Shown here piece by piece: positions 1-64,000 of a stretch of DNA of 64,000 bases; position 1 is the first letter of the stretch, and the number at the start of each line of letters is the position of its first letter. Under the pieces are notes generated by a model. It did no database searches and was not told the origin of the DNA. It saw nothing but the letters and a program-made list of their open reading frames with translations. A program made the position numbers and the translations under genes. Source of the stretch: Octopus vulgaris (taxonomy: Eukaryota); assembly GCA_951406725.2 (NCBI GenBank), contig OX597829.1:20088001-20152000 (forward strand), given 5' to 3'.

Positions 1-838
1 TTTTATAAGTTTCAAATTTATCCAGTTAATTACTGTATTTAGTTTTTCTCTCTGTGTTCAGAAACTCGAATAATAAACTAAATCAAATTAACCTCCAGCT
101 ATTAGAGAAAGAAACATGCATTATGCTTAGTCATAAAGAATTAAGTTATTAATATTTTATGAGTAACCAAGTATTCTGCATTTGTTTGTTCTTTCAGTAC
201 TATTTAGACGTCTGTTGCTTTTCGAGATGTCCGCAATCTTTAGAATTTAATAAAATATCAACTGATGAGTAATCAAGTACATTTGCAATATATGTGTATT
301 ATGTGTATACTTTTATCTCCATTTTGATTTCAATGTTTAACAAAGTATTTTAGTATTTCTACGTAAAATAACAAAATTACAACTGATGCATTGAGCAGGT
401 AACTGCTTATAATCTATCGTGCTTTTATCTTTTTTTTTCCTTTTTTTTTTTTTAAATACATATATCTAGTATCTCTTTGTTCAACGTCCGTACTTTCATT
501 ATCTCCCAAGCAGATTACTTCAAAATAAATAGCTGTTTATTTCGTAAGGAAGTGTATTCACCTAACCCATCTTCGTTTTTTTTTTATGGACTTTCTTGCT
601 GAAGGTTAATAATAGCTACTTTTATTGGAATTACTTGATTAAACTACATCCAATCTCTGCAGACTCTGAAATCCTTATTTTTCCCAACCATCGTTGTCAC
701 TCATTATCTATAAGCGATACTTCTCAACAAATCACCTGTATTTTCTGACATTTTGACGTATTTTGAAGGCAGTTTACATTGATGTGTTTCTGATTTTTTG
801 CTTTTGTTTTTTTTTTTTTGTTTTGTTTTTGTTTTCAG

Positions 839-1073
839 TTGTCCACCAAGAACCTTCCTGCCAGCACTTTGTAAAATTTTTCTTGATGAACGTGCTCCTG
901 ATAATGTTCTTGAAGTCACCGCACGTGCCATTACATACTACTTGGATGTGTCAGCAGAATGCACTCGTCGCATTGTTGCTGTCGAGGGTGCCATTAAGGC
1001 CCTCTGTAACAGATTGGTTGTGGCTGAAATGTCTTCACGTACAAGTAGGGATTTAGCGGAACAATGTATAAAA
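839..1073 (+). CDS. HECTD1: HECTD1 exon (window exon 1), ARM region [10 protein letters not shown]...AEQCIK
   Basis: Acceptor ttttcag after a long poly-T tract; donor AAA|gtaagt. Confidence 0.95.
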
Positions 1074-4000
1074 GTAAGTAAGCTTTAGTTCTGCTATAAA
1101 AAAAAAAGTTTTAAAAAAACCGTGAATGATGAATCTACTAAAGCTTTGTCTTATTTATCACTGTTTCTTACAACAGGAAGTAAATCATAATTATGATATC
1201 AGTATCCGGTGGTTGAGATATCAAGACAATTGATTTCAAGACTGTTATTGGTATTACCGTCGTCATACCATAGCAAGCAAATTGAGTGAGGTCCTCTACC
1301 TCGTTAAAATAATGCTATACGGCTAATTCAAAAGTCAATTACTGGATGCATCGATCTAGTTCAAAAAATGGGTGCGAGGGCTGAGTTTGAGTCATTGAAT
1401 TTATATTACCTGTAAACGTTTTGAAAAAATTGTGTAGAGAGGCGAAACAACTTTTTAAATTGTATGTTAAATTCCTCCCTTTTTACTATTTTATTGATAT
1501 TATGGGCGTAGTTTTTATAAACAATGTTATTTATAATGATTTGAAGTTTATGCTTTTGAGTGATTTGGACAACTCTTGTCACCTTTTCTACATTTGATGT
1601 CACCGCCGTCTCCTTTTGAAAATAGCTTTGGCATTTATATAAACATAATTTAATTCCAAGTTCAGGAGTCAGGTTTTTTTTTACAAAGAAATGTTTTTGT
1701 AAAAAAAAACCTATGTATAAAATAGAGCTCTTTCTTACTTGGTACCGATTCTCTCCACAATGTCAATTCGAAGTCCAATCTTCCTTTCATCAACTTTTAG
1801 AAGCTGATTGGATTTATAATTTTCCCATACTAAAGCTATTTGACTGTTTTTCTAATATTCTTTCTTTCCTCAAAAATTGAAGCTTAAATTTATTTTGTAT
1901 TACTCAAAGGAAGTTGTATCAAAGCTTGTGGGGCAGCATACATTGTATTCCCTTCTTCCTCTTATTAAAAAATTGTAACTTTCATACAAAGTGAAATAAT
2001 GTATAGAATGATACAAAGAAATAAAATCTCTGCTTCAAAATATATTTGATTGAAACACCTTTTGATGATTTGAAAAAGAAGACTACTAGTGCTTTTACAT
2101 TATAGTTGGAGCCAAAGAATAAGGGTGTTATTGTTTAAAATGCCATTAAATCCTCTAAATTTTAATAGCCAAAAAAAAAAAAAAAATTCTTGAATTGTGT
2201 TTCTTCCTTATGGCAAGAAAGTGGAAAGCTTTGCTTTAGGGTTAAATAAGCAACAGGTTTTGGAATTAACTTTCTAATTTAACCTTTAGCATTCAGACTT
2301 CTGCCAAATGTAATGCTTATTTATTCACATTATTTTGAATCAGCCATGCATTATCTCATAGCTTTGAGATTTCAGTGATGTGATTGTTTATTTTTAGAAT
2401 GTCATTGTAGGGTAGGTGTGAGAGGCCGGATTTGGTGTGTTTGAACATAAAATAGAGAGAATATTTTGGCTGGATAAGGCCGATTTAAATGCTAAAAGGT
2501 TAAGGAAGAACATTGCCAATGGGCTTCCAAAGCAGGTTTTTTTTTCTTTTCTCTTTTCGCCAGAATAATAATTTGCATCAATTTTAAGATCATAAGGAAA
2601 AATTTTTTTAAATGGCAATTTGATTTTCAATTTCTTTTTAGAAATTTAAAAGCAGCAAGCTGCAGATTTGAAATTCAGGATGATAACTTGCAATATGGAA
2701 AAATTTATATTTTTTTAATGTCTGAAACAAATTTATGGCTGGAAGTATTCAGATCAATCTTAGGCTGTCAATTGGCATTTGAACCTGGTTCTTCATTTGG
2801 TTTAATAAATTTTGTGAGAGGAATCAAATATACAATGTTCCTTAAGCATTTAAAGCAGCCATATCCAGCCCAAATACTCTGTTTTATGGTGAAACTGACC
2901 TGATCTCTCACACCTGTTTTACTATGTAATTCTAAAAAGAATCAATCACATTATTGAAATTCCAGAACTATGAGATAATGCATGATTAATTCAAAGCAAT
3001 TTGAATAAATAAGGATTACATTTGGCAGAATAATGTAAATGCTAAAGTGTTAATGAAGGACATAGTATTTTAAAGCAAAAAAATGTAAGTTATTTGGAAG
3101 TTGTGAATTTGCAATGATCTGGGGTTGAATCAAGGTAGCAGCTAGGAAAAGAGCACGAAAATTTAAGTATCATCTAGTAAATATTTTCATTATATAGGTG
3201 CAGGTGAGGCTGTATAAGTTTGCTTTCAACCAAATGGTTCTGGGCTCAATCCTTCTGCATAGTACCTGGGCAAGTCTTTTCTACTTTAGCCTTGGGTTCA
3301 CAAATCCTTGTGTATGGATTTGGTAGATGGGGACAGAAATATGTGTTTGTGTTTGTCTTTGTGTCTATTTGATTCCCACCACTACTTAACAGGTAATGGT
3401 GTGTTTATGTCCTTGTAATTTTGCAGCTCAGTAAAGAGACCAACCAATAAGATAACTAAGTACTGGGGTTGATTTGTTCAACTGAAATTCTTGAAGGTGC
3501 TGCCCCAGTATGGCCACAGTCTAGTGACTCAAACAAGTAAAACAAAAAGATATATGGAGTTTTATTCAATACAGTGTTAATGATTGACAGCTAACCTAGA
3601 CTAAAGATGCACCATATGTTCATGAAGTAAACTGATTTGTTACATGACTTCTGGATATATAGATAGTTTATCTAACTGGCATAATTAGCACTAAAGATAC
3701 ATTTTGTAATGAATATATATATAATAGCTCAGATAAAAATTGGTGGTGGAAGTTGACTTATCTCAAATTTCATTCGCCTTTTATGAAGCATTCTTCTTAC
3801 ACAATTCATTTCAAACTGCCAACTGGGAGGTTTAAAATGAGTTGTGTGCCTGTCTGAGCGTGTATTCTAATCTGCATACAAAGATGCATAACGTTTTAAA
3901 CTTGTATTCTTTCTGAAAATTTTAGAATTGAACATATATTTAAAAGCAAATTATTTTTACTGTTGTATGTATGTATATGTGTGTGATCATCATCATTTAA

Positions 4001-7000
4001 CATCTGCCTTCCATGCTAGCATGAGTAGGACAGTTTCACAAGAATCAGTCAGGCTGGGGCCTGCACCAGACTTCAGTGATTATTTTGGCAGGATTTTTAC
4101 AACGGGATGCCCTTCCTCAGCAGAGTGGTTTTAATGCCTTTTACATGGCACAAGCACAGGCGAGGTCAGTTTTGGCTAGGTTTTTACAGCCTGATGCTCT
4201 TTCGAACACCAACCACTTTAGTGTGGACTGGGTGCTTTTAAGTGGCACTTGCAAGACAAAAATAAAAAATTCAAGAGGCGGGGACATTGGAGGAGGTGAT
4301 CTTGTGTCAGATGATGAAAGGTTATAGTGAGGCAGAGACAGGTGTCTTGGTGTAGAGGAAGTGCAAGGTTACCCAGCTGGAGAGAGATCAGGAATGAAGA
4401 CAGATAAGGTACACTACCCAACCTGAGGGAAGTGCAGGGGATGGAGAGAGAGAAAGAGTGGGAGACAGCAGGATAGAGATGTGGCAAAATGCTGGGCATA
4501 CAAGGGACGAGGATCAAAATATAAATGAGATGGCTGAGTAAAGGAAGAGAGAGATTTAGATGGTGGCAAGTACCAGGGCATACCCTTGAGGTTCAAACAC
4601 CATAATATAAGTGGCCGGATATTGCAAAGGAAGTGTGATTGAAGAGTGTGGAGGGAGGGAATAACAAAACCCCTGAGTATATATAGTCAGTGGGGTTACT
4701 GATGGCAATGATACAAAGGAACAGGGCCGGGAGGACAAGATTGGGGAGTGAGAGCTAGGCATAGTGTATGAAGGTGGAAATATGAGGAAGAGATGTAAAT
4801 TGGTTTGTTGGGGTAGGGTGAGTGAAAAGTTTTATGTGTGGGTGGAACACCGGTCGGGGTGGGGGCTAGCAGATAGCATTGAGACCGGGCATATGGGTGG
4901 AACATAACACAGGTCAGAGACTAGTGGAGAGCAATGATACAGTGGCACAGGGCCCAAAGGACAGGATTAGGGAGTGGGAGGTGAGCATAGTGCATGAAGC
5001 GGAAATGTGAGGAAGAGAAGAGATGTAGAGACATAGTTTGGTTTGTTGTGGTAGTGTGTGAGAAATTTTCTTAAGTGTGGGTGGGACACACAGCACTTCT
5101 AGAACTCAATTTCACTGACATGGGGTTATATATGCACACAGACACACACACACACTGCAAGGCAGGTAAAAAAATATCTGTTTATTGTAAATGTACATAT
5201 GGCACAAAGGAAAACTTATGAAGAGTGTTTAAACATGAGAACTAAGAAACTTGGTGGGAATCTCTACATCAGGCTTGGGGAAATATGAAAATCATGTAAT
5301 CTTTTTGAACTTCCATTTTTACTTCTTACATATTGTATATGTTAGGATATATATATATATATGTTTCAGTCATTTGACTGTGGCCATGCTGGAGCACCAC
5401 CTTTAGTTGAACAAATCAACCCTGGTACTTATTCTTTGTAAGCCTAGTACTTATATTATCAGTCTATTTTGATGAACTGCTAAGGGTACGTAAACACACC
5501 ATCAGTTGTCAAGTAATGGTGGGTGGGGACAAACATGAATACATATATATATATATATACACACACACATACTTACATACATACATGACGAGTTTCTTTC
5601 ACTTGCCCAAGGTGCCATGCAGTAGGACTGAGCCCAGGACCATGTGGTTCGGAAGCAAGCTTCTTACCACACAATAATAATATTGAACTTATGTACATTG
5701 CTCAGGTGCACTACAACTCATCAGAAAAAGTACCCAAAAGTGCATGAAGAACAGTAAGTAGAATACTGCACAAGAAATGGAAATGAACAGTTTAAAAAAA
5801 AGAAAATGGCAGGAAGAATCAGGTGTACTGTTGGTGAATTTTAGGATGTGTAGAAATTTTGAAGGCTGTAGTGTACTGACAGCTAACAACTGATATGGGT
5901 AGTTTATTCTTTGCTTCAGCAATTCTGAGTATGAAAAAATGTTTCTGAAAGTGATGGGTGCTTTGTTGTTTTTTGATTCTGTATGCATGTCCACAAGTGT
6001 TAAGACATATGGAATTCAGAAAAAAAATTTAGTATTTATTGGAGAGTGCATTAAACCATCTTGTGATTATAATGGTTCTGAACAGTTGAGAATATACAAT
6101 GGTTACTACCAATGTGGTGTGACTGCTTTCAATATTTTCAACACTCTTTTACAATAGGGTTTTTCTTACTGTTTCTTACTCCATTATGATACTTACTGTA
6201 GATTTTTCTCTCCTGAACTGTATGCCTTTGAAAGTCTTTGTTCACTTTCCCATCCAAAAACTGATGTTCAAAAATTTTAAGTCATCATTCAACTTTGTTA
6301 TCCCTGTGAATGCTTGAAGCTTGTGAATATTATTTTTTTGTCTTCTTGAATTCTAATAAAGTAGCTTATGATATTGTTAACTGTTGTTAAAACAAACGTC
6401 CTCTTCTACAGAGAACATTCTTTGTTCATATATCTTAAGATGAAATTTTGGCAGGAGACAAAATTGGTATATACACACTGCATTTTAAAAGCATTCAGAG
6501 TGAATTATAAAATGTTATTTAAGATTACTCTAAGATTATTTGCTCCAGTTTCAAATACAGGTATGACTTTGTGATTATAGGTTTGCTTCCCAACTATGTA
6601 ATTTTGGGTTCAGTTCCACTGCGTGGCATCTTGAACAAGTCTCTTCAGGTGTAGTCCTAAGATGAAAGTGTTGTGAGTGGATTTGGTAGATGGAAATTTC
6701 AAAAGGCCCATTGAGTGTGTGTCACACTCTAACTGTGAAGTGGTTGGTATTTGGAAGAGCACCCAGCTATAAAAGCCATGTCAAAACTAACCTCACCTGT
6801 TCTTGTACTGTGTAAAAAGCACTCGGCCCACTCTGCAGTCTTCTACCTGGCCAGCTCCTGTCAAACTGCTCAACCTATGCCACCATGGGAGGAGGATGTT
6901 AAACAATGATCATGATGTGTGTGTGTGTGCACCTTTGTGTTTGTCCCCACCACTACTTGACAAATTGATTTGTTTATATCCCTGTAATTTAGTAATTTGG

Positions 7001-10000
7001 CAAAAGAGATTGATAAAATAAATACTAGGCTTAAAAAACATGTACTGGGGTCATTTAAAAAAAAGTATTGGGGTTGATTCACTCAACTAAAATTCTTCAA
7101 GACAACATCCCAGCATGGGCACAGTCCAATGACCAAAACATGTAAAAGATCTTGTTGATAAGATGATTTACTGACTATATGAGTGATTGGTTACAACTAG
7201 CAGATAAAATTATCACACAGCAGAGCTGAGAGAGATTAGTATCGTAATGATGGTTTACATTCACAGCTGGTGCCACAAAAGTGCATTAGCAAGACACTGC
7301 ACAAAAAGTCTGAACTAAATATTCCATAGTCAATGAAAACTAAGTTCACAAAAGATGAATTTGAACTTGCTGGTAGACATACTGGATATTTTACATTATA
7401 ATATAATAAATGTGAAAGTCAGTGTGTCACACTTTTTCAACTTTACTCCTAGAGGCCGTAGCCCAACATATCATACCATTTTGCAACTGGAAATAAATTT
7501 TGGGAATAATCAGAATTAATTGCGAAATCCAGCAATTATTTTTGGCATGATGTTTTGCAACGAATATGATCATCATTGGGATATGACTCTGGAAGAAGCA
7601 ATTGCAACAAAACAAGTCAGAGATCTGCTTGCCGATCCTCCCATTCAGGGTCAGTAGCTTAAAAGCTATATACTAGAGTTGTTAATAATAGTATTTTGAC
7701 TCTTAAATGATTTGCAGGAATTGGTTGCAAAGTTGTGATGCTTTGTTGCAGTTAACAAAAAGGAGGAATTTTCTGAATATGCAATTTTTCTTGAAAATGA
7801 ATGTCTCTTTTTGCTCTGAGCAAAGAGCTGACTGTAGAAGAGATGTATATATCTCTACACAGTATTTCAAGAATTTTGTGTATTAAATTTTATTGAAGGT
7901 CTTCTCATTGAAATCACTTTCTATCAAAACAACTTTTTATCATGATTTAGAGTAATTTCCAAAATCTATTTTGCAGAACAGTTTTTATCTATTAATTTTA
8001 AATACAGAATTATTTAGATAATAAGTGTTGTAGAATGCGTGTATTTTTTAAAATTTTATAAAATAAGTCAGCTTAAGTTTTCTTATGGGAAATACTGTTT
8101 ATATTTTATTTTAGACTAATTTTATTAAAAATTCAGTAAAAAGTCATTCAATAGACAGGTGATTTTATTGTTGTGGTACTGTTGGGCTAAAGATGTAAAA
8201 TGATTGGAAGTGAAATGCTAACTTAAGATGTCTGTAAGTCATTGAAAGCAACTGTATGAAAAAGAAATTTAACTAGAATAGACATGTGATTAGTTGTGGG
8301 TGCCTATATTATGTTCATGTTACACTATAACTTTCCTATTAGTCCTTTCAAGAGAGAATTTAAAACTTACAAATCTATGTTTTCTTAACTGCTTAGAAAA
8401 GTATGTTTTAAAAGACCATTTTTCTGTTATATTTTTTTGTATTGTCTTGTGTTCTGCCTGTTTGTTACTCAAAATATTAGATAATGTAGGAGAAATATGG
8501 AGATATGCTAAAATTACATTAGATCTATGTGTATGAATGCTTACATCATTATTGTTTTAATGCTGGCTTGGGTTAAGGCCACAAGCTGGCAGAAACGTTA
8601 GCATGCCGGACGAAATACTTAGTGGCATTTTGTCTGTCTTTACATTTTGAGTTCAAATTCTGCTGAGGCCCACCTTGCTTTTCATCCTTTTAGGGTCAAT
8701 AAATTAAGTACTGGGGTCAATCTAATCAACTGGACCCCTCTCCCCCAAAATTTCGGACCTTGTGCCTAGATTAGAAACGAATGCTGGCTTGGGTCAAATG
8801 GAATTGTAACAGGTTCTCTATGGCTTGGACGCCCTTTTCATCATCAGTTCTCACCAGTTTCCAAGTAAGGTAATATTTCCCCTTGGTAGGGCATGTATTC
8901 ATAGAAGATTGGAAACAAATGGCTCTATGATGGTGATGCTTGCTTACAACTTGACTAATGCAATGTAAAGACAAATCATACATACATGGTGACTGCTCCA
9001 CCTTCACAGATGATTCTCCTCTCCATGTTGTCAGTGGTATTTTTGACTTTGTCTATGGCCTCTAAGATGACTATTTGGTCTTGCTACAGCTCTGTAGGGT
9101 CTGATGCTTAGGTGACAAGTGAAAGTCATAACTTATGCTCTTCCAACCAGTTAGGACTGCACATGTTGCCACTCTTCCATCACCATAGGACTGTCAGCTG
9201 ATGAAATTACAATGAAGTCACCATAAAGAGGCATTTCTTTCTAATAGGATTATAGTGATAAATGCTTGTACAACAAGAATACTGGTCACTGAACCTCCAT
9301 GATTAGTACCTAATGACAGGCCAAAGTGAAATGGCCAGTAATCAGTTTAGATCTACAAAATCAACTCAGAAAGCTTTGGTTGGCCTAGTGATATAGGAGA
9401 AAACACTTGCCCAAGGTGCTGCTCAGTGGCGTTAAACCTAAAACAATGTGGTTGGGAGAAGTGAACTTTCTAACCATACAACTATACCTGCTTATTCCAA
9501 TAATCCAGGCAGTATATGAAAATTGCATAACCATTGATGTAACTTATAAAAAGAAGTAAATGAAAAATTCTCTTTTATCGCCTGTATCTCATCTTGTTTT
9601 TCTTCGTTCATATTTTCTTTAATCCATTTTGACAAAATGAACTAAGCAATACAAGAGGAGACACAGCATTGACAATTATGTAGTGTTATTTTGAGAACCT
9701 TTTAATACGTAATTGAAATAGTTTGTATCTGTTTAACTTCAAAAATATTAAAGTATATCTGAATTTTTTATCAGATATTGATAAATGCTTTTCCAATAAG
9801 TGGGTCTGGTTCATTAGCAAAATTATGTCAGATTACTTGATTGCTGCTGGGCTTATACCACTGTAACTCGTACATTTTCAAGTGAATATCACTAGAAATA
9901 CTTATTTTTTGTTTCTAAATATTCAATCTGTATGCTCTGCTTGCTTCAATGTCAGTATTTTTCAACTTTGAATGGTGATCTTTTTTATTTACTAAAATCT

Positions 10001-13000
10001 AGTTTATATAGTTTCTTTTATGTGAACACAAGGCATTGTCAGTAATATCACTTTGAAAATCATTGGCCTTCAGTAGTAGAAGAAATATTGGAAAAATACA
10101 TAGCAAAATTTTTAATTGAATGAAGAAAATAAGCAACAGAACATTTTAATCAGTTTTCTGATTGTTTTAAAAAAAGTTTTTTTTATAAACTTGACTGTTG
10201 TTACAGTAAAGGAGATTACACAGTTTACTGCTGACTGATTTTGATCTTAATGGTGTACACTTACGACTAATTAAAACTTAATTTGGGAACCCACTAGGTA
10301 CACGTATTTTTTTAGGTGTGGCTGTGTGGTAAGAAATTTGCTTCCCAACCACATGGTTCCAGGTTCAGTCCTATTGTATGACATCTTGGGCAAGTGTCTT
10401 CTAAAGTCTGTAAGTTGATTTGATAGGCAGAAACTGAAAGAAGACTGTCATATATATATATATATATGTGTATGTATATATATATATATAGATAACTTAG
10501 CAGTTCAGTAAAGGAGACCAGTAGAATAAGTTGCAGGCTTTAAAAAAAAGTTCTGTGGTCAATTTGTCTAGCTTAAATTGAAGGTGGTGCCCATTCATAG
10601 CCACAATTTAATGACTGAAACGAATAAAAGATAAGAGATATTAAATTAATATGGTTATAACCCGTATGAAGAAATGTTTTCTTTGTGTGTCTGGGTAGGC
10701 TGCAGTCATATTTCAGATACAGTCTAGTTTCATAGAGTTGTACTTTTGTGAAGACTCACTACCCACATTTGCGTCAAAAAAGTAATAAACTTTTGTATAA
10801 TTTTAAACTCTCCATCGTGGTCTTTTGATATTGTAGAGTGGCTACTAAAATGAAAACTATAGTCTGAGTTAAGGACTGTTTTTTTTTATCTTTCGGAAAT
10901 TACTTTGTATTTATTTTTCCATGTAATCATTCCATAAGACAAGTATTTGATCGAAAGAAATGTTTACTCTCCTGTAAACAGATTTTATTCAGCTCATGCT
11001 GTACAATATTGGTGTTGGGAAAGGTATCAAGCCATAGAAATAATTCTGAAGTAGATGCTGGAGCTCACCATAGCCCTCCAGCTTAATGTACCCTGCCAAA
11101 CTGTCCAATGTATGCCAGCATGGAAAATGAACTTTGAACGATGTTGTAACATGAAAAATTGGTGTTTCATATATATATGTCTGTATATATATATATATAT
11201 ATGTTGTGTGTTATTTTAATAAACTGTCACTCTTTCTATTTTCTAATTACTTATATACTTTGTATTCCTTCTTCAGGTGTTGGAATTAATTTGTACTAGG
11301 GAATCTGGCTCAGTGTTCGATTCTGGTGGCTTAAATTGTGTTCTTACTTTCATTCGTGAACATGGATCTCAGGTACACAAAGACACTCTACATTCAGCAA
11401 TGTCTGTTGTATCTAGGTTGTGTGGGAAGATGGAACCCACTCAAGATACAGCACTAGAAGGATGTGTAGAGTCTTTGTCCACATTACTTAAACATGAAGA
11501 CCCATTTGTAAGTATATGTTGTTTCTGTTTTACTTTAATGTTTGTCTGATAATCTTTTTGAGTACCATAGCATAGGAATATTTGTATGCATTTGGTTTAA
11601 GCTTAATATTTACAATGAAATGCATCTTTTCTATATTACTATGGGGAAAGGTTGGTTAACAAACTAAACACATTTTCTCCTTTACAGGGAAATGGTAGTA
11701 AAGTTTATATTTTGTTAAGTGCTAAATTGGAGTATGTGTTTTATTATCAAAGGGATTTTGTTATTGTGTATTAATAAAAGAAAAAATTTAAACCAGGAAG
11801 ATACTACACATCTGGTCATTTTAGATCACCAGTATTTTTAACTATATGAGGGGATGTTGAAAAGTTCCTGGCTCTAGATAAAAGAAAATACAGAAGAGCA
11901 GTTAATTATGATTTTATTTAACATATATTCCCCTCTCAGATTCAAACACTTGCAGCAGTCCTTCAGTTTTTTTAAGCCCTGTAAACGAATTCTGAAGTTT
12001 GGGCCTCCATCCAAGCCTTTTGTGATACCCTTAAAGCTAGAAACTTTTCAGTGCCCCCTCATACATGTAATTATAAAAATACCTGTGGCTTTTGCAGAGC
12101 CATCATGACTTGTAAAATAGATGTAGTTAATATTCTTCTTGCACAATTGTTAGTTGACAGCTGCTAGAAAGAAAAAAAACAAGGCAGGAAAACCAGACAG
12201 ATTACTTTCTGGAAAGAACTGAGTGAATGTGGTTAATTTAAGGAAGCTAATAGAGGAGTATGATATGGATGGTGAAAAAGAGGTGAGTCGGCCTGGACCT
12301 GTATATAGGTGGCACAGGACTAGCTAGCTCTGTGGAGCAGAGGCTATTATAAACGCTGTAGAAAAGGTAGTGAATGCAATACTAAAGTCAGAGATTGTAC
12401 TTTGTTGGCAAGTGATTCCTTGCCAGTTAGTAGCTGGAAGTTTGTGAAAGTGTTAGTAATGGTTCTTGTCTGTAATATCAGTAGATGAATTTGTTGTAAT
12501 ATTTACTAAGATAATTTGCCTATATTCAACTGTAATTTTTTTTTAAAATTCCCAGATTAAAAACAGATTTTCATAAGCTTGCTTTTCTCTCAACTTGTTC
12601 ATACTTCCTAAAAATTAATCCAGCCAACAAAAGTTTTAGAGATAAAACATTTGTGTAACTTTGTGAGCTATTTTGTATAATTCTTCTCCAGTCAGTACTT
12701 AAATGTGGTGCTTCTGTTGACCAGTAACCATTTTACTCATCTGTTGGTGAAATAATATACAATTATTAGCATAATAATGTTTCAGATATTATATTTCATC
12801 TTCATTTGATGTCTTAAAAGATTGGATGCGTCTTAATTTTGTATATTAACATGCAAAATATCTGATCAATTAATATAATTAAATGTCTTTTCTAAAGCTA
12901 ACTCCACCATTCTTGCATAAGTTTCATTGTTTAGTCATGGCCTGATTTGATAACCTTGTAATCAAAGGCTTTGATTTAGATAATTTTACTGAATGCAGTT

Positions 13001-16000
13001 TTTTCTTTTTTCCAGGTGTCTGATGGTGCCCTTCGATGTTTTGCATCCCTTGCAGATAGATTCACACGAAGAGGGGTTGATCCTGCTCCTCTAGCTCAAC
13101 ATGGATTAGTTGATGAGCTTTTAAATCGTCTGCAGGCTGCTGGTGAAGCTGTTCATGGAACATCAGCTGTTGGCCCTAGCACATCTGCTGGAGCAACTGC
13201 TCTTGTACCTGTTGATTCTAAATCCAGTGCAAGTGTTTCCACTGTCATTAGTTTATTGTCAACACTATGTCGAGGGAGTCCTTGTATTACCCATGATTTG
13301 TTAAGGTCTCATCTTTTAGAGGCAATTGAAAGTGGTCTTAAAGGCGATGAAAGGTTAGTTATGTTTTATTTTCTACATTTGAAGCGACCTTTTTTTAAAA
13401 TAAAATTTCAATAAGATTCACTTTATACAAAATAATAGATTTTTAGAAAAGTTTTCAAAATTTTTGATAATGCAGAGAAAGAATGCTTGACCTTTTTAGC
13501 ATTCAAATTATTAGGTCAATGGTTATGCTTTTCATTTGCATTGTTTTTAATTAAACCTTATTAGTGAACTTGGAAATCTGAAAGTAGCTTGCCATCTCTC
13601 TCATCTGTACAGATAAATAGATGTGCGTGTTTGTCTCCTTGTGTTGAGATTGAATGCTGGATATAAACAACTGTCACTGTCATACAAGTAGTGTTGTGAA
13701 ATCCTGCCCTGCCATTGTGTTGTTATTGTTTGACAGACAAGAGGAAATATTGCCTCACTCAGAAGCAGGTGAAGGTTAGCAACAGAAATAGAATACTGTT
13801 CTATATTTTTGAGATGAGGAATTCTGTACGTTATTTACATTGGACAAATATGTGTCCTCATCTTGTTTGTTGTTGCCACAACATTTCAGATGATTTACTC
13901 TCCAGCCTTCATCAGGTGTTCTGCTGGAATTTTGATCCCAACCCTGGGTTCTCATTTCTAAGGTAATAATAATTACATCAGCAAAAAAAATACCTTAGGA
14001 ATGAGAACCCAAAGTTGGGTTCAAAATTCTACCAGGACACCTGATGAACGCTGGAGAGTAAATCAGCCAAAATGTTGTGGTAACAACAAACAAGATGAGG
14101 ACACATGTCCGTCCAATGTAAATAATGTACAGAAATAGAATATTTGCCTCAATGAATTTCATCTGATCCATGCAGGCATGGAGTAGTGGATGTTAAACAA
14201 AAACTATTTTTATTTATGACAAATGCCCGATTTATTTTAAATATTGGGAGTAACAAATTGGCAGTCATTAAAACGGCAAACAAAATGCCTTGCAGGTGTC
14301 TGATGGTGCCCTTCGATGTTTTAACATCAGCTGAGAAGACAGCTAATTACTTAACTACTGAAATACTCAGTTTGTACTGGGATCAAGTTTGCACTTTGTC
14401 TTTCTGGAATCAATAAAGACCCAGTCTAGGGTAGTTGCTTAGCAGAATCATCAGTGTCACCTTTAGATTATTTTTCATTAAAGAATCAAATCCTTGTATA
14501 GTCCATTTTATTACAAGCATTTAAGCTGGATCTCGTGTTTAAGGAGATTCTACTAGATTTGGAGGCTCTGTAAACAGTCTACTACTTTTCTCGCTTGACT
14601 AAAAGATTAAAGATTTTCTTTGGTATTTTACTAAATATCTCCTGTCATTTGGAATTTTAAAATCTAATGTACATCCTCCAAACTAATTAAGATTTCTAAT
14701 TAGTAGTCTTCTCAGCTGATTTATTCTTTCACTTTATATTCCTCTTCTAATGGATCTTTCTGTGATTATTTCTAGTCACTATAGTTCTTTCATATTGTTG
14801 ATCATATCTGTCCAAAAGGTATATTTAATTTTAAATTACCGTCCCAATATGTCTGAAATCTTACGTTTGTTCATCTGTCTGTCTGTCTGTCTGTGCCAGT
14901 GGCATGTTAAAAACACCACTATGATCTGAGTAGTTGGCGTTAGGAAAAGCATCTAGCTGTATAAACTTTGCCAGTCCTCAATCAAACCATCCAAACCCGT
15001 GCCAGCATGGAAAGCGGACTTTAAACAATGATGGTGATGATGATGCTGGTGTGGTGAATATATTGTCATCTAAATTAAGCAAAAATGAAAATAACACTGA
15101 CATCTCATTTTAACAAATATATTTACCAAAATTACATAAAAATATCTTGAAATACTGAAGAGTAAATTTATTCAATAAAATCGCCATTGACTTTGACCAT
15201 GGCCTCCAGACGACTTTAGAATCTCCTGCAACTCTTCTGGACAGTCTCCTTGTTTAAGTTAGTGAATGCTGCCATCAGTTCATCTTTGGTGTTACAAGGA
15301 GTTTTGTTGGTCTCTTGCTCACATAATGATCAAGGGGGTTGCAGTTTGGGGAGTTAGGTGGTCAGATGTTAGGGGTGATGTGGTTGCAGTGATTATCTGA
15401 CTGGTTTCTCCTGCTTGTGTGGCATGATGCAGAGTCCTGTTACCAGACATAGGGTCTTTCAGCAGCCACCCACTTGACTCAGAATAGCATTACCTCCATC
15501 AGGCACTTGATGAAGGCCTCCATTTTGAGTCTGAAACCGTATAATGTCGCTATCACTAGTGATCACTCCAAACACTATGATGTCGACTGGATGTTTGATA
15601 TTTATCACTCTTAGTACATGTTTTGGAGACATGGCAAGCCAGCGGTTGTTCTGTGTGTTCACCATCTGTCCATATTGGAGCTTCTGGCACAAGCAGCCTG
15701 TCATTTCTAAATTTGTTGCAGATTAAATTGTGTCATAGTTCTGTTTTTCTCACAGACGGTGCCCAGCTGACCCTACTGTACTGTGTAGTTGACAAAATCA
15801 AAAACAAACAATGCTCATGCGCAAAAGGAAAAATATAAAATGGCAACAGTTTACCCATCACACACTGTGTGTATGTATACACACACATAATCCTCACTTA
15901 ATCATTTTAGATTATTCTGTCAGACATGATGCTCATTCGCATTATTTTGAATTAATCATACATTATCTTGTAGCTTTGAGATTTCACTGATGTGGTTGTT

Positions 16001-18205
16001 TACTTATAGAATGATATTGTAGGGTAGGTGTGAGAGGCTGAATATGGCTAGTTTGAATGCTAAAGTGTTAACACCTGTTTTCCATGCTGTTGTGGGTTGA
16101 AAGGTGCAGGAGCTAGAAAGCAAATAACTTGCAAGACAAAGGCCCTCTCAACTGGGAGAGGGGTAGTATTAAAGGAGGTTAAAGAGGTTTAAAAGTATGA
16201 TAGAAGGATAGAGATGTCTTGCTGTAGAGATTACATAGTTACCCCAGTTGGGAAAGAGAGAGAGAAAGATATAGAGAGGTGGTGGTTGTGAAGATGTCTT
16301 GGGATATATATATATTATTAATTTTATTATTATTATTTCTTCTTTCAATGCATTGATAAGTGCTGTTGGATTTCAGAGTTCTTGATTAACTCCTTCAGCA
16401 CCTCTGCATTGCTTTAAAAAAAATAAAAACTAACATAAGAATTACCTTAAAACTTATCAAACAACTGAGGTAATATGTCATTGCCTGAAGTTATTATACA
16501 GTGAAATGTTTGAATATTAGCATGTGACTGTATGTAATTTATACTTTTTTTTTCTCCTGTGGTTTTTGAGTATCATTACTTCTGCATTTTCTACAGTGTT
16601 AAATATATACAATCCTTATTTTCAGATGTTGCTTGGATACGATGCGTCTGGTTGATCTCCTCTTAGTATTGTTATTTGAAGGACGGAAAGCACTTCCTAA
16701 AGCTGCAGCTGCTGCTTCATCATCTGGCATTGGTAGCATATCAAGCAGTCGCCTACTCCCTGGATTAAGACGTGTTGATAGCTCAGGGACTGGAGAACCA
16801 CGATCACACAGACAACTCATAGATTGTATCAGAAGTAAAGATACTGATGCTCTTATTGAGGCTGTTGATAATGGTATACTTTTTATATACTTACAATATA
16901 TATATATACATATATATATGTTTCCCACCTTCTTCTAGGCAACGCAACAAACTAAAATATTTTGACATTTTGTTACAGTATTGCTTAATTTTAATCTGAA
17001 TGTGTGTGTGTGTGTGGGGGGGTTAACAGTGCCAAAGCTGTTTTAACAATATTAAAACTAATATAAGTGAATTCATGTGAGCATTATTATACTGAACTAG
17101 TTGTTTTCAATATATTCCAGTTGTGCTCCGTATTAAATATTTCTAATATTGATGAAATATAGTATCAGCAAGATAACTTTAATTCCATTAATTATACTCA
17201 CTCCTGACAAAAAAGTTTGTACCTAGAAAGAAAAGTAATCTTTTGAAAAAGTTTACTTTTAAGTGGGACATTTCACCAGTTTGAGAAAGTCTACTTACTA
17301 TTTCCTTTTCTTTCAAACTAGCTGGTTATGACCAAAGAGAGAAAAAAGCAGAAAACAAAATCAGTTCAAGACCTGATATGCTGGTATTTGGATTTTGTAA
17401 AGAAACTTTAGTATAGATGATTTAATTTGATTTTTGTATTTATGACCTCGGGATTTGGACTGATGATTGTCTCTAATTTGAAATTTTCATGAAGTTCATG
17501 TTTATTTATATTGCTGGAGAAGACTAATTTTGCTGCTTAGAACATGTAAATTCAACACTACAAACTTTCAGAACATTTACTGCTTTTACTATTATTCCTA
17601 AAAGAACTGAGCCATGAGGGGGTTATATGTCTGCTATGGATTCATACTTTTATGTCTTATAGTTCTCTGTCTCTTTTTGCATTACGTAACACTTTCTTCA
17701 CCAAAACTTTAACGTTTACATTTCAAAAAACAAAACTTTTGAAAATAATTAAGAATTTAAAAGGTTTTATCAAAATTTTGTTACAATGTAAAGTGATATG
17801 TGTATGTGCAAATGTATGTGTGTATATATGTGTCTGTGTATATATATATATATGACAGTACCACCTGATTGGCACCCATGCCAGTGGAATGTTAAAAACA
17901 CCATTCGAGGATGATCGTTACCAGGGCCATTGACTGGCTCCTGTGCCTGTGGCATGTAAAAAGCACCATTTGAGTGTGGTTGATGCCTGTACCACCTGAC
18001 TGGCCCACGTGCTGGTGGCACATAAAAACACTCACTACACGCTTGGAGCGATTGGCATTAGGAAGGGCATCCAGCTGTAGAAACTTTGCCAGATCAGATT
18101 GTAGCCTGGTGCAGCCTTCTGGCTTGCCAGCCTTCAGTCAAACTATCCAACCCATGCCAGCATGGAAAGCGGACATCAAATAACAGTGATAACGATGTAT
18201 ATGTA

Positions 18206-18248
<43 letters not shown>

Positions 18249-21200
18249 ATATATACACACACACACAACTTGCATTCATAGAATTTGCTGTAAAATAGTC
18301 AAGGCATGGAAATTACTTTGGCTTGAAATCATTCTGATATTTATCTGATAAAATTAGAACATTTCCATCTTGTAGATGGTAAATAAAATAGCTTTGTCAT
18401 ATAATACGACACTCTATCTCGTAAGTGTGAGCCAATGGAAAAGGCACTATTTGGTCACTTGATCTGTCTAGCATTGGAATTGGCTGTGCTGTTAGTGCAT
18501 AGGGTAAGATAAGATTCCTTGTGGTATGTGTTGCAGTAGTGTGTGATCCATGTTCAAATCCTATTGACATCAATTTTTCTGTTCGTCATAAGTACAAACC
18601 TAAGACAGTAGATTGAAGGCATTGGTTTGAGTTTCATCAGAGATGCTTTGCATCTCAATTTCTTATTGTCCACTTTACGATTACAACTTGATCTGATCCT
18701 CAAGTGCCTTTCACAGAGTTCAGTCCTGCAAACATGCAGGCTAACACTTTAGTTGAAGGATAAGTTCTTCATAGACTTGTATGAACTAACTCAAGAATGT
18801 CAAAAGTTTGGTTTTGTGCACCTAATTGAAGCGAGTATAGGGTAAAACCCTCTCAGTTAAAGTGCGAATGTGGACAAAACATGGTTTTTTTTTGTTTGTT
18901 TTTTCCTGCAGTCATTAGACTGGAGCACCGCCTTGAAGTTTTAGTTGAATGTATTTGACCAGGGAGCTTTTTCGCTTTTTACTTGCTACTGGGGCACCAC
19001 CTTGAATTAAAAATTTTTTTTTTAAAGTCTGGTACACTTACTATATCGGCCTGGTACTTTTTATTCTTTAGAATATTTTTGTAGCAAAAATATTCAAGGG
19101 TTTTAAGTGGACAAACTTAAAAACATCAGGAATATTAGTGTGGATACAGGAATGGTTTGTTTGAAATTTTAGAAAATATTTTTCAGCTTCATGTGAATCC
19201 TCACAAAAGTTTGGTGTCAGTGCGTTCAACTAAAACTTCAAGGCAGTGCTCCAGCTTGGCCACAGTCTAATAACTGAAACATAAAAAACTAAAAAAACAA
19301 AACAAAAGTAACTGAAAAATATAACCGGTGGGGAGGGGGTTGTCTGCTTTCATAGTTTAACTAAAAGGGGGTTTTGTCCAGATCTCGATTGAAGCATACA
19401 AGATGGTTCAGGTATTATTCCTAAATACCCTATTCATAGTATAGACCCAAAATAATTAGAGAAATTAATATACAACTTTAACAAAAAAGGATAGAGTATG
19501 AGATATTGTGAGAAAGACCCATCTAGATGGGATGTATGTGCACACAAATACATATACACTTTCTTATTAAGAGTACTTAGAACAAAGAATTGTTCAAATG
19601 ATATACATAGCCAAGTTCTTCAGAACCAATACATATTGGAAAGCTTTTTTTTAAAATTTATTGTTCATATCACCACAGGCTAATGCTAAAAATGTGTATG
19701 GATTTTTAAGAATTGAAAAAAAGCCTACATGAACTCAGTATGTATAGAGAAAGTGAAGGGAAAACAAGTCACATCTTTTGGTATATGGATTCTTTTCCAT
19801 CTGTTAAGATAAAATCTTCATTTATGTTGCACTAATTTAACAAATCAGGACCAATAGTAATAATGACTTTGGAACTGCAACTTTGAACATATGCTAGTGT
19901 TATATACTTTACAGAATGTATAGGTTTCATTGGTCCTGGACACAAATATAATCTCACTCTGTAAACCATGGGTCTTGGGTAACCTTTTAAACCTTTTTAT
20001 TTCTATTTTGAGTGTTTTCCCTTTACTGATTTTGAAAATGGAAGAGGGTTTTATAATTTCAATTTATTTGTATTAATAGGTCACTTCAACCTATTTATGT
20101 TTACTATTCTTATTAATCATTTTAACAAAAATTATTTGCACAATTTTTCTACATTGAAAGTTTGTAATTCGCTCTTTCAATTTTGCGTTTTTAATCACCA
20201 AAGTAGCAAAGGTCTCTGTAATTCAGGGTCTGGTTTGGGTGATTAAATGAATAATGAATTGGGTTCCATTTCTTGCTGTTGCCACTTGTTTTGGTGTTTT
20301 AAGTGTCTTCTTTACCATGCCTGCGTGGGTCAGGTGATATTTGTTGAGGCAAATTTTATATGGCTGGATGCCCTTGCTATAAGCCAGCTCTTTTCCTTTT
20401 TTCCAATTAAGGTAGTGTTTCACTAAGGCCAGACATGTTTTCATGGAAGATTGGAAACAAAGGACACTGCTTGAATGATGGTAACACTCACTTAACAACT
20501 ATTTGTGTGATGTCAAGATAAGGAGTACCAAACATCTATGATGTTCTTCGTTCAGTTTTCATCTACTAAATCTACTCACTATGTTTTAGTGAGTTTTCAG
20601 AATATAGTAAACCATTTTCCCAAGGTCCTATGCAAGTGGGTGCCATATACTTGAGAGGCAAACTTCTGGATCGCAACTATACCTGTGCCTCCATGCATCT
20701 GGTAGCGGCAATCATTTATATGCAAATAAATCCATGATGATGATGATGATACATTTTGCATGTTGTCAAATAATTTATGTATTTTAATGCGCTTCACCTA
20801 TTTTATTTAAAACCACAAAATCAAATTTAATTCAAATTTTTTAAATTTAGGTCATGGCGCTCCAAATTACATTTATTTGTAATATATGATGATAGAAAAT
20901 TTTCAATAATGAATTTTACAATTGATATAGACAGTGTGTTTTTGTAACATTTTTCAATACCTAGGGCTGAAATATTGAATACAGTCCCATTCGCCACTTT
21001 TGACTTTGTGTAAGTTGTAATTTTTGGAATCAAAATTAAGGCTGTATTTATACAACACACACATATCCATACCTTTTACTTGTTTCAGCCCAAGGCTGAG
21101 GTTATGCTGGTGCACCACCTATATGTATATATAAATTGAGACCATTTAGCTGAAGTGAAATGCCGAAACAGTGGAGCATCTCCACTTCGTCTTTTCCTCT

Positions 21201-24200
21201 TCCCCTTCCCTATATGTTAGTTTTTGACTGGCTGGGGCACTGCCTTGAAGAATTTTTAATGAACCTCCTTTTTTTTTTTTTTTCTTTTTAAAACTTGGTA
21301 CTTATTCTATCAGTCACTTCTGCCAAAAGAGTTACAGTGTATCACGCATAGGGACTAACACAGTCATACATTGGTATACACACACTTCTTTCAATTTCTG
21401 TCTGCCAAATCCACTCATAATGCTTTGGTCAACCTAAGGCTATGGTAGAAGACTCTTGCCCAGGACCATTTAGTTAGGAAGCAAACTTGTTACCATGCTG
21501 TCACACCTCTTATAGGTACAGACAAAACAATAGGGAAATACTATTTGTTTCTGGAATCATTGGCTAATGATTCTATGCTTCAATTCTGGTTTCTTTCTGA
21601 TTTCATGAAATGTTCTTATTGTTTTACAAGACTTGCTATCTAGGAATTCTCATTTCTGTAGCTCTTTTCTAGTCAGCTTAACTGAATGTTTGATTGTAGG
21701 TTGTTTTGTACTTTCTTTAACTTTTTTAAGAAAAAGATTTATATTAAATGCATAATTTTTTTAAATAATATTTTTTAAAAAACGTTTTTTCTTCCATTAT
21801 TTTATTGTCTGACATATTGTACCACATTGTTCTAATGCATTCTATATTTGAGTCTTGTTCTTTCTCATGCTCAAGCATATTGTACTTAAGTTGTTAAAAT
21901 TTTTTTCATCACCTTCGCTTTAAAATCATTCAGTAGGCTCTCATTTGATTTCATTTCATTGTTTTTATATCCACTCATCCATGAAGGTAATGAGTTGGAT
22001 TGGACAGAACAAGGCAGTGCTGCAGCTTATATAACATTTCTTTTAGCATTGAGAGATACAGTGCATTATTATATAATTTAATCCATCTGTAGACTTTTTA
22101 AAATGAATGAATATAACTGATAATACCTACACAGCAGTTGTTTAAGAAATATTCTATAAAATAAACCAGAATGTACATAAAATAAAAGAAGCAATTGATT
22201 GTTAAAATGTTCTTGGGTGTTAATGTAAATTGGCCTGGATTAAGAATTTCAAATAGCTCTAATAGGGAATTAAAATGTATGCAGGAATAGCAATTTTCAC
22301 TTCAAAATTCAATCTTGGGCAAGATTTTCTAGTCTATCCTCAGGTTGAACCAAATCTTGTGGGTGGATTTTACAGGCAGAAACTGAAAGAATGTCATTGT
22401 GTATTTGTGATCTTTTGATAATTGCATGTTAATTTCATTGGTTGACAGTATTGTATGTTTAAACTGATTTATATTTATATGTATTTTATCTATTCTAGGT
22501 TTTGATGTGAATTTCATGGATGATGTGGGTCAAACATTGTTGAATTGGGCTTCTGCTTTTGGCAGTCAAGATATGGTATGTACTTTTTTTTTGTCCTACA
22601 AAAATGTATTAGTATTGTGATTAAGTCATTCATTTCTTGGTAACTACAAATGATGGTTCATGTAAGATCATCATATTTCCTTTACAATTACATTTACTAT
22701 GTGTTAGTTGATAGTTATTTAATATTGAAAACCTGCAGTGCAACTGAACTAATATTTTTTGTAGTGTTAAGTGTTAATATTCTTTCTTGTTCTGTCTGTG
22801 TGTGTATATACACACACACATACACACATTGTGTATTTTAATGTCTTTCTCAAAACTATCTTAATCTTTATTTCATGATTGCAATGACTTGGATCCAATT
22901 TAAAAAGTTTCCAACTGTTATATCATTATCTTTAATCCCTACGTCACCATTTGATTAAGAACATGAAGTCCTTAGGTCATTAAACAAGAAACCTATTATT
23001 CTTGGTTTTGTAATTTTAGTGGTTAGTTTTCAAATTAAGATCCTTCTGAAGGTTACTAACAGTTGTAATTGGCATTCTAATATATCGGCTCTTTAATAAT
23101 AGGTTAGAATATTGTGTATGGAGTTACCAAGAGTTCCCCGATAAAATGAATTTTTCTTGTTTGCTAGGTTGAATTTCTTTGTGAACGTGGTGCTGATGTA
23201 AACAGAGGCCTTCGATCATCCTCATTGCACTATGCAGCATGTTTTGGTAGACCTCAAATAGTAAAGGTTATTATCTTATTTTATTGTTTATTAGTTTACT
23301 TGAAATTATTTAGGTTATGTGATGTTTAATGTTTTTGTTTGATTTACATAAAATCTTCAATAAATCTAATTTAAAACATTAAGTTTCAAATGCATGATTA
23401 CAGAAATGGTTGTTTCCGATTTGTTATTTAGACTTTACTAAGATATGGTGCTAATCCAGATCTTAGAGATGAAGATGGAAAAACTCCATTAGACAAAGCA
23501 AGAGAAAGAAATGACGAAGGCCATCGAGAAGTCATCCAAATATTACAATCACCAGGTAAATTCAATTTGTAATGTATTTTGACTTAGCTGAGAAAAGGGG
23601 CTCTTGTGCTGAATGGGGAGGGACATGAAGTTTATTAGTATGGGGAAATGAAAGATTATAAAAAAAAAAAAAGTGTTTAACTTGTTCTTTATTTTAAACT
23701 TACAGCTTTGAAGTAATTCAGCTAAATATATTTTGGGGGTTAACTGCCTCCTCCCACCCACTCCATTGAGACCTCTTGGACTGGAAGCATTGAATGTTTG
23801 CCACAGGTTGGTTTGGGTAACATTTAATTTAAATTGTCAAAGATTAAAATTGAAAACATGAGTATACATATGTATTGCCTGTGTGGTAGTAAGCGTGAGA
23901 AAGATGCAGTCTTAGAAAAGTGTAGGGAAAATGTTCTGCATGGAGGTCTTAAAGCATGCATTTTCTGGTTGATGATAAACTAGCCAGTAGGTTGTATGTG
24001 TTTGTTATAAACCTTGTGCACGTTCAAAGGAGCATACATCCTTATGAACAAAATAAACTTAACTGGGGTAGGTCTTTGCTGCAGTTGGTCTGATGTTTGT
24101 GAATCTGATTTATTCTCAGATTAATTTGAGTTTTCAAAGTCTTAGTTCATTGGGTTGTTTGTGGCTATTGAACATTTCATTGAATTTTTTTCGTTTTCAA

Positions 24201-27200
24201 TTTCACGTGTCTTTTTTTTTTTTTTTTTTTTTCCTAGAAACTCTTCAGTTTCTATATATATAAAAAAAAAAGCAAGTTTTCTAATAAAAGCAGTTCTAAA
24301 TAAAAGATTTTTTTTTTGTTACCTTTTTTTATGGTTTTTAGTAATTTTTTCTTGTTCCTGTATAATGTTGTTACTGATATGATTTTTTTTTTAATGAGAT
24401 GAAAATTTATGCAACAGATTTGAACATTTCATCTTCAGGCCAGAATTCTGCAACTTTATCTGTAGTAGCTGTGACACTTAAGTTTATTGTGGGTTTTTTT
24501 TAATCTCTTTTCTTCCATTTCCTAAAATTGGTTGCCAAACTTTTGCTTACCTTTCTTTTCTAGGTGAATGGATGGTGCCAGTTCAAAGAGAAAATTCACA
24601 AATAGAAACAGACAGAGAAAAAGATTTGGTTGAAGAAGACAAAACAGAATGTACAGAACCAAAAGGTGATCCAGAAGTTGCCCCATTATATATTAAAGGG
24701 CTCCTGCCTGTCTTTGCACAAGTATTTCATGGATCCATGTTGATATCAGTCAGGTAATTGAATACTTTGTAGTGACTTTTTTTTTTCTTATATGAAGGAA
24801 TACAATAAATTTCTGAATTTAACTTATTTTCAAAATATTCTCGTGTTTCTTTTTCCCCCTCTTAAGGAAAGCCAGCTTGTCACTCATCAGAAAAATGGTC
24901 CATTATATTAGTGGGCCACTTTTAGCTGAAATGAGTTGCTCAGAATTTAGCAGCCCGAATTTTGGATCATCTCTTACAGAAGTCATTGCTACAGTTCTTG
25001 ACAATGAAGTAAGTTCATGTTAAGTTTAACTCTTTAATTACTACATTTAACTAGAATACACCTATGCGTTTCATTACTATTCCAAATTAACTATAAATTT
25101 AAATGCTCCATGAACTGTTATAACTTTCAATTAATGTATTAGTGTTTAGACTGTGAAAGGTCTTGTGTAAATCTGCAATGGAATTTTTGTCTCAAACTTA
25201 TTCTAATTTGATGTAAAATTATATCTATGACATGAAAAAAAAAAGCCCAAATTTTGTTCAGTTGTATAGGAGCCCATATCCTCTTTTTTCCTTTGTTTGC
25301 ATTCTGTGTGACAAATGGCCTCTTTCATATGGGAAATTTCAATTGGAAGAAGCTTGAGTAAATAATCACTGTAGTTTTTCTAAAATATGTGATAGAGAAA
25401 TATTTTAAGTTTTCACTGCAATCTTTTTTGGGAATTAATTCATTCTCTATATAAGTTTTTTTCACTATCAGAAATTGAAGCATCTGGTTCTATGCCCATT
25501 ACATTAATGCCTATTGCATTTCCTGATCTGTAGTAGTTGCTTATTTCAAATTTATAAAATTACTATTACTAAACCTGAGACATATAAAAAAAGGTTATAG
25601 TGTTTGAAAACAGTAAAAATAAAATAAAATATAAGAAAAAAAGGAAAAATGGTTGTGGAAGACAATAACCTGATTTTCACCTTTATTATCAGTATACAGT
25701 GTTTACCTGTTGAAATTATATCACTTATGTAGTAGCTCAATTTCCTGCCTCTTCAGTAATATCCAAGATTGTTTCAGTAACAAGAGCTACAATAAATATT
25801 TTTATGGAATGGATCGTTTATTTACTCTTGTAGGAAGATGATAACGGCCATCTAATAGCATTGCAAGTGGTGCAAGACTTGATGAAGAAAGGGCAAGAAA
25901 TTTATTTGGAACACTTTGCTCGCCTTGGCTTATTTAGTCGTGTACTAACCTTGGTTGGACCATTTGAAGAAGAGAAAGACAAGGAGAAGGTTTGTATTTG
26001 AAAATAATTTTTGCACAAGCCTCAAATAGTTAAAATGTTATTCTGTACCTAGTACTAAGTTCAAATTTTAAAGAGATGAGCTGGACCTTTTCATTTATTA
26101 CTGGTTGGTGAAATAAATGTTATGAATATACTTGGTTGATTCTAGAGAAAATAAATTTCATCTCACAAAGATAGAAGACATTAATTTTTAATATTTTATT
26201 TATTTCAGGAGGAGGAGGAACCAGTTATTGAAGATGCTAAAGAAATTCTACCAGGCAAGCCTTATCACTGGAAAGATTGGAGTATAGTTCGAGGACGTGA
26301 TTGTCTGTATCTTTGGAGTGATGCTGCTGCCTTAGAATTATCTAATGGAAGTAATGGGTGGTTTCGTTTCATATTGGATAGTAAACTTGCTACTATGTAT
26401 TCCAGTGGAAGTCCAGAAGGAGGTTCTGATAGTTCTGGTAAGGTTTTGTTTTATTTTTTTTTCTTTTCTTGTTGCTATTTCATCAGTTTGATTTTTATAT
26501 CATTAGCAAATATGTTTCACTAATCTTTTTAACTTCTACAGAAAACCGAGGCGAATTTGTTGAAAAGTTGCAAAAAGCTCGTAGTCAAATTCGTTCAGGG
26601 ACAATGAGCCAACCAATTGTATCAAAGCCTGACGCTGCCAGCTTGATTGTTGGTAATTGGGTGTTGATGTGCAAGAAAACTGGAGAAATGCAAATTCATA
26701 ACTCCGATGGCCAACAGGTAAATGTTTTTGCTGAAAATCTATTAATTCAAGGTTTAAATTACTTTTTATCTACTTCCCATCTTCAGATTTTTACATAAGT
26801 GGAATGACAGTAGATAGTGCCAGATTAAATAGTTGCCTTTTAGCATATAGTCAATTCTGTGTTCGACTACCACCATACCAGTGAAGACTGGGGTTGATAA
26901 AATCAACTACAATACTTTTAAAGTTCTATTGTGTTTTGCTTGAGAATAAACAGTGAACTTATAATTTTAAGTTAAAGTGGTTTAAATTTCAGCTTAAAAG
27001 TATTTCACCATTTGTATGAGACCCATCAAATTTTATTACTTTTTTTTTCTTTTTTCCCCTTTTAATGAAAGTTTTTTTTCTTTTTCTTCTTCTTTCAAAC
27101 AGCAATCCACATTGTTAGGAGAAGATCTGCCAGGATTTATTTTCGTTTCCAATAGAGGAACCAGACATTCTTTTACTGCTGAAACCACATTAGGCCCAGA

Positions 27201-30200
27201 ATTTGCAGTTGGGTGGGGTGGCAAGAAAAGTAAAAAGTCCAGGACAAAAATTGATGCTTTAAGAATGAAAGTAATTATACTTTAAATATCTAATTTGGAT
27301 TGTTTTAATTTTTTCTTTTACACAATTATTTTGATATTTTCTCAAATAGGTTTGAAAAGATTTGGTTGATAATAGTTTTGGATATTGCTATTGGGGAGAC
27401 TGAAACCAATGAAGCTGGGTTAATAACCCAAAATTGAATTTCAATATTAAACTTTGCATGTAAAATATAAAACTTAAAATACAATTGAATTTGCAACCTT
27501 AAATATTCTTTAATTAAAAAATTTTTTCACTTGTAATTTAGTCTTGCTTCTCCAATGACCTAAACTTCAAAAAAATTCTTGCTTTATATTTTATATTTTC
27601 GCCTTACCGTGATGTTTTATACATGGTACATAAACTGCATAATTTTGAATTGACATAATTTAATTAAACTTTGTTTACTATTACATTTTGCACTACATAA
27701 AATGGTGTTTTCTATTTTTAGGTAAGGACCTTAGCCAGGGAGCTATATGAGCAATACTTTAGAGTAGCTGAAGCTTCTCCTCGTAGCATTGTGGCTCGAA
27801 TTAAAAACATTGTGCATCGACTTGAAGCTTCATATGCTAAACAGATCAGTCAAATAAAAGTAAGTAGCTTCCTTCACTTGTAAAACTGATAGAATATGAC
27901 AATTTTAAACACATCTAAAATCTGTTATGATAAACATTAACCCTTTAACATTTAAACTGGCCATATCTTGTCCAAATATTTTACCTGTTTTGTGTTCAAA
28001 CCAGTCAGATCCAACCTCTTACATTTACTCTACAATGTCATTCTAAAAATAATCACATTATCGAAATCTCGAAACTATGAGATAGTATTGATCCAAAACA
28101 TTGTGATTAAATAAGCATTACATTTTGACAGAATAATTTGAATGTTAAAGGGTTAAATGATTGAAAGTATATCACTTAATGCATAAATTTACTTATGCAT
28201 TTTCTCTGCTCTTCTATTTTAGTCCCCTACAGGTGAAGTGGAATGGGAGGAAGACATGCATGCTGCTCTGGAAGAATTAACAGCATTATTAAAAGATGAG
28301 CATACAGTTTCCTCTTTCGAACTTTCAAGTAGTGGATTAGTCCAAACCTTGCTGAACATCTTAAATAATGTAATTGTTTCTTCTTTAATATTTTTAGATA
28401 TATAAAGTTGCTTATTTTAAATACTAGAATTACTCCTTTTGTTTTATTTTTTAATTTTTTTTTTTTACAACTTGGTAACTCTAAATATTCTAAAATAGCT
28501 AACATCAAATACTTATTCCCTATGACATACAGTTGAGAAGTTAAATGCTATGTCTTAACTAAATTTAACACCTGGTTTGAAAAGTTAAATGATTTAGTCA
28601 CTACAGTCTACTGGATTTGTCTTAAACACAAGACTTCCAATATACTGATTTATAAGGCTGAGATTGTGAAATTCATGACTTTATAAAAGATATTGGTAAT
28701 GAAAGTTAAGTAGCTTAAACTGGAAATCAAGTTTAACTCTGTGATTGTTTTGTATATATACTTATAATAGTGTAATTGACAAATCATTGAGCAAGTTATT
28801 GTTTTGAATTCAAGTCTTGAATTTGCATTAGTATCTTATGAGATACTAATGTGAATGGCTAAAAGTACAGAATATATAAAGTGTTGAGTTTATGGTGAAC
28901 TTTTATTGTAGAATATGGTCAGAAAGACAAGTAAAAGATTACCATTCTCAGTTGCAATTTGAAATCCATAAGTTCAACTTATTATAGGCAACATCTTGTG
29001 ACATGCTTGTCTTCTAATCTTAAAGATTTTGCTTACATTTCTTTAATGCTATAAAAACTGAAGTTAACTATTAGCTTTATAAGCACCTATAGTTCATAAG
29101 TGATTATAATATTATTACTCTTATGGTTGGAAATATCAAGTATGCCCTTTATTATTTTCAACTAGATTAGTTCATTTTTTTTTCTCTTGCAGAATGTTGA
29201 AGATATGCAAACTAGAGCTAGCATGAAAAGAACAAATGAAAGAATAAAACTATTCAAAAGAATATTTCAGAAAAGAGAAGGGTGAGTACTTGAGCACTTT
29301 ACAACTCAACAAAACTGTCAAGGTTGTAGATCCAATTAAATTCAGTACTAGTAGAATATCAGAAGAATGTTTGATACAACTAGCATTTTAACTGTTTTAT
29401 CTTTTAAATATTTTTCAGAGGTTTTAATCCAGCTGTTGCTCTTGTTAAAAAGCTTGTGGCTGTTTTAGAATCCATTGAAAAACTCCCTGTCTACAGCTAT
29501 GATCTTCCCGGGTCTGGTTATGGTTTACAGGTAAGTTATTTTTTTCTTTTTTTTTTTTTTCTTACTGGGTCTGGAGCAAGGGACAGGCCCTCCTAGACCA
29601 GTGGGATTGATGCCGTTAATGTTCCTCTTTGCAAGTCAACATCTACAGGAATATGAGTCTAAACAGAGATCAAGAGAGTTGATGTTCTTGGAAGGAAGAA
29701 TTGGGTGTAGTGATTAGTGTAAGTGTTAAGTGCAATAAGTAATGTGAGAAGGGACAAGTGGTGTGAGGATGTTTGAGTGGAGATGGCATGAACCCAGCCA
29801 GTTCAAAGGAGCTGAAGCAATTATAGATGTGGTAGAAAAGCTAGGAGAGGAGACAGAACACCTGTCTGTGAGCCATTTGTAAGGGACTTTATCCAATTTG
29901 ATGAGTGGCTCTATTCTGAATGTACCTAGTGGGGGGGGGGGTGCAGCATGCACAAACACTTCAGACGTGAGAGCAACATGCCACTGTAAGTATTACCTAA
30001 GCTTTGTAGAGTACTGATTAATAATTGTTAGAGGCTGAAATATATTTTGGCTCTGAAGGGAAAGGCCAGTCAATGTTGAAGATGTGCTTTTGCCAGAAGA
30101 GATTCTACCCACTATTTGTACTGCATTGATGTTTTCTTGATATTGGTCGCATTCATGTTTATGTAGCCACTCAAAATTTAGTCGAATAATGACTTATGAT

Positions 30201-32579
30201 GCATGTCTGCTATTTATCCCTTCTATTTTAGATCCTTACTCGTCGGCTTAGATTTCGATTAGAGCGGGCTGCTGGTGAAACTGGTTTAATTGATCGCTCA
30301 AACCGTACTCTAAAAATGGAACCCCTTACAACAATTTCTGCACTTGAAAGATATCTTTTGAAGATGGTAAGAATATATTATAAATTTACAAACATTTCTT
30401 TATAATCAAATGTAAACACACATTTTTTTTTTTTTTTTTTTGTGAGAAATCATCTAATGAAATGTAATTTATAAAGCCATTCCAATTTGAGTTCCTAATT
30501 AACTATTATAATGAAGTTGCTTATAAATATTCTTTTGGACTCTTTAGGTTGCCAAGCAGTGGTATGATTATGAACGATCAACCTTTACTTTTGTTAAAAA
30601 ATTGAAAGAACCAGGCACATCAATAACATTTACTCATCAGCGGGACTTTGATGAAAATGGTCTAATTTATTGGATTGGCACTAATGCTAAGTAATTAATT
30701 TGTCTTTTATTCAAGTTTGAAAGTAATTTTGATGTTTTAAATCATTACAAAATTCAAAAAATTTCTTTAAAAATTTGCTTATCTATCACTGAAATAGTAA
30801 CAAGGCTTCTTAAAAAAATTTTCATATATAAAATAACAAATACTTAGGTTGTTAGATTGATGATAGACAGGTTAAATAACATTTTTTGTTTAATCTAATT
30901 TTCTTTTTCCCCAGATAAATAAATTTTATTATATGTTGAAAACTTTATCAGATCGTTTGAAAATTGATATTGTTTACATTTATTAGGTGTGATTTCTGTA
31001 AAATATGCTAAACCTGCTTTCTAAAGGAAATCTTGTTTTAATACAGAACTGCTTATGAATGGGTGAATCCAGCCCAGTATGGATTAGTTTGTGTAACATC
31101 GTCTGAAGGGAGAAATCTTCCTTATGGAAAACTGGAGGACATACTAAGCAGGGACTCTTCTGCTATCAACTGCCATACAAACGATGATAAGTAAATATTC
31201 TTTTATTCTTTTACTTGTTTCAGTCATTTGATTGTAACCATTCTGGTGCATTGCCTTGAAAGGTTTTAGTTGAAGAAATCGACCTTAGGACTTATTCTTT
31301 GTAAGCCTAGTACTTATTCTATCGGTCTCTTTTGCTGAACTGCTAAGTTACGAGGATATAAACACACCAGCATTGGTTGGACACACACACACACACACAC
31401 ATACATACATACTTGATGGGCTTCTTTCAGTTTCCATCTACCAAATTCACTCAAGTCTTTGCTTAGCCCAAGATTATAGTAGAAGACACTTGTGTAAAGT
31501 GCCACACAGTGAAACAATCAGGAACCATGTGGTTGGGAAGCAAGCTTCTTACCACACAGCCATTTAAATTTTTTTTAACTTTATCCGTAATGTAACTTTA
31601 TGAAATTGTTAGTGTGGATTTAATTCCTTATAAATTTATAAGCATTTTTTTTTTTTTTTTTTTTTTTTAACCTTGAAGTTATTTGAAGTCACTTCAGTAC
31701 AAAAGAATTAGTTTTTTGTTATGTTGGGTTTCTTGCAGGAAAGCGTCCTTTGCAATAGATCTTGGTGTATGGATTATACCAAATTGTTATACTCTACGGC
31801 ATGCAAGAGGATATGGAAGGTGAGTGTCTACAAACTATTGTAAATTTCAGTAGAGATTATATTATATCACTGGTCTGTCTGATATTAATAATTCATTTTT
31901 GCTTATAACATTAATTAGGCAGTAAATTGGAAGAAGAATTAGTATTAGATGAAACTCTTCTTTCAAGCTTTCTCCCCCCCCCCCTCCATCCCCAACTTTG
32001 TCTGGATTTATGCTTTCTGAATGCAGTATTGGACCGACTGAAAAATTAAAACCTCAGATGAGATTGCTTGTGGTATTTGCTTTGGCTCTTTGTATATGGA
32101 GTTCTAATTTTGCTATTGTTGACTTGAGTGATAGACTCGGTTGGCCACTCAGGTTATCACTGTCTAAATGCCTTTAGCAGAGTTCACTGTGCTGCAAGCA
32201 TTAAGAGCAAGTCGCCAGTTTGAGGATACCTTCTTGCCTTCATTCTCGCCAGTCTTAGTTAGGGGCCCTGTGAAGTGTTATGAGCACTCCTTTCTCCCTT
32301 ATATAAAGTAATTAAAAAAATTTTGGCTTTTTTCCCACTGTCATGGAAATTCTTCTTTTTAAATTTCTTATGGATTTACTCTAAAAAAAAATGTATTTAT
32401 TTCTTTAAAATTCTTTATTTTAGATCAGCTTTGAGGAATTGGCAATTTCAAGTTTCAAAGGATGGTCAGAACTGGCTAACTTTGTACAATCATGTTGATG
32501 ATTGCTCTTTAAATGAACCTGGGTAAGACTACTTTTTTTAATTTACTTCCTTTTAACAAACTGATTTTTTTTTCTTTGT

Positions 32580-32614
<35 letters not shown>

Positions 32615-35600
32615 GATTCAAAATTGTGGGTATAATGTTTTAATTGATTTTTTTGAATTTTTTAAATATTCTATTATGAAATTGACAAACCAGTGTTCAT
32701 AGAGAGTTTAGACCTTGGTTGTACAGGTGATTAGATTGATTGAAACCAAATTTTAACTTTAAATTAACTTGCATTAATTTTAACAAAACTGGAATGTATA
32801 AATAGGTTTGAAAAAAGCATCAGGACATTTGAGCTAAGACCTCTGTTTATCACATCAGAAATAAATGTAACTACAAAACTTTGAAAATGAGATGTTGAAG
32901 TAAAAGCCCTAGGATATCTTACAATTTCTGTATGAACTTCATTAATGAGCAATTAATTCTGTTACCATAGTGTGATGTTAAAATTATCACTTAAAAGTGA
33001 TAATTTTATTTTTAATTTAAAAGATTAAACTTTAAAATGTGAAAGTTACATTATTGGTATGGGCTAATAAGGTAATAAAACAGATTTTGATGATTTTTGG
33101 CAAGAAAAAGGTAGAGAGATTATATTATATTCAAGATCATATTATACAATAGTAATTTTCTTTGGTATAATTTTTAGATCTACTGCATCTTGGCCAATTG
33201 AATGTCCCACTGAAGAAACTCAGGGCTGGAGATACATCAGACTTCAACAAACTGGTAAAAATGCCAGTGGCCAAACACACTATCTTTCACTCTCTGGTTT
33301 TGAAATTTATGGTAAAGTGACTGGTGTTTGTGATGACATAGGTAAGTACATATAAACTGCTAAGTTGTTTGAAATTACATCATCATCATCATCATCAGAT
33401 AATTTCTGTTGAATATTAAAGTGTTAGTTTTTTTTTTCAAGTGTTAATTTTATATTCCTGTTTATCAAGAACTATTGGTTGATATAATTTAATTTCCATT
33501 CCTATTCAAATATCCTTTCTTGAATGTTATATCAGTGACTTAGGGAAAATATTTGTTTTAATCTTTATTCACTCTGTTTATCACTTAAGGCAAAGCTGCT
33601 AGAGAAGCAGAGGCCAATCTAAGACGTCAACGACGCTTTATCAAGTGTCAAGTGCTTCGGCAAATACAGCAAGGTGCTCGTGTGGTACGTGGCATGGACT
33701 GGAAATGGCGAGATCAAGATGGAAATCCTCCTGGTGAAGGATTTGTAACTGGAGAATTGCACAATGGTTAGTATTTTGATATTTTACTCTCATGAAAAAT
33801 ATTAATATAACTACAAAATTACAGTTTCTAACTTTTAAGTTTTTTAATATGGAAGAAGAATGACTTGAACAGGAACTTAGTACTAAAATAGGATGGTATT
33901 AAGACTAACTATAAATTTTTAAATATTTACTTTTTGTTTGGCTTAAAACTTTATCTTCACTTTTCTTTTTGGCTAACAGTAATTTTATAAATCTGATGTG
34001 ATGATGTGGTATTGTTAAAAATAATTTCCTCTGCTCGTTTGAAGAGTTTGGATATTTTGATACATTTTGCCTTCTTTTTACAAGTATTTGAAAAGTTAGA
34101 TATGTAATTTATCAATGTCATTGTGATTATGAACTTATTTTCCATCCCTTTATATTTAAAGTTGTACTATTGTTGAAGCCTTACTTTTGTGTGTGTATTT
34201 GTATTAACTAGTTTTCAGTTTTTTGAAATGCAAAAATTTCAATCCATTTGCATTAATTTAGCAACGTTATTGTAATTTCTATACTTATTAATGTTTAAAT
34301 TTTTTTTTTCTTTTTTTTTTTAATATTTAGGCTGGGTAGATGTGACATGGGACTTTGGTGGTTCCAATTCTTACCGAATGGGAGCTGAAGGAAAATTTGA
34401 TTTACAGCTAGCTCCTTCATATGATCCTGAAAAGGTGAGAATCCCAAAGTTAGACTCTGCACCACAAACTGTCAAACCAAGAACCGGTTCAACATTCATG
34501 GATAAAGTAAAGGTATTTTTTTTTTTTAATAATTAGAATAAAATTATGAAATTGATGCATTCGGTTTATGAGAATTAACCTGTCAGTATGCATTATACAT
34601 CATTTACATTTAAATTTAGGGGTTTGCTTTAACAAAAGTCGCTTTTCTATGTGTTTTATGACTAACACCTGAGACTTTTTGGAAAAAAATACCCATTCTT
34701 TCATATTCTGATTAGTGCTAGAATTTTTAGGACCGGTCGTTATTTAAGTTAGATCTTCCAAACAGTTGATACAAAGGCTTAAGCACAGTTCACAAGTTAT
34801 GCAAGTATGATGGCCTTTTGGAGGTCTTTTTTTTTTTTATGGACATTTTATCCTAAAATTTAGTACTTAGTTTTTGTTTCCTTTTTAGATAGAAATTGAT
34901 CACAAGTTCAGTGATTAAAAATACTCTTCTTTCTGTTCTCATTGTGTCTAATCCAGGTGAGCATTACCAATCGGAAAAGTAACTCTACTCCTAGCCTCAG
35001 TGAAGTGTCAGAAAATCGAGCATCTGTTGCAAGTACAGAACAGGCTTCATCAGCAGAAAATCTATCATCGGCCTTAAAGAATGTAAGTTGTCTATTGTTT
35101 GCACTCTCTAACATTTGTTAGTTTTTATGTAGCTTTTAAATATAAACTAGGGTTGTATATTTTCTAGATTGGCTTCAGGTCATTTGAATTAAATTTCTGG
35201 TTTCCTTAAAGCCTGTTTTGTTAAACAAACTAAATTCTTTTCCTCCTCACATTTGATTGAACGAATCTTAACAGCCTTTCTAGCAGTGCTTATCCAATGC
35301 CAGCTTCTCTCAAATTCACCTTTGTAAGGGTTGATAATACTATTACCAGTGTTGCTTAATCTAATTGTGTTTCTTATTAACAAATACCATTTCAAAACTT
35401 TTGCACAATTTTTCTCCATTCATTCTTATGTACAAAATATGATAAATATCTATGTATGAGCTAAGCTTCTATAAATGTTTTTTTTTGTACTTTTTTTGGT
35501 TCATTTGAATAGTTTTTGTTTAAAATATGCAACAAGTTTATTCTTGACAGTTCATATGGTGCACTTGAATGTTGTAGGACAACTTGAAATTTACTATAAT

Positions 35601-36389
35601 TCTTAATACATCCATTTATTGTACTGTGTAAACTTTGTAAATCCATTTTCATCATTTTAACATCTACTTATTTCTGCTTGCATGGGTCAGATGGAATTTA
35701 TTAAGACAAATTTTTTTACGGCTGGATGCCTTTTTTCTACTGTCAATTCTCACTTGTTTCCAAGCAAGACAATATTTCCTACTGATTGGACATATTTATA
35801 TAGAAGATTGGAAACAAATGACGTTGCTTGTATGACAGTGATACCTGTTTATGACTATTATGCAATGTCTTCGTGAGGCAAAGAAACATACACAGTGGGC
35901 TGCTTTCAATTTCCATCTACCAAATCTATTCACAAGGCTTGGGCATTTATAGTAGTACACATCTGCCCAAAGTGGCACACTGTGGGAATGAACCTGAAAT
36001 CGTGTTGGGAAGTAAACCTAACAGTGTGGCCATGCCTGCACCTCTCTCTTTCCCTACATGCATGTATAGGTGTGGAAGCTTGCTTCCAAACCAAATGGTT
36101 CTGGGTTCAGTTCTATTGTGTAGCACCTTGGGCAAGTCTCTTCTGCTGTGGTTTCAGGCTAACCAAAACCTTGTGAGTGAAATTGATAGACAGAAATTGA
36201 AAGAACCCTGTCAAGTGTGTCTTTGTGTTGTATTTGGCCCCTTTTATCAGACTAAGTTTAGAAGAAATAAACAAAATGATAGAATAAGTACCGAGCTTGA
36301 AAATTAAAAAATTAAGTCCTGGAGTTTGTTCACCCAAAGCCCTTCAAAGTAGTGTCCCAGTGGGGCTTCAATCCAATGACTGAAACAAG

Positions 36390-36441
<52 letters not shown>

Positions 36442-37639
36442 ATTTATGTATATATATATATATACACATACATATACCAAATTCATTTACTGGTTTTGTG
36501 ATGGTCCTTACTATGTTTGAATATTGTCTTTGGCTTCATAAATAAAAATGATTCCTATCAAGTTTCAACATTATCCTACTCTGAAAAGCCCATTATTTTG
36601 TGGAAATGCTCAAAATCATTTCTGCTGTAAATTTCATTGCAGACTTTAAAAACTAGTATGTTAGATTATAGATTTAAGACCAACATAGTAATCTTTACTA
36701 TGTCGTAAGTTTGTGTAAACTTGATGCCATCTTACATGTAACCTATTCTGTAGATATATAAGTAGGACAAATTATATAACTATCTCTCTGTAGATTGGAA
36801 AAAATGAACAGCCTTCATTAATTTTTGAACTTTATTGGGGTCTTATCAGAGGTGTTGACATCATTTGACTAACCCCTGAGAAATAATCAGCCAGTCTCTT
36901 TATATACTCAATGCATCCTCTGGCTTCAGAACTGCAGCAATTAATTTGCATACTTCAAATATTAAACAGTAATATCTGCAGGCTGTCTACAAGGATCTCA
37001 GTCCACACAGTATTAGGGTATGACATAGATTACATGTCGTACATATATAAACAGAGCAAATTTAACTATTTCTCTGTTGGTTATTCCTGTCCATTAAATT
37101 ACAGTACATACAAAATATGGGTCCCTGTTTTCCCTTGTGGTGGGGTAACAGATGTTTCTACAATTAACTTTGATGTCAAATGGTATCTCATATGTCTTGG
37201 TACAATTCAAACTGTATTTCATCCATTATAAATCTATTTACTTTGCAATAGTTCTATCATTTACCTGTTTCAGTCATTGGAGTACACCACTTGACAGGTT
37301 TAATCAACCTCAGTACTTGTTTTCCCAAAGCCTGGTATTTAGTTTAATTGCTCAGTTACAGAGATGTAAACTAACCAACACCAGCTGCCAAGCAGTATGG
37401 GAGGGGGGAGACACACGGACAACATATACTCTTTTTACTCTTTTACTTGTTTCAGTCATTTGACTGTGGCCATGCTGGAGCACCGCCTTTTTAATCGAGC
37501 AACTCGACCCCGGGACTTATTCTTTTGTAAGCCCAGTACTTATTCTATCGGTCTGTTTTGCCGAAACCGCTAAGTAACGGGGACATAAACACACCAGCAT
37601 CGGTTGTCAAGCAATGCTAGGGGGACAAACACACACACA

Positions 37640-37674
<35 letters not shown>

Positions 37675-40600
37675 GATGGGCTTCTTTCAGTTTCCGTCTA
37701 CCAAATCCACTCACAAGGCTTTGGTCGACCCGAGGCTATAGTAGAAGACACTTGCCCAAGGTGCCACACAGTGGGACTGAACCCGGAACCATCTGGTTGG
37801 TTAGCAAGCCACTTACCACACAGCCACTCCTGTGCCTATATACATATACGTGTAGAAGTGACAAGTTTCTTTTAGTTTCCATCTACCAAATACATCCAAG
37901 GCTTTGGTAAGCCCAGAATTATAGTAGAAGACACTTGCCCAAGGTACCACAGAGTGGGACTGAACCCAGAACCATGATGGTTGGGGGAACAGAATTACTC
38001 TAATTGATGTGCCAATCATTTCAGATAAAACATTTCATAATATTCCTGACTATCATCTGTTAATTTTTTATTCCTTTTCAGCTTCAGTTGTTTTATCTCT
38101 TTGGTTTTGTAGCTCAATGACCATTCTGTCTTTGTTTTGTTTCATTTTTACTTTTTATTTATATCGTTTTTTTATTTAACCCTTTAGCATTTAAACCGGC
38201 CATATCCAACCCAAATATTCTGCCTGTTTTATTTTCAATCTGGCCAGATCCAGTCTCTCCACCAACCCTACAATGTTATTCTAAATCTAAAAAATCACAT
38301 CATCAAAATCTCAAAGCTACGTTTGACAAAATAACCTGAATTCTAAAGAGTTAAACCAGCCATATCCAGCCCAGATATTCTGCCGGTTTTATCTCCAAAC
38401 TGGCCAGATCCAGCCTCTCACACCTACCCTGCAATATCATTCTAAAAATACTCACATCTTTGAAATCTCAAAGCTGTGAGATAATTCAAGATTAATTTTT
38501 TAAAATATGAATATATGATATATTTGACAAAATTTCAATGCTAAAGGGATACTCCATTTTCTTTTTTTTTTCCTCTTTTTTTTTTTTTTTTTTTGGTACA
38601 ACACTGCTTCATCGCAAAGTATCATTATTTCATCTCATTATTTGAATATTTGGTCATGTATTCATAATCATTGTTGGTTTTATTTTCTCAATCCCATATT
38701 GAATATCTACAATGATTGCAAATTTATGCATAATATCAAATCCTTTTGCAAACTATGCAGTGGCTGAATAGAGGTGGAAATCAAAGTAAAATGCCTCTGG
38801 AAGAGGCAACAGTTTTAAGTGGAGTGTACTGCTTAGTAATGTTTCATAACAACGTGTTCTCTTTTACAGCTCAATCTGACTCTGTATTGCACACCTATGT
38901 AGCTTGTCATAGCCTACTTCTAGTTTCAAATAACTTCTCTCTTTAATATAAAAAAAGCCTAACTTTTCTATCTCATATTAAATCCTTATACAGATGTGTT
39001 CAGTTAATTATTAGCAGCATTTTTTCCTTGTGTATACTAACTACATCTTTTCATTTTGCTAAAGACATACTTGTGCCCCAAAATGTTCTAAATTTTCATG
39101 TAATTTGCAAATCAATCCTTGTTTTGGATTGCTTTTTGATTTCCCATAATTTGTTAGTATTAAAAACATAGTTGTAAATTGAAAAAACAAAAATTTGAAA
39201 TCTCAATTGTCAGCATAGATTTCCATTCTTTTTCTACTTAGGAATGCATTGACAGATTTTTAAAAAAATAATTGTGCATGAATGTATTTAGTTTTGATAC
39301 ATTTTGAATTGTACTGTTACAGATTTTGACAATTTACTATGCTGCTTTTAATCCTGAATGCTTCATTTCTTTATTTGGCTGATAAAAACTTTCTGGAAGG
39401 TTCTCAAGCTGTGTCAAAATTTAAAACTCAGTGCAATTCAAAGCAGAATTAATATTGTATTAATTTGCTTTTGAAGCAAGCCTTAAAAATTCAAGAGTGT
39501 AAATAGTTTAAAAGAAAACTATTTTTTCTTTTTCTTTTCCATGAAATCTAGGAAAATATGAATTTGAAAAGTAATTTATCATTAGGTTACTAGAATAGCA
39601 GAAACTTAGTGCTATGCTAAATGTACAGCAATATTTATCTTTCGGTTTTAGTCCAATTCCTGTTGAGAATAGTCAAATACATACCAGAATGACTACTATT
39701 TCTTACAAATCTGAATTTCATCTTTGAAATTTTAGTTTTTTATCATGACAAAACTTATTAATTTATTGAAATCTATATATTTGTTCATTAAATTATTTGG
39801 TACATCAAGATTCAGTGTCGAAATAATTTTGATTTCCAAATAATCAAGTCTTTGCTTGCTGCAAACAAACATTTTATATAAAAATTTGAAATTAAACTTC
39901 TCTTAATAGTCAAGTTTTGGTACTGGTTTTGTCAAGACGTTTAAGCCTTATTTTTAAGTCTTCCCTCTTCTTCAGAATGTTGTTGATATCATTTAAACTA
40001 CTTATTCAGACATTTAACCTTTTTGGCCTTCAAGGTTGACTATCATCAACAAGACAGAATTCTGTAAAATAGAGGGATCAAATTATATTCCTCTAAACAT
40101 TTTTTTGAAGATTTTTCAGTTTTTATGAAATATCTTCCACAATTTTTTCTCTTAAATAAATGAAGCTTTAAAGGCATATTCTGAGATTTCCCAATTGTTC
40201 TCTTTATTGTTACAGTTATTAGAAGGTCTACGAGGTTGTCCAGATCCTTTTTATTCAATGATGCATTTATCTCCACATCCATCATCACACGTCATAAGGG
40301 GCAATACCCTGGAGACTCATCAGTCTGTATCACCCACTCCTACTTGCAGCAACTACTTGGGGGTGAGCATAAAGATTTTGAAAATGTTTCCCTGTGTGTT
40401 TGTGCGTGTGCATGCATTTGTGTGTGTGTGTACATGGATAAGTTTTTTTTTTTTTTTTAAATTCAAAAATGTTAATCTCACAACATTTTCAAAATTCTCA
40501 GTTTAGTATTATGTCCTTATTACTATTTTCCAGAACTTGTTCTGCAACAAAGAAATTGTTTTGTCTTTTAATCCTTTTGTTGTTATATTCCTATCTGAAA

Positions 40601-43600
40601 TACACACCTATGTGTTTCAATGAAATTCTAAAATAATCGTGAATTTAGACTTGTTTCATAAAACAACTTGAATTTTTTTATTAATCAAGATATCAATATG
40701 ACTTTTCGACACAATTTAACTAAAGATTTTTAACAAAATCCATTTCATAATTTTTGTCTCAAAGTGGAACTAATTACAGGTAAATACAGGTAAATTCAAC
40801 AAAATATTAAATTATTTAAATTTTGTTTAAACATTAAGATGGAAAATGTTATTAGTTAATATTCAATGAGTATACAACAAAATTTTTAATATGGAAGAAT
40901 TGTGCAAATTACTGGATTATATATCAGTTGAACTTAATGCACATAAGACAAATGTAACATAAACTTCAAGCAGAAAGAAATACGTGTACCATGTAAAACA
41001 ATGAAATACTAGAATTTGTATTTGAAGAAAATTAGGAAATGAAATACATTTCATCAACTAAATGAAATAAACTCACATATGTAAATATACAGAAATACAT
41101 ATATTCACAATACAAAGTGATCAAAATTTGCCACACATCTTACAGATAAAAAATGAAAATAGGTAAGGGTGAAAAAAATATAAATCAGTTATACATATTT
41201 TAAAATTCTTTTGTGTACTGTTGTTGGAATTGTTCACTTTAGGAAATAGAAATATTCGATTCATAATCACACGCATAGTATACATAGTTTGTGTATACTC
41301 TGTATTAACTTAGATGTTTCTGTCTTTTAAAAATACTTGGAATTTAAACTCGCTGCTTGACAACATGAAACTAGTATCCAGTTTGAAAAAGAAATATCCA
41401 AAACTTTGCAGTGCTCAGATATCCTCTAAAATAATAAGTGCAACTCAATTGTTTATACAATAAAAATCACGTTTTCACAATTGTACTACTGAGATAAGCA
41501 CTGAAATTCTCATTTAAATATGACTAGGTTATTTTGGTTTGTTTTCAATTAAGTTGATTTTATTCATCAATAAAGTTCTCAGTTGGCTACGGCCACCTTG
41601 GTTTTAAAAGGGTTCAGGAAGATTTGGTTAAAAAAATTCAATCTTGTTTTGAACATGGTCTTTAACCAAGCAATTTTATAGAAATGAATTAAATTTCTTA
41701 AATTATATTCATTTGGAAAAATGCTCTTGAATTTTTATCATAGGGCTTGTTTGTATATACAGATTAAATTTCTGTGCAATCTCATTCAGTTGAAAATACT
41801 CTTGAATTTTTGTCATTAGGCATGTATATACAAATTATGAAAAATTTAATTTTTCTTTTATATCAAAATATATTTGTAAAACTCAATGATTTACTCAAAT
41901 TTTATGATGAATAATTTGTATAACACATTCCATTTCCTTTTCAAAAATTGCAGGCACTAAGACTTTTATTTAACAAGAAATTGAATTTTGTAACACAATA
42001 AGCTATGAATTCAAACACTATTTATTCATCAGGACAAATGTGTTTTAGGTTTTAATTTTCATTTGAAAGTGTTTATCTAGTTTTGAGTTTCCAGTAAAAA
42101 TATTTTACTTTCTTCTGGCCTAATGTTTGTTTCCTGTAAGAATGTTTGTTTTCAATGTACAAGACACAAAAAATTATACATAATACAAATAATGTTCAGT
42201 GAAAAATTAAGACAAACTTTTAATTCAGGCTCTTGGATATTCTACTTAATAATTAGATTTTATAAATATGTAACTTAAAAGCTGCACTCTATGTAGACTT
42301 TTAAGTTATCTCCTGCAGAGGGCTAATTGGGCTTGTGGACCAAAGCTAAAAACGGGCTAAATAGCGTAATTATAATGTATCTATAATGACTATATGCCCC
42401 AGTAGTATTTGGTCAGAGGTTAAGGGTGGATGAAAATTAATTCTTTAATCATTCTATTGCTCCAGTCCCAAATTGAATCCCAACTGTTGGCCAATTTGTT
42501 CCAAAGAATAAAATTAATGAAGCAATTGTCATTTATCTCCCCTTGATCTCTGTCATCTGATAAATGCCAACCAAGATGGCATGAATCAGCCAAGCTTTAC
42601 CTACTAGAAATAACAACTGAACTGCTTTTAAATCAGATCCAAATGCTGGGTGTCCAAGAACCAAATGAGGACAGATTATCAATCCCAAGATCATCCTGAT
42701 TTCAAAAAGGCATAATATGTAGAGAGATACAGGGATCCCAGATGGACAAAATTTCACTTTTATTAATTTAATACTTTAGGTTTTTATAATCAGTGACTTC
42801 AATTTGTGATACACACCTTAATTTGATGGATATAAATTTCTTCTCTTCCATCTTATCTGAATTAGTGTTATCTCTTGAGCATTGTAATATAGATTTTTGC
42901 TATAAAAAAAAAAAGATACATTTCATATTGCTGAGCAGAATTTTAAGAGTAAACAACTTATGTTGAACTTTTACAATTCATGTAATAAAATGTTTGGCAT
43001 TTGGGAAAATGTATTTTTAAGAATTGATATTTGTTTATAAGTAAATATAAATGGATTTAAGCTAGAGAATTACCTCAAGTTTGTGAGAATTAATGTTTTA
43101 TAATAAAGTGTCAGTTTAAAATATTTTCTCAAGATTTTAAAAACATAAATATTAAGTTTTCAATTTAAAGAAAACTATTAGTATATAACAGTTTGACTGA
43201 CTAGCGATAATTAAACATCAGTTATTTTACATATTTCTGAAGTTAACTTTTGAATGAAAAAAAAGTGCATCCTGATGCAGCAATTGTGTCATTTGTTAAT
43301 ACACTAAGAAAATATTTTTCTTTCCAGAAGTATCAGCTTTTTTTTTTTTTTTTTTTTATTAATTAACCATTGTTATTACAGTATCTGGTTATATTATACA
43401 TACACACAAAATCTTACATGTTATTTAAAACATCAAAAACATACTTACTGTGAATGTCACTGCCAACAATTACTTAGTTAAAAGAATAGATTTTGAGATC
43501 TGGTTAACTCATACTGGCTCAGTTTCAAATAGATTTTTCTTATTGTCTCTTTATAATATTTAACATTTACAATACTTAAAAGTAGATTTAACCTCACTCA

Positions 43601-46600
43601 TTAACAATTTCAGTTCCTCTCTCTCTCTCTGTCTTTCCTCTTGTAATTATTTGTTTTTTTTTCTCCTCACATGCACATCAAACATTACTAAACTTTTTTT
43701 TTAATATTTCATGATTATTTTTCAGCTGTAATTGAACTTATTTAATTCATGCAAAACTTCTTGAATAATTATGTTCAAGAAATATTAAATTGACATAAAT
43801 TCAGTTTTGGGAGATGAAAGTTACAGATTTAACACTGTTAAGCATGCTAAAGATGTTATTGTTTATTATTACCATGTGTGTTCATATATTTCCCCATGCA
43901 GGTTTGAAATTAATAATTCCCTTCAATTATCTTCTATTTCCAATAAGTTTTTCCATTTTACTTGCACCATTTTTTAAAATTAATTCCATCTTGATTATCA
44001 TGAAGTAAACCTCTAATCAAACCTAATGAACCAAATTTTTATTACTTTTTGTAGCTAACTTGCAAATGATTCTTTATTTGCATCCAGAGTTGTTAAATGC
44101 CTATTCTTGCATGTTTGTCATTCTGTAAGTTTTTTTTTTTTTAGAACAGACAGAAATAGAATCTTTATAACAATTTTGTGAATACAAATATTATTAATTT
44201 TGTAACTTGGGTTTTTCAAATGAAATTTACTTACAATTATGCAAGCTCTTTCATATGTAATGTGCATTGAAATTTGTAATTGGATGTTTTTGATGAACAT
44301 TGATTTGTTGTTAAACCTGTTTACTAGAAAATTAATGGAATGAGATCATTTGCCGTAGATGCTCTTCTTCATCATTTATAAATACTAGTTAGTGCAAGTG
44401 CCTTAATAGGTTTTCAGTGTTTTAAATGTAGCAGCTAAATTGTCTTGGTTGGTTTCTATTACATTCAATTTAGGGCCATATGAACCCTTTTGAAACAGCG
44501 TTTTGGTATGTGTAGCCAAAAAAGACTTTTTTTTTTTTGTTTTGCTGTTGAGATTGAAATTGATGGGTGCTTGCAGAAAACAAAGAATAAAGTGCCTAAT
44601 TTTAGTAAAACTATTTATACTACATAGTTCCATATTATATCGACTGACAGATAAGCTATTACACTTCAAAACGTTTATTTCATCAGGCCAATGGGTTGGC
44701 CTCAATCAAAGTCCTTTCAGCTTGTATCACTTGGGCCAATCAATCAGCAAGAGGGTTGAGTCTTACAATTCATATGGTCATAGGTTAGTCCATATTACTC
44801 CATAAGGAGAATGGGACTGCTTTCTCTGGTGTATATATTCCTCTATGGACAGGTTGCCAGTCTGTAACAGGATTACTCATTTTTACCAGCTGAATGGACT
44901 GGAGCAAAGTGAAATAAAGTGTCTTGCTCAAGAAACCACAATCTTATGATCATATGTTCAATACCCTAACTATTAAGCCTCCATAAGATCATAGTTTGAA
45001 CACTAATTACAATTGAAGCTGATGTACTTGAATATCTTACTTTCACTTATCTACAAGTTATTAGCAACTTGATTGACTACTGCTATGATGGATAGGGAAA
45101 AATAAAGCTTGTTTGCTTGTGCAGCAGGTAGCAAAGATATTTAACAATTTTGTTCTATTCATTGAAACTTTGTAATCAAAATAAAAATAACTGTTATCAT
45201 CACATTTAAATGGTTCAAAATTTTAAAGTTTGATATCCTGTAATATAAAAGTATTCTGTAATAATACATTGTAATATTAGCAAAATGTTACATTTTAGAA
45301 TAATATCAAACGTTTAAAATATGAGACCACTTTTGCATGTATTGATATTACTGTCTATGTTATTTCTGTTTGGTTTTGTAACTATTTTCAACTTGTCCTT
45401 AGATAAAATTGTAATTAAACTGGTCATTGATTGCAAAGCATTGTTCATCAATATATTTGAAGTATGTTGCAGGTAGCAGCAACCTAAAGCAATGTAATTG
45501 TTTGAGGTGGCTGATACTTATTTTGATTTTTATCTTTCTATTCTGGCAATAAAAAAAGCATACTTATTATTGAAGAAGAATTGACAAATGTTTCACCAAG
45601 AATGTGGCAATCTAATGCAACTTTTTTGTCTCCAGTAATGCAACAAGCAAACTTCTATTTGAAAAAAAAAAATTCTGTTTTTTCTTTCAAATTAAGAATT
45701 GAAATGTTTTTTCCACCTTTAGTATTCAGTTTATATAAAAGGGGGAAAATTTGATTCACATAAAATATTAAACTTGTAATTTTAAATTTTAATAAAGAGA
45801 CTTATTGTGCTTACTCATGTACAAATTTCTCTTCATACAGAATTGTTTGTATATACTTTGCTTTTTTTTCTTTAAAGGCTGCACAACAGTTAGCTGATAG
45901 TGTTGTGAATTTGGCAAGCAATGATGCTATTGTCATGGTTACAGTTGATCCTAGTGAAGAAGGTTCAGCAAATGGCAACAATGCACAAGAATCTACTCCT
46001 GTTGTTCGTTGGGAGCCATGTCCTTCAGATTATCTTGAAGGCGCTACAGGTGGTGGTGATAATGTAGTTGGGTTAGCAACATCTAAAGTTGAAAAACGTA
46101 GGGGTAAGCTGCTTTAATTTTCTGTTGCATTTTTCACTTTTATCTTCAACATTTTATGGATTTATACAAATCGGTGGAATTCTGATTCAAGTATGCCATG
46201 GAACACTTCATAATTAAAAAAAAAAAAAATCTGGGGAATTTTCAGAAAATTTTGGCAAATTTGTGTTTTAGATAAGAATTCATATGATTATGCAACCCCC
46301 ACCTTCCCCCAAAAGATTTTTGGTACCTGATTTAAGGACTATTTAGCTGTTATTTTTAGCACATCTCACGACCATCTGATACCCTTTTCATTTGTTTGTT
46401 GGTCTGCCACATTGATGTTTTTCAAACTTTCTCCCCATAAACACATTTAATGATCTATTGCTGGGATTTAACCCAAAGATTCAAACTGTCCATACTTTAA
46501 ACTGATGTAAAGCAAAAAAAAATTGAAAAATCAAAAAATTTTTATTTCAGTCATGTGAATTCCTGTGTAGAATACAAATTTACAAAAATTTTCTGAAAAT

Positions 46601-49600
46601 TCTAAAATATGTAAAAAAAAGTTATGAGGGGTTTTAATGGTGTACTTAAAGCAGAATTCCACCCACAAATCTATTACAGATTACATGAAGCAAAAATTAA
46701 ATGTTTAATTGATTTCTTGGGGGAAAATGTTTTTTTACAGTTTTATAGATTACATTAAACTATTCTCATTAAATATGACATATCATGACTTTTTTTCTTT
46801 TAAGCTTATGCACTTCTAAATTGAAAATGATTATCAGCTGTTGGTTGAATCTTGGATGCTTCATCAGTGATGTTTTTTTTTCTTTTTTTAAATTTGAAAT
46901 ATTTTATATAAGGTACAGAAGTTGGAATTGATGGAAGCCACAACATAGTTCCAATGAGAGAGCAAAAGCGACTCTTTCGAACTGAGGCAAGGAAGTTACA
47001 TGAAACACAAAATTCTCGTAGCTCGCCAACTAATCCTATGAGTGTAAGTGTTCCAAATCTTCCCACTTCTTTGGAACCTGGTGCTAACTCTATGGAATCT
47101 TTTGCTGTTGTTGTAAGAAGAAATCTTACAAATGAAACCAGTAACATGGCTAGTTCCACAGCCAACAATGGTGGTTTAGTCCGACTAGCTGCTTTTGCCA
47201 ACACACCTAGTAAGTACCCATTATTTGTATTTTTCAGTTTATTTAGGTTTCATAATTGTTGTAAAATGAAATTCATTTATCATTTATAAAAAGTTATATA
47301 TTAAAGCAAATGCTTTTGAATCTACAAGTGCAGATTGGCATAACTCAGAAAATATAAGGGTTATGTTGTTTCAAGAAAATGTTATCATTAGTAGATTTTA
47401 AAATATTTGAGCTTTATTTTTAAATAGGAATATGGATGTTTTTTTGTTTTTTTTTGTTACTGATTTGGCATTTATTACTGCTGTTTCTCGTGAGTTTTTA
47501 TATAAGTTTTTTTCAATCATTTGACCGATAACTGAAATCCCTGCTTGTAGTGGCTTACTCGTCAGATACTATTCAGATTTGTATACAATCAAGTGTAAGA
47601 TATTTAATATTCAATTCTCCTAATAGCAAGTGTTTTTAATGTGGTTCTAACATTTCATTTATACTGTTTATTCTTTTTTTTTTTTTTTGCTTTAGGTAAC
47701 CTACTAAGTGCTCAAAGCTTTCCTAACCTAACTAGTACGCCATCCACTACATCTAGCACTTTGACAACAGCTCAAACAATGACCAACATGACTTTAAGCC
47801 AGGCACTTACTCGCAGTTTACCGTCAACTTCAAGTGAAAGTGATAATGAATTTTTGGAAAGCTGCCAAGCAAATGCCTTGTTAGCAGATCTTGATGATGA
47901 ATTGATGCCTGATATAGAAAATGATGGTGATGAAAATGACGATGAAAATGAAGATGATGATTTTGATGATGTTGTGATGGTGAGCAGCTACTTTCATGCT
48001 TATTAGAGCCTGCATATTGAGTTCTTTTTAACTATCCACCGAGATCAATCACATTTTGTATGTGAGGTATATAGTTGAATAAATAAATGGTTTTTATTAA
48101 TAAGCTGCTTTTCAACTGAATGAAATAAAAGTTACTTGAAAATAGCCAGATTTTGACATGATACTGACAATTATTAGACAAGTGGCATAAAACACTTTAA
48201 TAATCATACGACATATTTTGTATAGGCATAGGAGTGGCTGTGTGGTAAGTAGCTTGCTTACAAACTACATGGTTCTGGGTTCAGTCCTACTGCGTGGCAC
48301 CTTGAGCAAGTGTCTTTTACTATAGCCTCGTGCTGGCCAAAGCCTTGCGAGTGGATTTGGTAGACGGAAACTGAAAGAAGCCCATCACATATGTGTATAT
48401 ATATATATATATATATATGTTTGTCTCCCCAACATCGCTTGACAACTGATGCTGGTGTGTTTACATCCCTGTAACATAGCGGTTCGGCAAAAGAGACTGA
48501 TAGAATAAGTACTAGGCTTTCAAAGAAGACCTGGGGTCGATTTGCTCGATCGACTAAAGGTGGTGCTCCAGCATGGCCACAGTCAAATGACTGAAACAAG
48601 TAAAAGAGTAAGCTTTCAGTTTCTCTTCAATTTACTAAATACAGTAATACCTCACTTTACAAGACCCCAGGTTTACGGGTTTTATTTTTCAAGCACAAGA
48701 TCCAAATTTTGAACGAAGTACAAAAGTTTCTACTACCATAACAAATGCTTCTGTGTATTCATGAAATTTATAGAAAGCCAAAAAAAGCTTCTTCTAAGCA
48801 AACAACTCTAGACTTGTTTTTTTAAAAAAGAAATCTACATGTCTGTCTATGAATGCTTGTGAATCTGCAATCATGTACAAGTAATGGTGTGCATGAGTCT
48901 AGTTTGAATGCAAGTGATTCAGAAAATGATTATAATAATAATAATTTTTATCATAAATGTTCTTTGACATTCTTTTTACTTTACATAAAATATTCTTTAC
49001 ATTCTACTGTTGCTTTATTCCCATATATTTACAAGTATTATAAATTTTATAGGGAAAATATTTTTCTGGGAATAAATTATGATTTATAACATTGTACTTT
49101 GGGAAATTATTGCTCTGCTTTACAAGTTTTTGCTTGACAAGTGGTCTCCAGGAACAAATTAACTTGTATATCAAAGCATTACTGTACTTAACAGATTTCT
49201 CATATAAGTCATCTCATACTTTATCCCTTTCTGAGCTAAATGTAATTTATGAAACAACTGAATGTATTTTGATTTTTACTGATTTAATTCTGTTTATTTT
49301 TACAGGAAGAAGATGATATTGAATGTAGAGGTGAAAAACGAAGAATGTGGGATGATGAATTTGTCTTGAAACGGCAATTTTCAGCTCTTATACCAGCCTT
49401 TGATCCACGTCCTGGTCGTACTAATGTAAATCAAACACAAGATTTTGAAATACCTGCACCTGGTATGTACTGTTAAATAAAATTGTTCTAATCACAAATT
49501 GTGAAAATAACTTTACAGGCAAATATTTTACAAGAACAAACTCTAAATATATCATCGATTTCTGATATATGTGTGTCTAGGTATGTGTATGTATGTGAAT

Positions 49601-50659
49601 CTTTTTACTTGTTTTAGTCATGCTGGAGCACCTTGAAGGGTTTTAGTTGACCAATACTTATTTTTTTATGCTAGGTATTTATTCTTTTGGTCTATTTTGC
49701 CAAGTAACTAAGCTATAGTCATCAAGCAATGGTAGGAAACCTACACTGGGCTTCTTTCAGTTTCTATTTACCAAATCCTCTCTTCAGGTTTTTGTTGGCC
49801 TAAAACTATAAAAGAAGACACATACATAAGGTTTAATGCCTATGTATAGGTGCAGGTGTGGTGTTTGGTTTAGTCTCACTGTGCAGTACCTTGGGTAAGT
49901 GTCTTATATAGCCTTTGTTCAACCAGATTGGATTTGATAGATGGAAGCAAAGTTCATTGTCTGTGTGTGTGTGTGTGGTGAACGTATGTATAAGCATGTT
50001 TGTGTGTGCCCATATCTTGACATCATGTGATGGTTGCTAATGAGCATCAAGTTCATACAAACAATGTGGTTCATTTCTAAGGGAAGCAGGTGAGGGAGTG
50101 AAGATAGGTAGGGCATCTAGCTGTAGAAATTGTCTCGTGTATGTGTGTTACACACACACTTTCAAACTTATATAAGTGTGGCTAAAGAGACTGATAAAAT
50201 AAATACCTAGCTTAAAAACTTTGTACTGGGGGGGGGTCGATTTGTTCAACAAGTATATGGTTATGTATATATATATATGTGTGTGTGTGTGTATGTTTGT
50301 AGGTAGGTGTATGTTGTATTATTTCTTATAATTTGCATTGTTTTAGCTTCATAATTATTAATAATTATAAAGCCATAGCTACATGTCAATACTTTGTACC
50401 TTTACTTTGTAATTCAGTTTTTCATGGTTAGGGGCCTTTCTTCAGGAAAGCTTCTCTGTTCTGTAATCTGTGTATTCACCCACTACAAAACAGAAGTGTC
50501 TGTTCAAAAAAAACATTTTCTCCAAAGAATTTCTGAAGACTGCAAAATATTGAAATACAAGATGAAGTACAAACTGACTTGTATTGCTTTGGTTCTGAAA
50601 AAAATAAGTTAAAACATTTACATAAAGCAGAATATCCTTCATACTCTAATATGTATGTT

Positions 50660-50713
<54 letters not shown>

Positions 50714-53700
50714 TAAATATCTAGCCAAATATTTTAATATGGAGGCCAACTTTGCCTTTCATCCTTTCAGGCTTGATAAAATAAATACTGTTGAGCACTT
50801 GAGTTAATGTAATCAACTTACTCCTCCCCCCAAAATGCTGACCTTCTGCCAAAACTTGAAATCAATATTTATGGAATTGTTTCATACAGTATTTTAAATT
50901 TTGGCTCAAGGCCAGCAATTTCGGTGGGAGTGGGTAAGTCAATTACATCAACCTTAGTGTTCAACTGGTGCTGACCCTGAAAGGATAAAAGGCAAGGTTG
51001 ACCGTGGCAGAATTTGGACAAAAACGGACAAAATGCAGTTTCGCATTTTGCCCAGCATGCTAATGAGTCTACCTGCTTGCCACCTTGTTTTGTGCAATAT
51101 ACTGAATTAAATATAACAATTAATTTACCCTTATTCTCTAACTATGAGGTGACTCATGATAGCAAAAAATTTATAACACCTTGATAACTAGAAACCTCTT
51201 GCCAGAATAAAAAGTGCTGACATGAGGTATCTTATGTTTGTACACTTCCTTACAAAATTATATTTTCTATTGATTTGTGATTGATATTCATTATTTTTAA
51301 TTAGGTTCTGAAGATAGCTCAATACTTGAATTAAGCAATCAAGTCCCTCAGCCACGTCTTGCTCTCTTTCTAAAAGCACCAGCCACTACAGGGGTATGCA
51401 ACTTTTCTTAATACATTTTTCATAATTCTTTTGACGTTTTTCTATCCTTATGAAAAATGCCTTCAAATGCATAATACTTAGAAAATGGTAATAATTCCAA
51501 TTGACGGTCAGTAAAATAGCTTACGCGTGAAAATAAATTTTAGCAGAAACTTCATTTCAAAAGTTTGTTTCAAACTTGGTCTAAATATTACTTTTTTGCT
51601 AAAAAAAATTTTTTTTTTTTAGATGGATGAGATAGAAATTTATATGGGTGAAGAAAATGCATGCATCTTTAAATATGTCCAGCAATTGCGAGTGCAAGGT
51701 GGAAGTAATGGACGAAGTGAAAGATTGAAAAGAATATGGGAACCAACTTACATGTATGATTACAGAATTTTATTTTATCAAGATTTTTTAAAAATTTTCT
51801 TTTCTTAATTTTTCACTTGTAAAAATATAACAAAATATTGATCAGTGTTGAAGTTTTCAGTCCTTAAAACTACAGTCCTTGTCTTTATTTTTTAATATCA
51901 AAGACATTGTAATATTTATTGGTAACTATTCATTTATTTTGGTATTAAAGACATCTTTGGACACTTGATATTTTAAAAATATATCTTGCTGCTAGAATAT
52001 TTGAAAATAATCAGTTCGTATAGATTACTTACTCAATTACTTAGATAGTCAAGATTATAGATGTTTATAGAAATGATAAATGCATTTGCTTTTTCCAGAA
52101 TAACATACAGAGAATTGAAAGAAGGTGAATCCAAATCAGATTTATCAACTGTAAGTTGCTTTTTTAACTTTTGCAATGCAAAATTTGGTTTGAATTTAAT
52201 ATTTTAAGCTACCATTGCTTTCATGGGCATTTTCTGAGTCTGCAAACTAATTTCATTTTCTTTATAAAAGCATCCCAAAACTTTTGACATATCTACCATA
52301 ATGCTCTCCACCACTAACTTGATGCAGACATCATCTTTCCAATATAGAATAGCCACAGTCAATTTTCTCATCATGTCTTTCTTGGAAGTTGACAATGTTC
52401 TTCCAACTTAATTTTAATGCCTCCATTAAACATTAATGTATTTTACTGTATCCAAAATGCTACGTTTTATGCATTTATTCCCTATCCTCCAAACTGTTTT
52501 GTGAACACTTGTGCCATCTCTTATAAATATATATATCAGCATCATTTAACATCCATCTTCTATACATGTATGTGTATATATGGCCGATGCCAGTGTCATG
52601 TAACTGGTACATATAAAGCACCCTTCAAATTTTGGGCCTCATGGAGGCAATAAGTGACTGAGACCTTTGGCAATATGCTGTGCTTGAGAAAGACCTGTCA
52701 AGCCAAGTGAAATCATAGTTATGGCCAATGGTGGTCCATGTAACTGGCACCCATACCAGTGGCATGTAAAAAGCACCCATTATACTCTTGGAATGGTTGG
52801 AGTTAGGGAGGGCATCCAGCCAGCATGGACGATGGATGCTAAATGATAGATATATATATATATTACTGTAAATAAATAAAACATTGGGTGTATTTTTAAT
52901 ATTTCTTTTTAGGATTGCCAATCCAGTATAACATCATTGAATGAAAATTTCCCAATGTCAACACGACTTCTCAGCGAATGGGAATCTCCGTCTAATAATG
53001 ATCCAACTGCATGTACTGTGGATCATGTTCTTAGGTTATTACAATTGTGCCATGCAATATTTATTGATGGGACATCAAATTGTAATATCACAGGTAATTT
53101 TATTTTCTTAAACTCCAATATAATTTTGAGAACTAATAATTATTTCAAGTTCATTTACAAAATAACAAAAAAAATTTTTAATCAAGCTTGATATCTGCAC
53201 TTGCTCGGGCTTAATAGTAAAAATTAGTTTATAATTATACCATATGTTACATGTATATTATATCATACCTTGATACTGTGTGAGCTAAGATCCTTGTTGA
53301 CAGGCCGCTGGTATTTATAGTGTTAAACACTTTCGGTATGCAAATACTCATACATAGAGTAACTGTTGCATTTGTTGAGTATATAAATTGTTTGGCTGCT
53401 TGTTTCTCTAGAGACTGTAAGAATGAGGTGGGCGCCTTTGACGAGAACCCAATAAGGTTTGAAAATCGATTAAGGTTGTTCGTCGTTTTTTCAGCCAGCA
53501 GAGAAATAGCTAAAACTTATCCTGTTTATAATTAATCATACCATATATTACATTAATAATACTTTGACTTGCTATTAGTCATTGCCATTATGGGACCTTA
53601 AACAATAAGATTGATTTGATATTATTGTTTTACCTCATTAACTTCTTGAAGAATACAATTATAACTGTAAGTTGAACTTAAAAAAAGAATGCTAATTATA

Positions 53701-56700
53701 TAATGATTTTTTTTTTCCAGACCATATTTCTAAGGTTGACGTCCATCCAGAAGACTTTATTTCTAAGAAGCTCACTAATAAAGTGGGACAACAAATACAG
53801 GTAAGTTTCTATTATATTTTAAATTTGTTTTTCCTTTTTATGCTGATTTCTATTCTCAAAATACATGTATTTTGTATTAATATGGTTGATAATTGAGTTT
53901 AATACTTATAACTGTCACTATATTTGTTTTAAAATATAACATTCTCTCTTTACTTCATTGTAATAGTCTTGCTTAGTTTTGTTTATGTCTTGATAAGAAA
54001 AGGTTTTTTTTTTTTTTTGCATATTAAAACCTGTAATAAATCAAAATTATTATGCAATAGTAATCTTTTACAATTACTGCTGGAAACTATTTGAATTAGC
54101 TTTATTTCCATTTTGTGAAAGCAGTAAACATTTAAATATATATTAAAGACAATATTTATCTTATGAAAATATTTATAAAAGTTTTAAGGCAGGTGGGGAT
54201 TGCTTAATATTATCTAATATTTGATCTTTTTTTTTTTTTTTCTCTAAGGACCCACTAGTGTTAGCTAGCAATGCATTACCTGATTGGTGTGAACAGCTAA
54301 CAAAATGGTGCCCCATGCTCTTCCCATTTGAAACCAAGCAACTGTATTTCAGCTGCACAGCTTTTGGAACGTCAAGGTAAGAATTACTGCAAGAATATGA
54401 AAACTCTGGAGTTATGTAAACTTCTATTACACTCCCCCACTTTTTTTTTTTTCTGCTATGAGCTATGTTTATTTCATTCATTAATGAGTCTGTGCATCAA
54501 ATTTCTGAATTTTCCTTTTTATGTACTTCAGAGCTATTGTATGGTTACAAAATAAGAGAGATGCTGTTCTTGAAAGAAATAGAGGGCCAACACCAAGAAG
54601 GGATGATACACATGAATACCGAATAGGTCGACTAAAGCATGAGAGAGTCAAGGTTCCTCGTGGAGACCAGTTACTAGAATGGGCCCTTCAGGTTATGCGT
54701 TTCCATTCTCGCAGAAAATCCATTTTAGAAGTAAGTTGTTAGTTTTGGATTTTTCTAATCTCAGTTTATTATTTGCACTGGATGAAAACTAACGTCACTT
54801 CTTAAACTATTGTAGTGAGCTATTGAGATCTTGGTTACACACTGCTAGTCATAGACTATGAACTGTCAAAACTTTCTTGTAGGCTGATTACCTTATCTAC
54901 TTAGTTACATCTCTTATTGTTTGATTTTTATGATATGCATTATCTTTATACAATGCTTGCGCTTTTGCAGATTGAATTCATTGGGGAGGAAGGCACAGGA
55001 CTTGGACCTACACTTGAATTCTATGCTCTTATTGCTGCAGAATTGCAAAGGAAATCTCTTGGGCTTTGGTTGTGTGATGATGATATTGTTGACACTACTG
55101 AACGTGAGGTGAATAAATTTTTATTTTTCTAATTAATATATGATTAAATACGAAATCTTTTACACTTAGTTGGGGAAAAAAAAGAGAATTCAGAAAAATG
55201 CTAATGTGTCATGCTTTTAATATCCATTACTTTCATATATTCAACTTTTTTTAAATCTAAGTAAACCTTTTTTTAAGACTATGTAAATATTCTTTTATTA
55301 ATATTTTTTTAGGTTGATATTGGTCATGGTGTGAAAGCTCCTGGATATTATGTACAGCGTGCTGGTGGACTTTTTCCTGCACCAATTCCACAAGACAGTT
55401 CAGATTTAGAGAGAATAGAATCTCTGTTCTATTTTCTTGGAACACTCCTTGCAAAATGTATTCAAGATAATCGACTAATTGATTTACCATTGTCTAAGCC
55501 ATTTTTAAAAATGATGTGTTATGGTGGATCAGTTAGACAGACCAGTAAACACTGTTCATACATGCCTTCACAGCGTAATAGTAGCCCTTGTGAGTCATTT
55601 TGGACAAATGAAGATCTAATTTCAAGTAGTGAATATGTTGATAAAGAACTTATTCTTGATCCACCTAAAACATATCAAAATACTGGGCCACCTTGGTATG
55701 CTGGTATCTTAAAAGAAGAAGATTTTGCTCTTGTTGATCCCCACCGTGCATATTTTCTCAGCCAACTGAAGGAATTGAGTACCCGCAAACAAAATATATT
55801 AAAGAAACCAATATCAAAAGGTCAGAAAAATTTACTCATGCAGGACCTCAGAATTCCTCCCCCTTCTCCAGATTCAGAAAATGGTGTTCGCCTAGAAGAT
55901 CTTGGGTAATTATTATCACTTATTATTTTTTTTCCTTTCTTCAAATTTTCTTCTGTTTCTTGCCAAGTGTTTTCCATACACCTAAGGCAGAGAAGCTTGT
56001 ATGCATTCCCAAACTACACACGTAAATTCACAGGTAAAATATGTATTTAAAATATTAATAAGTAAATAAATTCATGAATGGATGTTGTTTTCACAGCAAT
56101 AATACTCTTCTCAGTACATGAGCCGTTCCAGTTAACACGATTTATTATTATTATTTGCCAAGGTTGATTTTTGCCTTTCACTCTTGTCAATCAAATAAAG
56201 TTGAGCACTGGAATCAATGAAATCAACTAGATCCCACCCCAAAATTTCAGGCCTTGTGCCTAAAGTAGCAAGGATTGGTTGTTGTTGTTGTTGAATTAAT
56301 GTTGGTTGAGTTTTTCCTATAAAAAAAATAAGCCTAATTAAAAATGGTGGTAAATACTTTTTCATTAGTCAGCTGCATTTCATTTCATTTCATTTGGATC
56401 TTTCATGTTATACACTGGCACAACATATTAATGAATTAGCATGTTGAAATTAGATAATTAGAAGCCTAAATGCCGTTTTCTTTGAGGATTGCTACATTGA
56501 TAACAATAATAATAATAATAGAAATAAGAATTAAGATTTGTTGACAAACTTATATCAGGACATAGCTACTAAAAATAATGTGGTATAAAGGTCAGTATTT
56601 CTACCACTATTTTAAAACATTTGATTTGATGTTTGCTCAATCTTTTTCTTCCTCTCTAACTTTTTTTTTTTTTTTTTTTTTTGCCAGCTTGACGTTCCAA

Positions 56701-57676
56701 TTCAATCCTTCATCCAGAGTTTATGGCTATACCTCAATTAATCTCCGCCCTGGAGGAGATGAACAGGTCAGTTGAAAACCGTATAAATACCAATTTAAGA
56801 CTGAAAGGAGAAACAGGTTCAATGAGTGGGCTCAAACCACTCATTGCCCAATGATTGATTAAAAATATAATTAATATTTCATAATCAGGCCTATTTTTCC
56901 TCTGGCATAAACTGATGCTTAAAATGTCGAATACAATTTATAAATGTTTTTGAATACTTTTTTTTTTTAAGCCTAAACAATCCAAGTTATGAAAAAATAA
57001 TTAATATGCATAGGCACCGGCATGGCTATGTGGTAATAAGCTTGCTTCCCAATTTCATGGTTCTGGGTTTAGTTCCACTGCGTGATACCTTGGGCAAGTG
57101 TCTTCTTCTATAGCCCTGGGCCAACCAACGACTTAAGAGTTGATTTGGTAGACAGAAACTGAAAGAAGCCCGTCATATACATATGTGTATATTTGTGTCT
57201 GCTTATCCCTCCAGCATCACTTGACAACCGACATTGGTGTGTTTACACCCCCATAACTTAACAGTTTGGCAAAGGAGCCTGATAGAATAAATACTAGGCT
57301 TACAAAGTCTTGTGGTCGATTTCTTTGGCTAAAATACCCTTAAAGGCAGTATTCCAGCATGGCTGCAATCAAATGACTGAAACCAGTAAAAGAATACAGG
57401 TCAATGGTTAGTGCTCTTACCTGATATTTCAATATTTCAGGATTGTCTGTGGAGAAAAGGCGTTCTTAACTGATGTCTCTCAGCTATTCATTTACTTGTT
57501 TCAGTCATTTGACTGCAGCCATGCTGGAGCACCACCTTTAGTCAAACAAATTGACCCCAGGACTTATTCTTTGTAAGCTTGGTACTTATTCTATTGATCT
57601 CTTTTGCAGAACCAAGTTACGGGGAGATAAACATACCAACATCGGTTGTCAGGGAATGGTGGGGGGACAAACATAT

Positions 57677-57766
<90 letters not shown>

Positions 57767-60719
57767 TGACAGGCTTCTTTCAGTTTCCTTCTACCAAATC
57801 CACTCACAAGGCTTTGGTTGACCCGAGGCTATAGTAGACATTTGCCCAAAGTGTCACGCAGTGGGGCTGAACCTGGAATCATGTGGTTGAGAAGTGAGCT
57901 TTTTGCCACACAGCAACGCCTGCGCCATTACCTTTTCTCTAGATTTCCAGGAGTCCTAACCCTCTAATATTGAAATATCAGGATTAATTTCTTTTTATGT
58001 ATAACTTATATTGTTTTAGCTTTATAAAAAGAAATATTTAAAACATACATATCAGACAAAGCTTCATGAAAACAATACTACTCTGTTAATATCATTTATT
58101 TAAAAAATATTAGAAGCTAATTCATAATTTAGTTCAAATACCTAAGAATTACCAACTGCTATATTTTTAATCAGTTTCATTGGTACTAAATGCCAATTTT
58201 ATTGATCTTGAATTTGAACTTGTAACATAAGTAACTTAACTAAATTCAGTTTACTTTCCATTCAGTGTCTTATTGTTTTTCATTCTAAATTTTAAAAAAG
58301 ACTGGAATTTTTGTAGTTTAATTATATTAATTTCTTTACTAAGTAGCATGATTGAGATCAATCATCAACAATTGGGATCAAAGCTAGATTTCGATCTGCT
58401 TACCATGAGCTTATTTCTTATCTGGAGACTCTTTTTAAGTTTTATTTTTTTTCCCTTTTTTTATTTTTCAGGAAGTCACATTAGATAATGTTGAAGAATA
58501 TGTGACCCTTGTAACTGATTTTTGTTTCAACACAGGAATTCAGCGACAGATGGAAGCCTTTAAAAGTAATTTGAAATATTCTAGTTTTTTTTTTTTTTTC
58601 TTTAAACCATACTAACATGGATTAGGCAAGACTTGGTGAAGTAATTTTTCTGTTGACTGTTGCTAGCTCTTATTTGTTTCCCTTACCTTTTAAATCACGA
58701 ACTGCTCAACATCTCGGCATGTTTTAGCAGTAAATATAATAATTGACAAAACACAGGAGTCTCTGTCCAATTTCCATCTATCAATTTCACATGCAAGACA
58801 TTGGTCAACCTTAGGTTTTATAAATATATGTGTGAGATGTATTGGTATCCAGAAGACCCAAGGTGGCAAGTAAGGCTATGTAGGGGCTACGGGAGAACCA
58901 TAGTTACTTCTCGGTTTGATAATAATGTGAGTGAGGAGTCTAATGTGTGTCTTGTGTGTGCATGTATATGTTAAATAAAATGAGACAACAAAACCAAGGC
59001 TGTGTGAATTTATAGGATATTTATAAAGAGAGAGTTAATCTTACAGCTGTTTCTGGGATATTATGGATATCCCTTTATCAGAGACAATATGAGAGAGTTA
59101 ACTAGAGGGAAATAGTTCAATATAAGGAGTTATATCGAACTCTACTATTTTTAATGGTCCTTTAAATTCCTCACAGCCTTGGTTTTGTTGTCTCATTTTC
59201 TTTAATTATATATATATATCATCATCATCGTTTAATGTCCGCTTTCCATGCTAGCATGGGTTGGACGGCTCAACTGGGGTCTGGGGAGCCCGAAGGCTGC
59301 ACCAGGCCAGTCAGATCTGGCAGTGTTTCTACAGCTGGATGCCCTTCCTAACGCCAACCACTCCAAGAGTGTAGTGGGTGATTTTATGTGCTACCGACAC
59401 AGGTGCCAGACGAAGCTGGCAATATAATATATATATATATATATATATATTGAAGCGAACTTCATAACTACAGCAAAATCTATACCACAAACAAAAATAA
59501 CTTTTTAATAGAATTGGTATTGATTTGTGTCCTAGTTTTTTTTATTCCATTATGATATGCATCAAGGCTGCTACACATGGACAAACCTGTATTAGATAGC
59601 ACACCTGTTGTTTATCTAAGCATATAAATGGCATAATTTATGATTAGTCTAGTACAGTTGTCCATCTCCTGAACCAAGAATGGAGATTGGCTCTCAGCCT
59701 GCTGGAAATTGATGCAAAGTTTCCTTCAAAACACATCCTGTCAACAGAGGAAGAACATGGGGGGGGGGCTGTGGTGCTAGATATCCATAAAAAAAAATTA
59801 CTCTCCCATTGTATCTACATAAACAGTTCAAAATACATTATTTTGCCAATCAAGGAATTGATTTTTTTTATATACTTTTGGCTAATTTGCCTTCCTAAAA
59901 TGTGATCTGGTCAAAATTTCTGGACACTAAAATAGATCAACTGCCATGGCTGCCTCTCAAATAGCTTCTACACATAGAGGGGGTACAGTGTAGTATGGTA
60001 CTATATTGATGAGTGTAGCATAATGAGTATATGTAAGAATTGACTTCCAAATGTTTGATCAAATATCTTTCTCATAGGTTGTTTTGTTGGAGCTAGTTGG
60101 TGCTCTGCAGTTATTTAATCCACACGTTTTTTTTAACCTAACAACTATTCAATTTTAGATGGATTTGATCTGGTTTTCTCTATGGAAAAATTATTATTCA
60201 ACCCTATGGAGTTGTCATCCTTACTTTGTGGTGACCAAGCACCAACATGGACAAAAGAAGATATACTAAATTACACAGAGCCAAAACTAGGCTATACAAA
60301 AGATAGGTCAGTTTTTTTTTTTTTTTCACATTTTTAATTTTTTACTTTCCCAATTTTATACATTTTAATTTAAACTATTGCATGTTTTAAATACAATTAC
60401 TTCCAATAGCTATTTTTTTTTTTCCTTTTTTTGTAGCCCTGGATTCCAAAGATTTATTAATGTCTTATTAATGCTGACGTCTGATGAAAGAAAATCATTC
60501 CTGCAGTTCACTACCGGTTGTTCTTCTTTGCCACCAGGTGGCTTGGCTAACCTGCATCCAAGGTTGACTGTTGTTCGTAAAGTAGATGGAAATGATAATA
60601 GTTATCCATCTGTGAATACGTGTGTCCATTATTTGAAATTACCAGAGTATTCTACAGAAGAAATATTAAAGGAACGTTTGCTGATAGCAACAAGAGAAAA
60701 GGGGTTCCACTTGAACTGA
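839..60719 (+). CDS. HECTD1: E3 ubiquitin-protein ligase HECTD1 (Ufd4-like), 5'-partial multi-exon gene; 43 coding exons traced
   Basis: Spliced translation gives [17 protein letters not shown]..., [21 protein letters not shown] (ankyrin), [17 protein letters not shown] (SUN-like), [17 protein letters not shown] (MIB/HERC2), [17 protein letters not shown] and [16 protein letters not shown]...GFHLN* (HECT with catalytic Cys). All introns are GT-AG and exon phases join in frame. The start-codon exon is not in the window. Confidence 0.97.
2279..2503. mobile_element. piggyBac-like MITE, same family
   Basis: TTAA-CCTTTAGCATT ... AATGCTAAAAGG-TTAA; further copies at 2842-3053 (opposite orientation) and about 15905-16071. 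Confidence 0.8.
3195..3551 (+). mobile_element. tRNA-derived octopus-type SINE (family A), diverged
   Basis: Head ATAGGTGCAGG..GCTGT, core CCTGGGCAAGT/GGATTTGGTAGA, tail GACT(C)AAACAAGTAAAA shared with other copies. Confidence 0.75.
4705..5092. repeat. Diverged ~225-bp direct duplication within a G/A-rich repeat
   Basis: GCAATGATACA..CAGGGCC..AGGACA.GATT.GGGAGTG..GCATAGTG.ATGAAG..GGAAAT.TGAGGAAGAGA..TGGTTTGTTG.GGTAG..GTGTGGGTGG.ACAC occurs at about 4706 and 4930. Confidence 0.7.
5363..5672 (-). mobile_element. SINE family A
   Basis: GTTTCAGTCATTTGACTGTGGCCATGCTGGAGCACC...CTTGCCCAAGGTGCC...CTTACCACACA. Confidence 0.8.
6559..7150 (+). mobile_element. SINE family A with a nested (CAT)-tailed SINE fragment (about 6720-6915)
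   Basis: Family A head and tail separated by a GGAAGAGCACCCAGCT...CCTATGCCACCATGG...AAACAATGAT segment. Confidence 0.7.
7559..7665 (+). pseudogene. Probable Helitron Rep/helicase remnant
   Basis: A frame reads [25 protein letters not shown], resembling the Helitron DDxHWDxTLEEA..xQxRxLFA segment (recalled); QGQ*LK follows in another frame. Confidence 0.4.
8580..8775 (+). mobile_element. SINE family B
   Basis: GGCAGAAACGTTAGC...GAGTTCAAATTC (B-box-like)...TTTCATCCTT..GGGTCAATAAATTAAGTAC...CCCCAAAATTTC; related copies at about 50740-50865 (+), 50895-51085 (-), 56160-56270 (+), 62960-63150 (-). Confidence 0.75.
10315..10638 (+). mobile_element. SINE family A
   Basis: GGCTGTGTGGTAAG...GGTTCAGTCC...TTGGGCAAGTGTCTTC...ATGACTGAAA. 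Confidence 0.8.
11277..11507 (+). CDS. HECTD1: HECTD1 exon 2, [10 protein letters not shown]...KHEDPF
   Basis: cttcag|GTG ... TTT|gtaagt; 231 nt, phase 0-0. Confidence 0.95.
11845..12063. mobile_element. Mariner-like MITE
   Basis: TA-flanked imperfect TIRs TATGAGGGGATGTTGAAAAGTT / AACTTTTCAGTGCCCCCTCATA. Confidence 0.7.
13016..13353 (+). CDS. HECTD1: HECTD1 exon 3, [16 protein letters not shown]...GDE(R)
   Basis: ttccag|GTG ... AG|gttagt. Confidence 0.95.
13822..14134. mobile_element. Foldback of two inverted ~145-bp Penelope-like terminal repeats, each with a degenerate hammerhead motif
   Basis: Arms 13822-13965 and 13991-14134 are near-reverse complements; CAC-CTGATGA-A-GGCTG..CAGCC-GAAA-(C/T)GTT-GTG consensus at 13877-13918 (-) and 14038-14079 (+); ACAGAAATAGAATA duplicated at 13782 and 14129. 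Confidence 0.7.
15046..15868 (-). pseudogene. Decayed Tc1/mariner-superfamily (maT/DD37D-like) transposon
   Basis: Minus-strand peptides [27 protein letters not shown] and [14 protein letters not shown] match the DDD-domain motifs (QDxAPxH, WPPxSPDLNP); contains stops and frameshifts. Confidence 0.8.
16626..16873 (+). CDS. HECTD1: HECTD1 exon 4, [25 protein letters not shown]...DALIEAVDN
   Basis: tttcag|A ... G|gtatac; phase-consistent with neighbours. Confidence 0.93.
17860..18197 (+). mobile_element. SINE family C ((GAT)n-tailed)
   Basis: GGCATTAGGAAGGGCATCCAGCTGTAGAAAC...CCAACCCATGCCAGCATGGAAAGCGGAC; related copies at about 3986-4250 (-), 14895-15045 (+), 52580-52845 (+), 59218-59420 (-). 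Confidence 0.75.
20300..20520 (-). mobile_element. SINE family D
   Basis: GGCTGGATGCCCTT...AAGGTA...GGAAGATTGGAAACAA shared with about 8790-8980, 35650-35880 and the host of the 13.8-kb foldback. Confidence 0.65.
22499..22575 (+). CDS. HECTD1: HECTD1 exon 5, ankyrin [25 protein letters not shown]
   Basis: ttctag|GT ... ATG|gtatgt. Confidence 0.95.
23168..23266 (+). CDS. HECTD1: HECTD1 exon 6, ankyrin [14 protein letters not shown]...FGRPQIVK
   Basis: tgctag|GTT ... AAG|gttatt; 99 nt. Confidence 0.95.
23432..23555 (+). CDS. HECTD1: HECTD1 exon 7, ankyrin [26 protein letters not shown]...LQSP
   Basis: atttag|ACT ... G|gtaaat. Confidence 0.95.
24564..24753 (+). CDS. HECTD1: HECTD1 exon 8, EWMVPV...[11 protein letters not shown]...ISV(R)
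   Basis: ttctag|GT ... AG|gtaatt. Confidence 0.93.
24867..25008 (+). CDS. HECTD1: HECTD1 exon 9, [13 protein letters not shown]...ATVLDNE
   Basis: cttaag|G ... GAA|gtaagt. Confidence 0.93.
25834..25989 (+). CDS. HECTD1: HECTD1 exon 10, [11 protein letters not shown]...HFARLG...KEK
   Basis: ttgtag|GAA ... AAG|gtttgt; 156 nt. Confidence 0.93.
26209..26437 (+). CDS. HECTD1: HECTD1 exon 11, [17 protein letters not shown]...[15 protein letters not shown]...SDSS
   Basis: tttcag|GAG ... G|gtaagg. Confidence 0.95.
26542..26717 (+). CDS. HECTD1: HECTD1 exon 12, [13 protein letters not shown]...IHNSDGQQ
   Basis: ctacag|AA ... CAG|gtaaat. Confidence 0.93.
27103..27270 (+). CDS. HECTD1: HECTD1 exon 13, [28 protein letters not shown]...RMK
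   Basis: aaacag|CAA ... AAA|gtaatt; 168 nt. Confidence 0.93.
27722..27859 (+). CDS. HECTD1: HECTD1 exon 14, [13 protein letters not shown]...PRSIVARIK...QIK
   Basis: ttttag|GTA ... AAA|gtaagt; 138 nt. Confidence 0.9.
27937..28156. mobile_element. piggyBac-like MITE (TTAA target site)
   Basis: TTAA-CCCTTTAACATT ... AATGTTAAAGGG-TTAA terminal inverted repeats; ~212 bp. Confidence 0.85.
28223..28369 (+). CDS. HECTD1: HECTD1 exon 15, SPTGEVEW...[24 protein letters not shown]
   Basis: ttttag|TCC ... AAT|gtaatt; 147 nt. Confidence 0.9.
29193..29281 (+). CDS. HECTD1: HECTD1 exon 16, NVEDMQ...[14 protein letters not shown](G)
   Basis: ttgcag|AAT ... GG|gtgagt. Confidence 0.9.
29419..29530 (+). 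CDS. HECTD1: HECTD1 exon 17, [23 protein letters not shown]...GYGLQ
   Basis: tttcag|A ... CAG|gtaagt. Confidence 0.93.
30232..30366 (+). CDS. HECTD1: HECTD1 exon 18, [13 protein letters not shown]...LKMEPL...YLLKM
   Basis: ttttag|ATC ... ATG|gtaaga. Confidence 0.95.
30548..30690 (+). CDS. HECTD1: HECTD1 exon 19, [10 protein letters not shown]...[15 protein letters not shown](K)
   Basis: ctttag|GTT ... AA|gtaatt. Confidence 0.95.
31047..31190 (+). CDS. HECTD1: HECTD1 exon 20, SUN-like [14 protein letters not shown]...NCHTNDD(K)
   Basis: atacag|A ... AA|gtaaat. Confidence 0.95.
31203..31562 (-). mobile_element. SINE family A
   Basis: Reverse complement of family A with an internal (CA)n tract. 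Confidence 0.85.
31739..31819 (+). CDS. HECTD1: HECTD1 exon 21, [26 protein letters not shown](R)
   Basis: ttgcag|G ... AG|gtgagt. Confidence 0.95.
32424..32522 (+). CDS. HECTD1: HECTD1 exon 22, [14 protein letters not shown]...SLNEP(G)
   Basis: ttttag|A ... GG|gtaaga. Confidence 0.95.
33178..33341 (+). CDS. HECTD1: HECTD1 exon 23, STASWPI...[20 protein letters not shown]...DDI
   Basis: ttttag|A ... G|gtaagt. Confidence 0.95.
33590..33766 (+). CDS. HECTD1: HECTD1 exon 24, [15 protein letters not shown]...[17 protein letters not shown]...ELHN (MIB/HERC2)
   Basis: cttaag|GC ... G|gttagt. Confidence 0.95.
34331..34512 (+). CDS. HECTD1: HECTD1 exon 25, [24 protein letters not shown]...; 3' end may instead be 34434 or 34506
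   Basis: atttag|GC; three in-frame donors (AAG|gtgaga at 34434, AAA|gtaaag at 34506, AAG|gtattt at 34512). Confidence 0.85.
34957..35082 (+). CDS. HECTD1: HECTD1 exon 26, [14 protein letters not shown]...[18 protein letters not shown]
   Basis: atccag|GTG ... AAT|gtaagt; 126 nt, phase 0-0. Confidence 0.85.
36067..36390 (+). mobile_element. SINE family A, preceded head-to-head by a minus-strand 5' half at about 35895-36040
   Basis: GGTTCTGGGTTCAGT...CACCTTGGGCAAGT...ATGACTGAAACAAGTAA. Confidence 0.8.
37428..37839 (-). mobile_element. SINE family A, young CpG-rich copy; flanked by older minus-strand pieces (37258-37420, 37866-37990)
   Basis: Full length, intact CpGs, (CTCTTTTA)n tail. Confidence 0.9.
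38176..38549. mobile_element. Two tandem copies of the piggyBac-like MITE
   Basis: TTAACCCTTTAGCATT start; the internal CCATATCC..CC..ATATTCTG..TGGCCAGATCCAG unit repeats at about 38200 and 38360; ends AATGCTAAAGGG. Confidence 0.8.
40216..40362 (+). CDS. Candidate alternative (cassette) exon of HECTD1, 49 aa [49 protein letters not shown]
   Basis: ttgttctctttattgttacag| acceptor, GGG|gtgagc donor, 147 nt stop-free, phase 0-0 as the host intron requires, higher GC than flanks. Confidence 0.55.
45878..46103 (+). CDS. HECTD1: HECTD1 exon 27, [14 protein letters not shown]...EKRR
   Basis: tttaaag|GCT ... G|gtaagc; open frame in a variable linker. Confidence 0.85.
46173..46663. mobile_element. 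Non-autonomous DNA element with long imperfect TIRs and an 8-bp TSD
   Basis: GGTGGAATTCTGATTCAAGTATGCCAT / ATGGTGTACTTAAAGCAGAATTCCACC; flanks TACAAATC and CACAAATC; subterminal GAATTTTCAGAAAATTTT / AAAATTTTCTGAAAATTC. Confidence 0.75.
46913..47209 (+). CDS. HECTD1: HECTD1 exon 28, ...[10 protein letters not shown]...MESFA...GLVRLA
   Basis: tataag|GT ... A|gtaagt; MSVSVPNL motif. Confidence 0.88.
47696..47979 (+). CDS. HECTD1: HECTD1 exon 29, [10 protein letters not shown]...[18 protein letters not shown]...acidic tract
   Basis: ctttag|GT ... ATG|gtgagc. Confidence 0.92.
48222..48610 (+). mobile_element. SINE family A, full length
   Basis: ATAGGAGTGGCTGTGTGGTAAGTAGCTTGCT...GGTTCAGTCC (A/B-box-like)...GACTGAAACAAGTAAAAGAGTA. 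Confidence 0.9.
48640..49186. mobile_element. pogo/Tigger-like non-autonomous element
   Basis: TA-CAGTAATAC ... GCATTACTG-TA termini. Confidence 0.5.
49306..49462 (+). CDS. HECTD1: HECTD1 exon 30, [36 protein letters not shown]
   Basis: ttacag|GAA ... G|gtatgt. Confidence 0.95.
49604..49830 (-). mobile_element. SINE family A, diverged
   Basis: TTTTACTTGTTTTAGTCATGCTGGAGCACC...GGGCTTCTTTCAGTTTC..ACCAAATCC. Confidence 0.7.
51305..51393 (+). CDS. HECTD1: HECTD1 exon 31, SEDSS...[15 protein letters not shown]
   Basis: aattag|GT ... GGG|gtatgc. Confidence 0.88.
51623..51753 (+). CDS. HECTD1: HECTD1 exon 32, ...IFKYVQQL...[10 protein letters not shown]
   Basis: ttttag|ATG ... AT|gtatga. Confidence 0.92.
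52099..52150 (+). CDS. HECTD1: HECTD1 exon 33, [17 protein letters not shown]
   Basis: ttccag|A ... ACT|gtaagt. Confidence 0.9.
52913..53093 (+). CDS. HECTD1: HECTD1 exon 34, DCQSS...[13 protein letters not shown]...NIT
   Basis: ttttag|GAT ... G|gtaatt. Confidence 0.9.
53435..53475 (+). ncRNA. Minimal type-I hammerhead ribozyme motif (Penelope-like-element type)
   Basis: CCT-TTGACGA-GAACC-caataa-GGTTT-GAAA-A-TCGA-T-TA-AGG: stems I/II/III pair, palindromic loop III, one core change (C3U). Confidence 0.7.
53721..53800 (+). CDS. HECTD1: HECTD1 exon 35, ...[18 protein letters not shown]
   Basis: ttccag|AC ... CAG|gtaagt. Confidence 0.93.
54249..54376 (+). CDS. HECTD1: HECTD1 exon 36, [17 protein letters not shown]...[17 protein letters not shown](R)
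   Basis: tctaag|GAC ... AG|gtaaga. Confidence 0.95.
54532..54730 (+). CDS. HECTD1: HECTD1 exon 37, AIVWLQNKR...[12 protein letters not shown]...KSILE
   Basis: cttcag|A ... GAA|gtaagt. Confidence 0.95.
54971..55108 (+). CDS. HECTD1: HECTD1 exon 38, [22 protein letters not shown]...ERE
   Basis: ttgcag|ATT ... GAG|gtgaat. Confidence 0.95.
55313..55905 (+). CDS. HECTD1: HECTD1 exon 39, [18 protein letters not shown]...[15 protein letters not shown]...LEDL(G)
   Basis: ttttag|GTT ... GG|gtaatt; 593 nt open frame. Confidence 0.95.
56688..56766 (+). CDS. HECTD1: HECTD1 exon 40, [14 protein letters not shown]...PGGDEQ
   Basis: tgccag|C ... CAG|gtcagt. Confidence 0.94.
57010..57395 (+). mobile_element. 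SINE family A, full length
   Basis: Same head, core and tail as 48222-48610. Confidence 0.88.
57491..57926 (-). mobile_element. SINE family A, full length, inverted relative to 57010-57395
   Basis: Reverse complement of family A with an internal (TA)n(CA)n tract. Confidence 0.88.
57680..57765. repeat. (TA)n(CA)n microsatellite; other (TA)n tracts at about 10450, 18215, 32580, 36392, 50668, 59428
   Basis: Direct reading. Confidence 0.95.
58472..58565 (+). CDS. HECTD1: HECTD1 exon 41, [11 protein letters not shown]...[10 protein letters not shown]
   Basis: tttcag|GAA ... A|gtaatt. Confidence 0.94.
58971..59205 (-). mobile_element. Inverted-repeat-bounded Penelope-like element fragment carrying a hammerhead motif
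   Basis: ~45-bp inverted repeats at 58971-59017 and 59158-59205; the minus strand of 59039-59084 reads TCT-CTGATAA-A-GGGATAT-ccata-ATATCCC-A-GAAAC-AGCT-GTA-AGA. Confidence 0.65.
60159..60306 (+). CDS. HECTD1: HECTD1 exon 42, [11 protein letters not shown]...LCGDQ...[11 protein letters not shown](S)
   Basis: ttttag|AT ... AG|gtcagt. Confidence 0.94.
60437..60719 (+). CDS. HECTD1: HECTD1 last coding exon 43, HECT C-lobe with catalytic Cys ([14 protein letters not shown]) ending GFHLN*
   Basis: ttgtag|C; stop TGA at 60717-60719. Confidence 0.96.
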
Positions 60720-62100
60720 ACAAGAACTTTAAAAGGGCCCTATTACCAGTGTCTAAACTGTGCCAGTAAATACTGGTTTATTTAAAAACTGTACCAAATA
60801 AAAGGGACAACTGTCTGGCCCGTTGCTGAGATTTGGCAGATTTGATTTAGGATTAAGCAAATTTGGATCTTTCATACAGGAGAGAATTTTTCTAGTAAGT
60901 TGTTCAAGAAAGTTAAAAAAAAAAAAAGGAAAGAAAAAAAATCTGTGAAAACATTTTATTTATTTATTTATTTATCCCATTTTATTTTCCAGTCTATTTT
61001 GTGATCAACTTTCCAAAATTTTAATTGATTCCTTTATACTCAAATAGCATTTTTAAATGTAAAACAAGTTTTAATAAAGTCGAATTTCTCATAATTTCAG
61101 GTTAGTTTGGTAATGAATCCAGAGTTATATTTTCCTTTTTTTTCTTCTTTTTTTTTTTAGTATTGGATGCATTAAGACATTAATACAATTTTATGGACTT
61201 TGCAATAAGAGAAAATAAACTTTCATGTATGAATTTTGAATTTGTTCGTGAACAGTTAATTTCTCACATTCTTATTTATTCTCAATAATTTAACAAAGTA
61301 ACCAAAGAAATTTGGGGTGCAACTCTGGGAAGTTTTGCTTGATATCGGCATTTTTTTTATTATTCAAATTTAGGAAAATAATTTTAATCTTTTATATTTT
61401 TAAATAAATCTTAAAGTTAATCTTGTTATTGTAAGAAATATTTATCATTGTAGCATTTAAGCAAAATACATCTTAAAATTTCCACATAAGTTAATATATT
61501 TTGAGATGAAAAGCTACTTTAGTATCATCAATTCTTGATTGCCTTCTTTGAAACACATTAAGTTAATTTTAGTAAGTTCATAAAGCTAAATTGTTTCTAA
61601 TAAAACTATTTTCTTTAAACTTCATTTTCTTTTTGTAATGAAAGGTCATGAATTTTTCCTGTTCTATCAAGTTAATGTAAAATTGCTTGCTCAATACCAG
61701 CATTCAAATATTGGTGTAGTTGTCGTCTTTAATCTGCATCTTTTAAATGATATCTGCTTTCAAACAAGTTTAATCTTTTAGATCTCACCATCATCCCTCA
61801 CTTGTTCTGTATAATAAATGCTGCCTTTTTATTCATGCCATGATGCCTTTTGAAATATATATATACATATACATATATATATGTGTACATATATATATAT
61901 ATATTAACAACTCCAATTTTTGTCCATTTACTTGATCCAAAATTATTTCTGCATGATGGAAACCTTTTTGAGAGCTGTGCTCATGTCTCACAGTGAAGTA
62001 ATATGAATGTTATTGAAGGACTTTGACCAAAGCTGCCATATTAGAAAGGTCCCTTGTCCCATTTCAACCTTGAAACTAAAAGGATTTTGTATTTACAGTG
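60720..62100 (+). other. Probable HECTD1 3' UTR (end undetermined)
   Basis: Repeat-poor AT/U-rich sequence after the stop, with several AATAAA (about 60797, 61073, 61214, 61403). Confidence 0.5.
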
Positions 62101-62159
62101 TTGACTATTTTCATCTTCTTTCCTTGTGATATAAATGTGATATAAAATACATTTTCTGT

Positions 62160-62385
62160 TTAACCCTTCAGCATTCGTATTTCTCTGCCGAATGTAATGC
62201 TTATTTGTTCGTTGTTTTGAGTTAATCATGCATTAATCTTGTATCTTCAAGATTTCATGATGTGATTGGTTATTTTTAGAATTACATTGTAGGGTCAGTG
62301 TGACAGGTCAGATCTGACCAGTTTGAGCATAAAAAAGATAGAATAGTTGGGCCAGAAATGGCTGGTTTCAATGCTAAAGGGTTAA
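62160..62385. mobile_element. piggyBac-like MITE, same family
   Basis: TTAA-CCCTTCAGCATT ... AATGCTAAAGGG-TTAA. Confidence 0.85.
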
Positions 62386-64000
62386 AACAAATTTTTCCTT
62401 CAGACAAGTAAGATGAAACGCTTGAAATTTATAAATAAACTAGTCTAATTTCTTTAGAGAATTTACATATTATAAGTACAGTAAAAACCAAAAAACTGGG
62501 TGGAACGTTTTCTTTTCTTCTTTTTTTTTTAAACTTTCCAGGTTTAGAATAATTTGAGGCTTTATTATATTATCTTATATCCAGGTTTTTCTCTTTAATA
62601 TACATTTATGGAAGGGAACAAACACCTACAGCCTAAAATTAGTAAAATGTGCCAAGTTTTTCTTTTTTATTCAAATTGAATGGCAAAGAATGGATAATCT
62701 ACATGCCGTTATCAGTAAATGCCTGTTTTATAAATTATCATAGAATAAAGTAATGAATAATTTGTCTGTAACCTCTTGCAACCTCTTCACTTTTAATTTT
62801 TCAATTCTGTTTAGTCATCTGTGTGTATATCTCTATTTCAACAGATTGGTTAGTATAATGGTGATAGATGTCTTTGTAAGTCAATTAAATCATAAGATTA
62901 CTATGAACTGTTTGCTTTTTATTAAATTAAAATCTTTATTGGTTACTTGATACATATATTGGTTTCAAATTTTGGCACAAGGCCAGCAATTTTGGGGTAG
63001 GGGTAAGTTGGTTATATTGACACCCCACCTCCACCCCTGAAAGGATGAAAAATGGCAAAATCAACCCCTGTGACATTTTGAACTCAGAATGTGAAGTCGG
63101 TAGAAATGCTGCTAAGCATTTTGCAATGATTTTGCCAGCTTGTCACCTTACTTGATACATATATTAAACGGCATCTTGTAAGTCTTTTTACACTGTATAA
63201 CCTATAATGCTTTTTTAATCATAGCAATAATGGCCTAATACTTCAAATATAAACTGTTATTGAAAATATATATTTAAAAAAAAAAATTTATCAGAAGTTT
63301 TCAGTTTTAGTATGCTTTTCCAATATTATCTTAAAAACCATTTGACTTTTATAATCTTTATAATGGATATATTTATAGTTTGTCATTGAACAGTGGCCAA
63401 GCTGGATTACCAGCTTCAGAGATATAGTTAATTACATCAGCCAATGTACTTGATTTGTATTTAATCAACTTAGGAAAGATGAAAGTCAGTTGACCTGGAT
63501 GGGGTCAAGGAATGCAACCAAATAACAAGCTATTTTATTCACTCTACCCATTCTTCCAGACTCTGCCATCTAATATATATTCACACACATGAATACTATA
63601 TCTAGAGATATTAACTACTTTAAATTTGGGCAGGATATAGAGATGAAGAAAGAAAAGTTGCTTATTAAATTTTTTTGTACCTAAATTTAGGTGTGCCATT
63701 GAATGTCTACAGTGTGAAATATTGTGCCTGTATGCATGTGTGAATGTTTGCAAAAACACTTACTCTTGTTTTTATGATTAAATGGATTATGAACTTAGAT
63801 AATACATTGCCTCTTTAAAAATTTTGTGAATTAAAAAAAAAAAAATTTTTTTGATATAATTGTGAGTGAATTTCTTAGAGGGATTAGAGTAAGTAAACTG
63901 TTGCTCTTTTTTGCAGTATGACTGTTATCCCTTCTGTGCTTTGGTCAAAGAATAGTAAAGTTCCTTCAGTTCATTTTGTAATTCATATGTAATCCTTTTC

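Follow-up and report, generated by a model that had tools for sequence, protein, structure and literature searches.

Metazoan non-LTR retrozymes are described as non-autonomous derivatives of Penelope-like elements (PMC7229834; bioRxiv 10.64898/2026.07.22.740005). In Xenopus, retrozymes occur as dispersed monomers with 42-44% intronic copies, and cleavage was reported for one of nine dimers tested (bioRxiv 10.64898/2026.07.22.740005). The octopus repeat analysed here resembles this group in being a non-coding unit within the range of 150-450 bp that carries one type I hammerhead (Cervera and de la Pena 2020, PMC7229834), and in its low GC content, its head-to-tail units in part of the insertions and a copy number probably in the thousands (PMC7229834; Li et al. 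2026, bioRxiv 10.64898/2026.07.22.740005). Further similarities are the co-occurrence with Penelope-like elements and the dispersed monomers and intronic copies described there. In contrast to non-LTR retrozymes, the octopus copies mostly comprise less than two units and have a fixed 3' end at microsatellites, the family showed no target duplication above chance and no long arrays in the loci examined, and all copies examined were old, with a median of 6.3% off the column majority.

Hammerheads in the pLTRs of the Neptune clade (PMC4209133; PMC8557442) share with the octopus unit the partial tandem arrangement, the 5' truncation, the microsatellite targets, a short palindromic stem III that needs a dimer, and a ribozyme located about 70-80 nt before the 3' end. 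The octopus unit differs from the Neptune elements in having no RT or GIY-YIG coding region and, unlike the minimal hammerheads of Penelope-like elements, its stem II has 5 bp and lacks the extra unpaired base typical there; no sequence match was obtained between the unit and the pLTRs of the Penelope families of this genome that were examined. The amphibian satellite-2 and axolotl retrozymes and the SINE-like hammerheads of Schistosoma (PMC7229834; PMC6765202) are similar in unit size (about 330 bp), in the weak stem III with a palindromic tetraloop and in poor monomer but better dimer cleavage, a likeness that for the octopus motif is one of predicted folding. Those elements form transcribed arrays whose cleavage was demonstrated, whereas the motif studied here is a single decayed copy in an intron of a HECTD1-like gene. 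Amniotes have ultraconserved intronic hammerheads that are single-copy and conserved, in the genes RECK and C10orf118. The octopus motif is comparable to them as a sense-strand hammerhead in the intron of a conserved gene (PMC6765202), but its core is mutated, it belongs to a repeat family, and no extra conservation was seen. Judged from its sequence, the HECTD1-intron copy is likely a decayed passenger of the non-LTR retrozyme type in an ordinary locus, which matters little in itself, as the expected footprint of a retrozyme-type repeat.

The hammerhead motif and its host intron

The preliminary description had placed the motif in a 627-nt intron of a HECTD1 gene, and the analysis of the 64-kb window (the whole stretch of 64,000 nucleotides) confirmed this intron, with GT..AG ends and a preserved reading frame (Table 1). 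RNA of two organisms shows removal of the intron at the expected sites: 14 raw RNA reads from organism E contain the splice joint, and so does a 7.2-kb contig presumed to come from an RNA run of organism A. The host gene contains MIB_HERC2 and HECT exons, with Pfam matches for three of the ten exon frames scanned. The PDB matches of the MIB-HERC2 exon were to HECTD1 only and, since the last HECT exon was closest to TRIP12 among solved structures, the HECTD1 name rests on the MIB-HERC2 match and the domain order. An ESM Atlas search with one exon of the host gene gave no match. Other introns of the gene contain many SINE-like repeats and large inverted repeats, at window positions 13822-14134 and 57007-57926.

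Table 1. Positions of the features in the window, with the basis of each assignment
Feature	Position	Strand	Basis or remark
HECTD1-like exon before the intron	52913-53093	+	Frame runs on into next exon; RNA reads and contig
GT..AG intron hosting the element, 627 nt	53094-53720	+	Frame and RNA joint
HECTD1-like exon after the intron	53721-53800	+	Frame and RNA coverage
Possible 9-bp target duplication with 53553-53561, one mismatch	53211-53219	+	Not above chance
5'-truncated partial unit, last 25 nt	53227-53251	+	Identical (100%) to positions 281-305 in the unit of a natural copy
Full ~305-bp unit, younger subfamily	53252-53552	+	8.3% off column majority
Octamer-like motif, candidate part of internal promoter	53338-53345	+	26/30 younger, 15/21 older copies
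TATA-like motif, candidate, just upstream of hairpin	53380-53387	+	24/30 younger, 12/21 older copies
Predicted long hairpin extending stem I	53400-53509	+	Fold prediction; weakened in the HECTD1-intron copy
Type I hammerhead motif	53435-53475	+	U3-G8 core; predicted cut after 53472
Unit 3' end with 4-nt insertion	53524-53552	+	Fixed 3' end in 94/123 family insertions
Second, older family copy in the same gene, antisense	36757-37037	-	68% identity; broken core

All of the hammerhead elements claimed for the motif were found in place. Stem I is formed by CCT (53435-53437) and AGG (53473-53475), the core by TTGACGA (53438-53444) and GAAA (53461-53464), and stem II by GAACC/GGTTT with the loop CAATAA (53445-53460), while the palindrome AATCGATT (53464-53471) lies in the 2-bp stem III and its loop and overlaps the last A of GAAA. 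The predicted cleavage triplet is UUA, with the scissile bond following 53472. The layout is that of type I, with three stems round the core and stem I open-ended, and the HECTD1-intron copy keeps the palindrome and all ten modelled pairs, each of which can form. Its core departs from the canonical type I core (C3UGANGA/GAAA/UH) by U3 against G8, whereas the family has the canonical C3 in 75 of 84 copies. The family majority has C at both 53438 and 53460; the closing pair 10.1-11.1 of stem II, G-C in that majority, is G-U in the HECTD1-intron copy.

Both strands of the window were scanned with a type I descriptor in which position 3 could be U or C, and the single match was the motif itself; no second sense copy of the motif occurs in the window, and the descriptor missed the antisense copy, which is located in another HECTD1 intron and resembles an older subfamily. 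That the motif is a chance match in an AT-rich intron has practically no probability. Such a match would agree with the hammerhead model search, in which Rfam gave no hammerhead match for 52000-55000 at E ≤ 10, and with the 51-nt motif alone, which folds no better than shuffles (z -0.85). Against it, 100 dinucleotide shuffles yielded 0.03 descriptor matches per window and none (0/100) with a palindromic stem III, and the core of the family gave 188 exact matches in the genome. The chance reading is already refuted by these results, and the motif in the HECTD1 intron is real but mutated. The earlier description of a minimal hammerhead with stem I CCT/AGG can be refined: CCT/AGG is not a minimal stem of 3 bp but the top of a predicted hairpin of about 110 nt, and the fold z for 53400-53510 was -2.6.

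A dispersed family of 305-bp units

Further analyses revealed that the motif belongs to an old copy of a dispersed non-coding repeat of about 305 bp, and the presence of this common repeat in the intron is why a mutated hammerhead is found there. The direct repeats reported at 53227-53252 and 53524-53553 do exist, but they do not bound an insert: each is a copy of the 3' end of the unit itself, in a partial tandem of a 25-nt partial unit and one full unit (1.08 units). Compared to the first repeat, 4 nt are inserted in the second and one letter is changed. They are neither target duplications nor LTRs but the 3' end of the unit seen twice, given that the family has a fixed 3' end and insertions longer than one unit. 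Two ribozymes in tandem are absent from the HECTD1-intron copy. The two long terminal repeats, type III hammerheads and 4-bp duplication of LTR retrozymes were not found either; the bounding repeats have 25-29 nt, with a length that varies among copies, and the ribozyme is of type I and internal. A 305-bp non-coding unit with a type I hammerhead in many copies corresponds instead to a non-LTR retrozyme. The two candidate promoter motifs of the unit (Table 1) are what we take to be octamer-like and TATA-like sequences.

The whole-genome search with the insert returned 1813 candidates in the 2.8-Gb genome, of which 40 scored matches besides itself had 81-87% identity, and the search with a second natural copy returned 2125 candidates. 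A 28-letter core pattern gave 188 exact matches, as compared to none for the reversed-pattern controls. Since this pattern was matched by only 10 of the 30 top copies, the copies of the family must number several hundred or more, probably thousands. An older subfamily was represented by 924 candidates (70-86% identity), and the majority letters of its catalytic core are the same, apart from CpG-type changes. The other copies keep the core, GAAA and the stem pairing, so the refutation proposed in the preliminary description did not occur; the family, in which that description had proposed to look for tandem copies of about 300 bp, is dispersed as monomers to about 2-mers and not arranged as a long tandem array. 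Between the subfamilies, one pair of the hairpin is altered on both sides (C-G to U-A), and in a few more pairs a one-sided change preserves the pairing; as a single event, this compensatory change would give the hairpin modest support.

The structure of the insertions was determined in 123 independent cases from about 150 loci, after duplicates and six members of a composite repeat were dropped. Most of them (94/123) have their 3' end at unit position ≥290, and a dinucleotide microsatellite follows within 30 nt in 65 of the 94, compared to a background of about 7%. The 5' ends scatter over the unit, with variable truncation. More than one unit was present in 38 of the 123 insertions and two ribozyme-spanning units in 13; long copies are over-represented in these counts, since part of the set had been selected by similarity over the full length. 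No long arrays were found in the loci examined. Target-site duplication was rejected as evidence, because 12 of 82 copies matched compared to 10% of controls, which is not above chance, and so was a pile-up of 5' ends at the cleavage site, where only one of 38 upstream partial units starts.

Adjacent units shared 12 rare variants in 2479 columns (20 loci), which is 2.4 times the value for random partners (p = 0.0015), 9 of the 12 coming from 3 of the 20 loci; overall, adjacent units differed like random copies (12.9% vs 13.5%). The shared variants fit a copying of both units from one template, which could be a circle or a homogenised tandem, and a circular template has been proposed for such copying (PMC4209133). 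The insertions longer than one unit, the fixed 3' end and the shared rare variants form a usable genomic test set for whether Penelope-type enzymes use circular RNA cut by ribozymes as their template, as has been proposed, and a comparison of sense with antisense intronic family copies could measure the harm of the ribozyme to host genes. In the articles searched, no prior description of the 305-bp family was found, and the main text of one repeat-annotation paper on an octopus has no mention of hammerhead, ribozyme or retrozyme; the family is possibly undescribed.

Seven copies with a shared long 5' flank were considered as an autonomous parent and rejected, since they represent one truncated copy inside a larger repeat without an ORF; six of the seven were left out of the counts. 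This carrier repeat of about 1.8 kb (L094, L096, L097, L105, L112, L138 and L142, about 1-1790) has an inverted-repeat-like 5' end and is probably a non-autonomous DNA transposon that amplified the copy. In six other loci (L091, L111, L117, L163, L166 and L171), the same other short repeat interrupts the T run just after the ribozyme, which suggests that it prefers T-rich targets. At L106 (1500-1575), local amplification of the part of the ribozyme comprising stems II and III has produced a short tandem repeat.

Decay of the copy and sequencing reads

Of 278 well-defined columns, 23 (8.3%) have a letter in the HECTD1-intron copy other than that of the majority, and the copy also has indels; the family median is 6.3% and the minimum 2.9% (n = 97). 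Position 3 was C in 75, T in 6, A in 2 and G in 1 of the 84 independent copies, which were obtained from 90 pattern-picked loci by removing six non-independent rows, all with C (81/90 before removal). A C3U change, which places U3 against G8, causes a large defect. The preliminary description considered that this change might be what makes the ribozyme tolerable. Two results speak against a special role: C3U occurs in 6 of 84 copies (7%), as expected from the family non-CpG C>T rate of 6.9%, and looks like ordinary decay, and the monomer is predicted to be inactive with or without C3U. The active monomer fold lies 9.7 kcal/mol above the ensemble (family median gap 10.0) with a stem III probability of 0.00, and the 8-nt palindrome gave -6.1 as duplex and +5.1 as hairpin, which favours the duplex; for the single motif, no active fold is predicted in the monomer. 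In 47 rows selected by other means than the core, the 12 core columns were 94.7% conserved compared to 93.4% for the 282 others (p = 0.27); the core is thus no better kept than the rest, indicating that copies decay without protection of the ribozyme. RNA editing before insertion was discarded, as sense-strand A>G (2.5%) and T>C (2.7%) showed no bias.

Reads of four runs out of 24 were aligned at 88% likeness. Both junctions of the insert were crossed by DNA contigs of organism E (52900-53267 and 53505-53850), which do not resolve its middle, and the presence of these junctions indicates that the insertion predates the split from organism E. At 53438, C was found in about 97-98% of the DNA contig depth and in 5/5 RNA reads, all attributable to family copies. 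The DNA depth over parts of the element reached about 1,100-1,200 times that of the flanks in two runs, a value that is not a true copy number. Among the differences listed in relation to organism E, 4 fell in 90 nt of the 3' part of the element and 2 in 50 nt of the flank. The RNA reads aligned were 117, or 6% of one run, and came from a different organism. No pile-up of read ends at 53472/53473 was observed among RNA molecules, with low power and a library type poor for cleavage ends. The cleavage site was crossed uncut by 12 reads, which are probably duplicates of one fragment (53464-53603) and possibly DNA. Family-like reads were present at low depth in one raw RNA run, where circles are indistinguishable from tandem transcripts.

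Origin of the insertion and alternative explanations

Penelope-like elements whose GIY-YIG domain is C-terminal are present in the genome, and some have intact frames of 781 aa; a cysteine motif before the nuclease, of the kind described for Neptune (PMC8557442), points to the Neptune clade. These elements end at (TA)n with the same TA microhomology as the family, their terminal repeat runs on into the TA run as the 305-bp unit does, and hammerhead-like motifs are present near their 3' end, one with a U3-A8 core. The layout of the family is that of a Penelope derivative, with partial tandems, 5' truncation, a fixed 3' end, a microsatellite target and no clear duplication. No autonomous element sharing the unit was found in 58 Penelope-like regions (30+12+16, partly overlapping) drawn from 148 scored of 6136 GIY-YIG candidates, and an ORF with RT and GIY-YIG, as in autonomous Penelope elements, was neither in the unit nor attached upstream, where about 150 family loci contained no coding remnant. 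Three Penelope ORF remnants near family copies were rejected as partner, being separate insertions. As no partner sharing the unit was found, dependence on Neptune-type enzymes is proposed by analogy, and Neptune-type Penelope elements likely mobilised the family.

The HECTD1-intron copy is very probably a decayed copy of the abundant 305-bp repeat, likely pasted by Penelope-like enzymes and likely inert today. The analysis agrees with the earlier claim that the unit is retrozyme-like and of Penelope type and that its hammerhead, of the dimer type, lies on the pre-mRNA strand of the HECTD1 intron; the persistence of the copy in at least two organisms stands against an inert passenger. When the family was active, a tandem source would have been transcribed from a putative internal octamer/TATA-like promoter, and pairing of the 8-nt palindromes would have joined two hammerheads into a dimer able to cut, freeing a unit-length RNA that was possibly circularised. 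A Neptune-type GIY-YIG endonuclease may then have nicked a TA-rich target, where the TA-rich unit end would prime reverse transcription at one fixed point, and copying would halt at random, often beyond one unit. The HECTD1 intron would have received 1.08 units, which subsequently drifted, C3U being one among 23 counted substitutions, plus indels. With 1.08 units, the copy has one ribozyme and no upstream promoter copy, and cannot release a monomer.

The unit could also be a solo pLTR that an autonomous, now extinct Penelope element left behind in 5'-truncated insertions, and not a separately propagating element. This origin is unlikely: most pattern-picked copies are indeed below one unit and 5'-truncated, and Penelope insertions are typically truncated partial tandems (PMC8557442), but the copies that pass unit position 1 enter another unit (38 cases) and, as reported above, no coding remnant lies directly upstream of the family copies, the three nearby ORF remnants being separate insertions. 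It is, in any case, compatible with an inert locus. Very unlikely is a harmful insertion of an active ribozyme with C3U selected to silence it, for which the natural covariation of the C3-G8 core pair to U3-A8 (PMC3088659) and the under-representation of retrozymes in Xenopus introns (bioRxiv 10.64898/2026.07.22.740005) could be cited; the frequency of C3U equals the neutral C>T rate and, because the monomer is predicted to be inactive even with C3, no silencing change would be needed.

Even harder to sustain is a co-option in which the U3-G8 ribozyme slowly cuts HECTD1 pre-mRNA as a dimer and tunes its expression, the partner being a further HECTD1 transcript or RNA of other copies of the family. 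All stems and the palindrome are intact in this copy, whereas C3, stem I, palindrome and cut site are kept together in only 23 of 84 pattern-picked copies; the insertion is common to organism E, amniotes have hammerheads in introns (PMC6765202), and a natural core that has identical U3..C7-G8 letters and 2 nt inserted has been cited as a possibly regulatory variant (PMC7151607). On the other hand, C3U and the G-U pair in stem II weaken the core, trans dimers of nascent RNA would presumably be rare, cleavage by Penelope-type hammerheads is poor even when they are intact and does not occur in single motifs (PMC4209133), the listed differences from organism E are about equally dense in the 3' part of the element and in the flank, and the cleavage site showed no pile-up of read ends, at the low power mentioned. 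A domesticated slow switch, which would cut HECTD1 pre-mRNA only when palindrome-paired with other family RNA, is scarcely credible; if true, repeat transcription would be coupled to the level of a ubiquitin ligase.

Other observations concern the Penelope-like loci of this genome. L181 (5217-5672 and 430-885), L182 (5378-5425) and L183 contain a young Neptune-type element with the 781-aa frame and an upstream frame, whose terminal repeats are 99% identical and carry a hammerhead-like motif with a U3-A8 core and a palindromic stem III, about 70 nt before the (TA)n-joined 3' end. At L239 (2155-2200), a truncated Penelope fragment belonging to a second family is immediately preceded by another hammerhead motif, whose core is canonical, whose stem II is different and whose palindrome has 8 nt. 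In L182 (5532-5954), an inverted-repeat element of about 420 bp that directly follows the Penelope 3' end carries a hammerhead-like motif on the minus strand, and another such motif occurs in L184 near 6714. In L194, an intronless frame with a poly(A) tail, presumably resembling ribosomal protein L32, is located between a family copy and a Penelope remnant and is likely a processed pseudogene.
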